The notes under the pieces are model-generated. The model made no database searches. It had not been told where the DNA came from and was given only the letters and a program-made list of their open reading frames with translations. A DNA stretch of 64,000 bases from Octopus vulgaris (Eukaryota): assembly GCA_951406725.2 (NCBI GenBank), contig OX597816.1, forward strand, positions 20,398,001 to 20,462,000. The letters are read 5' to 3'. The first letter of the stretch is position 1; each line of letters starts with the position of its first letter. The position numbers were made by a program, and so were the translations under genes. Of this stretch, positions 1-64,000 are shown piece by piece.

Positions 1-55
1 ACCTCTCATAAGCTATATACGTTTATATATGCGTTTATATATGCATACAAATGGA

Positions 56-415
56 TGGAAGCACTCCGTCGGTTACGACGATGAGGGTTCCGGTTGATCC
101 GAATCAACGGAACAGCCTGCTCGTGAAATTAACGTGTAAGTGACTGAGCACTCCACAGACACGTGTACCCTCAACGTAGTTCTCGGGGATATTCAGCGTG
201 ACACAGAGAGTGACAAGGCCGGCCCTTTGAAATACAGGTACAACAGAAACAGGAAGTAAGAGTGAGAGAAAGTTGTGGTGAAAGAGTACAGCAGGGATCA
301 CCACCATCCCTGCCGGAGCCTCGTGGAGCTTTAGGTGTTTTCGCTCAATAAACACTCACAACGCCCGATCTGGGAATTGAAACCGCGATCCTACGACCGC
401 GAGTCCGCTGCCCTA
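56..415 (-). mobile_element. SINE family A (tRNA-Arg-like head), tail type A1, slightly 5'-truncated
   Basis: Minus strand reads tagggcagcggactcgcggtcgtaggatcgcggtttcaattcccaga (tRNA-like, TCG in the anticodon-loop position). Near-identical to 59000-59379 and 36976-37321. Confidence 0.85.
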
Positions 416-433
416 GCATACACATACACAGTT

Positions 434-792
434 GTAGATGTAGCTGTGTGGTAAGAAGCTTATTTCCCAACCACATGATCCCGGGTTCAGTTCCTCTCCT
501 TGGACAAGTGACTTCTATTACAACCGAGGACTAGCCAAAGCCTTAGGCGTGGATTTGGTAGACAAAAACTGAAGGAAGACTGTCGTTTGTGTGTTAGTGT
601 ATGTGTATTTGTCCTACCACTGCCGCTTGTCAATTGGTGTTGGTGTGTTTATGTCCACATAACTTTGCGGTTCAGAAAACTTGACAGACAGGAGAAGTAC
701 CAAACAATAACTGGAGTCGATTCATTCGAATAGAAAATATTTAGGGTGGTGCCCCAGTATGGTCGCAGTCTAATTACTGAATTAAAAGGTAA
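434..792 (+). mobile_element. SINE family B, diverged copy
   Basis: gctgtgtggtaag head, ccttggacaagt motif, tail ggtggtgccccagtatggtcgcagtc..actgaa; aligns by eye to 26116-26553. Confidence 0.75.
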
Positions 793-819
793 ATTATAAA
801 AGCATACACAAGAAAGAAA

Positions 820-1312
<493 letters not shown>

Positions 1313-1699
1313 CTATCAGTACCGGCTCCATACAAACAACGTTGAATCTCGGCAAAATGTGCTACTCTGCAGAAGTCTAATAAACCCATTCAATATCTCA
1401 ACAGACACTAAATCTAGCAATGAATGAATACAGACACTTATCCAATTGCTTACCTGTATTTAAGTGCTGCCACTAGACATTTCTGAAGTTCTCACCTTTG
1501 ACCTTCTGAGATTAATTTTCCTCAGAAGTAGCAATAGTTTCTCTCAATACTACCATAATTTCAACTAATTAAAAAATATATAAGTGCCGTCTTCTTACGT
1601 ATTCTAAGCTTTTCTTCTCGAAATGACTTCTGCCACAGGCTCCGGCTGACCAACAATTTTCGAGTTCCATTTCCCAAACCGAAACTGAAGAAGGCACCT

Positions 1700-1971
1700 G
1701 TGTATATTATGCGTGTATGAGAGAGCCTATGTGTGCATGTGTGTATATGTGTATATTTTTATACAAATATATATATATACATGCATATATATATGCATAT
1801 ACATATATATATGTATATATGTATATATGCATATACATATATATATGTATACATATATGTATGTATATATACATATATAGGTATGTATATATGCATATAT
1901 ATGCATATGTATATATATACATATATATATATATATACATATGCATATATACATACATATATATACATATG

Positions 1972-2002
<31 letters not shown>

Positions 2003-2180
2003 GTGTGTGTATATATACATATATATATATGTATATATGTATATATGCATATATATATGTATATGCATATATATATATGTATGTATTTTCATGTATGTAT
2101 TTGAGTGTGTGTGTATATGTGTTTGTGTGTGTGTGTGTGTTTGTGTGTCTATGTGTATGTGCGTGTATATAAATATACAC
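1700..2180. repeat. Degenerate (TA)n/(TG)n microsatellite
   Basis: Alternating purine-pyrimidine tract that generates the Y/I/M/H-rich ORFs. Confidence 0.95.
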
Positions 2181-3659
2181 AATATTATACATTTCCTACA
2201 GACACGTTTCTCGTCTACAAGTAATAGAAGTAATGTAGAAAGACATTAAATCATAATAAATCTGTTTCTGAGGGAAAAATCTCCGTTTATTGATTATCTC
2301 TGTTTCCTCAAACTTAAATGTCTGCAGAGTTAAAGTTCAGGGTCACAGACTTGCAATGTCATGAGTTTTCAAATTTGCAACAGCTATTCTATACTTCCTC
2401 TAGGCATCCTACAATGACTATGTTTTCTACAGACAAACAAAACTGAAAATAGATGCAGCAGTTCACAACTTCTCCAGCTTTATGCTTTAGTGGTTTGTGT
2501 GACAAAATGCATCCAAGTGTAAAAATACTTGCTCCAGAAACTGAATATGCAAATATCTCGATGTTGTTCATCAGCTTCGTTCCATCTTTTTTTTTATCAA
2601 GAAATATTTATTTCTCGCGTAGACATACGCATAGGTAACAGTGCCAAGTGGTTAAGCCATTGTGTAAAGGTCATAAGCTTGCGAGGATAACCGATTGAAT
2701 TATTACTTTATGGATCGTGGGTTTATTTTTGCTGCTTAGATCCCGGTCATTCCTGATAGAACGGACATCAGGGATATCATGACGTCTCGGTGGTGAGCGA
2801 CCCGTCAGTTATTTTTGAAATTTATTTATTGATTATCGGAAATATTTCATCCAAATATACCCCATCTGTTTATATTTTAAGACTTTAAGGACAGAAATTT
2901 ATTTAAGGTAAATGTGACTTCTGACTTAAAGAGAGCGCTATCGGTTCAAGTGACGCCGTCGACATTATGTTTTGTTTCGTTTTTGAGGTAGGGAGCTCTC
3001 TTTTTCAGTAATTCTGAATTCTCCTTGGTCCTAAAGGATACTCATATAAATTTAGCTCTACATGTATTGTAATTACTTATTCATTAATTAACAATTCACT
3101 CATATAATGCTTATTTTAAAACATCTTCATTATTACCAGTTCACTTCGCATTTATTTCGAATAACTAAAACTTATATTTTATGTACGCCTCCGTACGGTG
3201 TCACATCCTTTCATTGCTCTAATACTTTTTACTCACTGGTATCTCTGCTATTATGTACAAGTATATCTATGTTTCATTTCGATTCATACTTTCTCGTGGT
3301 TAATTGACTACGTAGAACTTAATATTTCTGAAATATTCCATGCACTTCATAATACAACTTATCTAAACAAAAAATATCTGTTTTTGTGTATTGAGTTGTC
3401 ATCTAAATTCTTCCTTGTTTCAAAAGACGTAAGATTTAATTAAATTTCTAAAAATGATAACCAGAAAGTTTAGATCAAATGGAGTTACAAATCACCATAA
3501 CGAGAGAAATAGATGTCGTCTGGATTCAAATAACAGACGATACAATGAAAATAAGTGGGAAAACAAAAACGAACTCGTTTATTTGACAACCCGATGCCAT
3601 CCGCGCTCTCTCTCCCTTCACAACACTCGAATTTCAGCATGGAAATCCTCTTGGTTTAA

Positions 3660-3879
3660 CCCTTTAGTGTTCAGATTACTCTGTAAAATGTAATACTTTT
3701 CCACTCAAATTGTTTTGAATTAATCATGCATTATCTTATAGCTTTGGGGTTTCAATGATGTGATTGTTTATATTTAGAATGACATTGTCGGGTAGGTGTG
3801 AGAGGCTAGATATTGCCAGTTTGAATATAAAACATGTAGAATATCTGGGCCAGATATGGCCGGTTTAAACACTAAAGGG
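3660..3879. mobile_element. piggyBac-type MITE
   Basis: TTAA|ccctttagtgtt ... aacactaaaggg|TTAA: terminal inverted repeats with CCC/GGG ends and TTAA target duplication. Confidence 0.85.
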
Positions 3880-4256
3880 TTAAAGCCTTTTTTCCCCACA
3901 TGGTCATTTTATAAATTATATTGCTTAAAAGGGCACTTCACAAATTAACCTTTCTCTTTGAAAACAGGAAATAGCTCAGCCATTGCCAATTGTTTAAATG
4001 CAGTGCTGAAGTGAAGCCTACGCTGAAGTAATAGGTGTAAATGCGGTCGTAACAGCTCCTAGATACACAAATATTGTTAAATGCATCCTAAAAAGCGAAA
4101 AGGTCACGGCAGATTCGTTTTGATTCACTCCTAAACACACTGCTTCTCTACACCGCCGCTTCTTACGCTACTAACAGGTCCTTTCCTACTGCACTCACTA
4201 GCATTACACTCTTATGTACCAGTCAAGCACACACGTCCTTTTCATTCAAAACCTTG

Positions 4257-4476
4257 ACACTTTAGCATTTAAACCACCCATATCCAACCAAAATAGTCTA
4301 CCTGTTTTATGTTCAAGCCAGTCAGGTCTGGTTTCTCACAACTACCCTACGATGACAATCTAAAACATAAACAATCACACCATCAAAAACTCAGTTATGA
4401 GATGATGCATGATTAATACAAAGCATTTGAATAACTAAGCATCATTTTTGACAGAATTATCGGAATGCTGACGGGT
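4257..4476. mobile_element. Diverged second copy of the piggyBac-type MITE, opposite orientation
   Basis: ctttagcatttaaacc...atgctgacggg; internal sequence is the reverse complement of 3660-3879. Confidence 0.7.
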
Positions 4477-4548
4477 TCATGTACGTCATTCTATGATTCC
4501 ACACAAAACATATTATCTAATCCTTCCTTCACAGAACTGCAACCGCCT

Positions 4549-4965
4549 AAGGCGGCGAGCTGGCAGTATCGTTAGCACGCCGGGCGAAATGCGTAGCCGT
4601 ATTTCGTCTGCCGTTATGTTCTGAGTTCAAATTCCGCCGACATCGACTTTGCTTGTCATCCTTTCGGGTTCGATAAATTAAGTACCAGTTACGCACTGGT
4701 GTCGATATAATCGACTTAATCCGTTTGTCTGTCCTTGTTTGTCCTCTCTGTGTTTAGCCCATTGTGGGTAGTAAAGAAATAGGTATTTGGTCTGCTGCTG
4801 CGTTCTGAGTTCAAATTCCGCCGAGGTCGACTTTGCCTTTCATCTTTTCAGGGTTGATAAATTACTTACCAGTTACGCACTGGGGTCGATATAATCCGCT
4901 TAATCCGTTTGTCTGTCCTTGCTTGTCCTCTCTGTGTTTAGCCCCGTGTGGGTAGTAAAGAAATA
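4549..4965 (+). mobile_element. SINE family C, dimer
   Basis: aaggcggcgagctggcag head, B-box-like gagttcaaattcc, central gcctttcatcctttcggggtcgataaattaagtaccag (Nin/Deu-domain-like). The second unit restarts at ggtattt. Confidence 0.85.
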
Positions 4966-5504
4966 GATGTTGGGTTCTACCATCTGTATTCATACTTCCT
5001 CGTTAAAAAAGAATTTATCTATATTCGACTGACTTTGAAAAACTGGGTAAAACTTGACCTTAAACTAAGTTTTGAACCGATTTAGAAAATCAAAATGTCA
5101 GAGATTTATATTTATTTTCATTCTGACAGATTACAGTTTTTTGGCTGAACTTGTAATGTATATAAGAAGCTTTAAAAATATATCTCGTGCTTCACGACTA
5201 AAATATTTTGTCAGAAAAAATTACTTCTTAATTAGACATAAAGTCGATGAATTATAGCGAAAGATATATAATAATGTGTGATGCTTATTTGGTTATTAAA
5301 AGTATTAATGTTATATTTGGAGTTAACTGAAAAAAAAAAAGCTGAACATTTCGCATTCAACATAATCCAATGTGTCGGCTTATTTTGACCTTTTGTTGTT
5401 TTGTGTAAGCTGTCACCGACCCGAGATGGCGATTTATAATGCGTAATTAAGAAAATCATTTTAAGAAAAATATTTTATTATCATCATAATAAGCGCGTGT
5501 GGTT

Positions 5505-5882
5505 TGTGGTTAAGATTAAGTAGTTAGATTTGCAGCCGTGCTTTTTGGGGTTCAGTCTCATTCCACGGCACTTTAGGTAAGTAATTTCTGCTAAAGCTCC
5601 GGGCTTTTGAGTGAATTTGATAGGAGGAAATTGTGTGGAAGCCCATAGTATATATGTATAGATAGAGGGATAAATATCTGTGTGTCTGTATTCAACCCAC
5701 CACTGAGTGACAATCGGTGTTGGTTTATCCACATCCCCGTAAGTTAGCGTTTTGGCAAAAGAATCCAATAGAATAGTATCAAATTAAATCAAGTACTTCA
5801 GTTGATTTGTTCGATTAAAACCCTTAAAAGTAGTACTCCAGCATGACCGTAATCCAATGGCTGAAACAAGTAAAAGATAAAA
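5505..5882 (+). mobile_element. SINE family B, old diverged copy
   Basis: gggttcagtctca head, gtgaatttgatagga body, tail ctccagcatgaccgtaatccaatggctgaaacaagtaaaaga. Confidence 0.7.
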
Positions 5883-6027
5883 CATCAATATATTTCATTT
5901 TGGTGGATAACAGAACAAGATAGAGGGCGTCACTAAATGCTTTTCAATACTCAGTTATGATGTCATATTATTAAATATTAATGAAATCAAATAGCCCGTT
6001 TCTTTCTCTGTGGTTTATAAAATAATT

Positions 6028-6232
6028 GGTCTCAAATTTTGATACAAGGCCACAAAATTCGGGGAGGATACATCGACCGCAGTACTCAGCTGGTACTTAT
6101 TCTATCGATCCCGAAAGGATGAAGTGCAAAGTTGATCTCGGTGGAATTTGAACTCAGAACATAAAGATTGACAACAGGTAATATACCGTTAAGTATTTTG
6201 CTCGACATGCTAACAATTCTGCCTGCTCGCCA
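6028..6232 (-). mobile_element. SINE family C with tail 2
   Basis: gaatttgaactcagaac and cgatcccgaaaggatgaa motifs; flanked by direct repeat ggt(t/c)tataaaataatt. Confidence 0.75.
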
Positions 6233-6274
6233 CTCTGGTCTATAAAATAATTAAAAGCTAAATACTAAATTAAA

Positions 6275-6593
6275 GTAACAATCCCATGAAGGGAATTTTA
6301 CTACTGCTATTTAGCCCTAGGAAGCAGCAACGCTTCCTGTCGGCCTTGACACAATTCCTGTGTCATTATGTTTGCAAGGAGGAGATAATCACCCCCTTAC
6401 AAATATAAAGATCCCCTTGCAAACGTAAGGACGCAGGAAATATGTCAAGGCCGACAAGAAACGTTGCTGCTTCCTAGGGCTAAATAGCAGTAGTATGATT
6501 CCCTTCATGGGACTGTCACATTAAGTTGAGAGTATAGGACTACTTTATCGTACCACTACTGCATAAATCTCTCTGAGAGAGTTAGAAATGTAT
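6275..6593. mobile_element. Fold-back (inverted) fragment of the pLTR-like repeat also seen at 31215-31815
   Basis: Arms ~6275-6382 and ~6413-6519 are reverse complements. The right arm plus extension (gcttcctagggctaaa..ctgtcacattaagttgagagtata..ttagaaat) matches 31340-31490. Confidence 0.75.
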
Positions 6594-6594
6594 T

Positions 6595-6970
6595 CTTTTT
6601 TACTCTTTTACTTGTTTCAGTCATTTGACTGTGGTCATGCTGGAGCACCGCCTTTAGTCGAGCAAATCGACCCCACGACTTATTCTCTGTAAGCCTAGTA
6701 CTTATTCTATCCGTCTCTTTTACCGAACGGCTAAGTTACGGGGACGTAAACACACCAGCATCGGTTGTCAAGCGATGTTGGGGGAGGGACAAATACAGAC
6801 ACACAAACACACACACACATATATATATATACATATTTCCGTCTACCAAATCCACTCACAAGGCTTTGGTCAGCCCGAGGCTATAGTAGAAGACACTTGC
6901 CCAAGGTGCCACGCAATGGGACTGAACCCGGAACCATGTGGTTGGTAAGCAAGCTACTTACCACACAGCC
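6595..6970 (-). mobile_element. SINE family B
   Basis: Reverse complement of the B consensus with (taaaagag) tail and internal CA/TA microsatellite. Confidence 0.9.
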
Positions 6971-7716
6971 AAAAAATATGATGGATTTGTGCTAGTAAAA
7001 GAAGTGATTATGTGTGAAATTCGGATAAATATTTCAAGTCTGGAAAAATAAACATTTTTGCATCCCACCTTCTTTGCGCCGACCCTGAAAATATCCACTC
7101 GTAATTAGAATAACGACAAAGGAGAGTTAATACTTGATAACAATGAGGATAATAGGATATTAGGAGATGAAAAACAAAGCGTAACAAAACAAATTAATCT
7201 GAAAGAAAATAATTGAATAACTGTCATATTTTTGTGATGCAAACTCAACTCTGACAAAACTAATGACATCCCCAGCTTGACAGATTCTGCTTCTAAAATT
7301 CTGCTGAAATATATTTTATTATTCTATGGTGTTAATTTCATCGTATTATGTTGGGGCTATATAATCAACACTGCAAAACAGTTAGCGTAAACTATTCAAA
7401 GCTATCCAAAGAAAATTGTATCGAAACTTAATTGAAAATATTTAGAAGGAATTTTATAAAATATGTAATAAGAACAGTTGAAAAATAAAAATAAAAAACA
7501 CGGTGCCAGTGTTTGGATTTCAATGATTATCACAGTTGTCTTTTATTCAAAGAAATATCTATTCCTGACAGAGTATTTTGCATGGTATATTAGCAAAGTG
7601 TCTCCGGCCTAGAGGATATTTTCCTTTGAGCGGGGTGTATTTCGAGGAAAATATCGTACATTATATGACTTTAATTTTTTTTTGAATTAATAAATTGTGA
7701 AATTCTAAACAGATAT

Positions 7717-7925
7717 ACTCTCTTTACTCTTTACTCTTTTACTTGTTTCAGTCATTTGACAGCACCCATGCTGGAGCACCGCCTTTAGTCGTGCAAATCG
7801 ACCCCAGGACTTATTCTTTGTAAGCCTAGTACTTTTTCTATCGGTCTCTTTTGCCGAACCGCTACGTTACGGTGACGTAAATATTCCAGCATCGGTTGTC
7901 AAGCAATGCTAGGGAGACAAACACA

Positions 7926-7975
<50 letters not shown>

Positions 7976-8356
7976 CATATATACGACGGGCTTCTTTCAG
8001 TTTCCGTCTACCAAATCCACTCACAAGGCTTTGGTCGGCCCGAGGCTATAGTAGAAGTCACTTGCCCAAGGTGCCACGCAGAAGGACTTAACCCGGAACC
8101 ATGTGGTAGGTAAACAAGCTACTTACCACACAGCCACTCCTTGTGAAGCGATGCTGGGGAGACAAACACACACACACATATATACATATATATGACGGCC
8201 TTCTTTCAGTTTCCGTCTACCATATCCACTCACAAGGCTTTGATCAGCCTGAGGCTATAGTAGAAGATACTTGCCCAAGTGCCCCGCAGTGGGACTAAAC
8301 CCGGAACCATGTGGTTGGTAAGCAAGCTACTTACCACACAGCTACTCCTGCGCCTA
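7717..8356 (-). mobile_element. SINE family B plus tandem partial duplicate of its 5' half
   Basis: Full copy at 7717-8140 and a second 5' half at 8147-8356. Confidence 0.85.
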
Positions 8357-8420
8357 CTCATATGTTAGGAAATAATTGTACAATGACGAATACTCGTTTT
8401 TTTCTGAGTGACACATATTC

Positions 8421-8814
8421 AGGTGAGCTGGCTGAGTCGTTAGCACGCTGGACGAAATGCTTAACGGTATTTCGTCTGCGTTACGTTGTGAGTTCAAATT
8501 CCGCCGAGGTCGACTTTGCCTTTCATCCTTTCGGGGTCGATAAATTACGTACCAATTACGCACTGGGGTCGATGTAATCGACATAATACCTATGTCTGTC
8601 CTTGTTTGTCCCTTCTGTGTTTATCCTCTTGTGGGTAATAAAGAAATGGGTATTTCGCCCGTTGCTACGTTCTGAGTTCAAATTCCGCCGAGGCCGACCT
8701 TGCCTTTCATCCTTTCGGGGCTCGATAAATTAAGTACCAGTTACATACTGGGGTTGATCTAATCGACTGGCTCTTCTGCCAAAATTTCAAGCCTTGTGCC
8801 TATATTAAAAAGGA
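8421..8814 (+). mobile_element. SINE family C dimer (tail 1 then tail 2)
   Basis: Two gagttcaaattccgccgagg units; ends gccttgtgcctatattaaaaagga. Confidence 0.85.
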
Positions 8815-9559
8815 TACATATCCTCTGTACAAATTAAGGAAAGATGGTTTGCAATAAAATCAAAGAAATAAACTCTACTGTTGGAATGTCGGTTTGTTTG
8901 CAATTCAGCTGAATGTTTTTAAATGAGCTCTAATGAAGAGATTCAGATCTACAAGAGAAGGATATACTTCAGTACTAATGATGAATGGTGAAACGTTCTA
9001 GAATTTACAATCTATGATCGCCTCTTCAGTGTGACTAAATTAAATGTTCGTTTGGAAAATGATTAAAGAATATATTTCACTGATGAAAATATCTATGATT
9101 ACATCCAGTGGAGATCTAACTGCAGATTCATAACATTCTTTCAATCATATCAGACTCATAAATTTGTCAAAACTATTCTAAACTTGGTCCTCTCTCAATA
9201 TTAAATTTGGCAGTAGCGCTGAAAATAAATACCCATCTTCAAATATCTAAACGTATAAGTGTTAAATAACACCCACATCGGGTCAAATGTCTTCGTATTA
9301 TTTAAATAGCTGAACAAGGTAAATGGAGCTTAGTTCAGCACCTACAGGGAAACATATCAGAACCTTCCATCTTTACTGACTCAAGGAGGAATTTCAACCG
9401 TGTTTCGTGGTCTGCTAAAACAACAGCTCCTTTATAGGATCCAGTTAGCTCAAGACATCATCAAGAGGAGCCACGTCCAGTTTCGGCCCCTACTCCTCTA
9501 CCGTTTTGACGTGGCGCCCCCTCCTTTCAGAGGTGTCTTCAGCTCTGGTGTTGGGTGCA

Positions 9560-9850
9560 TGTTTTCTTTCTTCTCCTTACTTCTGTTCCCTGGTCTCTTC
9601 GATGTATCATCAGCGAGTGTCAGCCGGTGACTGACTGTCTTGTCTTTTGTTTGTCGTCGTCTTTGAATTTGGTGGTCATTCTTGCTACCTCGTAGGCAAA
9701 TTTTTTATAACTCGCTGCGTCATTTGCTTTCGGCCACTTAATCTTTGTCCTCTTCACGCCTATCACTGTTTTTGACTGTTCCAATTCAACTGTGAAATGA
9801 ACCTCGCTATGGTTATTTTCAGGAGGTTCTGGCCACACGTCTTATGGTTT
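9560..9850 (-). pseudogene. Remnant of an RLE-type (Hero/NeSL-like) non-LTR retrotransposon ORF
   Basis: Translation IKWPKANDAASYKKFAYEV resembles the KWPxAxxxxxWxxFDEDV motif recalled upstream of the RT in Hero-like elements; GC-richer than the flanks. Confidence 0.45.
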
Positions 9851-10759
9851 ATCAACCCACGTTGTTGAACTACTTTCTTTTGACACACCTTCCCTTGGTG
9901 GATTCTTAGCCCGATGTAACTATAGCAAACACTTTTCCGCAGAATAAATCTGAAATCACATCATATGAGCTAAACTTGTGAAAAGGATCGACGTCATTCT
10001 TCTTGAAAATCTATATAATGCTGAATTTAGCTGATAGTGATGTTTTTACACATGAACAGAGACAAGAAATTTGACAGGTTGTTTCAAGTCCGAAGATATC
10101 TTCAATCGAATAATGCTGTGATCTCCACAAGTCTGTCTTTTAAATATACATATATTTTGTAATGAGAATTAATAAAATACAAGGGCGAAGTTTCAGACTG
10201 GTTGCAATCACATTAGTACAGCAGTTTTAACATGATTATTTCTACGTTGCATTTCTCAGAGAAGGAAACAAATGAAGTACATTTCTTTTTAGTTCTTGAC
10301 TGAAAAATTGAGAATATGATATAGTCACAGAATTGCAGTAGACATGGAAAAAGTTACTGATTAGAAAAATAATTCATTTTCTGTAATTATGTAAATTAGT
10401 ATAATATTTTAGGAAAATAATCTCTTTTTAGAAAATAGAAAATGAAATATGTAAAACTAAAATTATATTTTAGGCTCGATAATTGTATATTGTTTGTAAA
10501 TATTGATGTCGTCTACTTTACACCTTCTTTAGAATTGCTTAGATGACAGGATGCTGAGTGATTCAGCACTGTGATAGTAAACGAAGATTGTAAACCACAA
10601 ATACAACAAATTCTCCCAAATATAGAAAATGAGATTCAGAGGTTCCCTCAACAGCTGATGGAGTCGTAGACATACCGTTGTAAAGTAAGGCGCATCTTCA
10701 ATATATTTTATATATCCTGCGATGACTAGTCCAACTGAGGTCTTCCGGTTCCCTATTTA

Positions 10760-11114
10760 TTCGACAAAGAGGCACAATCACACAAAGAAAGAAATATAAA
10801 AAGAGAAGAGTCGATGCTCCACACGCACATACACACTCTCTTATACACACGTACGCGCACCTTCGTTTTCGCATCACCAATACTTTATTATCTCCCCTTC
10901 TTCCTAGCCCTCCTGTGTGACCCCTCTGTCCGGCATTCGCCATGATAGATCGCTAGCCACTACACATTCTTTATATTCTCTCTTTGTTGTTATATGTGTT
11001 CCTTTCTGTGAAATAGCGTAGGCTCGAAACGTTAAAGACTTTTTCACTTCCCGAATGAATACATCTATTTGTTGTCTACACCACCTGTCTTCGTCTGTTG
11101 CATTTTTTGAATTA

Positions 11115-11125
<11 letters not shown>
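10760..11125 (+). mobile_element. Penelope-like pLTR fragment (family F) ending at (CT)n(TA)n, with a degenerate HHR-like motif
   Basis: cttt-ctgtgaaa-tagcgtaggctc-gaaa-cg-tt-aaag at 11002-11037; homologous to 22500-22656 and 44352-44530. Confidence 0.6.
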
Positions 11126-11171
<46 letters not shown>

Positions 11172-11721
11172 ATACTGATAATTAAGAACCGTAACTTGTA
11201 AAGTCAGACATACCCGTATCGTCGGGATTTCGAACTTTATGAAAATGCCACTAAGTTCTCGTTAGCAATTACCCCAATTTCAATTAATGTGTATCAGTGA
11301 AAGTTTGTGGTTGTAGTCGTCTTCTGGCAGCCATTGTTAGTGTACTGGTACTACTTGTAGCACCCTTAATTATTAATTAATAATTTTTTACCGAATGATA
11401 TTTTTTGTGCATGCTTGCCACTTGATATTATTGTAAGCAATAATAATCCTTATATATATTTTAATAATTTATTTCACTCCGATCACACTTTAAAATTTGC
11501 CGCGTATGTTTGTGTGTGTATTTGTGTGTATATTTGTGTATGTTTGAGTGTATGTTGGTGTTTGTGTGTTTGCGTATGATAGTGTGTGTGTATGTTCATG
11601 TGTGTGCATGTTTGTGTGTCTGTGTGTGAGTTTGTGTCTGTATGAGTATGTCTGTGTTTGTGTGTGTGCCCCCCACAATGTATTACTAATCTGGAGCTCT
11701 GCTAAGTTATAGATATACTTC

Positions 11722-11921
11722 AGGCGGCGAGCTGGCAAAAACGTTAGCACGCCGGGCAAAATGCTTAGCGGTATTTCGCCAGTCACTACGTTCTGAGTTC
11801 AAATTCCGCCGAGGTCGACTTTGCCTTTCATTCTTTCGGGGTCGATATAATCGACTTAACCCGTTTGTTTGTCCTTGTTTGTCCCTTTTGTGTTTAGCCC
11901 CTTGTGGGCAATAAAGAAATA
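11722..11921 (+). mobile_element. SINE family C
   Basis: Consensus head and tail 1 with a short internal deletion. Confidence 0.85.
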
Positions 11922-12894
11922 AGATATACCTCATTATGATGAATGTATGGCACCGAAGACTTTCAACATATGATTCTTAGTACCCAGTTATGATGGTTTA
12001 TACACTCATTTTTCAATTCTGACTTTTCTTCCTCGATTGTGGTCTATTAGAGTACCAGCTGTATTCTGAACTTGTTTTACCTTCCACAATACCTTCGTCA
12101 ATAAGTGATTTGTGTTTTCTATGCCAATCATTGCTTCTGAAATTTGTTGTATTTATGCCAATCATTGCGTCTGAAATTTGTATCAATAATACAATACTGA
12201 AAATTCAAAAAAGCTAAAAGCACTTTTCTATTGTATACTTTTGTATCCATAATTTGAAAGTGTCCCCAAGCTGAAGAAAAGGAAACACACAAAGCAACGA
12301 TAAATCTGAAAAAAAGAAATCAAGGAAAATTTAATATTTGATAACAGTAAATACAGAGTTTGAATACTAGAAATGGAATAAATATACAAGGAAACAATTT
12401 TAAGATAAAAAGAAAGCGAAAAAATTTTATCTGCAAGAAAAAAATTTGAAATGTCTGTCATTCTTTTCTGATGCTAGTGCAACCGTGACAAGAATAATGA
12501 CAAACACCTCTTGACCATTTCTGCTTCCAATACTGTCAAATAACTGTTTTTAGTCTATGTTGGAAATTTACTTAGTATGATTATATTAGAACTAAAAGCA
12601 TAATACGATCAAAAATATTCACACCAAATTTTCTAAGCTATTCTCTGAAAAGCAAATTTTTATAATGAAAACGAAGTGTCCATCTGGCAGAATTGTCTGC
12701 ACTTCGGAAAAATTGCTTTGCGACGTTTCTTCCAACTCTTAACGCTTTAAGTTCAAATTCCATCGCTGTGATCGACCTTCCCTTTTAACTTTCCGGTGGC
12801 TGAAGAAGTAAAGTACCAGTCACGTACTCTGGCCTATGTAAATTGCTTTGTCCCTGTTCTCAAAATTGCTGTGCCGAACTTAGAAAGAAATATA

Positions 12895-13335
12895 TACTCT
12901 TTACTCTTTTACTTATTTCAGTCATTTGACTGTGGCCATGCTGGAGCACCACCTTTAGTCGAGCAAATCGACTCCAGGACTTATTCTTTGTAAGCCTAGT
13001 ACTTATTCTTTCGGTCTCATTTGCTGAACCGCTAAGTTACGGGGACGTAAACACACCAGCATCGGTTGTCAAGCAATGTTGTGGGGACAAACACAGACAC
13101 GCAAACATATACACACACATGCATATATATTTATACATATATTTATACATATATATTTATACATATATACGACGGGCTTCTTTCAGTTTCCGTCTACCAA
13201 ATCCACTCACAAGGCTTTGGTCGGCTCGAGGCTATAGTAGAAGACACTTGCCCAAGGTGCCACGCATTGGGACTGAACTCGGAACCATGTGGTTGGTAAG
13301 CAAGCTACTTACCACACAGCTACTCCTACGCCTAT
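12895..13335 (-). mobile_element. SINE family B, full length
   Basis: Complete reverse complement of the B consensus. Confidence 0.9.
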
Positions 13336-13340
13336 ATGCA

Positions 13341-13372
<32 letters not shown>

Positions 13373-13382
13373 TTATAGAAGG

Positions 13383-13433
13383 AGCTTCTACGGGACTAGA
13401 ACTGTTTCATTCAGATGAAATCTTCAGGAAGCT
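13383..13433 (-). ncRNA. Type I hammerhead ribozyme motif
   Basis: Minus strand: agcttc CTGAAGA tttcatctgaat GAAA cag ttctagtc ccg TA gaagct; stem I is agcttc/gaagct. Confidence 0.65.
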
Positions 13434-13479
13434 CCTGAAGATTTCATCTGAATGAAACAGTTCTAGTCCTGTAGAAGCT
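13430..13479 (+). ncRNA. Type I hammerhead ribozyme motif
   Basis: agctc CTGAAGA tttcatctgaat GAAA cag ttctagtc ctg TA gaagct; stem III is acag/ctgt with a GUA triplet. Confidence 0.65.
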
Positions 13480-13562
13480 CCTTCTATAAAATAAATTACT
13501 TTACTCTGCTATGTATTGAGTACCTTATTTACTGTGGTTAACCCCGACTCAACCCGGGACCT

Positions 13563-13635
<73 letters not shown>

Positions 13636-13799
13636 AAATTTGCTCACATCGTGAATACTTGACAAGAAGGAGTATTATGGCCCTTATTTATGGAATTCAA
13701 TGATAGTAATGCTGAGCCTTTATTTAAAAAACACTTATGAATAAGGGAAGTCTCTGGTGGATATATTATGAAGGTGAAACTGGTTCAGCTTTCTTAATC

Positions 13800-14215
13800 A
13801 TGACCAAATGTTTCAGGGAAATACTGCAAATTATATTTCCTTTGGCTGTCGGGGATTGCTATCATAATTTTGATTTTGACCTTTAGATTCAGTAACAGAT
13901 GTGAAATCATAGTCGTTGCATCCGTATTGGTTTTTCTTTCAATTGATATGGCGCAGGAAAACCTCTTCAGCGTAAATCGCATCGTCGCAGCATGTATTGA
14001 AGGAGCGCTTTCAACCTTTTCCCAATCAAATCTTGCGTTTCTCAGGCGACAGTTTTGATCCCCACTCTCTATTTTTCTATGCATCAAAGACATACTTGAC
14101 GCCAGCAACGCTCGCTCTTAAACAGATGACATGTCCCTTGACTCATTTCAAGTTATTTTTCCTCCCTAGAACATCAGCACTCTTCTTCTTGTATCTTTCC
14201 TGCTGCTGTTGACAT
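13800..14215 (+). pseudogene. Highly decayed CR1-group LINE ORF2 C-terminus
   Basis: Fragments RIVAA.. and THFKLFFLPRTSAL resemble the RRxVA..SFxPRTxxLWNxLP motifs of CR1/Zenon-type ORF2 ends. Confidence 0.4.
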
Positions 14216-14891
14216 GCGACAGTCAAAACACGATATGAACAGCATCAAGCACTTCGACCTGGAAGGGACAGCAAAGTTAATATGCAATGACCCTTTCTCC
14301 CGCCTCAAAATTTGTTTTCTTAATAATTGTACCTCTGCAAAATAACATCATAGCTAGACTAACGACATGGTTTCATACTTAAGTTGGTGTATTTGTTGAC
14401 GTAATCATTAAATAATGACTATTAATTATCAAAGAGGGAGAAATGACAACTTCATTTTCAGAGTTGTTCTCTCCTACGATTGCTCATTCATCGGGATCTT
14501 TGTTTTGTGGACTTTACACAAATTCCAGGAACAAGCACTCCAGGAAACTATAATCTCGAAAAATATGTATTTTTCATTGTTATCTAGAAACTTGTACAAT
14601 CTTTTATTTGTCAAAATAAACCTGGAATTTCCACGAGTACCCTTCTACCTTTTCTTTGTGATTTTTACTTATATCCTTCATTAAACTGTGGCCATGCTGG
14701 GGCACCGCATTGAAAGATTTAGTGTTTTATTTTATTTTTGATTTTTGAGGTTTTTTTAATAAGCTTGGTATCTCATGTACTTCTCCTTTGCTGCTAGAAT
14801 ACAGGAAAGTAAACAAACCAACACCGGCAGTCAAGCGGAATGGGAGAAAAGCACAAAACATGTGTATAAACGCACGCACACACACACATAC

Positions 14892-14947
<56 letters not shown>

Positions 14948-14951
<4 letters not shown>

Positions 14952-15130
14952 TTAACCCAAACATGAAAACAAAAACAGAAAACACAGCAACGCCAGGATA
15001 TGGAAAAGTATAGTGTTATTATACGCTCAGGAAAGAAAAGAAAGAAGGAGGATTGAACGTTTCGAGAGGAGCTCTTCGTAGGAAAATGAAGGATCCAAGG
15101 AAGAGAAGACGGAGAAAAAAATCGCCAACG
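14948..15130 (-). mobile_element. Diverged F-like pLTR fragment next to (CA)n(TA)n
   Basis: Minus strand cctacgaagagctcctctcgaaacgtt (decayed HHR) followed by ttcctgagcgtataataacac, as in family F. Confidence 0.5.
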
Positions 15131-15845
15131 ATACACACGCGGTCATATATTGAATGTATCGTATATATATATACCATCTCGTTCCAATATACCATCTCGA
15201 GTCTACAAAGCCTAACGTGTTCTTCTATTCCAATGGTAAAGTATTTGAGCAAAAATATGTGATTGTTCGTTCTAACTTGTTGCTGTCAAGCGAGAAGATA
15301 TACTGAGTTCTGAGGAGAAAATGAGATCCGTGACAAATTTAGAATTACGACATCAATGAGCGATCACTGAGACACAGTAGGAATAATGGCATCAGAGAAG
15401 TGTGATTATTATAAAATTGGCTGAAATATGTACATGCTGAGCTGTCTTAAGCATGGGCCTCGCTGGTCTAGGAACACAAATCTGATTTGTGTGGGTTGAG
15501 GTTTACAGTCTATAAATAAATATTATAGGGCTCACGCGCATTGGTTTTTCAGGCGGTTTCTAATGCAACTAACATTGCTCTGCATCCCAGCACAAGATCT
15601 GGGGCCAGTAAGTCCATAGCTGCTGCTGTTAAATATCTGTTATTTACTTACTGTTGTCATTGTTGAGTGAGGGTAGTTTAAACATGTTGTTTCAATGCGG
15701 CTCCGAAGTATTGTATACGTCTTTGTGCAGTTTCGTCTTAAAGTATTGTGTCACTGTTACTTTCGGAGATCAGTGTTCCGAAAGCTCAATTCGTATGTAT
15801 TCCGTTGCTCTCTGTCAATGTGTGTGTATACACACACACACATAC

Positions 15846-15902
<57 letters not shown>

Positions 15903-15934
15903 AATGGATGAATGAATTATCCTTTATTTGCCGT

Positions 15935-16211
15935 TTACCGATAACATGGAAAATTCAATAAACAGTTACCAGGGTAGCAAAATTCACGCAAGTAACACGG
16001 ATGAAGGTTCCTATTCAAAGGTAGAAACTCCGGGTTAATGTGCAGTAATTTGTGTAGTATAAGTAAATAAATGGAGGTGAACGCAGATGTTATTAAAATT
16101 CTTTTACTTTTGACATATGTTTGGAATAAAACCAACGTTGTCTTCGAAACATATGTCGAAAGTAAAAGAATTTTAATAACATCTGCGTTCAACTCCATTT
16201 ATTTGCTTATA
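15935..16211. mobile_element. Fold-back pLTR-like fragment with the 3' half of an HHR
   Basis: Arms ~16059-16124 and ~16145-16211 are inverted; GAAAC-atat-GTC at 16146-16157. Confidence 0.6.
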
Positions 16212-16239
16212 TATATTAATATATATATTCTAGCAAAAA

Positions 16240-16277
16240 CTGTCTGATGAACGGCAACGAGAAACTCAGAGTAACAG
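16240..16277 (+). ncRNA. Minimal type I hammerhead ribozyme (family E)
   Basis: ctgt CTGATGA a-cg-gcaa-cg-a GAAA ctc-a-gag TA acag; identical to 38364-38401. Confidence 0.75.
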
Positions 16278-16301
16278 ATTTTGTTGAATTTTCTGCTGCT
16301 T

Positions 16302-16369
<68 letters not shown>

Positions 16370-16453
16370 TGTATGTACGTATGTATATATTTATATATAT
16401 ATATATATATATATCTTAACTATAATTATATATTATTTTGTAATTATAATAAC

Positions 16454-16490
<37 letters not shown>

Positions 16491-16655
16491 TAAGCTCCAA
16501 TTAAAGCGACTATTCTAAACAAATTCACTGAAAAAAGATGGGCCAAACAACTGGGAATAAATCTTGTATTCAATTCCCAGTGGTTCAGCACATCTTTTTT
16601 CAGTCAATTTGTTTAGATTAGTCGCTTTAATTGGAGCATATATTATATTATTATT

Positions 16656-16706
<51 letters not shown>

Positions 16707-17027
16707 CAATTATTATTATTATTAAAAAAATAATATATAATTACACTTATTGTAAAAAGACCTATACGGTCGCTTTTCTCCGAAATTTAACAACCCTTAG
16801 GTTTCTTTACAAATTGATGAATATATATATATATATCTTAGAGGGCTCAATGCACTGATTTCCCCCCGCGGGGTGGGGGGGTTCTAATGTTACTCACACG
16901 CCCTTGGTGGAAGATTTATTGGTCAGTGTAGGAGAAAATGTGGTTCAGAAAGGAGGAAACAAACTATACGAAGATCGTGAAATTTTGTCGATGAATTGTG
17001 AAGTAATGGTGTGTCAGTAATTTGAAT

Positions 17028-17145
17028 ATGACGTAGTGGTTAAGAGTGCGGTCTACTAACCCTAAGATTCCGAGTTCGATTTCAAGCAATGACCTGGATA
17101 ATAACAATAAAAAAAAATAATAATAATAATAATAATAAATATAAC

Positions 17146-17183
<38 letters not shown>

Positions 17184-17361
17184 CAACAACAACATCGAAA
17201 AATACCTTAGGAATGAGAACCCAGGTTCGAAATTTCCCCAAGACACCTGATGAAGGCTGGAGGGTATATCAGCTGAAACGTTGTGTTAACAACAAACAAG
17301 ATGAGAACAAATATAGTCGAATGTAAATAATGTACATAATTCCTCGTCTTAAAAATAGAAC
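17028..17361 (+). mobile_element. Family D: tRNA-like head + (AAT)n + HHR-bearing tail
   Basis: gacgtagtggttaagagtgcg (A-box-like), gagttcgatttc (B-box-like), then AAT/AAC repeat and HHR; homologous to 38940-39175 and 36408-36540. Confidence 0.75.
17242..17287 (+). ncRNA. Minimal type I hammerhead ribozyme (family D)
   Basis: gacac CTGATGA a-ggctg-gagggtatat-cagct GAAA cg TT gtgtt; palindromic ACGT stem III as in dimeric Penelope HHRs. Confidence 0.7.
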
Positions 17362-17424
17362 AGTGTTCAAGTTGCATATTATCAAAGAAGATAACCTGGT
17401 AATATGTCGTGTGTAAAAGGTAAG

Positions 17425-17812
17425 ACGCTGGCAGAATTGTTAGCACGGCCGGGCGAAATGCTTAGCGGTATTTCGTCTGCCGTTACATCATGAATTCAAA
17501 TTCCGCCGAGGTTGACTTTGCTTTCATCCTTTCGGGGTCGATTAAATAAGTACCAGTTACGCACTGGGGTTGATATAATCGACTTAATCCGTTTGTCTGT
17601 CCTTGTTTGTTCCCTCTGTGTTTAGCTCCTTCTGGGTAGTAAACAAATCGGTATTTCGTCCGACTTTACGTTCTGAGTTTAAATTTCACGATATCAACTT
17701 TGCTTTTCACGTTTTAGGGATCAATAAAATAAGTACCAGTTGAGCTGTGAGGTAGAGGTAATCGACACAACTCCTATCCCGAAATTAGAGGCCTTGTGCC
17801 AAAATTTGAAAT
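17425..17812 (+). mobile_element. SINE family C dimer
   Basis: Unit with tail 1 followed by a diverged unit with tail 2. Confidence 0.8.
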
Positions 17813-17894
17813 CAAAATTTCTGTGTGCAGGGAAATTTTCTAGATAGCAGTCTGCTTGAAAAATAAAACATATCCTTCTCAACTAACATTTACG

Positions 17895-18120
17895 TATTTC
17901 TTTACTACCCACAAGGGTCTAAACATACAGTGGACAAACAAGGACAGACAAACGGATTAAGTCGATTATATCGACCCCAGTGCGTAACTGGTACTTAATT
18001 TATCGACCCGATGAAAGGCAAAGTCGACCTCGGCGGAATTTGAACTCAGAACGCAGCGGCAGACGAAATACCGCTGAGTATTTTGCCCGGCGGGCTAACG
18101 ATTCTGCCAGCTCGCCGCCT
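17895..18120 (-). mobile_element. SINE family C with target-site duplication
   Basis: Flanked by ttctcaactaacatt on both sides. Confidence 0.85.
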
Positions 18121-18643
18121 TTCTCAACTAACATTCTACCATCAGAAAGGACAGATGCGAGATGGCTCGGGGCTAAATGTGTAGGTAGTGATATTTACCT
18201 CATAGTCAGAGCTACTTCATGCAAGCGACAACGACACAGACACTTCAGGTTCATTAAATCCCCACCATACCATAACGAATTACTCCAGCCGATGTACGGC
18301 TATGAATGATCATGTATGGTTATTGCGATTTCAGACAAATAGTAAAGAAGCGGGGGACGAAGAAGTTAAAACAGAAGTAAACAAGAAATAAAATAAGAAT
18401 AGAAAGCAAGGACAGACATAAGTAAATTGAGTCAATCATTTTCTGTCCAGTTAGCCACTTCGTGTGTCTATTGATCTCAAACATATAACTTTGCTATATT
18501 TGCCATTGTTGTCACACACAGCTTTGGAAGTTAATCTCAGAAGAATTGCTATTAAATCAGAATGTGCTTTCATCTAACTTCTATATTTCTATTCTGTCTG
18601 CGATAGTTTGTGGAAAGATAGAATTACTTTATACAGTAGTTTC

Positions 18644-18863
<220 letters not shown>

Positions 18864-19494
18864 CAATTTGGCCTTAAGCATACAAGGAGAAAACATGGCA
18901 ATGTAATAATGGAGACAAATGGTGACAAGTGAAGTTCTGAAGGATTTAATAGTTAGTAAGGGATTAGCCTGGAGAGGAACAGAAGAAATAGGAACCAGTG
19001 GCGAATAATTGTGATGCTGGTGGTTATTGTTTTGTTTTTTGTTTTGTTTTTTTTTCTTTTATGTGGGATATCTGAAAATGTTTTCAAGAAAACGTAACGA
19101 GATTTTGGATATCTCAAATTCAGTTTGTTGATGAGGAAACATTTGAAATAACATGGCATATTTGTCGATGTTCCAAACTGAATTATTTTAGTGAAGGTAA
19201 AAAAAAACATTATAAAAACTATCTGTACCAATCTATGTATATTTTCAGGTCTCTGTACGTGTGGCAATATACCACACATGCCCGTGTCAACAGGGTACCA
19301 CATAACTTGCCGAAAAAATCACCTTCGTTATACTATTACTGAAATAGCAAGGTATATCAGTATGAGGTATTTAACAGACTAAGATATTTACTTCGTGTCT
19401 AAGCGTATAACTCAATTAGTATTGCTTCCATGGTCACTTACTTCAGAGGCATACAATGGGTTATGGGACTTTATAGATAGGATATAATATTCTC

Positions 19495-19944
19495 CCTTTT
19501 TACATTTATTTGTTTCAGTAATTTGACTGTGGCCATGCTGGAGCACCGCCTTTAGTCAAGCAAATCGACCCCAGGACTTATTCTTTGTAAGCCTAGTACT
19601 TATTCTATCGGTTGCTTTTGCGGAACCGCTAAGTTACGGGAACTTAAACACACCAGCATCGGTTGCTTTTGCGAAACCGCTAAGTTACGGGAACTTAAAC
19701 ACACCAGCATCGGTTGTCAAGCGATGCTGGAGGGACAAACACAGAAACACAAACACACACATATATTTATAGATATATACGACAGGCTTCTTTCAGTTTC
19801 CGCCTATCAAATCCACTCACAAGGCTTTGGTCGGCCCGAGGCTATAGTAGAAGACACTTGACCAAGGTTCCACGCAGTGGGACTGAACCCGGAACAATCT
19901 TGTTGGTAAGCAAGCTACTTACCCCACCCCCACTCCTACGCCTA
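19495..19944 (-). mobile_element. SINE family B with internal ~51-bp tandem duplication
   Basis: tcggttgcttttgcg(g/a)aaccgctaagttacgggaacttaaacacaccagca occurs twice. Confidence 0.85.
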
Positions 19945-20169
19945 TAATGTGTTGGATGAACAACGTTTCCAAACAAGAACAGGTTAAGTGCAAATGAGAA
20001 TATGTGAGTGTACATGTATAGTATTTGGTAATGTAAGCCAAAGGAAAGGACACTGTCATTGGTTGGCTCGGTAGGTAGAATGCAAAATAAATAGAGATCA
20101 TGGATCGCATAAGTTGTTTGGTAAAATCAGAGAATACCGTGCTCAACCAATGAAACAAAGACATTTTCA

Positions 20170-20333
20170 AATGATTATTCCTGAGCATATTCACCATCTA
20201 CTTCAATTACTGTTTTCCAGTTGCTTGGCAGACGGTGAGACCGTCCTTTAATGATTTTTTGTTATATATTGTTATTGTTTTTGTTGAATATAATTTGATG
20301 CAAAAAAGCCGCAATAATTATGCTCCAATCAAA
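20170..20333 (-). mobile_element. mariner-derived MITE fragment
   Basis: Shares the terminus aaaagccgcaataattatgctccaatcaaata with 55048-55255; minus strand encodes RLPSNWKTVIEVDGEY, like a mariner transposase C-terminus. Confidence 0.7.
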
Positions 20334-20354
20334 TAATATCAAATTTTAAAATAT

Positions 20355-20710
20355 ATTCCTTTATTTTTTATTTGTTTTAGACATTGGATTACGGCCATGT
20401 TGTGGCACAACTTTGAAGAGTTTAGTAGAACAAGTTTCTTATATAGTCTGGTATTTATTCTATGGGTCTCTTTGGCCGTGCCATAAAGTAAAGAGGCCGT
20501 ATACAAACCAACACCGCTTCTCAAATAGCGAGAAGATAAAGAGAAAGGCATATACACGCAAACTTCTACAAAGTTTCCATTTGAGAAATCCACTCACTAG
20601 GCATTAGTTGACCCGGAGCCAGAGCAAGAATCACTTGCCCCACAGTGTGACTGAACCCAAAATCACGTGGTTGCATAGCATGCTGTTTATGCCTTGCTTC
20701 AATGCCTGCG
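20355..20710 (-). mobile_element. SINE family B, diverged
   Basis: aaatccactcac, cacttgccc and gactgaaccc motifs in B order. Confidence 0.65.
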
Positions 20711-20754
20711 TGTGTTTCTTCAAGTTTGTTAATAATTACATATTTCCTTCATAT

Positions 20755-20984
20755 GCGGCGTGCTGGCAGAAACGTTAGCGCGCCGGGCGAAATGCTTTGC
20801 GATAGTTCGTCTGCCTTTACGTTCTGAGTTCAAATTCCGCCGAGGTCGACTTTGCCTTTCATCCTATCGGGGTCGATAAATTAAGTACCAGTTACGCACT
20901 GGGGTATATGTAGTCGACTTAATCCGTTTGTCTGTCCTTGCTTGTCCCCTCTGTGTTTAACCCCTTGTGGGCAATAAAGAAATA
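20755..20984 (+). mobile_element. SINE family C
   Basis: Consensus head and tail 1. Confidence 0.85.
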
Positions 20985-21239
20985 TATATTGTTTCTTCAT
21001 TTCAGCTAACAGAGAATAAATTCTCCGAATCTACTCAGCAAAGCCAATAATGCATTGAAACATTGTAAGGTTTAATTATATTCATGTACATACAGATTTC
21101 CCGTTCTTTCTGCATCGACTTCGCTTTTCATCGGTCAGTGCTCAATAAAATCAATACATGTGAAGTACTAGAGCCGATGTAATAAAATGTTCTCTTAATT
21201 CAAAATGTCTGGCCTTTGTTCACCCCTTGAAACAGATCT

Positions 21240-21480
21240 TTTAGCTTTTACTTGTTCCGATCATTGGATTGCAGCCAAGCTTGGACACCGTCTTGAAGGA
21301 TTTAGCAGTAGAAATCGACTCTAGTAAATATTCAGGACTTATTTTTTGTTTTAATTCTTGTACTTATTGTATCGCACGCTTTTGCCGAATCGCTAGGGTT
21401 ACAAGGATGTTAACAAGCCAACTACTTTTGTCATGCAGTGATGGGGATAAATTCATACATACATACATACACACATACGC

Positions 21481-21511
<31 letters not shown>

Positions 21512-21700
21512 TACACACATAAACACTGACACACATGCACCCCCACACACGCGCACACATACACATGTGTATATATACATACGACGGGCTTCCTCACAAT
21601 TTTCGTCTACCAAGTTCACTCACAGGGCATTGACTGACAAGGAGCTATAGCAGAGGTAATTTGCTGAAGATGCCGAATAATGGGACTGAAACCGTAACCG
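21240..21700 (-). mobile_element. SINE family B, diverged
   Basis: Tail cttttacttgttcc, internal CA tract, acgacgggcttc, gggactgaaacc. Confidence 0.65.
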
Positions 21701-21721
21701 CGTGTGTTTTCGCATTACGCC

Positions 21722-22268
21722 AGCGAGCTAGCAGAACTGTCGGCGCGTCGAAGAAAATGCTTAACAGGGTTTTTTCCAGCTCTATGCCTTTTGAGTCCAA
21801 ATTCCATCAAGATCGACTTTACCATTCACTCTTTCGTGTTCTGTAAATATAAAATACCAGTTGAACCCTGGGATTCCCGTGATCAACTGTCACCCCCACC
21901 CCCCACAAAATTGCTGGTACACGCCAGAATTATGAAGAATATTATGTTTCTTCATTAAAGAATAACAAGGAACAGATTACATATATATAATCTGTTCTCC
22001 GAATATGACAATATCTTGTAAGGCTCATCCTTTCAGGGTCGATGAATTAAGTACCAGTAACATACTGAGGTCGATCTAATTGACTGCCCTCCCTCCCTCA
22101 AAATTTTGGGCCTTGTGCCTAGAGTAGAAAAGAATATCTTGTAAGGCTTAAGGCGGCGAGCTGGCAGAAGCGTTAGCACGCCGGGCGATATGCTTAGCGA
22201 ATTATCGTCTGTCTTACGTTCTGAGTTCAAATTCCGCCGAAGTCGACTTCGCCTTTCATCATTTCGGG
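21722..22268 (+). mobile_element. Cluster of SINE C copies and fragments
   Basis: Old copy at 21722-21942; tail-2 fragment at 22026-22135 flanked by aatatcttgtaaggct; head fragment at 22149-22268. Confidence 0.7.
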
Positions 22269-22499
22269 AGTTTTGTCAGTGAACAGGTCGCGGTTTCAAA
22301 ACGACGATAATATTTTGACAAGTTAATGTTTAATGATGAAATGAATCTAACGCTTTTTTTGCGTTTATAAATGGCTTATAAACACCTTCCACGTTGCAAT
22401 TGTTTTTTGGGTTTTTTTGCAGCACATGATCTTAGGCCAAGTCATTTGCTATGCAAGTACATCTCCGTTCTATATATATATATATACATATATATATTT

Positions 22500-22656
22500 G
22501 TTTCTCTCCTTGTTTTTTTCTGTGTATCTTTCTGTAGAAGAGCGTAGGCTCGAAACGTAAAAGACTTTTTCTATTCCTGAGCGCTATAATAATACATCTG
22601 TTTGTTTGTGATCCACCTGCCTTCGTCTTTTGTTTATCTTCGTAAACTTACCCTTT
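22500..22656 (+). mobile_element. Family F pLTR fragment with variant-core HHR
   Basis: tcttt CTGTAGA a-gagc-gtag-gctc GAAA cg TA aaaga at 22527-22564; lies between (TA)n tracts. Confidence 0.65.
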
Positions 22657-22905
<249 letters not shown>

Positions 22906-23110
22906 TAGTTGAAATTTATGGAAAGATAAAAGACAAAGACAAGTGTAGGAACAACAAGCAGGTCTATTAGTTTGATGCTCGGCAAAGTGCGAAAGTTTTT
23001 TTACGTTTCGAGCCTACGCTGTTGAACAGAAAGCAATAAATGAAAATAAACAGAAAGAGGATAAAAACAACTCTTGTGGATTTAGTGATCAAGCATGGCG
23101 ACTGGTTGGG
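22906..23110 (-). mobile_element. Family F pLTR fragment, tail-to-tail with 22500-22656
   Basis: Minus strand ctttctgttcaacagcgtaggctcgaaacgtaaaa. Confidence 0.6.
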
Positions 23111-23591
23111 GTGGAGAAATAGTGAAATCTGACATTGAAAAGTGAACATTAAGAAAAAAAAACAAATAACAAAACAGCTAAAGGATATACATATGGAATG
23201 TATTAGACTGAAGATCAGGAAATATAGAAAAAGTGATTTTTTTTTTTACGTTTGGAGCATAGCTCTTCGTCAGAAAGAAGGGAAAGGTAAGTTTCGGAGA
23301 AGGAAATTGTACGTGTGCGTATATTTACATATATATATACACACACATATATATGTGTGTGTGTGTGTGTGTGTTTTCTTGTGTTTGTGTTTGTCCACCC
23401 CCACCACTTGACGTTTGGTGCAGGTTTGTTTACGTCCCATGTCTCGTAACTTAGCGGTTTGGCAAAAGAGAGAAAGTTGCAGAAACTTAAAAAGAGAAAT
23501 AAGCACTAGGGCCCGACAGGTTTATCAAATTTGGAATATTCTTAAATGTGGGCCTGCTGGATTAGGACTGACCTGGCGCAATACATTAAAA

Positions 23592-24013
23592 ACCACCCCG
23601 ACCATCACTACCACCACCACCAACAACAACAACAACACTATCATCACCAACACAGCTACCACTGCTACCAACACAATCACCGTAACAACTAATACAAAAT
23701 ATCGACAGCAACGGCAGCAAGAACTACTACTACTACAACTACTACTACTACTACTACTACTACAGCTGTTGCTGCTGCTACTACTACTACTACAGCTGCT
23801 GCTGTTACTACTACTACTACTACAACTGCTAATAATAATAAGCATACCATCACCACCACCACCATTACCACCACCACCATCACCACTACTACTACTACTA
23901 CTACTACTGAAGAAGAATACCACCACTACCACCACCACCACTACTACCACCACCATTACTACTACCGCCGCTACTGCTGCTACTACTGCTAATAATAATA
24001 AGAATACCACCAT

Positions 24014-24052
<39 letters not shown>

Positions 24053-24057
24053 AACTA

Positions 24058-24091
<34 letters not shown>

Positions 24092-24112
24092 CGCTACCAC
24101 TGCTTCTGCTAT
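23592..24112. repeat. Compound trinucleotide repeat (ACT/ACC/AAC/GCT)
   Basis: Direct observation; source of the poly-T/L/V ORFs. Confidence 0.9.
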
Positions 24113-24745
24113 TACATGATTAACTGTCTTCTTTTTTTCCTTGTATCTGAATAATCTCTATGTATCACAATAAAAAGTGAAAAGTTCGTGCTTTTGACTG
24201 CAGATCGATTAGTTTATGATCTTCGACTAAAACTGACAAGCCGATCATTTTTATACATGCATATTTGATATATTTGGCTAGTTTCATACGTGTGACACCT
24301 CTCACTTGTCATGTTATCTTGATGCTCTGAAACTAAACAACACATTTATTGTCTTCTTTTGGTTTCTTTTTTTTTTTTTTTTTTTGTAATATGTATAGTT
24401 TTTGTATTACTATAACATATAAGACCAATGAAGCTGTGAAAAAATGATAAAAAAAAAATATGCGTAAAGAATGTTTTAAAAAATTCAGCGCACATTATTG
24501 CTAGTAATAGATATTGCACAATAAAAGCTAAACGCAAAAACAAAAGCGACGAGGAAAAAAAAAAACTCAGTAATTGCTTCAAGGGTTGAAATAAGGCCAG
24601 ACATTGTGAATTAGGAGAACATTTTATGACACTGGCTCTCACATGTATCGATTTTATAAAGCACTGAACGATGAAAAGGCAAGTTGATATAGAGTGGACA
24701 GAAATTAAGGACGAACAAGAATATGACTAACTAAGCCTTACAAAG

Positions 24746-25682
24746 TATTCTTTTTTACTCTAGGCACAAGTCCGAAAGGTTTTGGGGAGGGTGGTCAGTC
24801 AATCACATCGACCCCAGTACGCAACTGGTACTTAATTTAACGACCCCCGAAAGGATGAAAGGCAAAGTCGACTTCGGCGGAATTTTTTACTCAGAACGTA
24901 AAGACAAATGAAATATCGCTAAGCATTTTGCCCGACGTGCAAACGTTTCTGCCAGCTCACCGCCTTAAGCCTTACAAAATATTCTTTTCTACTCTAGGCA
25001 AAAGGCCTGAAACTTTTTATTGAGTGAGGGAAGTAGGCAGTCGATTAGATTGACTCCAGTGCGCAACTGGTACTTAATTTATCGACCCTGAAATATTTAT
25101 ATATACATATACTCTTTTACTCTTTTACTTGTCTCAGTCATTTGACTGTGGCCATGCTGGAGCACCGCCTTTAGTCGAGCAAATCGACCCCAGGCTTCTT
25201 TTGAAGCCTAGTACTTATTCTATCGGTCTCTTTTTCCGAACAGCTAAGTTACGGGGACGTAAACACACAAGCATCGGTTGTCAAGCGATGTTGGAGGGAC
25301 AAACACAGACACACAAACATATACACACGCACATACATATATATATACATATATTCGACGGGCTTCCTTCAGTTTCCGTCTAATAATCCACCTACAAGGC
25401 ATGAAAGGCAAAGTTGACCACGGCGGAATTTGAACTCAGAACGTAATGACAGACGAAATACCTATTTCTTTATTACCCGCAAGGGGCTAAACACAGAGGG
25501 GACAAGCAAGGACAGACATAGGTATTAAGTCGATTACATCGACCCCATGGCGTAACTGGTACTTAATTCATCGACCCCAAAAGGATGAAAGGCAAAGTCG
25601 ACCTCGGCGGAATTTGAACTCACAACGTAACGCAGACGAAATACCGCTAATCATTTCGCCCGGCGTGCTAGCGTTTCTGCCA
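24746..25682 (-). mobile_element. Nested SINE cluster: C copies interrupted by a 5'-truncated B copy (25110-25400)
   Basis: C at 24746-24965 flanked by taagccttacaaa(g/a)tattctt; a second C dimer runs from 24980 to 25682 and is split by B. Confidence 0.75.
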
Positions 25683-26115
25683 TCATCATCATTATAACAA
25701 CCACCACCCCATCATCACCACTACCACTGCCCTCATTACATTATCACTACGATTACTACCACCATCCGCATCATCATCGCTAACATCATTATCACAACCA
25801 CCACTACGCCATTATCATCATCAACATCGTCGCTACCACCGATACTACTACTACTACCACCCACACCACCTCCACCACCCACCGCCGCCAACATCGTCAT
25901 CATCAACATTAATTTTTCGATATGTCTTTCATACATTTTGGCACGGGTTAGATGCCACTGACTCAATGTCGTATCGCTAAATCTAATTGGCAATTCTCCT
26001 TTAAATCACAAGAATTTTAAAAAACGCTGAAGACACATTGGATAACAAAAGCCAGTGGGGTTCAGACAAGGTTGTCCATTTAAAATACTTCTTTCACAAC
26101 CATCTTACACAACGT

Positions 26116-26297
26116 AGGCGTAGGAGTGGCTGTGTGGTAAGTAGCTTGCCTGTCAACCACATGGTTCCGGGTTCAGTCCCACTACGTGGCACCTTGGGCA
26201 ACTGTCTTCTACTATAGCCTCGAGCTGACCAAAGCCTAGTGAGTGGATTTGGGAGATGGAAACTGAAAGAAGCCCGTTGTATATATGTATATATATG

Positions 26298-26328
<31 letters not shown>

Positions 26329-26553
26329 ATATGTTTGTGTGTCTGTGTTTGTCCCCCCAACATCGCTTGACAACCGATGCTGGTGTGTTTACGTCATTGT
26401 AACTTAGCGGTTCGGCAAAAGAGACCGATAGAATAAGTACTAGGCTTACAAAGAATAAGTCCTGGCGTCGATCTGCTCGACTAAAGGTGGTGCTCCAGCA
26501 TGACCACAGTTAAATGAGTGAAACAAGTAAAAGACTAAAAGAGTAAAAAGAGT
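26116..26553 (+). mobile_element. SINE family B, full length (reference copy)
   Basis: aggcgtaggagtggctgtgtggtaag head, gggttcagtccc B-box-like, ccttgggcaa motif, internal (TA)(TG) tract, tail ending (taaaagag)n. Confidence 0.9.
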
Positions 26554-27049
26554 AACGTTCTAATTTACTGCGCGATTTTCTCCGCAAGCAAATGTCTTCT
26601 AACATATCTTATTGGGATAAATACTTAACGAACTTCTTTAAACAGGAAAATGGCTGAATCTTTTTCTATGTCGAGAACAAAGTACATAAATCGGCGAAAA
26701 AAATCCGGATAAACTAAAGCGTTTAAACCAAAATGTTCTGCTTGTATTGCACAAACACTATTTAGTTACTCTCATCTTTGGAAATTCATTATCGCATTAG
26801 AAACTTATATTCTACGGTACCAGTGCATGATATATGTAAATAAGTATTTCCTTTCTGAACCACTTCCTCTCATAGCATCTATTAGTTTTCCCCACTTTTA
26901 AATAATGTGGTTCTCTAACTTAAGGTGAAAGTTGTGTCGTTGTTCCTGTGGGTATAGGTGATACATAATCGGTGAAAGCATTTGAAAGTGCTTAGTTGTG
27001 AGTGTTTAGGTATTATATAAATTTTCAAGTAGTAGATGGCGAGATTCCT

Positions 27050-27620
27050 CTCTATTTTTGAAGATGATGAGAAACTGTGCAGGAAAGATCAGAGAGGTTG
27101 TGCGTTATATAATTTGGAAGTTGTATATGATCATGAGAGGAGTGATATGTGGGAGGAAGAGATGATGGTGCTTTTCGTAGGACCCTGCAAATGATAAAAA
27201 CAAAACGTATCGAATTGTGGATGAAATCAGTTACAGCAACAGCCACCTAAGAGCTAAGAGAGAGAGAGTGGGATTCATCTTATGCAAGGCTGTTATCACT
27301 TTAAAAAAGCGTAGCACTGGCATCGTTTGATGTTTAACATCTGTAATGTAGTGCCATATTATGATTGGTAATAGCGGAAAAATTGCATGATGAAATGAAG
27401 GTATGTGCGAGCATCTGTGGCAAGCTCTCTGATCAACTACTGCAAGATGCATCTATATTTCCCATTTCTAGAATATTTGAAAGGCCACACCATTGCTGCT
27501 CTCGCTTAAGAAAACATCGAGCTATATTACTATTCGAAATCGGGTTGCTGGCATCATCTATGGATGGCATGGATGGATGGATATCATACAAGACCCTGCA
27601 GTATCTATTACGAGTGTATC
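27050..27620 (-). pseudogene. Possible very old LINE ORF2 remnant
   Basis: Weak motif echoes (SIDD..LSNILEMG; HIQLPNYIT) with frameshifts. Confidence 0.3.
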
Positions 27621-27751
27621 TCAAGTATTTTTATCATTAGGTTAAAAATAACTATTGAAACAAATGAATACATACACATTCATAAAAAGCAACTTTACAC
27701 ACTTATACATATGCGCACGTTTATTTGTGTGTTTTTTATGCACACATACAC

Positions 27752-27878
<127 letters not shown>

Positions 27879-28439
27879 TTATACGTGTGTGTCTGTGTAT
27901 TTGTTGGTATAGATAATCGCTGAATATATATTTCGGAAACAGTATAGCATTTTCAAATTTAGCAGAGATATTTTTTAAGTGTGTACGTATGAGTGCCTTG
28001 TCACTAAATCAGAGAAATATATTCGTACTAAACGCAAAAAAAAAAATAGAATGGAAAATAAGCAAAAACAACACTCACCATAAAATTTAAAAACTGCAGT
28101 CTCAACTAATGAACAAACATTGATAAAACGTAGTTACAAAGGAAAAAAAGTTTACATTTTGGCAAATCTTGATGAAAACTTTAAAGAATTCTAAATAAGC
28201 TTGGAGTACTTAATGGCTAATGGAATTTAAAGCAGGTTTTAGAAGCCTAAAACAGCTTATGATGGATTTTAAATCAAAATGTTTGTGGATTTCAGATTTT
28301 TATTTTATTTTCGTTTTTTTTTTTGCGATTTATTTATTTATTTTTTTAATTTATTTATTTGTTTATTTATTTAGTTTTGGTTATCGTGGTTGCTGGTGTC
28401 TTAAATTTAACTGTAATGTCATTCCGCTTTCTTGAAGTG

Positions 28440-28536
28440 TGCGTGTATATGTATGTATAAATATTTATTTATGTCCATATGTATGTATGTATGTATGTAC
28501 AGATGTATGAATGAATTTATGAGTATATGTATCTAA

Positions 28537-28613
<77 letters not shown>

Positions 28614-28671
28614 TACACGTATTTATATAGATCTATATATTAATACACACACGCATATATATTCATACATA

Positions 28672-28713
<42 letters not shown>

Positions 28714-28761
28714 CATACATACTTACACACATAATTATATACATATGTATATATAAAAATA

Positions 28762-28797
<36 letters not shown>

Positions 28798-28867
28798 TAT
28801 ACCCACACCACTCCGCATATATACCTACATACAAATATATATATATATATGTGTATGTGTGTATGTG

Positions 28868-28931
<64 letters not shown>

Positions 28932-29197
28932 TAGGTAGATAAGTAGATAGACAGCGATTTGTTTATATACATACGTATGTTAATATTTATTATATATGTA
29001 CGCATATATAGGATTTATATATATAGACACATATGCAAACGCACTCATACACACACACATACGCATGGATATAAATATAGATTCATTGATAGATAGATGT
29101 CTATACACATATATGTGTTTATATATGTATATATATATATATGTAAGTAAGTATTATGTACATGTGTGTGTACATATCTATTTACATACATACATAC

Positions 29198-29271
<74 letters not shown>

Positions 29272-29310
29272 ATATATGTATGTATGTATGTAAATATATA
29301 CATATATATC
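28440..29310. repeat. Degenerate (TA)n/(TACA)n low-complexity tract
   Basis: Direct observation. Confidence 0.9.
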
Positions 29311-29759
29311 AAAACTGTCTTATATGAATCACTATGCACATGCACATCTAACAGATAAATGTAAATAATCTCAGAATTGAAGAATTAGCGTTTATATCAG
29401 TTGGCGTACATATGTATATACTTGAAAGTGTTTACATACGTACATATTTATCTGTAGAGTGACAGAAATTAAATATTGTCATTAATTAATTTTCTGCAAC
29501 ATCGAAAAGTGTGTTGCATAAATAATCGATGTTCCATCGAAATCAGAATCTGATGTATTATATCATTCAATTAAGTTTTGAAAATATATTTTCGTTTATT
29601 CTTAATTTTTCCTATATCTTGTCTTTTATCTGAACATGTTTCATTGACTGAAATTTTGCCGTGTTGGACCCCAGCTTCTAAATGTTTCCGTCGACAGGGG
29701 CTTACGTTTCTTTTCTTTTTTAAAAGTTTTGTACGTGATCTGAAATAAAGAATAATAAT

Positions 29760-30142
29760 GAAATTATTGTATACAGTGCTCAGGTGCACCACAAATTGTC
29801 AAAAGTGTGTATAAAGCATATGCAGTAATGTACAAATGTCTGGAAAGTGAACGGTGTATGAGTCAGATACATGCTTGCGTGTGTATGGAGGGGAGAAAAT
29901 CAGATGTAGTGTTGGCGAATCTCAGGAAGCATGGAAGTTTTGAAGGATGCACTACTCCGACAATTAACAACTGATGCCAGCAGTTTGCTCCATGCTTCAG
30001 CAACTCTTAGCGCGAAAAAATATTTCTGAAAGTCATGGGAGCTGTGCTGTTTTCTTACTTTGTAAACATGTCCATGGGTGTTAGACAGATGGAGTTTGAA
30101 AAGATGCCCAGAGTTATTGTTAGTAAGATGGTTAATAATTTT
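29760..30142 (-). pseudogene. CR1-type LINE 3' end (ORF2 C-terminus plus 3' UTR)
   Basis: Minus strand translates NTHGHVYKVRKQHSSHDFQKYFFALRVAEAWSKLLASVVNCRSSASFKT, matching the CR1 pattern TRGHxxKL..FFxxRVVxxWNxLPxxVV..FK. Confidence 0.8.
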
Positions 30143-30282
30143 CTATCAATCTTTATTCTGAACCGCCATATTGCTGATTTAAACAAGCTAATACTGGTTG
30201 TCGACCGGTGTGGCATGACAAACATATACACATAGAAATATATATGTAGACATACATATATAAACATCCTTGCACAGACACA

Positions 30283-30323
<41 letters not shown>

Positions 30324-30724
30324 ATAATGGCTGTAGGAGCTTTGACAAATTAGTAAAGTCCTTGAGTATTATCAAACCTTTTACTCTGAGAATCATCTAC
30401 ACAATACATAAGGAACCCACACAAGTAGAATGAAGAGCCCTTTTCAAAAGATCAAGATAAAGTTTTCAGAGATAGACTTGCTTTATAGACGTGTGTATAC
30501 GACGAATTTTCACGCAGTTTCAGTCTAACATATTCATTCAGCCAGGAGTTATATTAGAAGACACTTGCCCAAGATGATATGCAATGGGACCGAACCCAAA
30601 ACTACAAGCTTTTAAATCTAATTTCTTAACCACATTGTCACGCCTGTTAACACTTTTCTAATTTCCATTCAGTTGAAGTTATTACTTTTGGTCTTGAACC
30701 AGAACGTACCCTTTTCGAAGAAAA

Positions 30725-31051
30725 ATGGAAGAACAACTGAAAATATGTAAGGAAGGACGAAGGCCAAAAAGAAGAAATCTCAAAGCTATAATGTTGTACA
30801 AAAAGGACAAAGAAATTGAGAAGAAATTAGCGAATATGAAAAAAAAACTAACTAGAGTAAAACTGAACCCGAAGATATTCGATGACAAAATAAAGGCGGC
30901 AATTGTAGAAAGAGAGACAATAATGAAATTAATAAATGTGTATTCAAATATAGCTGTAGGCGTAATGCAATACATTCGATATGACAGTTTGCCAGGTGTT
31001 ACAGAACAGGAGGAGTTACTCGATTATATTACGGGTGAACGCCCCGAATAG
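30725..31051 (+). pseudogene. 108-aa basic/coiled-coil ORF, probably a transposon-derived fragment
   Basis: Non-repetitive K/E-rich frame followed by a T-rich 3' UTR-like segment ending gggccattgtgcctataataaaga; in-frame stop shortly upstream. Confidence 0.35.
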
Positions 31052-31235
31052 TACAATTGTAATTGTAAATGAAACTGCGAGCTTTAATTCATAATAAATA
31101 TTTCATTGTCATACCATCCTTTTTGTACTTTTGTCATATGTACCCCCATGTCCTCCTGTATTGTGATGTCCCCTCTTCATTCGGGCCATTGTGCCTATAA
31201 TAAAGATTCATCGGCGGCTGGCAGGCTTCTGCTAC

Positions 31236-31282
31236 TCTAGACCGATGATGGACGAAGATCCTGAAACATGCGTGTCTCTAGA
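31236..31282 (+). ncRNA. Type I hammerhead ribozyme (U4C core)
   Basis: tctaga CCGATGA t-gga-cgaaga-tcc-t GAAA cat-gc-gtg TC tctaga; stem I extends as ctgc/gcag past a bulge. Confidence 0.75.
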
Positions 31283-31603
31283 TGCAGGCTTGGCTGCTGG
31301 GGGTATTTGCCTCCCCTTCGTAAATATATAAGCACACAGGAAAAAATGTGTCGAAGCCATCAGGAAGCGTTGATGCTTCCTAGGGCTAAACAGCGGTGGT
31401 GTAATCCCCAACTGTCACGTTAAATTGAGAGTATACAACCATTCTATCGCCCCACCACCTTACATATCTCTATGAGATATTTAGAAATTTAATATTTCTG
31501 ATTTTGGTAATCACTGAATAAACTTCACTGAAAATTAGATGTGTATATATATATATATTTACGAAGTCGGGACAGATATTTGCGGCTTGCAGGCTTCTGC
31601 TAC

Positions 31604-31650
31604 TCTAGACCGATGATGGACAAAGATCCTGAAACATGCGTGTCTCTAGA
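31604..31650 (+). ncRNA. Type I hammerhead ribozyme (second tandem copy)
   Basis: tctaga CCGATGA tggacaaagatcct GAAA catgcgtg TC tctaga; the only difference from copy 1 is in loop II. Confidence 0.75.
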
Positions 31651-31825
31651 TGCAGGCCTGGCTGCTGGGGGTATTTGCCTCCCCTTCGTAAATATATAAG
31701 CACACAGGAAAAAATGGGTCGAAGCCATCAGGAAGCGTCGATGCTTCCTAGGGCTAAACAGCGGTGATGTAATCCCCTACTGTCACGTTAAATTGACAGT
31801 ATACAACCATTCTATATATATATGA

Positions 31826-32039
31826 AGGCGGCGAGCTGGCAGAAACGTTAGCACGCCGGGCGAAATGCGTAACCGTACTTCGTCTGCCGCTATGTTCTGA
31901 GTTCAAATTCCGCCGAGGTTGACTTTGCCTTTCATCCTTTCAGGGTCGATAAATTAAGTACCAGTTATGCACTGGAGTCGATGTAATCGACTTAATCCGT
32001 TTGTCCTCTCTGTGTTTAGCCCCCCTGTGGGTAGTAAAG

Positions 32040-32044
<5 letters not shown>
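31826..32044 (+). mobile_element. SINE family C
   Basis: Consensus head and tail 1. Confidence 0.85.
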
Positions 32045-32092
<48 letters not shown>

Positions 32093-32864
32093 ATGTGTTC
32101 TTTCTGTTCTACATCTAATTGGAAGGACACCGAAAAATATGAGATACTCCATCTCAACTTACATGATTCAAGTGAACTTACACGAACTTTGCCATCATCA
32201 ATACCTCAGTATCCAAAATTCCTTATTCCATTAACAGAATTGCAATACTTCGAAAATTTGACAGTTAACACCTAATGGTTCGCTCCTGAATTCTTATATA
32301 TCTCCTTTCCTAATATTACGAATTTTTTTTTTTTTTTAATGTTTTATATAAAATGCTGTATGTTTCGTATTAGGAAGAAGAAACTCTGCTGTGAAGCATT
32401 TTACTATTCGTTCTTCAATAAGATATACGCTAATAAATTTCCTAGAATAATTCAATCGATTGAAGCAGCATTTTCTTGCTAATAATGGTATTGCTTTATT
32501 TCTATAAATAACGCTGTTGGTCTGACACATGTAAATTGAAAAAAATTGTCGAGGTGAAAAAAAACGTATGACTGTGTATATATATATGTATGTGTATATA
32601 TATACATATATATATACATACATTTATATAAATATACGTGTACATATGTGTATGAGTATATGCATATATTTATATATTATTTATATTATTATATGATCGA
32701 ACGCCACGCATCCTTTTCCAAGTAAGTTTTATCTTAATAATTACGATGCGCACCTCTTCTATCTCTACTATCTCTTCTCCGTCTATCTCTCTCCCTCTCT
32801 TGTTCATCATCCTTTCTGGTTTTCTCTCCCACTCTTCCCTATTCTTTCCTCTCCTCTTCACCGT

Positions 32865-32905
<41 letters not shown>

Positions 32906-33939
32906 GACTCTCGTCGTGACGAAAGAAAATCTATTTTTCTGCTCATTACCTTCCTAAAGACAACACGTGCTTATACTACCTCCTCTCATTAGCTCGTCTT
33001 CCTAGCGTTCATAATAATTCTTCTATAGTCTTGGCTCAACAGCCCTCACCGTTTGTTTTTACTGTTTTGTTCTCACTGTCCTGTTCTTGTTACCACTTTC
33101 ACCCTCCGCAAAACATCCCAAATTTTATTTAATTTCCTTTGCAGGAAGGAGAGACGATGAGCAATAGCTAGAGAAATAGTGCGCTTTATTTAATAACCAG
33201 TTGATCTAGCAAGCGGGGCCTCATATCAGTGATGCCGTCGTGAGGTAGGCCCAGAAACGGCGCGCATTTTCTCCTGATGACCCCATACACTTGCTGGCTT
33301 CCGGTATGCGAAGTTCTTGGCTTGTAGCACTTGCATGTGCAAGTTGTTTGCAAGACAACTTCGCTTTGAAGCTACACTCTTTTAGGTTTGCGTCTTACTG
33401 CGTGGTACCTTAGGCAAGTGTTTTCTATGATAGCCTCAGGTCTAACAATACTTTATGAGTAAGTTTAGCAGAAGGAAACTGTGTGGAAGCTCGTCATATT
33501 CATTTGTAAGTGTGTGTGTCGCGTTAGGTTTCTTCCCTTAGGAATCGAACCCACAACCTTACGATCAGGAGTTCAACACCCAAGCCACTAAGCCACGCGC
33601 CTCCACGATATAATAAATACCGGATTTTAAAATAAGTACTGAATTACTGAAACAAATAAAAGAAAAGTATAGATGTATCTTAAGGACGTGATGAAATATA
33701 AAATGCTACAATATAATAAGGAAATCGAGCCATTTTTTTTCCTTGTAGATCATTCCAGGCTTAATTAGAACGAAGAAACTTTCAAATGATGGCTTAACCA
33801 GCCAACATCTCTACACGAATAAATCTCTAAGACTCGCAATTCTTGGTTGGCGAAGGAAAGGCTGAATGCTTGGGCAGAGGGATTATAACTGTCTTTTAAA
33901 ATATTCCAGTAAAATACAGTATTTTGTTTTTGGTTTGTT

Positions 33940-34166
33940 CCTTCTCGAGTCATGCCTGACTCATTAGACGTATAGGTTCCCCACCTGGACAGGATGCCGC
34001 AGGTGAACTGCAAGATGCAGTTGGAAAGAATGAGAGAAAAGTTGTGGTGAAAGAGTCAGTAGCAGTTCGCCATTACCTTCCGCCGGAGCAGCGTAGAGCT
34101 TAGGTGTTTCGCTTATAAATACACACATCGTCCGCTGCTCCAAACACTACGGCCATGTGCCTCCAC
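33940..34166 (-). mobile_element. SINE family A, tail type A2, diverged and deleted
   Basis: Reverse complement of 45360-45647 motifs (cccacctggacaggatgccgcaggtga; gagagaaaagttgtggtgaaaga). Confidence 0.7.
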
Positions 34167-34619
34167 GTAAAATACCGTAGCATAAATAATTGACCATGTT
34201 CAAATCCCTGTACAAATAGCAGAAGCTCTTAATATCTTATATGTGGCGCCGTCTGTCTTTACGTTTTGAGTTCAAATTCCACTGAGGTCGACTTCGACTT
34301 TTATCCTTTCGGGATCGATAAAAAAGTACCAGTTGAGTACTTCCCCACTTCTTTGAAGTTGCTGGCCTTGTGCCAAACTTTGAAACCATATGTCTTGTAT
34401 ATGGTCGAAATAAATAAAATTTGAGAATAAATTCAACTACTTTTGAACTAGACATTTTTTTTTTCAAATCTGCAATGAGAATCGGTATTTGAGATCATGA
34501 AAATCTTGTAAGTGTTGGTAAATATTTTACTAGTACTGCATGGAGTAGTTTAAGATTCTAGATGTTTATAAAACTTACAGGAGATGAAATGATAATATTG
34601 GACTGTTTATATCTTTACG

Positions 34620-35282
34620 CTTTTATTGTTTCAGTCACTGAACTGTGGCTATGCTGGGGCACAACCTTCTAAGGCTAGTCGAACAAAAAATCTTAGTCTG
34701 TTACTAGCAGTATCGCCCAGCGTTGCTCGGGTTTGTTTCGACCCTTTAGAATTGGAATTTTTGAAAAGTAAAATTTTTACATTATGTAGCTTGTTATTCT
34801 CTTTAAGTGAACATTTTTCTAGTTGAAATACACCAAAAAATGGCGTCACAGCAGTCAAAGAATCGTAAAAAATAGGGATTTTCATAGAAAAAAAAGCATC
34901 TTTTTTATGTAAATAATATTTGGTGTTAACATGGTCCGATTTGAATTTTATCTTCTACGGAGTGAAGAGAAGGTTTTCTATCATACTCTCAATTTTGGTC
35001 AACTTGCGCTGCAGGGTCTCGGAGGAGATAGTGAAAGTTGAAGGCTACCAAACCTGCCACACACAGTCAACTTCAGCTTTCTATTTAGAGATTCATTCTA
35101 TCCTTCTTTTGCGGAACTCTTAATGTTCCGTTTCCAAGCGGCGGGGACAAATACACACACACACACACACACACACACGAGTATAGAGAGAGGGCAGAAG
35201 ATTCTTGCCTAAGCTTCCGTGCAGTGGAATACTGTCTCCAAAACAAAGCGAACTTCTTAATCACACAGCAATGCTTGCGTAA
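34620..35282 (-). mobile_element. Diverged SINE B split by a Helitron
   Basis: B tail at 34620-34703 continues at 35092 (ttcattctatccttcttttgcggaac). Confidence 0.65.
34704..35091 (-). mobile_element. Non-autonomous Helitron
   Basis: Minus strand starts TC and ends with hairpin cccgagcaacgctggg plus CTAG; inserted between A and T with no TSD; homologous to 46130-46520. Confidence 0.8.
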
Positions 35283-35986
35283 CATTTGATAGAAGTTGTT
35301 CCCAATTCAAAATAGATGTAAAAATTCATATTTGATAGTATAGAATGTCTGTCGAGATATAGAAAAATAGGAAAACCGAAGAACAAAAAAAAGCTGAAAT
35401 GTAAATTAAATTGCTGTTGAAATATTCTGAAAAACTTGAAATATCCCAGAAGAATAACATAGCAAGTTACTATTAAAAGCCGAGTGAAATATCTCTAGAA
35501 TAAAATTATTAAAGTATACAAGAAATATAAACTTTTGAATATTCCAAATTTTCTTATAGTTTTGCTGAAAGCAGATATAGATATAAACTTAAAAATCAGA
35601 GACCAGATACAAACGGAAATGTGTTGTATGCTAAAAGAAAAATAAATACTGAAAATAAATCAGTTATCTTGTCAAAACAACAGAAGGTTAATATATTGCA
35701 TATGCAAGCAAAATTTTATTCTATGAATAGAAATAAGTTTTCAATGGTGGACGATAAACAGGACTACTTTGGATGACAGAATAGCTAATCCAGCTTACAA
35801 ACAAACGTCTTTGTGCGTTTAAAAGGTTTTAGATGAGTGAGTTTAATACAGTTGGATCTATTTAAACACAACAATAGATAATTAAGGCATAAATGGGTCA
35901 GATCCATTATAATCTGTAACTTATTTTAGTTACGTCCCTTGCTTTAGAGTTTTAAATAATCGTAGAATATAATATTGATTAATAAA

Positions 35987-36330
35987 GCGGCGAGCTGGTA
36001 GAACCGTTAGCACGCCAGGTGAAATGCGTAGCAATATTTCGTCTGCCGCTACGTTCTGAGTTCAAATTCCGCTTAATCCGTTTGTCTGTCCTTGTTTGTC
36101 CCCTCTATGTTTGTCCCCTCTATGTTTAGCCCCTTGTGGGTAATAAAGAAACAGGTATTTCGTCTGTCGTTACGTTCTGAGTTCAAATTCCGCCGAGGTC
36201 GCTTTTGCCTTTCGGGATCGATAAAATAAAGTACCAGATTCGCACTGGGGTCGATGTAATCGACTTAATCCCTTTGTCTCTCCTTGTTTGTCCCCTCTAT
36301 GTTTAGCCCCTTGTGGGCAGTAAAGAAATA
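35987..36330 (+). mobile_element. SINE family C dimer with internal deletion
   Basis: Two units joined at gaaacaggtatttcg; flanks repeat atataat..tgattaat. Confidence 0.8.
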
Positions 36331-36407
36331 TATAATGCTGATTAATTGCGTCTATAGCCTCTCTATTTCACTTCAATATTTTACATATTGCTAGACACTA
36401 AAACTTT

Positions 36408-36540
36408 TCAGCCGAAACGTTGTGTTAACAACAAACAAGATGAGGACAAATATCCGTCAATTGTAAATAACGTACAAAATTCCTCATCTCTTAAATATAG
36501 AATTACATACATAATTCCTCATCTCTTAAGTATAGAACTG
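36408..36540 (+). mobile_element. Family D 3' fragment with duplicated terminus
   Basis: cagccgaaacgttgtgttaacaac (HHR 3' half); aattcctcatctcttaa(a/g)tatagaa occurs twice. Confidence 0.7.
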
Positions 36541-36975
36541 AAGAGAAGACTAGTGAGTGATGTAACCCCCTCTGCCTATAATACATCACAGCATAACTCA
36601 AAACTTCTGTTACACATCTTCGAGCTTTATATATTGTATCATTTGTTTTCGGCGCACTTTGCGTTTACAGAAGAAGCCATCTCCTTGCAGGTCGTTTTTA
36701 TAAGTACATTCGAAGCACACTACTACATATGTCAGGTTAACCTGTCGCCATTCACTTCAACACAAAGAACCATTCAATTATTCTTTCCTTAATATGTAGC
36801 ATCTCACTCCATCATGGATCCGACCACTCAAGGAGACAGAAGGCACAGCATTTCTTATTCTAAATCAGTATGACTTTATTCCTTTTAAAATCTATGCAAC
36901 CATATTAGTGAAGAAAGGAAATATAGTTTTATCTAGTTGAGAAAATGAAGTAACATTAACACTATACATACATGT

Positions 36976-37321
36976 GTGGAAGCGCAATGGCCCAGTGGTT
37001 AGGGCAGTGGACTCGCGGTCATAGGATCGTGGTTTCGATTCCCAGACCGGGCGTTGTGAGTGTTTATTGAGCAAAAACACCTAAAAGCTCCACGAAGCTA
37101 TACTCTTTCTCTCACTCTTACTTCCTATTTCTGTTGTACCTGTATTTCAAGGGGCCGGCCTTGTGACTCTCTGTGTCACGCTGAATATCCCCGAGAACTA
37201 CGTTAAGGGTGCACGTGTCTGTGGAGTGTTCAGCCACTTACACGTTAATTTCACGAGCAGGCTGTTCCGTTGATTCGGATCAACCGGAATCCTCGTCGTC
37301 GTAACCGACGGAGTGCTTCCA
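36976..37321 (+). mobile_element. SINE family A1
   Basis: gtggaagcgcaatggcccagtggttagggcag head through gacggagtgcttcca; internal deletion. Confidence 0.85.
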
Positions 37322-37383
37322 CATGCATGTGTGATCGTTTATAACACCAGTCATACATATATAACAATAAAATGTATGATCCG

Positions 37384-37614
37384 TTTCTTTATTACCCACA
37401 AGGGGCTAAACATAGAGGGAAACACACAAGGACAGACAAACGGATTAAGTCGATTACATCGAGCCCAGTGTGTAACTGGTACTTAATTTATCGACCCCGA
37501 AAGGATGAAAGGCAAAGTCGACCTCGGCGGAATTTAAACTCAGAACGTAACGACAGACGAAATACAGCTACGCATTTCGCCCGGCGTGCTAACGGTTCAG
37601 CCAGCTCGCCGCCT
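37384..37614 (-). mobile_element. SINE family C with ~23-bp TSD
   Basis: tataacaataa(a/t)atgtatg(a/t)tcc at 37360-37382 and 37615-37637. Confidence 0.85.
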
Positions 37615-37849
37615 TATAACAATAATATGTATGTTCCTGAAGAGAATGGTAACATGATTCGATGTTATCGTAACTGCATCAGCAATTTTAATCTTGCTAC
37701 AAATTCTGGCTCACATTCATGGTGCTACCTCCTTCTCACGTGTCCACTATACTATATTGATATCTACTCCATGGAGCTGGTTAATCTCTACCCAACATCC
37801 AATTCAGTGTTCTTGTTTCCCTTGTACCTCCCCCTCTCATACTTTATCT

Positions 37850-38072
37850 TTACTCTCTCTTTTACTCTTTTACTTGTTTCAGTCATTTGACTGCGGCCAT
37901 GCTGGAGCACCGCCTTTAGTCGAGCAAATCGACCCCGGGACTTATTCTTTGTAAGCCCAGTACTTATTCTATCGGTCTCTTTTTGCCGAACCGCTGAGTG
38001 ACGGGGACGTAAGCACACCAGCATCGGTTGTCAAGCAATGCTAGAAGGACAAACACAGACACACAAACATAT

Positions 38073-38165
<93 letters not shown>

Positions 38166-38433
38166 GGAGTAATACACATAAATGTAAAACAAGGTGGAAA
38201 AAAGAGTACTCAAATACCAGTGGTAGAGTAATATGCTTTATTTTAAGCAGCAGAAAATTCAACAAAATCTGTTACTCTGAGTATCTCGTTGCCGTTCATC
38301 GGACAGTTTTTCTAGAATGGAACCGATATATCAATTGATATATCGGTTCCATTCTAGCAAAAACTGTCTGATGAACGGCAACGAGAAACTCAGAGTAACA
38401 GATTTTGTTGAATTTTCTGCTGCTTAAAATAAA

Positions 38434-38481
<48 letters not shown>

Positions 38482-38634
38482 GACAGGCTTCTTTCAGTTT
38501 CCGTCTACCAAATCCACTCACAAGGCTTTGGTCTGCCCGAGGTTATAGCAGAAGACACTTGCCCAAGTGCCACGCAGTGGACTGAACCCGGAACCATGTG
38601 GTTGGTTAGCAAGCTACTTACCACACAGCCACTC
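37850..38634 (-). mobile_element. SINE family B whose internal (TA)n hosts a fold-back HHR element
   Basis: B tail half at 37850-38085 and head half at 38480-38634. Confidence 0.85.
38164..38438. mobile_element. Family E fold-back element (spacerless ~208-bp palindrome) with HHRs
   Basis: Palindrome 38231-38438 centred on tcaa|ttga. Plus-arm HHR at 38364-38401 is intact; minus-arm HHR at 38269-38306 has CCGATGA and GATA instead of GAAA. Confidence 0.85.
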
Positions 38635-38802
38635 CGATTGATTTTCTCGCTCAAACCCCGACTAATCGCTTGGTCTATTCTTCCTTACCCTGCAATGCCT
38701 TTTCTCTGGAATTCTATTTGTACCCGTTCACTTTACTATAGACATTGCATCGTAGCTCTTAACGAAGAGCATTAACCATGTCGGTCTCACTAGTTATCTC
38801 TT

Positions 38803-39175
38803 CAGTTCTATATTTAAGAGACGAGGAATTATTTACATTATTTACAAATTAAAGGATATTTGTCCTCATCTTGTTTGTTGTTAACAACGTTTTGGCTGAT
38901 ATACCCTTCAGCCTTCATAACCACTACGCCATATGCCCAGGGCTACTAACCCCAAGATTCCGAGTTCGAATCCAGGCAGTGACCTGAATAGTAATACTAC
39001 TACTACTACTACTACTACTACTAATAATAATAATAATATCGAAAAATACCTTAGAAATGAGAACCCAGGTTCGAAATTTCCCCAAGACACCTGATGAAGG
39101 CTGGAGAGTATATCAGCCGAAATGTTGTGTTAACAACAAGATGAGGACAAATATCCGTCGAATGTAAATAATGTA
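38803..39175 (+). mobile_element. Family D copy preceded by an inverted copy of its own 3' end
   Basis: 38803-38918 is the reverse complement of the D tail; 38919-38935 is an inverted head fragment; forward D runs 38940-39175 with HHR at 39086-39131. Confidence 0.8.
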
Positions 39176-39286
39176 GTCTTCTCTTTTCCTACACGAACAA
39201 AGCCGAGTTTACTTTTTAACCTAATACATACATTTATACGTAATCTATAAATCTATCTATAACTATAAATAGATATAGACAGATTT

Positions 39287-39575
<289 letters not shown>

Positions 39576-40242
39576 GATATGAAGAGAAAACTAAACAAAT
39601 TATAGAATATTTGACGTTTACTTTCTTTTAATATTTAATAGATCATTTAAAATTAACCAGAAATAAATATACAGCTAGAAGAAAACCAATAAATTGACTT
39701 TTACAATATTCTCTCCATTATTTCATCTTTGAACTAAAAGAACTAAGCAATTTTAACGTTACTAAGCAAAACAAGAAAACATAAGAAATAGTAATGTGAA
39801 CGGCAATAACATCACCACAGCCCCAACTTACATTGTTTTTACACAACAAAGATAAAAATCTTATTTTAACACATCACTGTCTGACTTCTGTTGTCAACCT
39901 TTCGCTTTCAAGTCGTTGTTTTCTTTCTCTCTTATTTTATTATCATTCTTATATTATTTTCACATATATTTCTACATGAAGCAAGATCAAATAATTGTAA
40001 GCTGTAATTTTCTAATATGACCAAACAGTTAATGAATTAAAACAAAAGGAAAATTTTAATTACTAATAAGCTCAGTTTTTTTCAATTAATTCTGTACCGG
40101 TTACAGACGGTCAGGGTCACCAAGATGTGAATTAAACTGCATTTTTATCTCGTTATGTGTGTAAACATATTTGCCTTCGTGCGTTGAAATAAATTTCATT
40201 TCATTCTTTGCAACCTAAATCGCTAAATATGTATTTTTTTAA

Positions 40243-40768
40243 TCTTATCTAGTTTCAGCTCACGATCTGTGGGCATGCTGAGGCACCACCATTTGGTGTT
40301 GCTACATGATTTTACTTCACGAATACTTTTTAGGAATTGACATTTGGGGCACGAGAGAGTTTGATGCAGCTGCACTTATCTGCACCTTCTGTCGCGAAGT
40401 TGGTTCGTCTGGGACACCTGACAGGAAGAGGTCCAGCTTTATTTTGTAGACACCTACATCCACCCCATGCAGGTCTCTCAGGTCCTTCGGGAGGATATTG
40501 AATAGAGCTGTGGACCTCTGAAGCCCAGGCTATTACAGTATCTTGTCCTACATCTTGATGGCAAATTTGGAGTCCTTGGCACTATGCAGTGGCGCCCAGT
40601 TCTAGTATTTGTGTAACTCTCGATGCCAAAGTTTGGGACAAGTCCTTCAGGATCTTCCAGATGTATATTATGGCTTATCATTCTCGCCTACGCTCTATGG
40701 AATAGAGTCTTAATCTCTTGAGTCTTTCCCAATAGCTTATATGCTGCATAGAGGCTATCTTCGTGTAG
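40243..40768 (-). pseudogene. 5'-truncated CR1/L2-group LINE (ORF2 C-terminus plus 3' tail)
   Basis: QLWLP..ISELEAIQRSYTK..ISYWERLKRLRLYSIERRRE, then EGLVPNFGIESYTNTRTGRHC..RGPQL in another frame; frameshifted. Confidence 0.85.
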
Positions 40769-40829
40769 CTTCGTTGGATTGCCTCAAGTTCTGAGATTAA
40801 TTTGACACTGGTTGGTAACCATAGCTGAT

Positions 40830-40902
<73 letters not shown>

Positions 40903-40903
<1 letters not shown>

Positions 40904-41002
40904 AATGAGGGTGAAAAATTAGATATTAATTTAATAATACCGTCAGTTTAACACCAAGCTATTTCTAGCACTAGAGTTAGCCACTTATCGTTAACTCTCT
41001 TA

Positions 41003-41003
<1 letters not shown>
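40903..41003. mobile_element. Collapsed fold-back remnant of the family at 62752-63012, inside (TA)n
   Basis: First half is the reverse complement of cttggtgttaaa..ttttctcacccatt; second half matches ctagagt..ccac..actctcttat. Confidence 0.55.
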
Positions 41004-41061
<58 letters not shown>

Positions 41062-41275
41062 GTGTGTGTGTGCATGCAAGTCTCTGTGTGTGTATAAAGA
41101 AGAAATGTGTGTGTGTGTGTGTGTGAGTGAGTGTGTTAATATTTACATCCATGCACACGTGTATAGATAGCTAGATGAAAAAATATGTTTTTAACGGTGA
41201 AAGTTTAAGTAGATAAAGTTATGAGTAAAGGCGTATAGATATTGGATTAAAAATTCTTAAAATGGAAAAAGTGGA

Positions 41276-41335
41276 AGGCTGCCCGTGGAACTCGAACCAG
41301 CATCTTCTGCAAGCATGACAGGTGTCCTACCATTA
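41276..41335 (-). other. tRNA-like (A-box/B-box) sequence; not a functional tRNA
   Basis: Minus strand taatggtaggacacctgtcatgcttgcagaagatgctggttcgagttccacgggcagcc; no complete acceptor stem seen. Confidence 0.45.
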
Positions 41336-41729
41336 TAAAAAAGCAATCCTACGAATTTCTCCCTCCAGTGTGGAAGCTTTATTCTTACAAGTGAGAATTG
41401 TAGGATTTTCACGTTATAAGCGTTTGGATACATCGAGGAATAAAAGAATTATTGTTTTGAACGGCGAAATCAGTGAAAGAGAAGACAGAGCCTTGTAGCA
41501 CGCTATACAAGGTATTGCCGTTTGCAAAGCTGTTCTTAAACGCTGTATAGGCTTGGCATGCTCATAGGAAATTCAGTGGGTAGTATTCTGTGATGCTAAT
41601 GCTTAGTACTTTGGATGAACGGATAACGGCTGAATCAAAACTTTGCTGGTGGTGTCAGTAATTCTAATGTTGCTTATAGTTTCTTATTTCTTCCTCTTTT
41701 TTGCTGAGGTCATATTTTACGGTTTAATG

Positions 41730-42126
41730 TAGGCGTAGGAGTGGCTATGTGGTAAGTAGCTTGCATACGAACCACATGGTTCCGGGTTCAGTCCCACTGC
41801 GTAGCAACTTGGGCAAGTGTCTTCTACTATAGCCTCGGGCCGACCAAAGCCTTGTGAGTGGATTTGGTAGACGGAAATTGAAAGAAGCCCGTCGTATATA
41901 TGTGTGTGTGTGTGTGTGTGTGTTTGTATGTCTGTGTTTGTGCCCCCGACATCGTTTGACAAGCGATGCTGGTGTGTATACGTCCCCGTCACTTAGCGGT
42001 TCGGCAAAAGAGACCGATAGAATAAGTTCTAGGCTTACAAAGAATAAGTCCTGAGGTCGATTTGCTCGACTAAAGGCGGTGCTCCAGCATGGCCACAGTC
42101 AAATGACTGAAACAAGTAAAAGAGTA
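41730..42126 (+). mobile_element. SINE family B, full length
   Basis: Matches 26116-26553. Confidence 0.9.
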
Positions 42127-43659
42127 TTTGCCTTACCTTGGCGATTTTGAGAGGAGAACGTTTCAGTTTGTGAAATTAACGATTGGTCTTTTTAGAATTT
42201 TTGAGGATGTAGAATAAAGTAAAATGCTTTTATATGATGCAATTTCATTCGACTTTCGGAGGCTTTACATTTGTTAGGATACGAAACGAAAGGAAATCCT
42301 TCAATTTGAGGTTACGTTACATGAGTATTATTGCGGGAAGGAAATTTAGAATTCTTACAATTTGCTCCGTTTCCAATTTATATCAATTTGATTAGTATTG
42401 GTACGATTAACTGTAATGTGTTGGTGAATGCAATTATTTCTTAAAGCCTTAAGGGATTACAACAGCTTTTACGCGAATATTTTGGCGTTGCGAATTTTGT
42501 GTTTATATGTCTTCTGAGAAACTTGGTGGAGAAGGGGCACCAAAATCGTAGTCTAAGTAAGCAATTTTAAGTTTGCGTTCTTGATTTTCTCGCTTGATTT
42601 TCAGTGGCTAATTTTCTGGAAATAATGGATAATGGACTTTAGTTGATGCAGCAGTGTGTGTATGTTATTTGAATTTTTATAACGACATAAGGTGTAATAC
42701 TACTCTTGTTGTGGTGGGGAAGTAGGCAATTACGAAATATAAAGTTGTTCTGTGTATTGTATGTATTCTATGATGGATACAAATGTTTACCAGTTTTCTG
42801 GTTTTATATTACACTTTAGTTCGTTGCTTTTTAATTTTATCTTGTTTGAGCGTTTGATGCTGAAGTTATTTTTACTATGTGGGGACTTTGTGTATTATGT
42901 TTGAAGTGGTCTACGGTTCTTTTATGAAGTTAACTATTTCTGAGTTGTAATTGGGATTGTATGTTGTGTTGTGCAACATCATTTTTAGATACGTCTGTAA
43001 TTATTATGCTCGGTATAGGTAAAAGAGTGTCTACGATGGTAATTGATGAATTCTGAAAAGCTTGGTTCTATTTCTAGGTTGGAATCTTTATATCTTACTC
43101 TTTTTTAAGGTTTTAAAAATGATGTTCTTTATTAACGTACAAGTATAAAGAGTCAATAAAAGATGGGTGGCTTAAAGAAAAAATTGAGAACTGATTTCTA
43201 ATTGATTGTGATGGCTCACTAACAGAAGTGTTGTGTGAGGAGTATTGCTTTACTTGAGCTGGTGTATTACAAGTGTATGTGTGTCAGGACTGGCTTAGAA
43301 TTTAAAAGGAGTCTATTTGCAATATCTAGTCTGGTCGCCTTTCATTTTTATCGTTACTATTTGAAAACCAGGTTTCGTGTGCGCAACAGTCTCCTCCAAT
43401 AATAGTTTTCGGCAGAATCTCAAAATGATACAGCTGGGTGTTTTACCTGGTCTCGAAATCGGATGAGCATGGGGGCTGTATATATATATTAGGGAATATT
43501 ATTTCAAATTTACAAGGAAAAATTCAATTTAGTAATACTAAATAAAATTTCACAAAATATAATATATGTATATAAATTAGAAAACAACCACCTTTAATCA
43601 ATTCAACAATGAAATAATTAAATTATACCATATATATATATAATATTGATTTCTGATTT

Positions 43660-44170
43660 TGACATGTCCAGCAATTTGTGGGGAAGGGATAAGTCAATTA
43701 CATCGATCTCGAAATACGTTACATAAGATGAGAAAATTCTGCCGAGGTCGACTTTGCCTTTCATTCTTTCGGGGGTCGATAAATCAAGTACCAGTCCCAT
43801 ACAGGGGTCGATCTAGATTAATAAGATAATTCCTATGTACGGAACTGCTACTTTATATATCGACCCTCGAAAGAATGAAAGGCAATGTCGACCTCGGCGG
43901 AATTTGAACTCAGTACGTAAAGAAAGACGAAATACCTATTTCTTTACTACCCACAAGGGGCTGAACACAGAGAGGACAAACAAGGACAGACAAACGGATT
44001 AAGTCGATTTTATCAACCCCAGTGCGTAACTGGTACTTAATTTATCGACCCCGAAAGAATGAAAGGCAAAGTCGACCTTGGCGTAGTTCGAACTCAGACC
44101 GTAACGGTAGACGAAATACCGCTAAGCATTTCACCCGGAGTGCTAACGATTCTGCCAGCTCGCCGCCTTA
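43660..44170. mobile_element. SINE C cluster in mixed orientations
   Basis: Minus-strand dimer at 43860-44170, plus-strand fragment at 43735-43813, minus-strand tail-2 fragment near 43670. Confidence 0.75.
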
Positions 44171-44320
44171 TGGTAACAATATATTGTATATAAAGTATTC
44201 ACAGGCGCACCGATAACCAGCTGGCGGAGAATCTGCCTGGGGTTAAAGAAGTATTAACATTAAAAAGCCAATTTAATGTGCCGACTGACTATACATATAT
44301 GTGCACGTTTGTGTGTTAAA

Positions 44321-44351
<31 letters not shown>

Positions 44352-44530
44352 GGAGGGAGAGTTCACGAATAAAACAAAAGACGAAGACAGGTGATGTAGA
44401 AAACAAACAGATGTGTTAGTATAACGCTCAGGAATTGAAAATGTCTTTTATGTTTCGAGCCTACGCTCTTCTACAGAAAGGGACACAGAAACAAAAAACG
44501 AGGAGAGAAACAAGAGAAGAAAAACATGTG
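44352..44530 (-). mobile_element. Family F pLTR fragment with variant-core HHR
   Basis: Minus strand cttt CTGTAGA agagcgtaggctc GAAA ca TA aaag at 44445-44480; lies between (TA)n and (TG)n. Confidence 0.65.
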
Positions 44531-44535
44531 TGTAG

Positions 44536-44589
<54 letters not shown>

Positions 44590-45110
44590 AATAAAGACAA
44601 CAAAACTAAAGCTGTGTGAAATTTATAGGACATTTTATAAATGTCCTCTATAAATTCCACATAGTATTGGTTCTGTTATCTGCACTTTATCTAATTTCTG
44701 AATCAATAGGTCTTAGTATGTCCACGCACTGGGTATACCGTCATTAGAGAAAGGTATGAATATTTTAGACATGGAAAATTCACAGTTTATAACGAATGGA
44801 ATAGCAGAATAAAGGAATAGATAGAAGAATAAAGAGTAAAGGTAGTACGAAGAGTATAGGCAAGAGAAGCTAGCTAGTTTCAGTTCCATAATACAGTCCA
44901 GCTTTGACCAAGCAGTCTTTTATTGGCATATAGTGAATCCATCAATACATTATCAATTTATTGAGTCATCAAGATGTGATTGGACAGAGATTCCTGTGTT
45001 ATCTCCAGCAACTTGTGCAATTCTATGGAAAACCATTCGTATTCTTCGTTTACAAGTATTGTTGGGCTTCTTTAGCCCGAGGTGAGTTCTTGTTCACCAT
45101 ATTTATGATT

Positions 45111-45647
45111 GTGGAGGCGCGTGGCCTAGTGGTTAGGGTGTTGAACTCATGATTGTAAGGTTGTGGTTTCGATTCCTAGACCGGGTGATGCGTTGTGTTC
45201 TTGAGCAAAACACTTCATTTTCGCGTTGCTCCAGTTCACTGGTAAAAATGAGTAACGCTGCGACGGACCGGCGTCCCGTCCAGGTGGGGAATTTCTACGC
45301 CACTGAAACCGGGAAACCGACCCTTATGAGCCTGGCATGGCTCAAGAAGGAACATTTATGTGGAGGCACATGGCCTAGTGGTTAGAGCAGCGGACTCGCG
45401 GTCGAGGGATCGCGGTTTCGAATCAGACCGGATGATGTGTGTGGTTATGTGCGAAACACATAAGCTCTACGCAGCTCCGGTAGTGGCGAACTTCTGCTGA
45501 CACTTTCGCCACAACTTTCTCTCACTCTTTCCTCCTACATCTTGCAGCTCACCTGCGACGGACCGGCGTCCCGTCCAGGTGGGAAACCTATACACCAAGG
45601 AAACCGGGAAACCAGCCCTTATGAGCCAGGCGTGGCTCGAGAAGGAA
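45111..45647 (+). mobile_element. Two head-to-tail tRNA-headed SINEs sharing tail A2
   Basis: 45111-45353 and 45360-45647 both carry ctgcgacggaccggcgtcccgtccaggtggg..gaaaccgggaaacc..cttatgagcc (MetaSINE-domain-like) but have different middles. Confidence 0.8.
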
Positions 45648-45834
45648 CGAATGAATGAAGGAATATCTATGATTAAACGAGTTCCAGAGAGGTGCATCTG
45701 TTTTTCAGAGTATATAAGGGTACATATTCGTCTGTGCCATTCTTTCTATATATAGTGTATGCTACAATACGCTAGAGAAATAGCTGCTATTTCTGGTAAA
45801 TCTAACGACTACATAGAGGCTCAGATACTGGTTC

Positions 45835-46805
45835 CATAGATTGCATTTTGATGGAAATTTGGCTGCTATATTTAGCACGTCGAACAACCGTGTATAGGCT
45901 ATATCGTTGGCTCGAATTAATAAGTTTAACTCCGAAACATTCACAACTTAAGTGTATTGCAGGATTATACTTTCGAATTTATTCTTCTTCTTTTCAACAC
46001 ATAGAGTACATTTTGATGGAAATTTGTCTGCTATATCTAGCACGTCGAAGAACCGTATATAGGCTATAACGTTGGCTGGAATTAGCAAGTTTAAATCCGA
46101 AACATTCACAACTTGAGTGTATTGTAGGACTAGCTGTATGGCCCGGCGTTGCTCGGGTTTGTTTCGACCCTTTAGAATTGGAATTTTTGAAAAGTAAAAA
46201 TTTTGCATTATGTCGCTTGTTATTCTCTTTAAGTGAACATTTTTCTGGTTGAAATACACCGAAAAATGGCGACACAGCAGTCAAAAGATCATAAAAAATA
46301 GGGATTTTCATAGAAAAAAAGTACCTTTTTGATGTAAATAATTTTTGATGTTAACATGGTCCGATTTGAATTTATCTTCTACGGAGTGAAGAGCAAGCTT
46401 TCTTCTATCATACTTTCAATTTTGGTCAACTTGCGCTGCAGGGTCTCGGAGGAGATAGTGTTAGTTGAAGGCTACCAAACCTGCCACCCACAGACAAATT
46501 CAGCTTTATATATAGAGAGATTATACTATCGAATTTATTCTTCTTTTCAACACATAGATTGCATTTTGATGGAAATTTGGCTGCTATATCTAGCACCTCG
46601 AACAACCGTGTATAGGCTATAACGTTGGCTCGAATTAGTAAGTTTAACTCCGAAACATTCACAACTTAAGTGTATTGCAGGATTATACTTTCGAATTTAT
46701 TCTTCTTTTCAGCACATAGATTGCATTTTAATGGAAATTTGGCTGCTATATCTAGCACGTCGAACAACCGTGTATAGGCTATATCGTTGGCTGGAATTAG
46801 CAAGT
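45835..46805. repeat. ~163-bp tandem repeat, about 4 units, split by a Helitron
   Basis: Recurring catagattgcattttgatggaaatttggctgctatatctagcacgtcgaacaaccgtgtataggct. Confidence 0.85.
46130..46520 (-). mobile_element. Non-autonomous Helitron
   Basis: TC start, hairpin plus CTAG end on the minus strand; splits the repeat unit precisely at agga|ttatac with no TSD. Confidence 0.85.
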
Positions 46806-47297
46806 CTTTTATTATATTAGCTTTGAACTGCTGATTGCGTTTGATTCTGAGAGAAAACTACTTCAATATATTTTCTACATCCCTTCTCCTACAAGAGATT
46901 ATGAAATTAGCAAGTTTAATCTTCTTTCTACAATTCCAATAACAGGCATAAAGTGCTAGAAAACAACAAGAATACGAACAAGAAGAAGAAATTTTATTTC
47001 TCTGCTTCCTTCTTTTTTTTTTCTTTTCTTTTACTCATTTAGATTATTACACATTTTTCTTCTCCTTTAACGAACTAAATAAAATAATTTTTCAAAACAT
47101 AATTAGCTGTGGTAATCAAAAGGTATCAGTTATTAATTGATGTACAAGAAATGCCAAAGTTCAGTTCTAAGTCTGTGTAAAATTCTTCACAAACTTTCAC
47201 ATCTAATCGGCTTACAGACACCTGACCAGGTAATGAAAAAAAATGTAATATGTAATTAAAGCTTAACATTTGATTGGGAAATTTCACTCGATTTTTA

Positions 47298-47411
47298 CTG
47301 TTGTTGTTGTTGTTGGTCTTCTTCTTCTTCTTATTCTTCTTCTTCTTCTTCTTCTTCTTCTTCTTCTTCTTCTTCTTCTTCTTCTTCTTCTTCTTCTTCT
47401 TCTCATTATTA

Positions 47412-47481
<70 letters not shown>

Positions 47482-47679
47482 TATTACTATTATTACTATC
47501 ATTATTATTATCATTATTACTACTACTATTACTATTATTACTATCATTACTATTATAATTATTATTATCATCATCATCATCATTGTTATTATTTCTATTA
47601 TTATTGTCATTATTATCATTATTATTATTATTACTATTATTATTATTATCATTATTATCATCATCATTGTTATCATTAC

Positions 47680-47721
<42 letters not shown>

Positions 47722-47738
47722 CCTCATGATCATTCTTA

Positions 47739-47776
<38 letters not shown>

Positions 47777-47837
47777 ATTATCATTATTATTACTATTATT
47801 ATTATTATTATCATCATCATCATTCTTATCATTCTTC

Positions 47838-47911
<74 letters not shown>

Positions 47912-47969
47912 ATTATCATTATTATTACTATTATTATTATTATTATCATCATCATCATTCTTATCATTC

Positions 47970-48012
<43 letters not shown>
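47298..48012. repeat. (GTT)(CTT)n(ATT/ATC)n compound microsatellite
   Basis: Direct observation. Confidence 0.95.
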
Positions 48013-48013
<1 letters not shown>

Positions 48014-48283
48014 TCTGCAGCATTTGTTGTTTCTGTTGCTGCTGTAGTCGTTGTTTTCTTCTAGTCCTGTAGTTAATGGGATTTTGTTATTGTAGTTGTT
48101 GTTCTTGTTGCTGCTTTTGGTGGCAATGGCGGCGATGCTGGAAGTGTTGTTATTCTTCTTTTTCTTTTTCTTTATTTTTCCCGGGAAGGAGAAGGTTTTG
48201 ATCCAATTATATAACTATAAGCCCAACCTGATTGTCTACAGATAATTAGTATCTCGTTCAAAAACGTTAAAAAAACAAACAGC

Positions 48284-48293
48284 AATATTAATA

Positions 48294-48350
<57 letters not shown>

Positions 48351-48389
48351 GTAATAATATTAATAATAATAATAATAATAATGATAATA

Positions 48390-48421
<32 letters not shown>

Positions 48422-48452
48422 GATAATAATAATGATAGTAATAATAATGATA

Positions 48453-48483
<31 letters not shown>

Positions 48484-48905
48484 TGATGATGATAATAATA
48501 ATAATAATAATAGTAATAATAATAGTAATAATAATAATAATAATATCAGCATCGATGTTGAAGGCAGCGATGACGATGGTGATTGAGGAGACGATGGTGG
48601 TGGTGGTGGCGATGACAAAGGTAATGGTGATGGTGACGTCGGTGGTGATGATGATGATGATGATGATTGTTCTGATGATTGTTTTGATGATGCTGGTGGT
48701 AGTGGTGGTGGTGGTGGTGGTGGTGGTGATGGAGGTTGAGATAGTGGTGGTGGTGGTGGTGATAGTTGTGGTGGCGATGACAAAGCTAATGGTGATGGTG
48801 ACGTTGGTGGTGATGATGATGATGATTGTGATGGTGGTGGTGGTGGTGGCGGTGGTGGTGATGATGTAAGCGTCATTATCAACATCATAAATAATAATGA
48901 TAATT
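48284..48905. repeat. (AAT/GAT)n then (GGT/GAT)n compound microsatellite
   Basis: Direct observation. Confidence 0.95.
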
Positions 48906-49081
48906 ACAGATTACGAGCAAAAACCATGGCTGTAGAAGTGGTCAGTAAAAGCCAACTGCACCAACAGCAACAACAACGACAACAACAAAAGCAGCAGTAA
49001 TAGCAAAAGCAGAAATCATTTATTAATGATTATGTTGTCTAAAATTGCTCTGCATTAGAGTTTCCAATAAACAGCTACAGA

Positions 49082-49448
49082 GTAGAGGTGCAATGGACCA
49101 GTGGTTAGGGCAGCGGACTCGAGGTCGTAAGAACGCGGTTTCGATTCCCAGTCCGGGCATTGTGAGTATTTATTGAGCAAAACCACCTAAGCTCCACGAG
49201 GCTCCGGCAGGGGTTGGTGGCGACCCCTGTTGTGCTCTTTCGCCCCAGCTTACTCTCACTTTTTCTTCCTGTTTCTTGGTCCCGACTTCCTACGCAACCG
49301 CTGAGCCTGGATGCGCATTCCTCCATCCGTCGATGCTCTCGGTGTCGGGGCTTGACCTGCTTTCTCTTCTGCGGGTCTTACGAATAGCAAAGGACCACGT
49401 TTCGGAATTCTCCCAAGAGAACGAAGAGCGCTTCGCTCAACAGCAACA
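49082..49448 (+). mobile_element. SINE family A with tail type A3
   Basis: A head and core up to ctcactttttcttcctgtttc, then an unrelated tail ending caacagcaaca. Confidence 0.75.
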
Positions 49449-49450
49449 GA

Positions 49451-49901
49451 GTGGAGGCTCAATGGCCCGGTGGTTAGGGCAGCGGACTCGCGGTCGTAAG
49501 AACGTGGTTTCGATTCCCAGACCGGGCATTGTGAGTGTTTATTGAGCAAAACCACCTAAAGCTCCACGAAGCTCCGACAGGGGGAGGGTGGTGAACCCCG
49601 CTGTACTCTTTCACCACAACTTTATCTCACTCTTTCTTCCTACTTCTTCCACAAAGCAGAGGAACCATGGTGTGACCCACTATGGTGTGGTAAACTTTCA
49701 GACCTTAGTCTAGATTGCGAGTCCTCTGTACCCCAGGATGGTTCAGCTCTCTGCCCGTTAAAAGCCACCGTTTACGGAATGAGGATAACAACGTAGCTTT
49801 CGCTCCCGTGCAACCGCGTGGTGGGTGGATCTTCAAGTTGCCACACATATTTTTTAGTAGCATAGAGTAGGCTCGAATTAGAGATTATTCTTTGTGGCTA
49901 A
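49451..49901 (+). mobile_element. SINE family A with tail type A4
   Basis: A head and core, then ttccacaaagc..gtaggctcgaattagagattattctttgtggctaa; second copy at 52099-52757. Confidence 0.8.
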
Positions 49902-50054
49902 TGGTGTGAGTCCTGAATGGGAGAAGAAGACAGCAACAGAAGTATTGTGTGTGTATTTGTGTGTGTGTTAAGTATTTAAGTACGCTTAGATATACGTATG
50001 AATGTAACCATGTACGTGTCTGTTAATCTGTATGCTTGTGTGTTTGTATATATA

Positions 50055-50624
50055 TTCTTGACTCTACTTTAGGCACGAAGCCCGAAATTTTGGGGAAGGG
50101 GAGCCAGTCGATTAGGTCTACCCCAGTACGCGACTGGTACTTAATTTTTCGACATCGAACGGATGAAAGGCAAAGTAGACATCGGCGGAATTTGAACTCA
50201 GAACGTAAAGGCAGACGAAATACCTATTTCTTTACTACCCACAAGGGGCTAAACATAGAGAGGACAAACAAGGACAGATAAACGGATTAAGTTGATTACA
50301 TCGACCACAGTGCGTAATTGGTACTTATTTAATCGACCCCGAAAGAATGAAAGGCAAAGTCGACCTCTGCGGAATTTGAACTCAGAATGTAACGGCAGAC
50401 GAAATACCTATATCTTTACTACCCACAAGGGGCTAAACAAGGACAGACAAACGGATTATGTCGATTATATCGACCACAGTGCGTAACTGGTACTTATTTA
50501 ATCGACCCCGAAAGGATGAAAGGCAAAGTCGACCTCGGCGGAATTTCAACTTAGAACGTAACGGCAGACGAAATACGGCTACGTGTTTCGCCCGGCGTGC
50601 TAAAGTTTCTGCCAGCTCGCCGTC
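50055..50624 (-). mobile_element. SINE family C trimer
   Basis: One head, two tail-1 units and a final tail-2 unit; joints at gaaatacctat. Confidence 0.85.
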
Positions 50625-51159
50625 TTATCATGAAAGAATATTGATATATATATATATATTGATATAACACCTGGTAAAGTTGATCTGTACTATTACCAAT
50701 CCTTTTCTGAAGAACTTATAAAAAATATATATTACATTATGCGAAAGGATTTATTATTAACACTGAGAATTCTTATCGTTATTGGTAGAAAAGCGCAACA
50801 ATTAATAACAAATAAATACAGAATATGGAACTAAGAATTTTTATTCGTTTTTTTCCAAGTTTCTATTTCCATGACACTTCAGATATATTCAATAAATAAT
50901 TATTGTACCAGTAGTGAAATATTCAATGCGCACTTTCTCTGCCATTCTGTTCCATAACCAGAATAAATAGCTGGCTTCTTATTAACCAAATATTTAACGA
51001 AAAAAAAAATACAAAATACAAGACTAGGTTTTTTCAAGGTATGTAGTAGTTTTTTTTTTATGTGCTTTGTATGACTAACAACTATGGCGACTAATCTGAC
51101 AAAACTTGTGTTGCTGTCCAACTATTTTCGAACGCATTTCTATTATATTTCAGTTCTAT

Positions 51160-51262
51160 ATGTGTGTATGTGCGTGCGTGCGTGCGCATATACATGCATG
51201 CGTGTGTGTACATATATAAATATATATATATATACATATATACATATACGTGTGCATGTGTA

Positions 51263-51304
<42 letters not shown>

Positions 51305-51433
51305 CATACATATATATATACACATATATACATATATATATATATACATATATATACATATATATATACATATATACATATACATATATATATGTATACA
51401 TAAATACATAAATATATATACATATATATATAC

Positions 51434-51488
<55 letters not shown>

Positions 51489-51619
51489 TATACATATATG
51501 CATATATACATATATATGTATATATACATATATATGCAGATATATATATACTTGCATACATATACATATACAGATATATATAATTGTATATATATATATA
51601 TAGATAGATAGATATATTT

Positions 51620-51650
<31 letters not shown>

Positions 51651-51655
51651 CTTGT
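51160..51655. repeat. Degenerate (TA)n/(TACA)n tract
   Basis: Direct observation. Confidence 0.95.
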
Positions 51656-52098
51656 GTGTGTGGTGTGGTCCACATTTGTGCTGCAATTTGGTTAGAGAGC
51701 AACTCGTTTTTTTCTTTTCCTTTAACCAGTACCTTAGTAGAAATATATGCAAATAACTTACCAAAATGCCAAAACATTTTAGTAAATTTTGCTGAAATTT
51801 CAGATTCGCTAACTCAAGTAGTTTCTGGATTATAAGAGCAGTAAACTAAGCAATCAGTTAACCTAAAAATCAAAGTCTGCGTCACCTAATTTTGTGCAGG
51901 TGCATATTTTCTATTAATGGTTTGATGGTAGAAACCGAAAAGAAAAAAAGAGCTGGATGGATATTTGTAGTAAATGCTATTGTTCTATTGTTACTGTTTC
52001 TTTCAAATGAGTTGAACATGGAACAAATGTGTTCCAACCTTTTATTTTTTTGTTTTTGCTAGATTACATTATCCAATATAACCTATTAGGTTCGACAG

Positions 52099-52757
52099 CA
52101 ATGGCCCAGTAGTTTCGATTCCCAGGCGAGCTGGCAGAATCGTTAGCACGTCGGGCGAAATGCTCAGCAGTATTTCGTCTGTCGCTACGTTCTGAGTTCA
52201 AAGTCCGCCGAGGTTGACTTTGCCTTTCATCCTTTCGGGGTCGATTAAATAAGTACCAGTTACGCACTGGGGTCGATATGATCGACTTAATCCGTTTGTC
52301 TGTCCTTGTTTGTCCCTTCTGTGTTTAGCCCCTTGTAGGTAGTAAAGAAATAGGTTTCGATTCCCAGGCCGGGCATTGTGAGTGTTTATTGAGCAAAATC
52401 ACCTAAGCTCCACGATGTTCCGGCGGCGTGGGGAGTGAACCCCACTGTACTCTTTCACCACAACTTTCTCTCACTCTTTCTTCCTACTTCTTCCACAAAG
52501 CTGAGAAACCATGGTGTAACCCACTATGGTGTGGTAAACTTTCAGACCCTAGTCTAGATTGCAAATCCTCTGTACCCCAGGATGGTTCAGTTCTCCACCC
52601 GTTAAAAGCCACAGTTTACGGCATGAGGATAACAACGTAGCTTTTGCGCCCATGCAACCACCCGTCTTTCACGTGTGGTGGGTGGATCTTCAAGTTGCCA
52701 CACGCATTCTCAGTAGCTTAGAGTAGGCTCGAATTAGAGATTATTCTTTGTGGCTAA
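52099..52757 (+). mobile_element. SINE A4 with SINE C (52125-52352) inserted in its B-box region
   Basis: gtttcgattcccaggc duplicated at 52112-52127 and 52354-52369. Confidence 0.8.
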
Positions 52758-52884
52758 GGATTGGAAGGAGACAGCAGTACGTGATTTGAGGGTTACCGAT
52801 TTGGTTCTATTTCTAGCATGTCAAATGAACACGAAGAGGCTCCTTTAAACAGCTTGTTAGTGAAGGTCTGTAACATATTTCAAC

Positions 52885-53278
52885 TTTTATCTTTTGCTTT
52901 TTTCAGTCATTAGACTGTGGCCATGCTGGGGCACCGCCTTGAAGGACTTTTAGTCGAATGTATCAACCCCAGCACTTACTTGTTTTTAAAGCCTGGTAAT
53001 TATTCTATCAGTTTCTTTTGCCGAACCGCGAATTTACGAGGACCGCAACGCAACAACACCGGTTGCGAAGCGGTAATGATGGGATACAAACATAGACACA
53101 AAGACACACATACATAGATGTATATACATGTTTACGATGGGCTTCTTTCAATTTCCGTCTAGGCGTTGGTTGGTCCGAGGTTATAGTAGAAGACACTTGC
53201 ACCATGGTTCCGTGCAGTTGGACTGAACCCGGAACCATGTGTTTGGGAAGCAAGTTTCTTACCACATAACCACGCCCG
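52885..53278 (-). mobile_element. SINE family B, diverged
   Basis: B tail, CA tract and head motifs in order. Confidence 0.75.
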
Positions 53279-53796
53279 CGAGTATTGCATGGTTTTCTTG
53301 CAATGAAATATGAAAATAAGTAATTAATTACAAACACTGAAGGATTAAATATAACAAGTCGTGTTAAGCTGATAAAAGATAAATCAATCCTCGTTTACCA
53401 TGGGGACGTGGTTAAAAAGGATTCTGTGATATAGGAGAATCAGTGATAGATGAAACATCTCTGGGCAATGTAAATGGAATGAATGATAGATTCATCGACA
53501 CCAAACTTACGGCTGACGGCAGTGAAACTTCCACCGTCACTTATTCCCTTTGTTCATCTTTACTTTTTTTCTGTAGAGAAACGTTTACATCGTTTGTTAT
53601 AAGGCGCCTACGTATTTTTTTGTTCGGTTTTCAACATTGACCCATCTTTATGGGTTCGAGCGTTTAAATCTACATAAAAAAAACCGCAGCTTCGCAGCAC
53701 GGTCATGTGGACATAAATGATGTTCGGTTGTCGCAGTCATGCGTTTTTTTTTGTATTTTTTTCTTTTTTGCAATGCAAACAGAATTTTCAACTGAT

Positions 53797-53982
53797 CACT
53801 GACCCGTGCTATTGCAGATCAATCTGTGATAAGCATAACATGGTTCACAATTAATTGTACCTTGTCACTGATCCGTGCTATTGCAGATCAATCTGTGATA
53901 AGCATAACATCGTTCACAATTAATTGTACCGAGTTATTCCGGATCATTGATCACTGAATCAGTGATAAACGAGGCTACGTGT
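53797..53982. repeat. ~69-bp tandem duplication ending in a possible DNA-transposon terminus
   Basis: tcactga(c/t)ccgtgctattgcagatcaatctgtgataagcataacat..ttaattgtacc occurs twice, followed by hairpin atcactgaatcagtgat. Confidence 0.5.
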
Positions 53983-55047
53983 ATTTTAAACTGATTAGGA
54001 TCAAAAACTGAATTTGCTCAACATTTTTTCTAAGCAAGGCCGTCCAACTTTCAACTGCGAGAGAATATAAATTGCACTGGAATTTTAGTACTTCTCATAT
54101 AGGCGTTCCTCTTTTAAAATCAGTGCAAAGGGATCTTAATTGAAGTGAGATTTTCATCGATGTATTGTGAGAAAATATCTAGGAGTACCACTCAAAATCC
54201 CTACCGTTGAAAGGCGGTAGTATTTAAGGGTACTTTCAATATCTATTACTAGTTATTAGGGGAAAGACGTGTTGCCTTTGAAGTAAAAATATCGAAAGTA
54301 CATTAAGAGGAATAATATTTTCAAGAAGCAAATCAACGAATCATACGTACAACCAGCTAAAAAAATTCCAGTAATGATAAGAACTTATTAAACTGAAGGT
54401 AAAATTGGGATTTTAAAACAATTTACATTTCATTTTTGCTGCTCTCATCGTTATTAATTTATAAATGTGCGAGAGGGAAGAAGATAAGCGAATTAAAAAA
54501 AAAAGACAGGAAGAGATAATAGCATAACTGAATTTAGGAATAGAGGTTAATTAAGATAGAAGCAATTAGGTGCATTAAGATGTTGATAAATTCTGCAACT
54601 GCCATCGTTATGAGTGAATTAATGTATAAGGAAATGGTTTGGATTTCATTGTTATATAAAATATTTAATCATCATCCACTGAACTCTAACGACAAACACA
54701 CGTATTTGCATATACAAATATACACATATGGATTACCCCATAACACGTGTCTTTAAAAAGCGTAACTTCGAAAGGTGCTTACACAATACGAAATCTTCCA
54801 TCAAATAGTTTCGTGCTATTCTATCTCTCTAAGATTTTTTTACTGTTGTTTATTACTTTATTTTAAGAAAATCTTGCTCCAAATTTTATGACGGTATTAA
54901 CTACATTTTGCAAATTTTTTTAGGCATATATATTGCATGTGTATCTGTGTAGGTGTGTGTGTGTTATGCGCAGGTGCTTGTACGTATAGGTAGACGGCTG
55001 TATGTATATATCTACGTATGTTTTATACACACACACACACACATATG

Positions 55048-55255
55048 TTGGGTTGGTGCATAATTATTGCAGCTTTATTCAACAAAAACAATAACAACAT
55101 CCGGAGCACATTCACCATCTACTTCAACTACTGCTCCCCATTTGCTTGGCAGACGATCAAACCGTCATTTAAAGATGTTTTTGTTAAATATTGTTATCTC
55201 TTTTGTTGAATAAAATTTGCTGAAAAAAAGCCGCAATAATTATATACCAACCCAA
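55048..55255. mobile_element. mariner-type MITE
   Basis: TIRs ttgggttggtgcataattattgcagcttt / aaagccgcaataattatataccaacccaa followed by TA; internal RLPSKWGAVVEVDGE on the minus strand. Confidence 0.85.
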
Positions 55256-55263
55256 TATATATA

Positions 55264-55284
55264 TTTGTATATGTAGAAGGCAGG

Positions 55285-55319
<35 letters not shown>

Positions 55320-55618
55320 TGAATGTAATTTATGCACGTCCACAAATTAGCACGCATGTCGCTCCAATTTTAGGAGGACATTCGTCATGATCCTAGTTGT
55401 ATTTTTGTCAATTTATTTTTACCAGAGGCAGCAGCGAATAGAAGTAAAAACAAATTTTCAACCAAAACTTTTAACAATTTTCAAGTCGGAGAAATCACCA
55501 TTGGCTGCAAACAGGAGTCAAGTCCTCCTTCTAGCGACGAGTAAGTTTTTTGTTAAGACTTTTGGTTTTATTTATTTTCCCATCGAGGAAAAAAATGTTT
55601 TGTTGATATACGGGCAAA

Positions 55619-55659
<41 letters not shown>

Positions 55660-55724
55660 TGCATGCAAAAAACATGTATGCAATAGGTATACGTACGTAC
55701 GTGTATGTATGTGTGTGTGTGTTG

Positions 55725-55758
<34 letters not shown>

Positions 55759-55882
55759 AACCAATTTCAACGGATTTCGCCCAAATTTGACGTCGATGTT
55801 ACTTATTTTAGTTTGAAATAAAAGAACTTGATTAATTGAATAATCCTGACTTAATCCCGGGAAAAGCCGGGTTATACTGCTA

Positions 55883-55883
<1 letters not shown>
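55264..55883 (+). mobile_element. Non-autonomous Helitron (second family) with internal microsatellites
   Basis: 3' hairpin cccgggaaaagccggg followed by ttatactgCTAG|T; 5' end uncertain. Confidence 0.6.
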
Positions 55884-55938
<55 letters not shown>

Positions 55939-56527
55939 GCATACATATTTATATATATCTTGTAGTCAGGTGGAGATGATCAGAACAAAGATGATAACCG
56001 TTTCCTATGTACGTGTTTGTATATACAGAGAGAAGGGGTAAGGCAAGCATAGCAAAAAGAAAGAGAAAGCGTTAGAGTAAAGTGATCCGCGTCAGGTTCG
56101 GTGATATGCATTGAAATATTCGTTCGACTGAACAACCAGCTCGTTGAATACGTGCATAATCGGTTGATAGTTCGACCAGATATGTATACGCTTAACGAAA
56201 TCGTTTGGGACAATACTCGTGGCACAGTGTTTGTGTACCTGTTTCTGTCTTTGTGTGTGTGAAAAGTTTGTACCTTGCCATTACAAGTATGATACACCCC
56301 AAAAGCTTCCGTACTGTTTTCTTCGAACCAACTTCACTCAACACGTTTGTGTAGAGCGAAAGTTGTGATGAAAATTATGCAGAGGGACCAGACGACATCT
56401 CTCGTGGTTGCGAAACGAGCAACCTTAAACTCTCAACGACGCCCCATCAATATTGAGACGCACTGTAAGGCATGGAGTTGGCAGGATCATTACCGTGCCT
56501 GAGAAAATGCTTAGCGGCATTTCTTCC

Positions 56528-56912
56528 GGCGAGCTGGCATAAAGGTTAGCACGCCGGGCGAAATGCGTAACCGTATTTCGTCTGCCGTTACGTTCTCGGT
56601 TCAAATTCCGCTGAGGTCGACTTTGCCTTTCATCCTTTCGGCGTCGATTAAATAAGTACCAGTTACGCACTGGGGTCGATATAATTGACTTAATCCCTTT
56701 GTCTGTCCTTGTTTATCCCGTCTATGTTTAGCCCCTTGTGGGTAGTAAAAAAATAGGCATTTCTTCCGACTTTACGTTCTGAGTTCAAGAGTCGACTTTG
56801 TCTTTCATTCATCTGGGCCGATAAAATAAGTATCAATTGAACAATGTGATCGATGTAATCGATTTCACCCCATCCCCGAAATTGCTGGCTTAGTGCTGCC
56901 AAATTTTGAAAG
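56528..56912 (+). mobile_element. SINE family C dimer
   Basis: Young tail-1 unit followed by a diverged tail-2 unit; an older head remnant lies just upstream. Confidence 0.8.
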
Positions 56913-58016
56913 CAATATAAATATACAGTGTCCTTTACTATAAACATTATTGACAGTTCATTTCCTCTTAATTAGGAAATAACATCAAGCAAACGGCAAA
57001 AAACTGAAGCTACACTCTTACATCTAATATCCAGACACCCACTCATATTTCACCTTCGACAGCCAGTACATCCACAACTGCCTACAAGCTAATAGATGAT
57101 ACCGTACCTCAGTCTGTACACATTTCAGAAAAGTCTGAAGTCGATGGAGTCACTTTTACCTCCGTTTTCATACGTTCAGTAACGACATCTCTTCTATCAC
57201 TATGAACACGGCAAAAATAATTATCAGCTACACTCGTAAAGGCATTTTAAATTACATATGATTTCTTATAGTTTAATAACTTTATATAGTGTTGTAGTGT
57301 GTGTTGTGTTATATTTTATTATATTATATTCAAAAGTAGTATAGTTACTTGCAACGCTAGCTTCAGTGTAATGAACTTTCGGGATTAACAGACACTCACC
57401 AACCTATGCAATCTGTTTACATTTAATTTAATAGACTCACCTTATTTTCCATTAGTCAGAATAGCTTCCTTCTCAGCCACATAGTTCGAGGTTTAGTCCC
57501 ACAGCGTGGCTCTTCGGCCGCAGGCCGGCCAAACACTTGGGAGTGGATTTGGCAGACAGAAACCGAAATAAGCCCCCCCCCTTACCTACACCGCCGGTGA
57601 CAACTAATCGTAAAATATAGAAAGTTGAATACACACGTGCGAAAAAAATGTGCTTAATTAAACTAGGAAACTCGCACCTAAATAATACTCACCCCACCCT
57701 AATTACCAAACGAAACTAAGCAATCTACCATAAACAAAGCTCTGCCCAGGGAACTTACCAGCGCAAGAACAAAATTGAATGTAAGAATTATCACTTTTGT
57801 TTACATTACCATCACATATGCATCGATTATTTTCGCATCCTAACCGATGCATCTATCTATATTCGCATTCTGAAGATTTTTACTTAAACCAGTAAATTGA
57901 AACGATCGTAAACGCTACCTTCATCTTTGCATCTTCCTTCTTAGTTATCTAATTATTTAAAGACATACCAGCGAAAACCACGAGTTTACCAATGCTATTA
58001 TATCCATTTTCTGCTC

Positions 58017-58068
<52 letters not shown>

Positions 58069-58999
58069 GCATACATATATACATACATATTTACCTATAT
58101 ACATACATATATAGATCTACACATATATTTGTATCATACTATATATCAAAATATGTATATATGTATTCAGACGTGAGCGCGCACACCCATGAAGAAGGTT
58201 GCATAGGTCGATTTGTGAATCAAATATCAGTCTGTCTATAGAAAGTTTTAATGTACCAATTTTAGTTACGTTATAATTATAGTCATTCAAATCTTTTCAC
58301 TTCGCTTTGCTATTCATTTTAACCCTGACTTACTAACATACATACGTCCTGATGATAACTTTTACAGATTTTGAATTACTTAATAAAAGCAAGTAGAGTG
58401 ACGATAATTAAGAAATATTAAATTGCACTAACAACATGTTAATGCAGTCGATAATGAAGGCAATAAAATGGCGACATTAAACACTTGAGTCAAAACTATC
58501 TTTTTTACAAGCGTTATCTACAATTAAGATTTATTTATTGGAGAACTGTGTGACACAAGCATAACTAAGAGACAAAAAATACACCGGAATCTAAACATAG
58601 ATAGTCTATAATACATTGAAATGATTAAAATAATTGTATACGACGTTTCGTCAACATTTTAATCAAAATAATAAGAGAAAAACTTACGCAATTAATCTTT
58701 TTTACTCAAAGTCGTAAAAAATGTTTATGCAATTAACTAGAAAAATATATCAACTAAACAACAAAACGACATCCTAATGAGACAACCAACTGCGCAATAA
58801 TTTAACTGCGTGTATATTTAAAATTGTGTTTGTCACAAGTCTGGAAAATTTTAGCGATTTTAGAATACTCTGAAGTCAAGTGCTTATAAAGTAGTTGTTT
58901 ATTTCATGGCCAGAATATTTATAACCAAAGACATTCTCGCTGTGAGCATTACACCATTTATTCGGACATACTGCAGCTACGACTGCATTTCATAATAAG

Positions 59000-59379
59000 T
59001 GGAAGCACTCCGTCGATTACGACGACGAGGGTTCCGGTTGATCCGATCAACGGAACAGCCTGCTCGTGAAATTAACGTGTAAGTGGCTGAGCACTCCACA
59101 GACACGTGTACCCTTAACGTAGTTATCGGGGATATTCAGCGTGACACAGAGAGTGACAAGGCCGGCCCTTTGAAATACAGGTACAACAGAAACAGGAAGT
59201 AAGAGTGAGAGAAAGTTGTGGTGAAAGAGTACAGCAGGGATCACCACCATCCCTGCCGGAGCCTCGTGGAGCTTTAGGCGTTTTTGCTCAATAAACACTC
59301 ACAACGCCCGGTCTGGGAATCGAAACCGCGATCCTACGACCGCGAGTCCGCTGCCCTAACCACTGGGCCATTGCGCCTC
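59000..59379 (-). mobile_element. SINE family A1, full length with TSD
   Basis: tcataataagt on both flanks; near-identical to 56-415. Confidence 0.9.
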
Positions 59380-59650
59380 TCTCATAATAAGTATTAGAAC
59401 GTGACGCTAGAATATATAAGTTATATAGAATGAATTAAGTAGTTATCAACAATATCTAGGAACAAACGCCTCTGAAATATTAGAGTGAGAACTAATATAT
59501 GGTACAATCCCCCGTATAACATCAGTGATAAAACCAGTGGTCCTTCATTCAAAAGAAATTTTTTCCAAAACGTCCATAAATTTCCATGAATTGTACAACA
59601 AAAATAGCATAAAGTCGGTTATAGTTGTAATAAATATATAATCAAACAGA

Positions 59651-60192
59651 ATTCTTTTCTACTCTAGGCACAAGGCCCGGAAATTTGGGGGAGGGGCTAG
59701 TCAATTAGGTCGACCCCAGTACGCAACTGGTACTTAATTTTTCGACCCGGAAAGGATGAAAGGCAAAGTCGATCTCGACGGAATTTGAACTCAGAACATA
59801 AAGACAGATGAAATACCTATTTCTTTACTACCCACAAGAAGCTGAGTTCAAATTCCGCTGGGGTCGACTTTGCCTTTCATCCTTTCGGGGTCGATAAATA
59901 AAGTACCAGTTTCGCACTGGGGTCGATGTAATCGACTTAATCCCTTTGTCTGTCCTCATTTGTCCCCTCTGTGTGTAGCCCTTTGTGGGCAATGAAGAAA
60001 TATACCCACAAGGAGCTAAACACAGAGAGGACAAACAAGGACAGACAAACGGATTAAGTCGATTATATCGACCCCGAAAGGATGAAAGGTAAAGTCGACC
60101 TCGGCAGAATTTGAACTCAGAACGTAACGGCAGACGAAATACCGTTAAGCATATCGCCAGGCGCGCTAACCATTCTGCCAGCTCGCCGCCTT
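59651..60192 (-). mobile_element. SINE C dimer containing an inverted nested C copy
   Basis: Outer TSD tataatcaaacag; inner plus-strand copy at ~59842-60002 flanked by tacccacaag(a/g)agct. Confidence 0.85.
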
Positions 60193-62102
60193 TATAATCA
60201 AACAGTATTACTACATTAAAATTAAAGATACTGCAAAGAACGACGGACGAAAGAACCAAGCATGCAATTGCTGAAATACAGACCGCTGTACCTCCATCTG
60301 AAAAGGCAAATGCATAAATAAAGGCATTGTATGCCGTACTGTTGTTTCTGGCAATAAAACACCCGCAAACATAATACGAAACACAGAGCCCTTCTCAGGT
60401 AGCCTCTGCCAAGCGCAACAGCACGCGTTCCATCACCGAAACATTAACGTGATAACGCTTTGGAAATATACACAGATTTCAAGTGATAAGCTAGAAACCT
60501 ACTGTTTCGTATGAACACTTATTGATAAAGCACTGGCGCTTAGCAATGTATTGAAGCAACGTGACCTCTTACGAACATGGGAATCTTATATGATTTACAA
60601 CTACACGCCAGTTCTGAACAGGGAAAATGAATTAATATAGACTTGCCAGAACATGACCAAATTTCTTCTTGTAAACTCTAAATGACAGATTCCGAATACA
60701 AGACGAATATCAATTGACTGAAGTGACATATGTATTTTCTACTGGATAGAAAGTGGTACAAGCAAGCTAAGTCGAAATTGATTATTATTTGAATATATAT
60801 ACATATATCGCACAAGTCATTTTCTTGTTTTGAGTCCTACAGATATTAGCTTTAAACCGAGAAAGATATATTTAATGTATGTATACGCACAACATAGTAT
60901 ATATTACCAGATTTAATTTTCTGGTGTTCTTCCATATTAGCTGTTTCGATGTATTTTTTTTTTTTCTCTCTCTAAACATAAATTCATTTCATTTTATCGA
61001 CCTGTTTGATTAGATTCTTTGCACGAAAATGTATTTTCGCTATATTTTCAAGATATTCCTTTTATTGCTATGCATATATAAGTATATTCGTGTCTGTATT
61101 TATGTGTGTATGCATGTATGTATGTATTTATGTATATATGTTCGTGTGTGTGTATGTGCATATGTACCTATATATGTATATATGTATGTGTGTATGTTCA
61201 TATACATTTACCTCAATATTATAAACCATACATAAGTGTGTATATGCATATATGCATGCATTAATATTCAGGGATAAACCGCCACAATTTTAATAACTTG
61301 TGCGCTGAGCTAGAAAAATGATAACAAGCAGTTACGTAAAAAACAGTTTCCAAATTCCCCAATTAAATATATCTTCATTGATATTAAAATCAAATGAAAT
61401 ACAGAATACACGAAGCCTGGTAGCTTAGCCACCTGCGCAAGCTATTTAATTGGCCTTTAATGTTTCCAAGCGAAATTTAATCCCTGTTTTAGTATTACAT
61501 TCGGAAGATTGTCACGGGAGAAAATCAGTCAATATAAAGACTGGGAAATTGGTAAAGCTCATATGCCGTGAAGAATATAAATATGAAATTTCTTTTGGCT
61601 ATTCGTAAGTGGGAGAAAATAGGCCTAAAACTGACGCTTTTCACTAGTGAGACCGTTATGCTTGGGTGGGTGAGGACTAATTGAGATGACTAGAGGATAA
61701 GTCACTATTGAATGAAAGACAAAGTTCAAGCATTTAAACTTTATGAGTGAATTTCATAGGCAGAAACTGGGTAGATATTCTGCGTATACACATATGCGTG
61801 GGGTGGAATAGTATTCACTTTCGCTTGACAACCGATGTTGCATTGTTTATGTCAACGTAACGTAACAGTTACCTGTAATGTCAACACAATTGTATCAGCT
61901 TACAGCACAATAAACATACATAAACATAGAAAAGGCGTATAAATATGCAAAATATGTATACGTTTTATATATCTAAAAGATAGAAATCTGTACAGGCATA
62001 TACAAACTGACATTTTCATATGTATATGTGTGTACCTGTGTGTGTGTATATATGTGTATATTTATATATATTTATATACATCTTTCTCTGTCTGTCTGCC
62101 TG

Positions 62103-62159
<57 letters not shown>

Positions 62160-62294
62160 ATATATATACACACATGCATATAGGTAGTTGGAGAGAGAGC
62201 TCAAGAGGATTATCTGTACATTTTCCTTCCTCTCTCACTCTCTCCCTTTCTCTATCTCTCTCTCCCTATACATATATATATATATATATATATA

Positions 62295-62416
62295 TGGCCT
62301 GCTCGCTTAGCCAGCGGGGTGGCGTCATTTGAAGGGTAAAACAATGCGAAGCGCATTGTGACCAGCGATGTGTAACAGCATCTGATAGCCTGGTCGGTCA
62401 CGGTGATCACGGTGAT
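62295..62416 (+). mobile_element. Short GC-rich repeat fragment in (TA)n, probable retroposon 3' end
   Basis: Ends with the short tandem tcacggtga-tcacggtga; embedded in a TA tract. Confidence 0.4.
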
Positions 62417-62422
62417 ATATAT

Positions 62423-62465
<43 letters not shown>

Positions 62466-62467
<2 letters not shown>

Positions 62468-62697
62468 GGAGTAAGCACATAAATGTGAAACAAGGTGGAA
62501 AAAAGAGTATTCAAATACCAGAGGTAGTAACATGCTTTATTTAAAAGCAGCAGAAATGTAACAAAAGCTGTTACTCGGAGCTTCACGTTCCCGTTCGTCA
62601 GACACAGGTTTTATTTAACAAAAACTTTCTGATGAACGGGAACGTGAAACTGCGAATAACAGCTTTTGTTACATTTCTGCTGCTTTTAAATAAAGTA

Positions 62698-62700
<3 letters not shown>
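62466..62700. mobile_element. Family E fold-back element (diverged subfamily) with HHRs
   Basis: Same left flank as 38164. Plus arm CTGATGA acg-ggaa-cgt GAAA ctgcgaa TA acag at 62629-62662; minus arm CTGACGA..GAAG. Confidence 0.8.
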
Positions 62701-62751
<51 letters not shown>

Positions 62752-62753
<2 letters not shown>

Positions 62754-63012
62754 AGAGAGTAACCACTGTTTGGTCAACTCTAGCACTAAAAATAGATCCG
62801 CTAGGTTTCAGCCACAAAGAAACTTTCATCGGAAACAATTCTTTGTGGCTGAAACCTAGCGGATCTATTTTTAGTGCTAGAGTCGACCACATAATGGTTA
62901 CTCTCTTATATTTATGTATAAAATTTATTGTATTCCTGGTTCTTATGCACTAAGCCACTTGGTGTTAAATGGATGTAGTATTAAATTAGTATCCAATTTT
63001 CTCACCCATTAT
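62752..63012. mobile_element. Fold-back element with degenerate HHR, in (TA)n
   Basis: Arms ~62754-62821 and ~62839-62908. Minus strand CCGATGA a-agtt..ggct GAAAC ctagc..gctag aGTT; plus arm ends GTC. Confidence 0.65.
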
Positions 63013-63032
63013 TAGTTGATTATATATATATA

Positions 63033-63088
<56 letters not shown>

Positions 63089-63149
63089 CTTCACTGATCG
63101 ATGAAACGGTGCCGCTTAAAACTGCTGTAATGCATTGATACCTGGACAT

Positions 63150-63576
63150 CCTTGTTATTTACTTGCTTTTTATTCACCCAACGTCAGCTCACTGCCTTCA
63201 AGTTACGTATTTATAATACCAGCTTCAGTAAGAATAGCAAATTCAGTGAGAATAGCAAAGTACCCGCGCGCACACACACACATATACACATACAAATATA
63301 TGTTAAGCAGATATGGAAAACTGCATCTCTGCATTCCATTTTATCTGGAGATTCCATGACCACCGGAAGGATTTCTGCAATATCGAATGGAGTATCATTG
63401 TCAAAGCTCCTACGTGTTCACCAGGACGTCACAAATGCCAACCATGCCTATGCGAGAAATTACATATATTTCACCAATCCGTAGTATCTATTATCCGGAA
63501 GACTGAACAATCTTATTGTTACCACTGGAGGAACTTCAAATTAGTGGCATCCAATAATCTAGATATGCCACCTTAG
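63150..63576 (+). pseudogene. Penelope-like element GIY-YIG endonuclease C-terminal remnant
   Basis: TAFKLRIYNTSF, then FIWRFHDHRKDFCNIEWSIIVKAPTCSPGRHKCQPCLCEKLHI..CYHWRNFKL, matching the PLE pattern FKxRxxNHxxSF..IWxLK..IxWxI..CxLCLxEK..CxH; frameshifted. Confidence 0.75.
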
Positions 63577-63951
63577 GCATACTCAGGCCCGTGGTACTTA
63601 ACTTCCTGCTACTCATATAGAACACAGCTCCATCGATTCTGACAGTCCACCATCAACTCCGGTTACTTCCACGGAAAAGCTATCGCTGCTCAGCTGCCTA
63701 CCAACATCCTGACCGACATGAACAAAGACGAGATCTGATGTCGCTTCTAAACAATAACACCGCGTAACCTCAGTCGACTAATAGTGACTTAACGCTTACA
63801 AAGCCATCCTGAGTGAGTTAGATTTCCTGTTAATTAATCTCCAGATGCCTAACGAGCCACGTTCGTTCTAGGAGCCTAGGAAGCATTAAGTTGCATGGAA
63901 CGGATTCAAACATTTGTTCAAAAATATATACGCCAATATATATAATATATG

Positions 63952-64000
<49 letters not shown>

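Follow-up and report, generated by a model that had tools for sequence, protein, structure and literature searches.

Among the closest described systems to the repeat analysed here, family D, is Poseidon_Ac of the green anole, an element that, in the available part of its description (Frangieh et al., 2024; PMC11167929), has a single RT-endonuclease ORF, a pseudo-LTR (pLTR) that overlaps the start of this ORF, a hammerhead at the ORF start, and two 3′ ends about 30 nt apart that correspond to a tail. Family D has the same arrangement, and the use of uncleaved RNA as the main template in Poseidon_Ac is listed as a further likeness. The Poseidon_Ac ORF begins within the ribozyme, and its tail is delimited by two points of RT initiation (PMC11167929). 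Unlike Poseidon_Ac, family D has a pLTR that begins with a tRNA-like head containing A and B boxes followed by (AAT)n, an AUG upstream of the ribozyme core, and a sense strand without TTTT; it also shows a deletion hotspot at the cut site, whereas the available part of the Poseidon_Ac study reports no RNA ends there.

The minimal hammerheads of metazoan Penelope-like elements (PLEs), as set out in the accessible portion of the survey by Cervera and de la Pena (2014; PMC4209133), have a short helix I, an extra base between positions 9 and 10.1, a G10.1–C11.1 pair, and a palindromic 15.2–16.2 segment, and occur mostly as solo or opposite-strand copies. Family D agrees in each respect, and its ribozyme, which shows no difference from those described there, is an ordinary member of the group. 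The Penelope families of the rotifer Adineta vaga (Arkhipova et al., 2013; PMC3846280) are similar to family D in having a pLTR that covers the first codons and carries a 5′ palindrome, head-to-head junctions, target duplications near 10 bp, and solo pLTRs; as far as the main text of that paper goes, in which 'tRNA' occurs 0 times, their pLTR is of the TATA/Inr type without a tRNA head.

A Pol III-type promoter followed by a hammerhead is also found in the schistosome SM-alpha and Sj-alpha repeats, which the available part of their description (PMC6765202) presents as non-coding tandem repeats whose canonical active ribozyme frees monomers; family D, in contrast, is dispersed, arranged head-to-head, and lies within an ORF-bearing element. 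The TRIMp3 elements Cassandra, Helenus, and Ajax (Kojima, 2024; PMC10886601) resemble family D in carrying a small-RNA-derived Pol III promoter inside the terminal repeat, a promoter proposed to derive from SINE insertion, but are short non-autonomous LTR elements, whereas the family D repeat is part of a coding PLE of about 2.6 kb. In the portion of that paper used here, Pol II is assumed to serve autonomous retrotransposons and Pol III their short parasites, and the autonomous partners of TRIMp3 are argued to require Pol II.

Features of the focal copy and of other loci in the window

The window, the 64-kb stretch of Octopus vulgaris DNA that was analysed, contains a focal copy of family D with an A box, a B box, a spacer, a second GGTTCGAA motif, and a hammerhead, all of which had been listed in the preliminary description and are real (Table 1). 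The copy had been taken to start at 17028 and in fact starts two nucleotides earlier, at position +5 of the head. The spacer, given there as (AAT/ACT)n, is variable as stated, but the focal one is of the AAT/AAC type and the ACT type belongs to the copy at 38.99 kb. The second GGTTCGAA motif consists of ORF codons only, with no promoter role shown, and the ORF-start frame of the focal copy closes after 37 codons. Neither the head nor the ribozyme was called by Rfam or ARAGORN, and the 336-nt focal copy folded no better than shuffled sequences (z +0.86). The hammerhead has a 5-bp stem I, an extra A after A9, a stem II of 5–6 bp, a loopless palindromic stem III, and a GUU triplet; judged from its sequence, the focal ribozyme would need a second copy to form stem III and cleave at the predicted site.

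Table 1. Coordinates of family D features in the window.
Feature	Position	Strand	Remarks
tRNA-like head, 5′ end of the element unit	17026–17096	+	from sequence reading and head profile
A box	17029–17039	+	one change relative to the family majority
B box	17072–17083	+	
(AAT/AAC)n spacer, 5′ UTR of the element	about 17097–17195	+	length highly variable among copies
Penelope ORF start	17213–17361	+	ATG at 17213
Second GGTTCGAA motif	17224–17231	+	within codons of the ORF start
Minimal type I hammerhead	17242–17287	+	predicted cut after 17282
Optional 3′ tail	17335–17361	+	on one arm of inverted pairs
Third locus, 3′ fragment with doubled tail, no head	36408–36540	+	
Second insertion, tail-bearing inverted arm	38803–38938	−	
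Second insertion, tail-less arm with partial head, spacer, and ribozyme	38941–39175	+	

Three copies had been reported in the window; there are indeed three loci, of which only two have a head, and the second insertion is a head-to-head pair. The hammerhead core pattern occurs four times in the 64-kb window compared to 0.22 expected, and three of these four matches belong to another family. This second hammerhead-core family lies at 16244, 38368, and 62629, with a head-to-head pair at about 38250–38440, and a similar pair occurs at the end of locus L035. A/B-box heads of unrelated tRNA-SINE families are also present, at about 33540–33595 on the minus strand and at 45365.

Association of family D with a Penelope-type ORF

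We used the sequence shared upstream of several heads as a search query and took 30 loci among the 40 matches listed. The head directly followed the ORF end in all 30 of these loci, and the ribozyme module was also present in 29 (one beyond a 0.8-kb gap); among 20 loci selected by RT matches, the head followed the ORF end in 14. At loci L232 and L444, nothing separates the tail from the ORF body, and the reading frame runs on from one into the other. The fixed ORF-end/head junction and the continuity of tail and ORF body thus define a unit consisting of the head, the spacer, the ORF start with ribozyme and tail, the ORF body, about 30 nt, and the next head. As in EN+ PLEs, the pLTR repeats the element's own 5′ end downstream of the ORF and contains a minimal hammerhead. 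No other pLTR for the family D ORF was seen among the ORF-end- and RT-selected loci.

DNA upstream of the head matches RVT_1 (E 1.2e-9), and the ORF encodes RT followed by an endonuclease-like domain. The majority sequence of the ORF body, built from 57 segments, is 2382 nt long and forms a single open frame of 783 codons. Pfam GIY-YIG gave no match in its C-terminal part; the translations show a VY..PCxC..YxGET..EH..H..E..H..R pattern whose likeness to the PLE endonuclease, a GIY-YIG domain with a CCHH motif, was judged by eye against the available description in PMC8557442. They also lack the CX2-5CxxC linker between RT and endonuclease, which in that source marks the Penelope/Poseidon clade. 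Seven database proteins with RT annotation match the ORF at 52–69% identity, a PDB sequence search returned distant RTs only, and metagenome relatives have hammerhead pLTRs of their own. All RT copies scored were decayed, with no intact copy found among them, and of 150 scored RT matches all except the query were at most 86% identical to it. Contigs from sequencing runs of four labelled organisms span the ORF-end/head junction. These results make it highly probable that family D is the pLTR of a protein-coding Penelope/Poseidon-type element and not a separate SINE.

The tail had been expected at the ends of PLE ORFs, and the head block does follow the ORF end in the loci selected by that end; loci selected by GIY-YIG matches, in contrast, belong to other families without a family D pLTR, and we rejected them as partners. 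An unrelated PLE in L075 that lies beside a 30-nt family D tail was also rejected as a partner, because 29 other copies of that old PLE family have their own pLTR and tail, and the L075 tail is therefore a solo insertion. This insertion (L075:6625–6654) consists of the 30-nt tail alone and is 100% identical to L002. Apparent sister families among low-identity RT matches proved to be decayed copies of family D. The tRNA-like sequences upstream of relatives L354 and L409 were rejected as pLTR heads since they are flanking DNA, and the 80 relatives thus yielded no further PLE with a tRNA head.

The searches also recovered a different, apparently young PLE family, at L075:1439–3781 and in many other places, with many open 781-codon ORFs that match RT and GIY-YIG; its pLTR, which is unrelated to family D, has a degenerate hammerhead core. 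An old PLE family at L111–L140, with 70–76% identity between copies, has its own tail and its own hammerhead with a long stem II region.

Copy number and subfamilies

To estimate abundance, we counted exact 36–38-mers across the searched genome, whose 2.8 Gb lie in about 30 large contigs, and corrected the counts for the fraction of sampled copies with an exact match. The ribozyme, head, pre-tail stretch, and ORF end had 1730, 612, 2235, and 203 exact matches, respectively, and the estimates are about 21,000 ribozyme copies (13,000–38,000), 16,000 heads (6,000–58,000), and 1,800 ORF ends (900–4,700). Copies diverge from the majority by about 5% and fall into two subfamilies defined by linked variants, one of which is at the free N7 core position (p 2e-22). 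Comparison of 87 ORF-linked copies with 123 copies that begin at the head revealed no site that differs beyond chance (lowest p 0.013 among the 21 sites listed); solo and ORF-linked copies form no separate subfamily. A segmental duplication carrying one element copy accounts for loci L233 and L234, which lie on the same contig at a distance of 11 Mb and share 97% identity across more than 5 kb.

Insertion anatomy and copy ends

Among 441 distinct copies, 142 head-to-head pairs were found, in which the tail was present on exactly one arm in 114, on neither in 7, on both in 4, and unclear in 17. Neighbouring copies were head-to-head in 127 cases and tail-to-tail in 5. Non-LTR retrozymes and SM-alpha-type repeats form non-coding head-to-tail arrays of hammerhead-cut monomers, and the mainly head-to-head neighbours of family D do not follow that arrangement. 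Target duplications of at least 6 nt flanked 58 of 113 pairs, many of 9–13 nt, compared to 2.8% of swapped controls. An inverted pair with a tail at one end and a target duplication is the PLE signature in the part of PMC8557442 drawn on here. In EN+ PLEs, the inverted partner is 5′-truncated and the optional tail at one end measures 30–40 nt, and the pair counts of family D agree with this arrangement.

The two arms of a pair agreed in subfamily state at position 66 in 84 of 97 cases, and 19 of 843 rare variants were common to both arms. As the arms are mostly alike in subfamily state and share few rare variants, both appear to come from one source; the 3-nt deletions described below occur independently in the two arms, from which we infer that the arms are two separate cDNAs.

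The preliminary description had suggested testing whether 5′ ends stop at the tRNA-like head, and in the majority they do. Of 84 copies selected by their head, 52 end at −8 to +1, with peaks at −7 and at −2 to −4, while 19 end inside the head and 13 further upstream; copy loss per nucleotide was 0.164 at −8 to +1 versus 0.023 inside the head. In 14 of the 84, a fold-back occurs at a short palindrome around +1. Copies selected by their tail (70) comprised 10 linked to the ORF, 17 that start at the head without an ORF, and 10, 16, and 17 that end in the head, spacer, and module, respectively. Extension of copies upstream into an ORF, which had been offered as a possible refutation of the SINE interpretation, is therefore seen in a minority only (13 of the 84 heads and 10 of the 70 tail-selected copies). 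No pile-up of 5′ ends was present at the predicted cut among the 70 copies, in which only positions 94, 100, and 101 fall near position 98. The 3′ ends cluster at module positions 149–156 and 179–182.

Rotifer PLEs that have no tRNA head also carry palindromes where their pLTRs begin, as the available part of PMC3846280 describes, and a 5′-end pile-up alone thus does not name the polymerase. ORF-linked copies at L170, L241, and L296 are without the short palindrome upstream of the head, as if RT had skipped the hairpin; such occasional skipping within copies means that the hairpin itself may be what halts RT. In three head-less copies (L096, L098, and L102), the spacer adjoins a long (AAT)n tract, which in two cases follows a LINE-like 3′ end; such junctions may reflect microhomology or a template switch.

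The simplest reading of the copy ends is that −6 and −2 mark the RNA start and that internal RT initiation yields solo copies. Transcription would start about 6 or 2 nt upstream of tRNA position +1, and RT would start internally at two tail sites, as described in the accessible account of anole Poseidon_Ac (PMC11167929). Copying of just the 5′ 300 nt of the RNA would then produce solo copies that resemble SINEs, and two cDNAs from the same source would be linked 5′ to 5′, in many cases by way of the short palindrome immediately before the head.

Is family D a SINE?

Family D had been interpreted as an independent tRNA-derived SINE with a borrowed Penelope tail, a reading under which the ORF-linked cases are secondary. 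The tRNA-like head with A and B boxes and the (AAT)n stretch do look like those of a SINE, and 71 of the 84 heads are not preceded by an ORF. The insertion anatomy also supports the proposed dependence on Penelope machinery. A SINE, however, is a non-autonomous family distinct from its partner except for the tail, and here the whole block is the partner's pLTR: the head joins the ORF end at an identical point in 30 of 30 loci, the family D ORF has no alternative pLTR among the loci seen, and both subfamily states occur in both the solo and ORF-linked classes. Moreover, no free-standing SINE with a family D head was found in 1.55 Mb of searched sequence, much of it selected for family D. We consider an independent SINE very improbable. 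Insertion of the ribozyme module into the tails of a free SINE was likewise rejected, because heads are present in both arms of pairs and the ORF junction is fixed. The other possibility raised in the preliminary description, a pLTR that captured a tRNA-like promoter, matches the data.

A deletion hotspot at the predicted cut

Covariation across copies had been suggested as a check on stems I and II, and none was found (0 of 13 pairs in 24 distinct rows); this absence is uninformative because copies decaying neutrally from few sources cannot show covariation. A 3-nt in-frame deletion spanning the predicted cut was present in 36 of 265 copies. By comparison, similar 3-nt deletions occurred at 42 of 4205 copy-sites (1%) across 80 ORF sites with similar microhomology, the highest single site being 4 of 47, and a neighbouring perfect AAC repeat had lost 3 nt in 11–15 of 268 copies. 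The deletion was equally frequent in both subfamilies (28 of 194 and 8 of 55), showed no linkage to other sites after correction, and was independent between pair arms (both arms in 3 pairs, one arm in 23, neither in 74).

The 3-nt loss is the exact outcome expected if RT jumps from the 3′ to the 5′ cleavage product with a 2-nt overlap, and may be a scar that records cleavage in vivo; alternatively, slippage on folded but uncut RNA could have produced it. The ribozyme would not define the ends of copies, but probably cleaves part of the templates, and RT would lose 3 nt in crossing the cut.

The tRNA-like head and the polymerase

When aligned with genomic tRNAs of the five isotypes sampled, the head matched tRNA-Arg(TCG) best (z 6.2), with tRNA-Thr close behind (z 6.1). 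The best non-family matches to a profile of 144 heads were another tRNA-SINE and then a genomic tRNA-Arg(TCG) gene. The family majority keeps the A and B boxes intact. Pol III terminates at T runs, and we predicted that an element read by Pol III should be without them. The ORF majority contained no TTTT in 2294 nt (35 segments) or in 2382 nt (57 segments), the 2382-nt version also had no interrupted terminators (T3VT2 or T2VT3), and TTTT was absent from the head and ORF-start majorities.

How surprising this absence is depends on the null. A count model based on 75 of 80 relatives (5 near-duplicates were dropped, and the relatives are not independent of each other) gave 6.1 expected runs and a probability of zero runs of 0.002. 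Three codon nulls gave 2.9–3.7 expected runs and probabilities of 0.018–0.039 (0.026 with the codon usage of other PLE families, 0.018 with that of 13 open-frame relatives, and 0.039 with the element's own usage), and base shuffling of the 2294-nt majority gave 3.8 expected runs (P 0.019). With the same majority, the deficit was not significant under synonymous shuffling (P 0.077) or Markov models (P 0.13 and 0.29); the Markov nulls already incorporate the deficit of TT (observed/expected 0.81, the lowest value among 19 sequences). Other PLE ORF stretches of the O. vulgaris genome have 1–9 TTTT runs in 0.9–2.3 kb, and 4 of 52 relatives of at least 1 kb are likewise without TTTT in the matched part. 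A metagenome PLE family (L366, L367, L368, and L415) has 0–2 TTTT runs in its ORF, a T-rich pLTR, and no tRNA head, and thus counsels caution about the T-run test.

A TATA-like TTTATAA lies at −36 to −30, about 28 nt before −6, and is compatible with Pol II as well. Three standard RNA-seq runs yielded 7,461–10,765 reads each, about equally in both directions, and showed no start pile-up at the head; a depth step and loose ends at −7 mirror the genomic junctions.

Intact A and B boxes at the start of the unit and a TTTT-free 2.4-kb ORF make Pol III transcription of the whole element plausible, and we regard it as having about an even chance. Our leading interpretation, held with evenly balanced confidence, is that family D is the solo pLTR of a coding Penelope/Poseidon-type element whose head serves as the internal Pol III promoter for the entire element. 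Possible, with clearly less weight, is that Pol II starts near −6 through the TATA-like site, located at the ORF stop in tandem copies, and that the head came along as a passenger when a SINE or tRNA retrocopy bearing an (AAT)n tail inserted into the 5′ UTR; internal RT initiation alone would then account for solo copies. The position of the site at −36 to −30, TATAAAT-like motifs ahead of the hammerhead in relatives L354, L355, and L409, and the TATA and Inr-like motifs of Adineta pLTRs, described in part of PMC3846280, all favour such a start, and internal initiation of the kind reported in the available part of PMC11167929 accounts for solo pLTRs without a new promoter. A passenger head, however, would not be expected to form the 5′ end of the unit and to retain an intact A and B box, as this one does while ARAGORN and Rfam no longer call a cloverleaf, and the absence of TTTT over about 2.6 kb is improbable under four of seven nulls.

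A division of labour between the polymerases is unlikely in our view. Under it, Pol II would make the mRNA, and copies that keep the head would give short Pol III RNAs, ending at the first run of Ts in the flanking DNA and copied in trans, so that the pLTR acts as a built-in SINE. The excess of solo copies that start at the head over ORF-linked ones (52 versus 13 of 84, and 17 versus 10 of 70), the lack of any T run between head and tail, and the limits on Pol III transcript length argued in the portion of PMC10886601 used here are in keeping with such a scheme. Secondary sources, however, should create subfamilies private to solo copies, which are not seen, and the absence of TTTT in the ORF body would be left unexplained.

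Discussion

Most of the biology of family D is already known; its unusual features are the tRNA-type head on a coding element whose sense strand has no T runs and the cut-site deletion hotspot. In the literature outside Repbase, Dfam, and most subscription journals, we found no tRNA-headed or Pol III-transcribed PLE and no such deletion scars; family D may be contained in the repeat library of PMC13282606, a source available in part.

The strongest form of the Pol III interpretation, which we offer tentatively and consider rather doubtful as a whole, is that an autonomous coding element exchanged a Pol II promoter for one captured from a tRNA, rid its 2.6-kb unit of Pol III terminators, and is translated and copied off Pol III RNA, with a 5′ end that is a built-in SINE and a hammerhead that cuts in vivo, leaving a 3-nt scar in about one-seventh of copies. 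One point against Pol III is that an uncapped RNA of this kind would be poorly translated. If this interpretation were true, a coding PLE under a tRNA promoter would break the Pol II/Pol III rule, and how an uncapped 2.6-kb RNA gets translated would become a question; the scar, in turn, would document in the genome both that PLE ribozymes are active and that RT jumps across the cut.

Family D illustrates a route by which a SINE-looking family can arise as the end of its own autonomous element, and SINE-looking pLTRs are relevant to repeat annotation where most SINEs are unclassified. As to what PLE hammerheads do in vivo, the available part of PMC11167929 reports no RNA ends at the cut site, and a deletion hotspot at the predicted cut provides a countable signature for other PLE families. 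Two length variants are the most frequent in the ORF-start module of family D, a duplication of 9 nt ahead of the tail and the loss of 3 nt at the cut site, and neither disrupts the reading frame.
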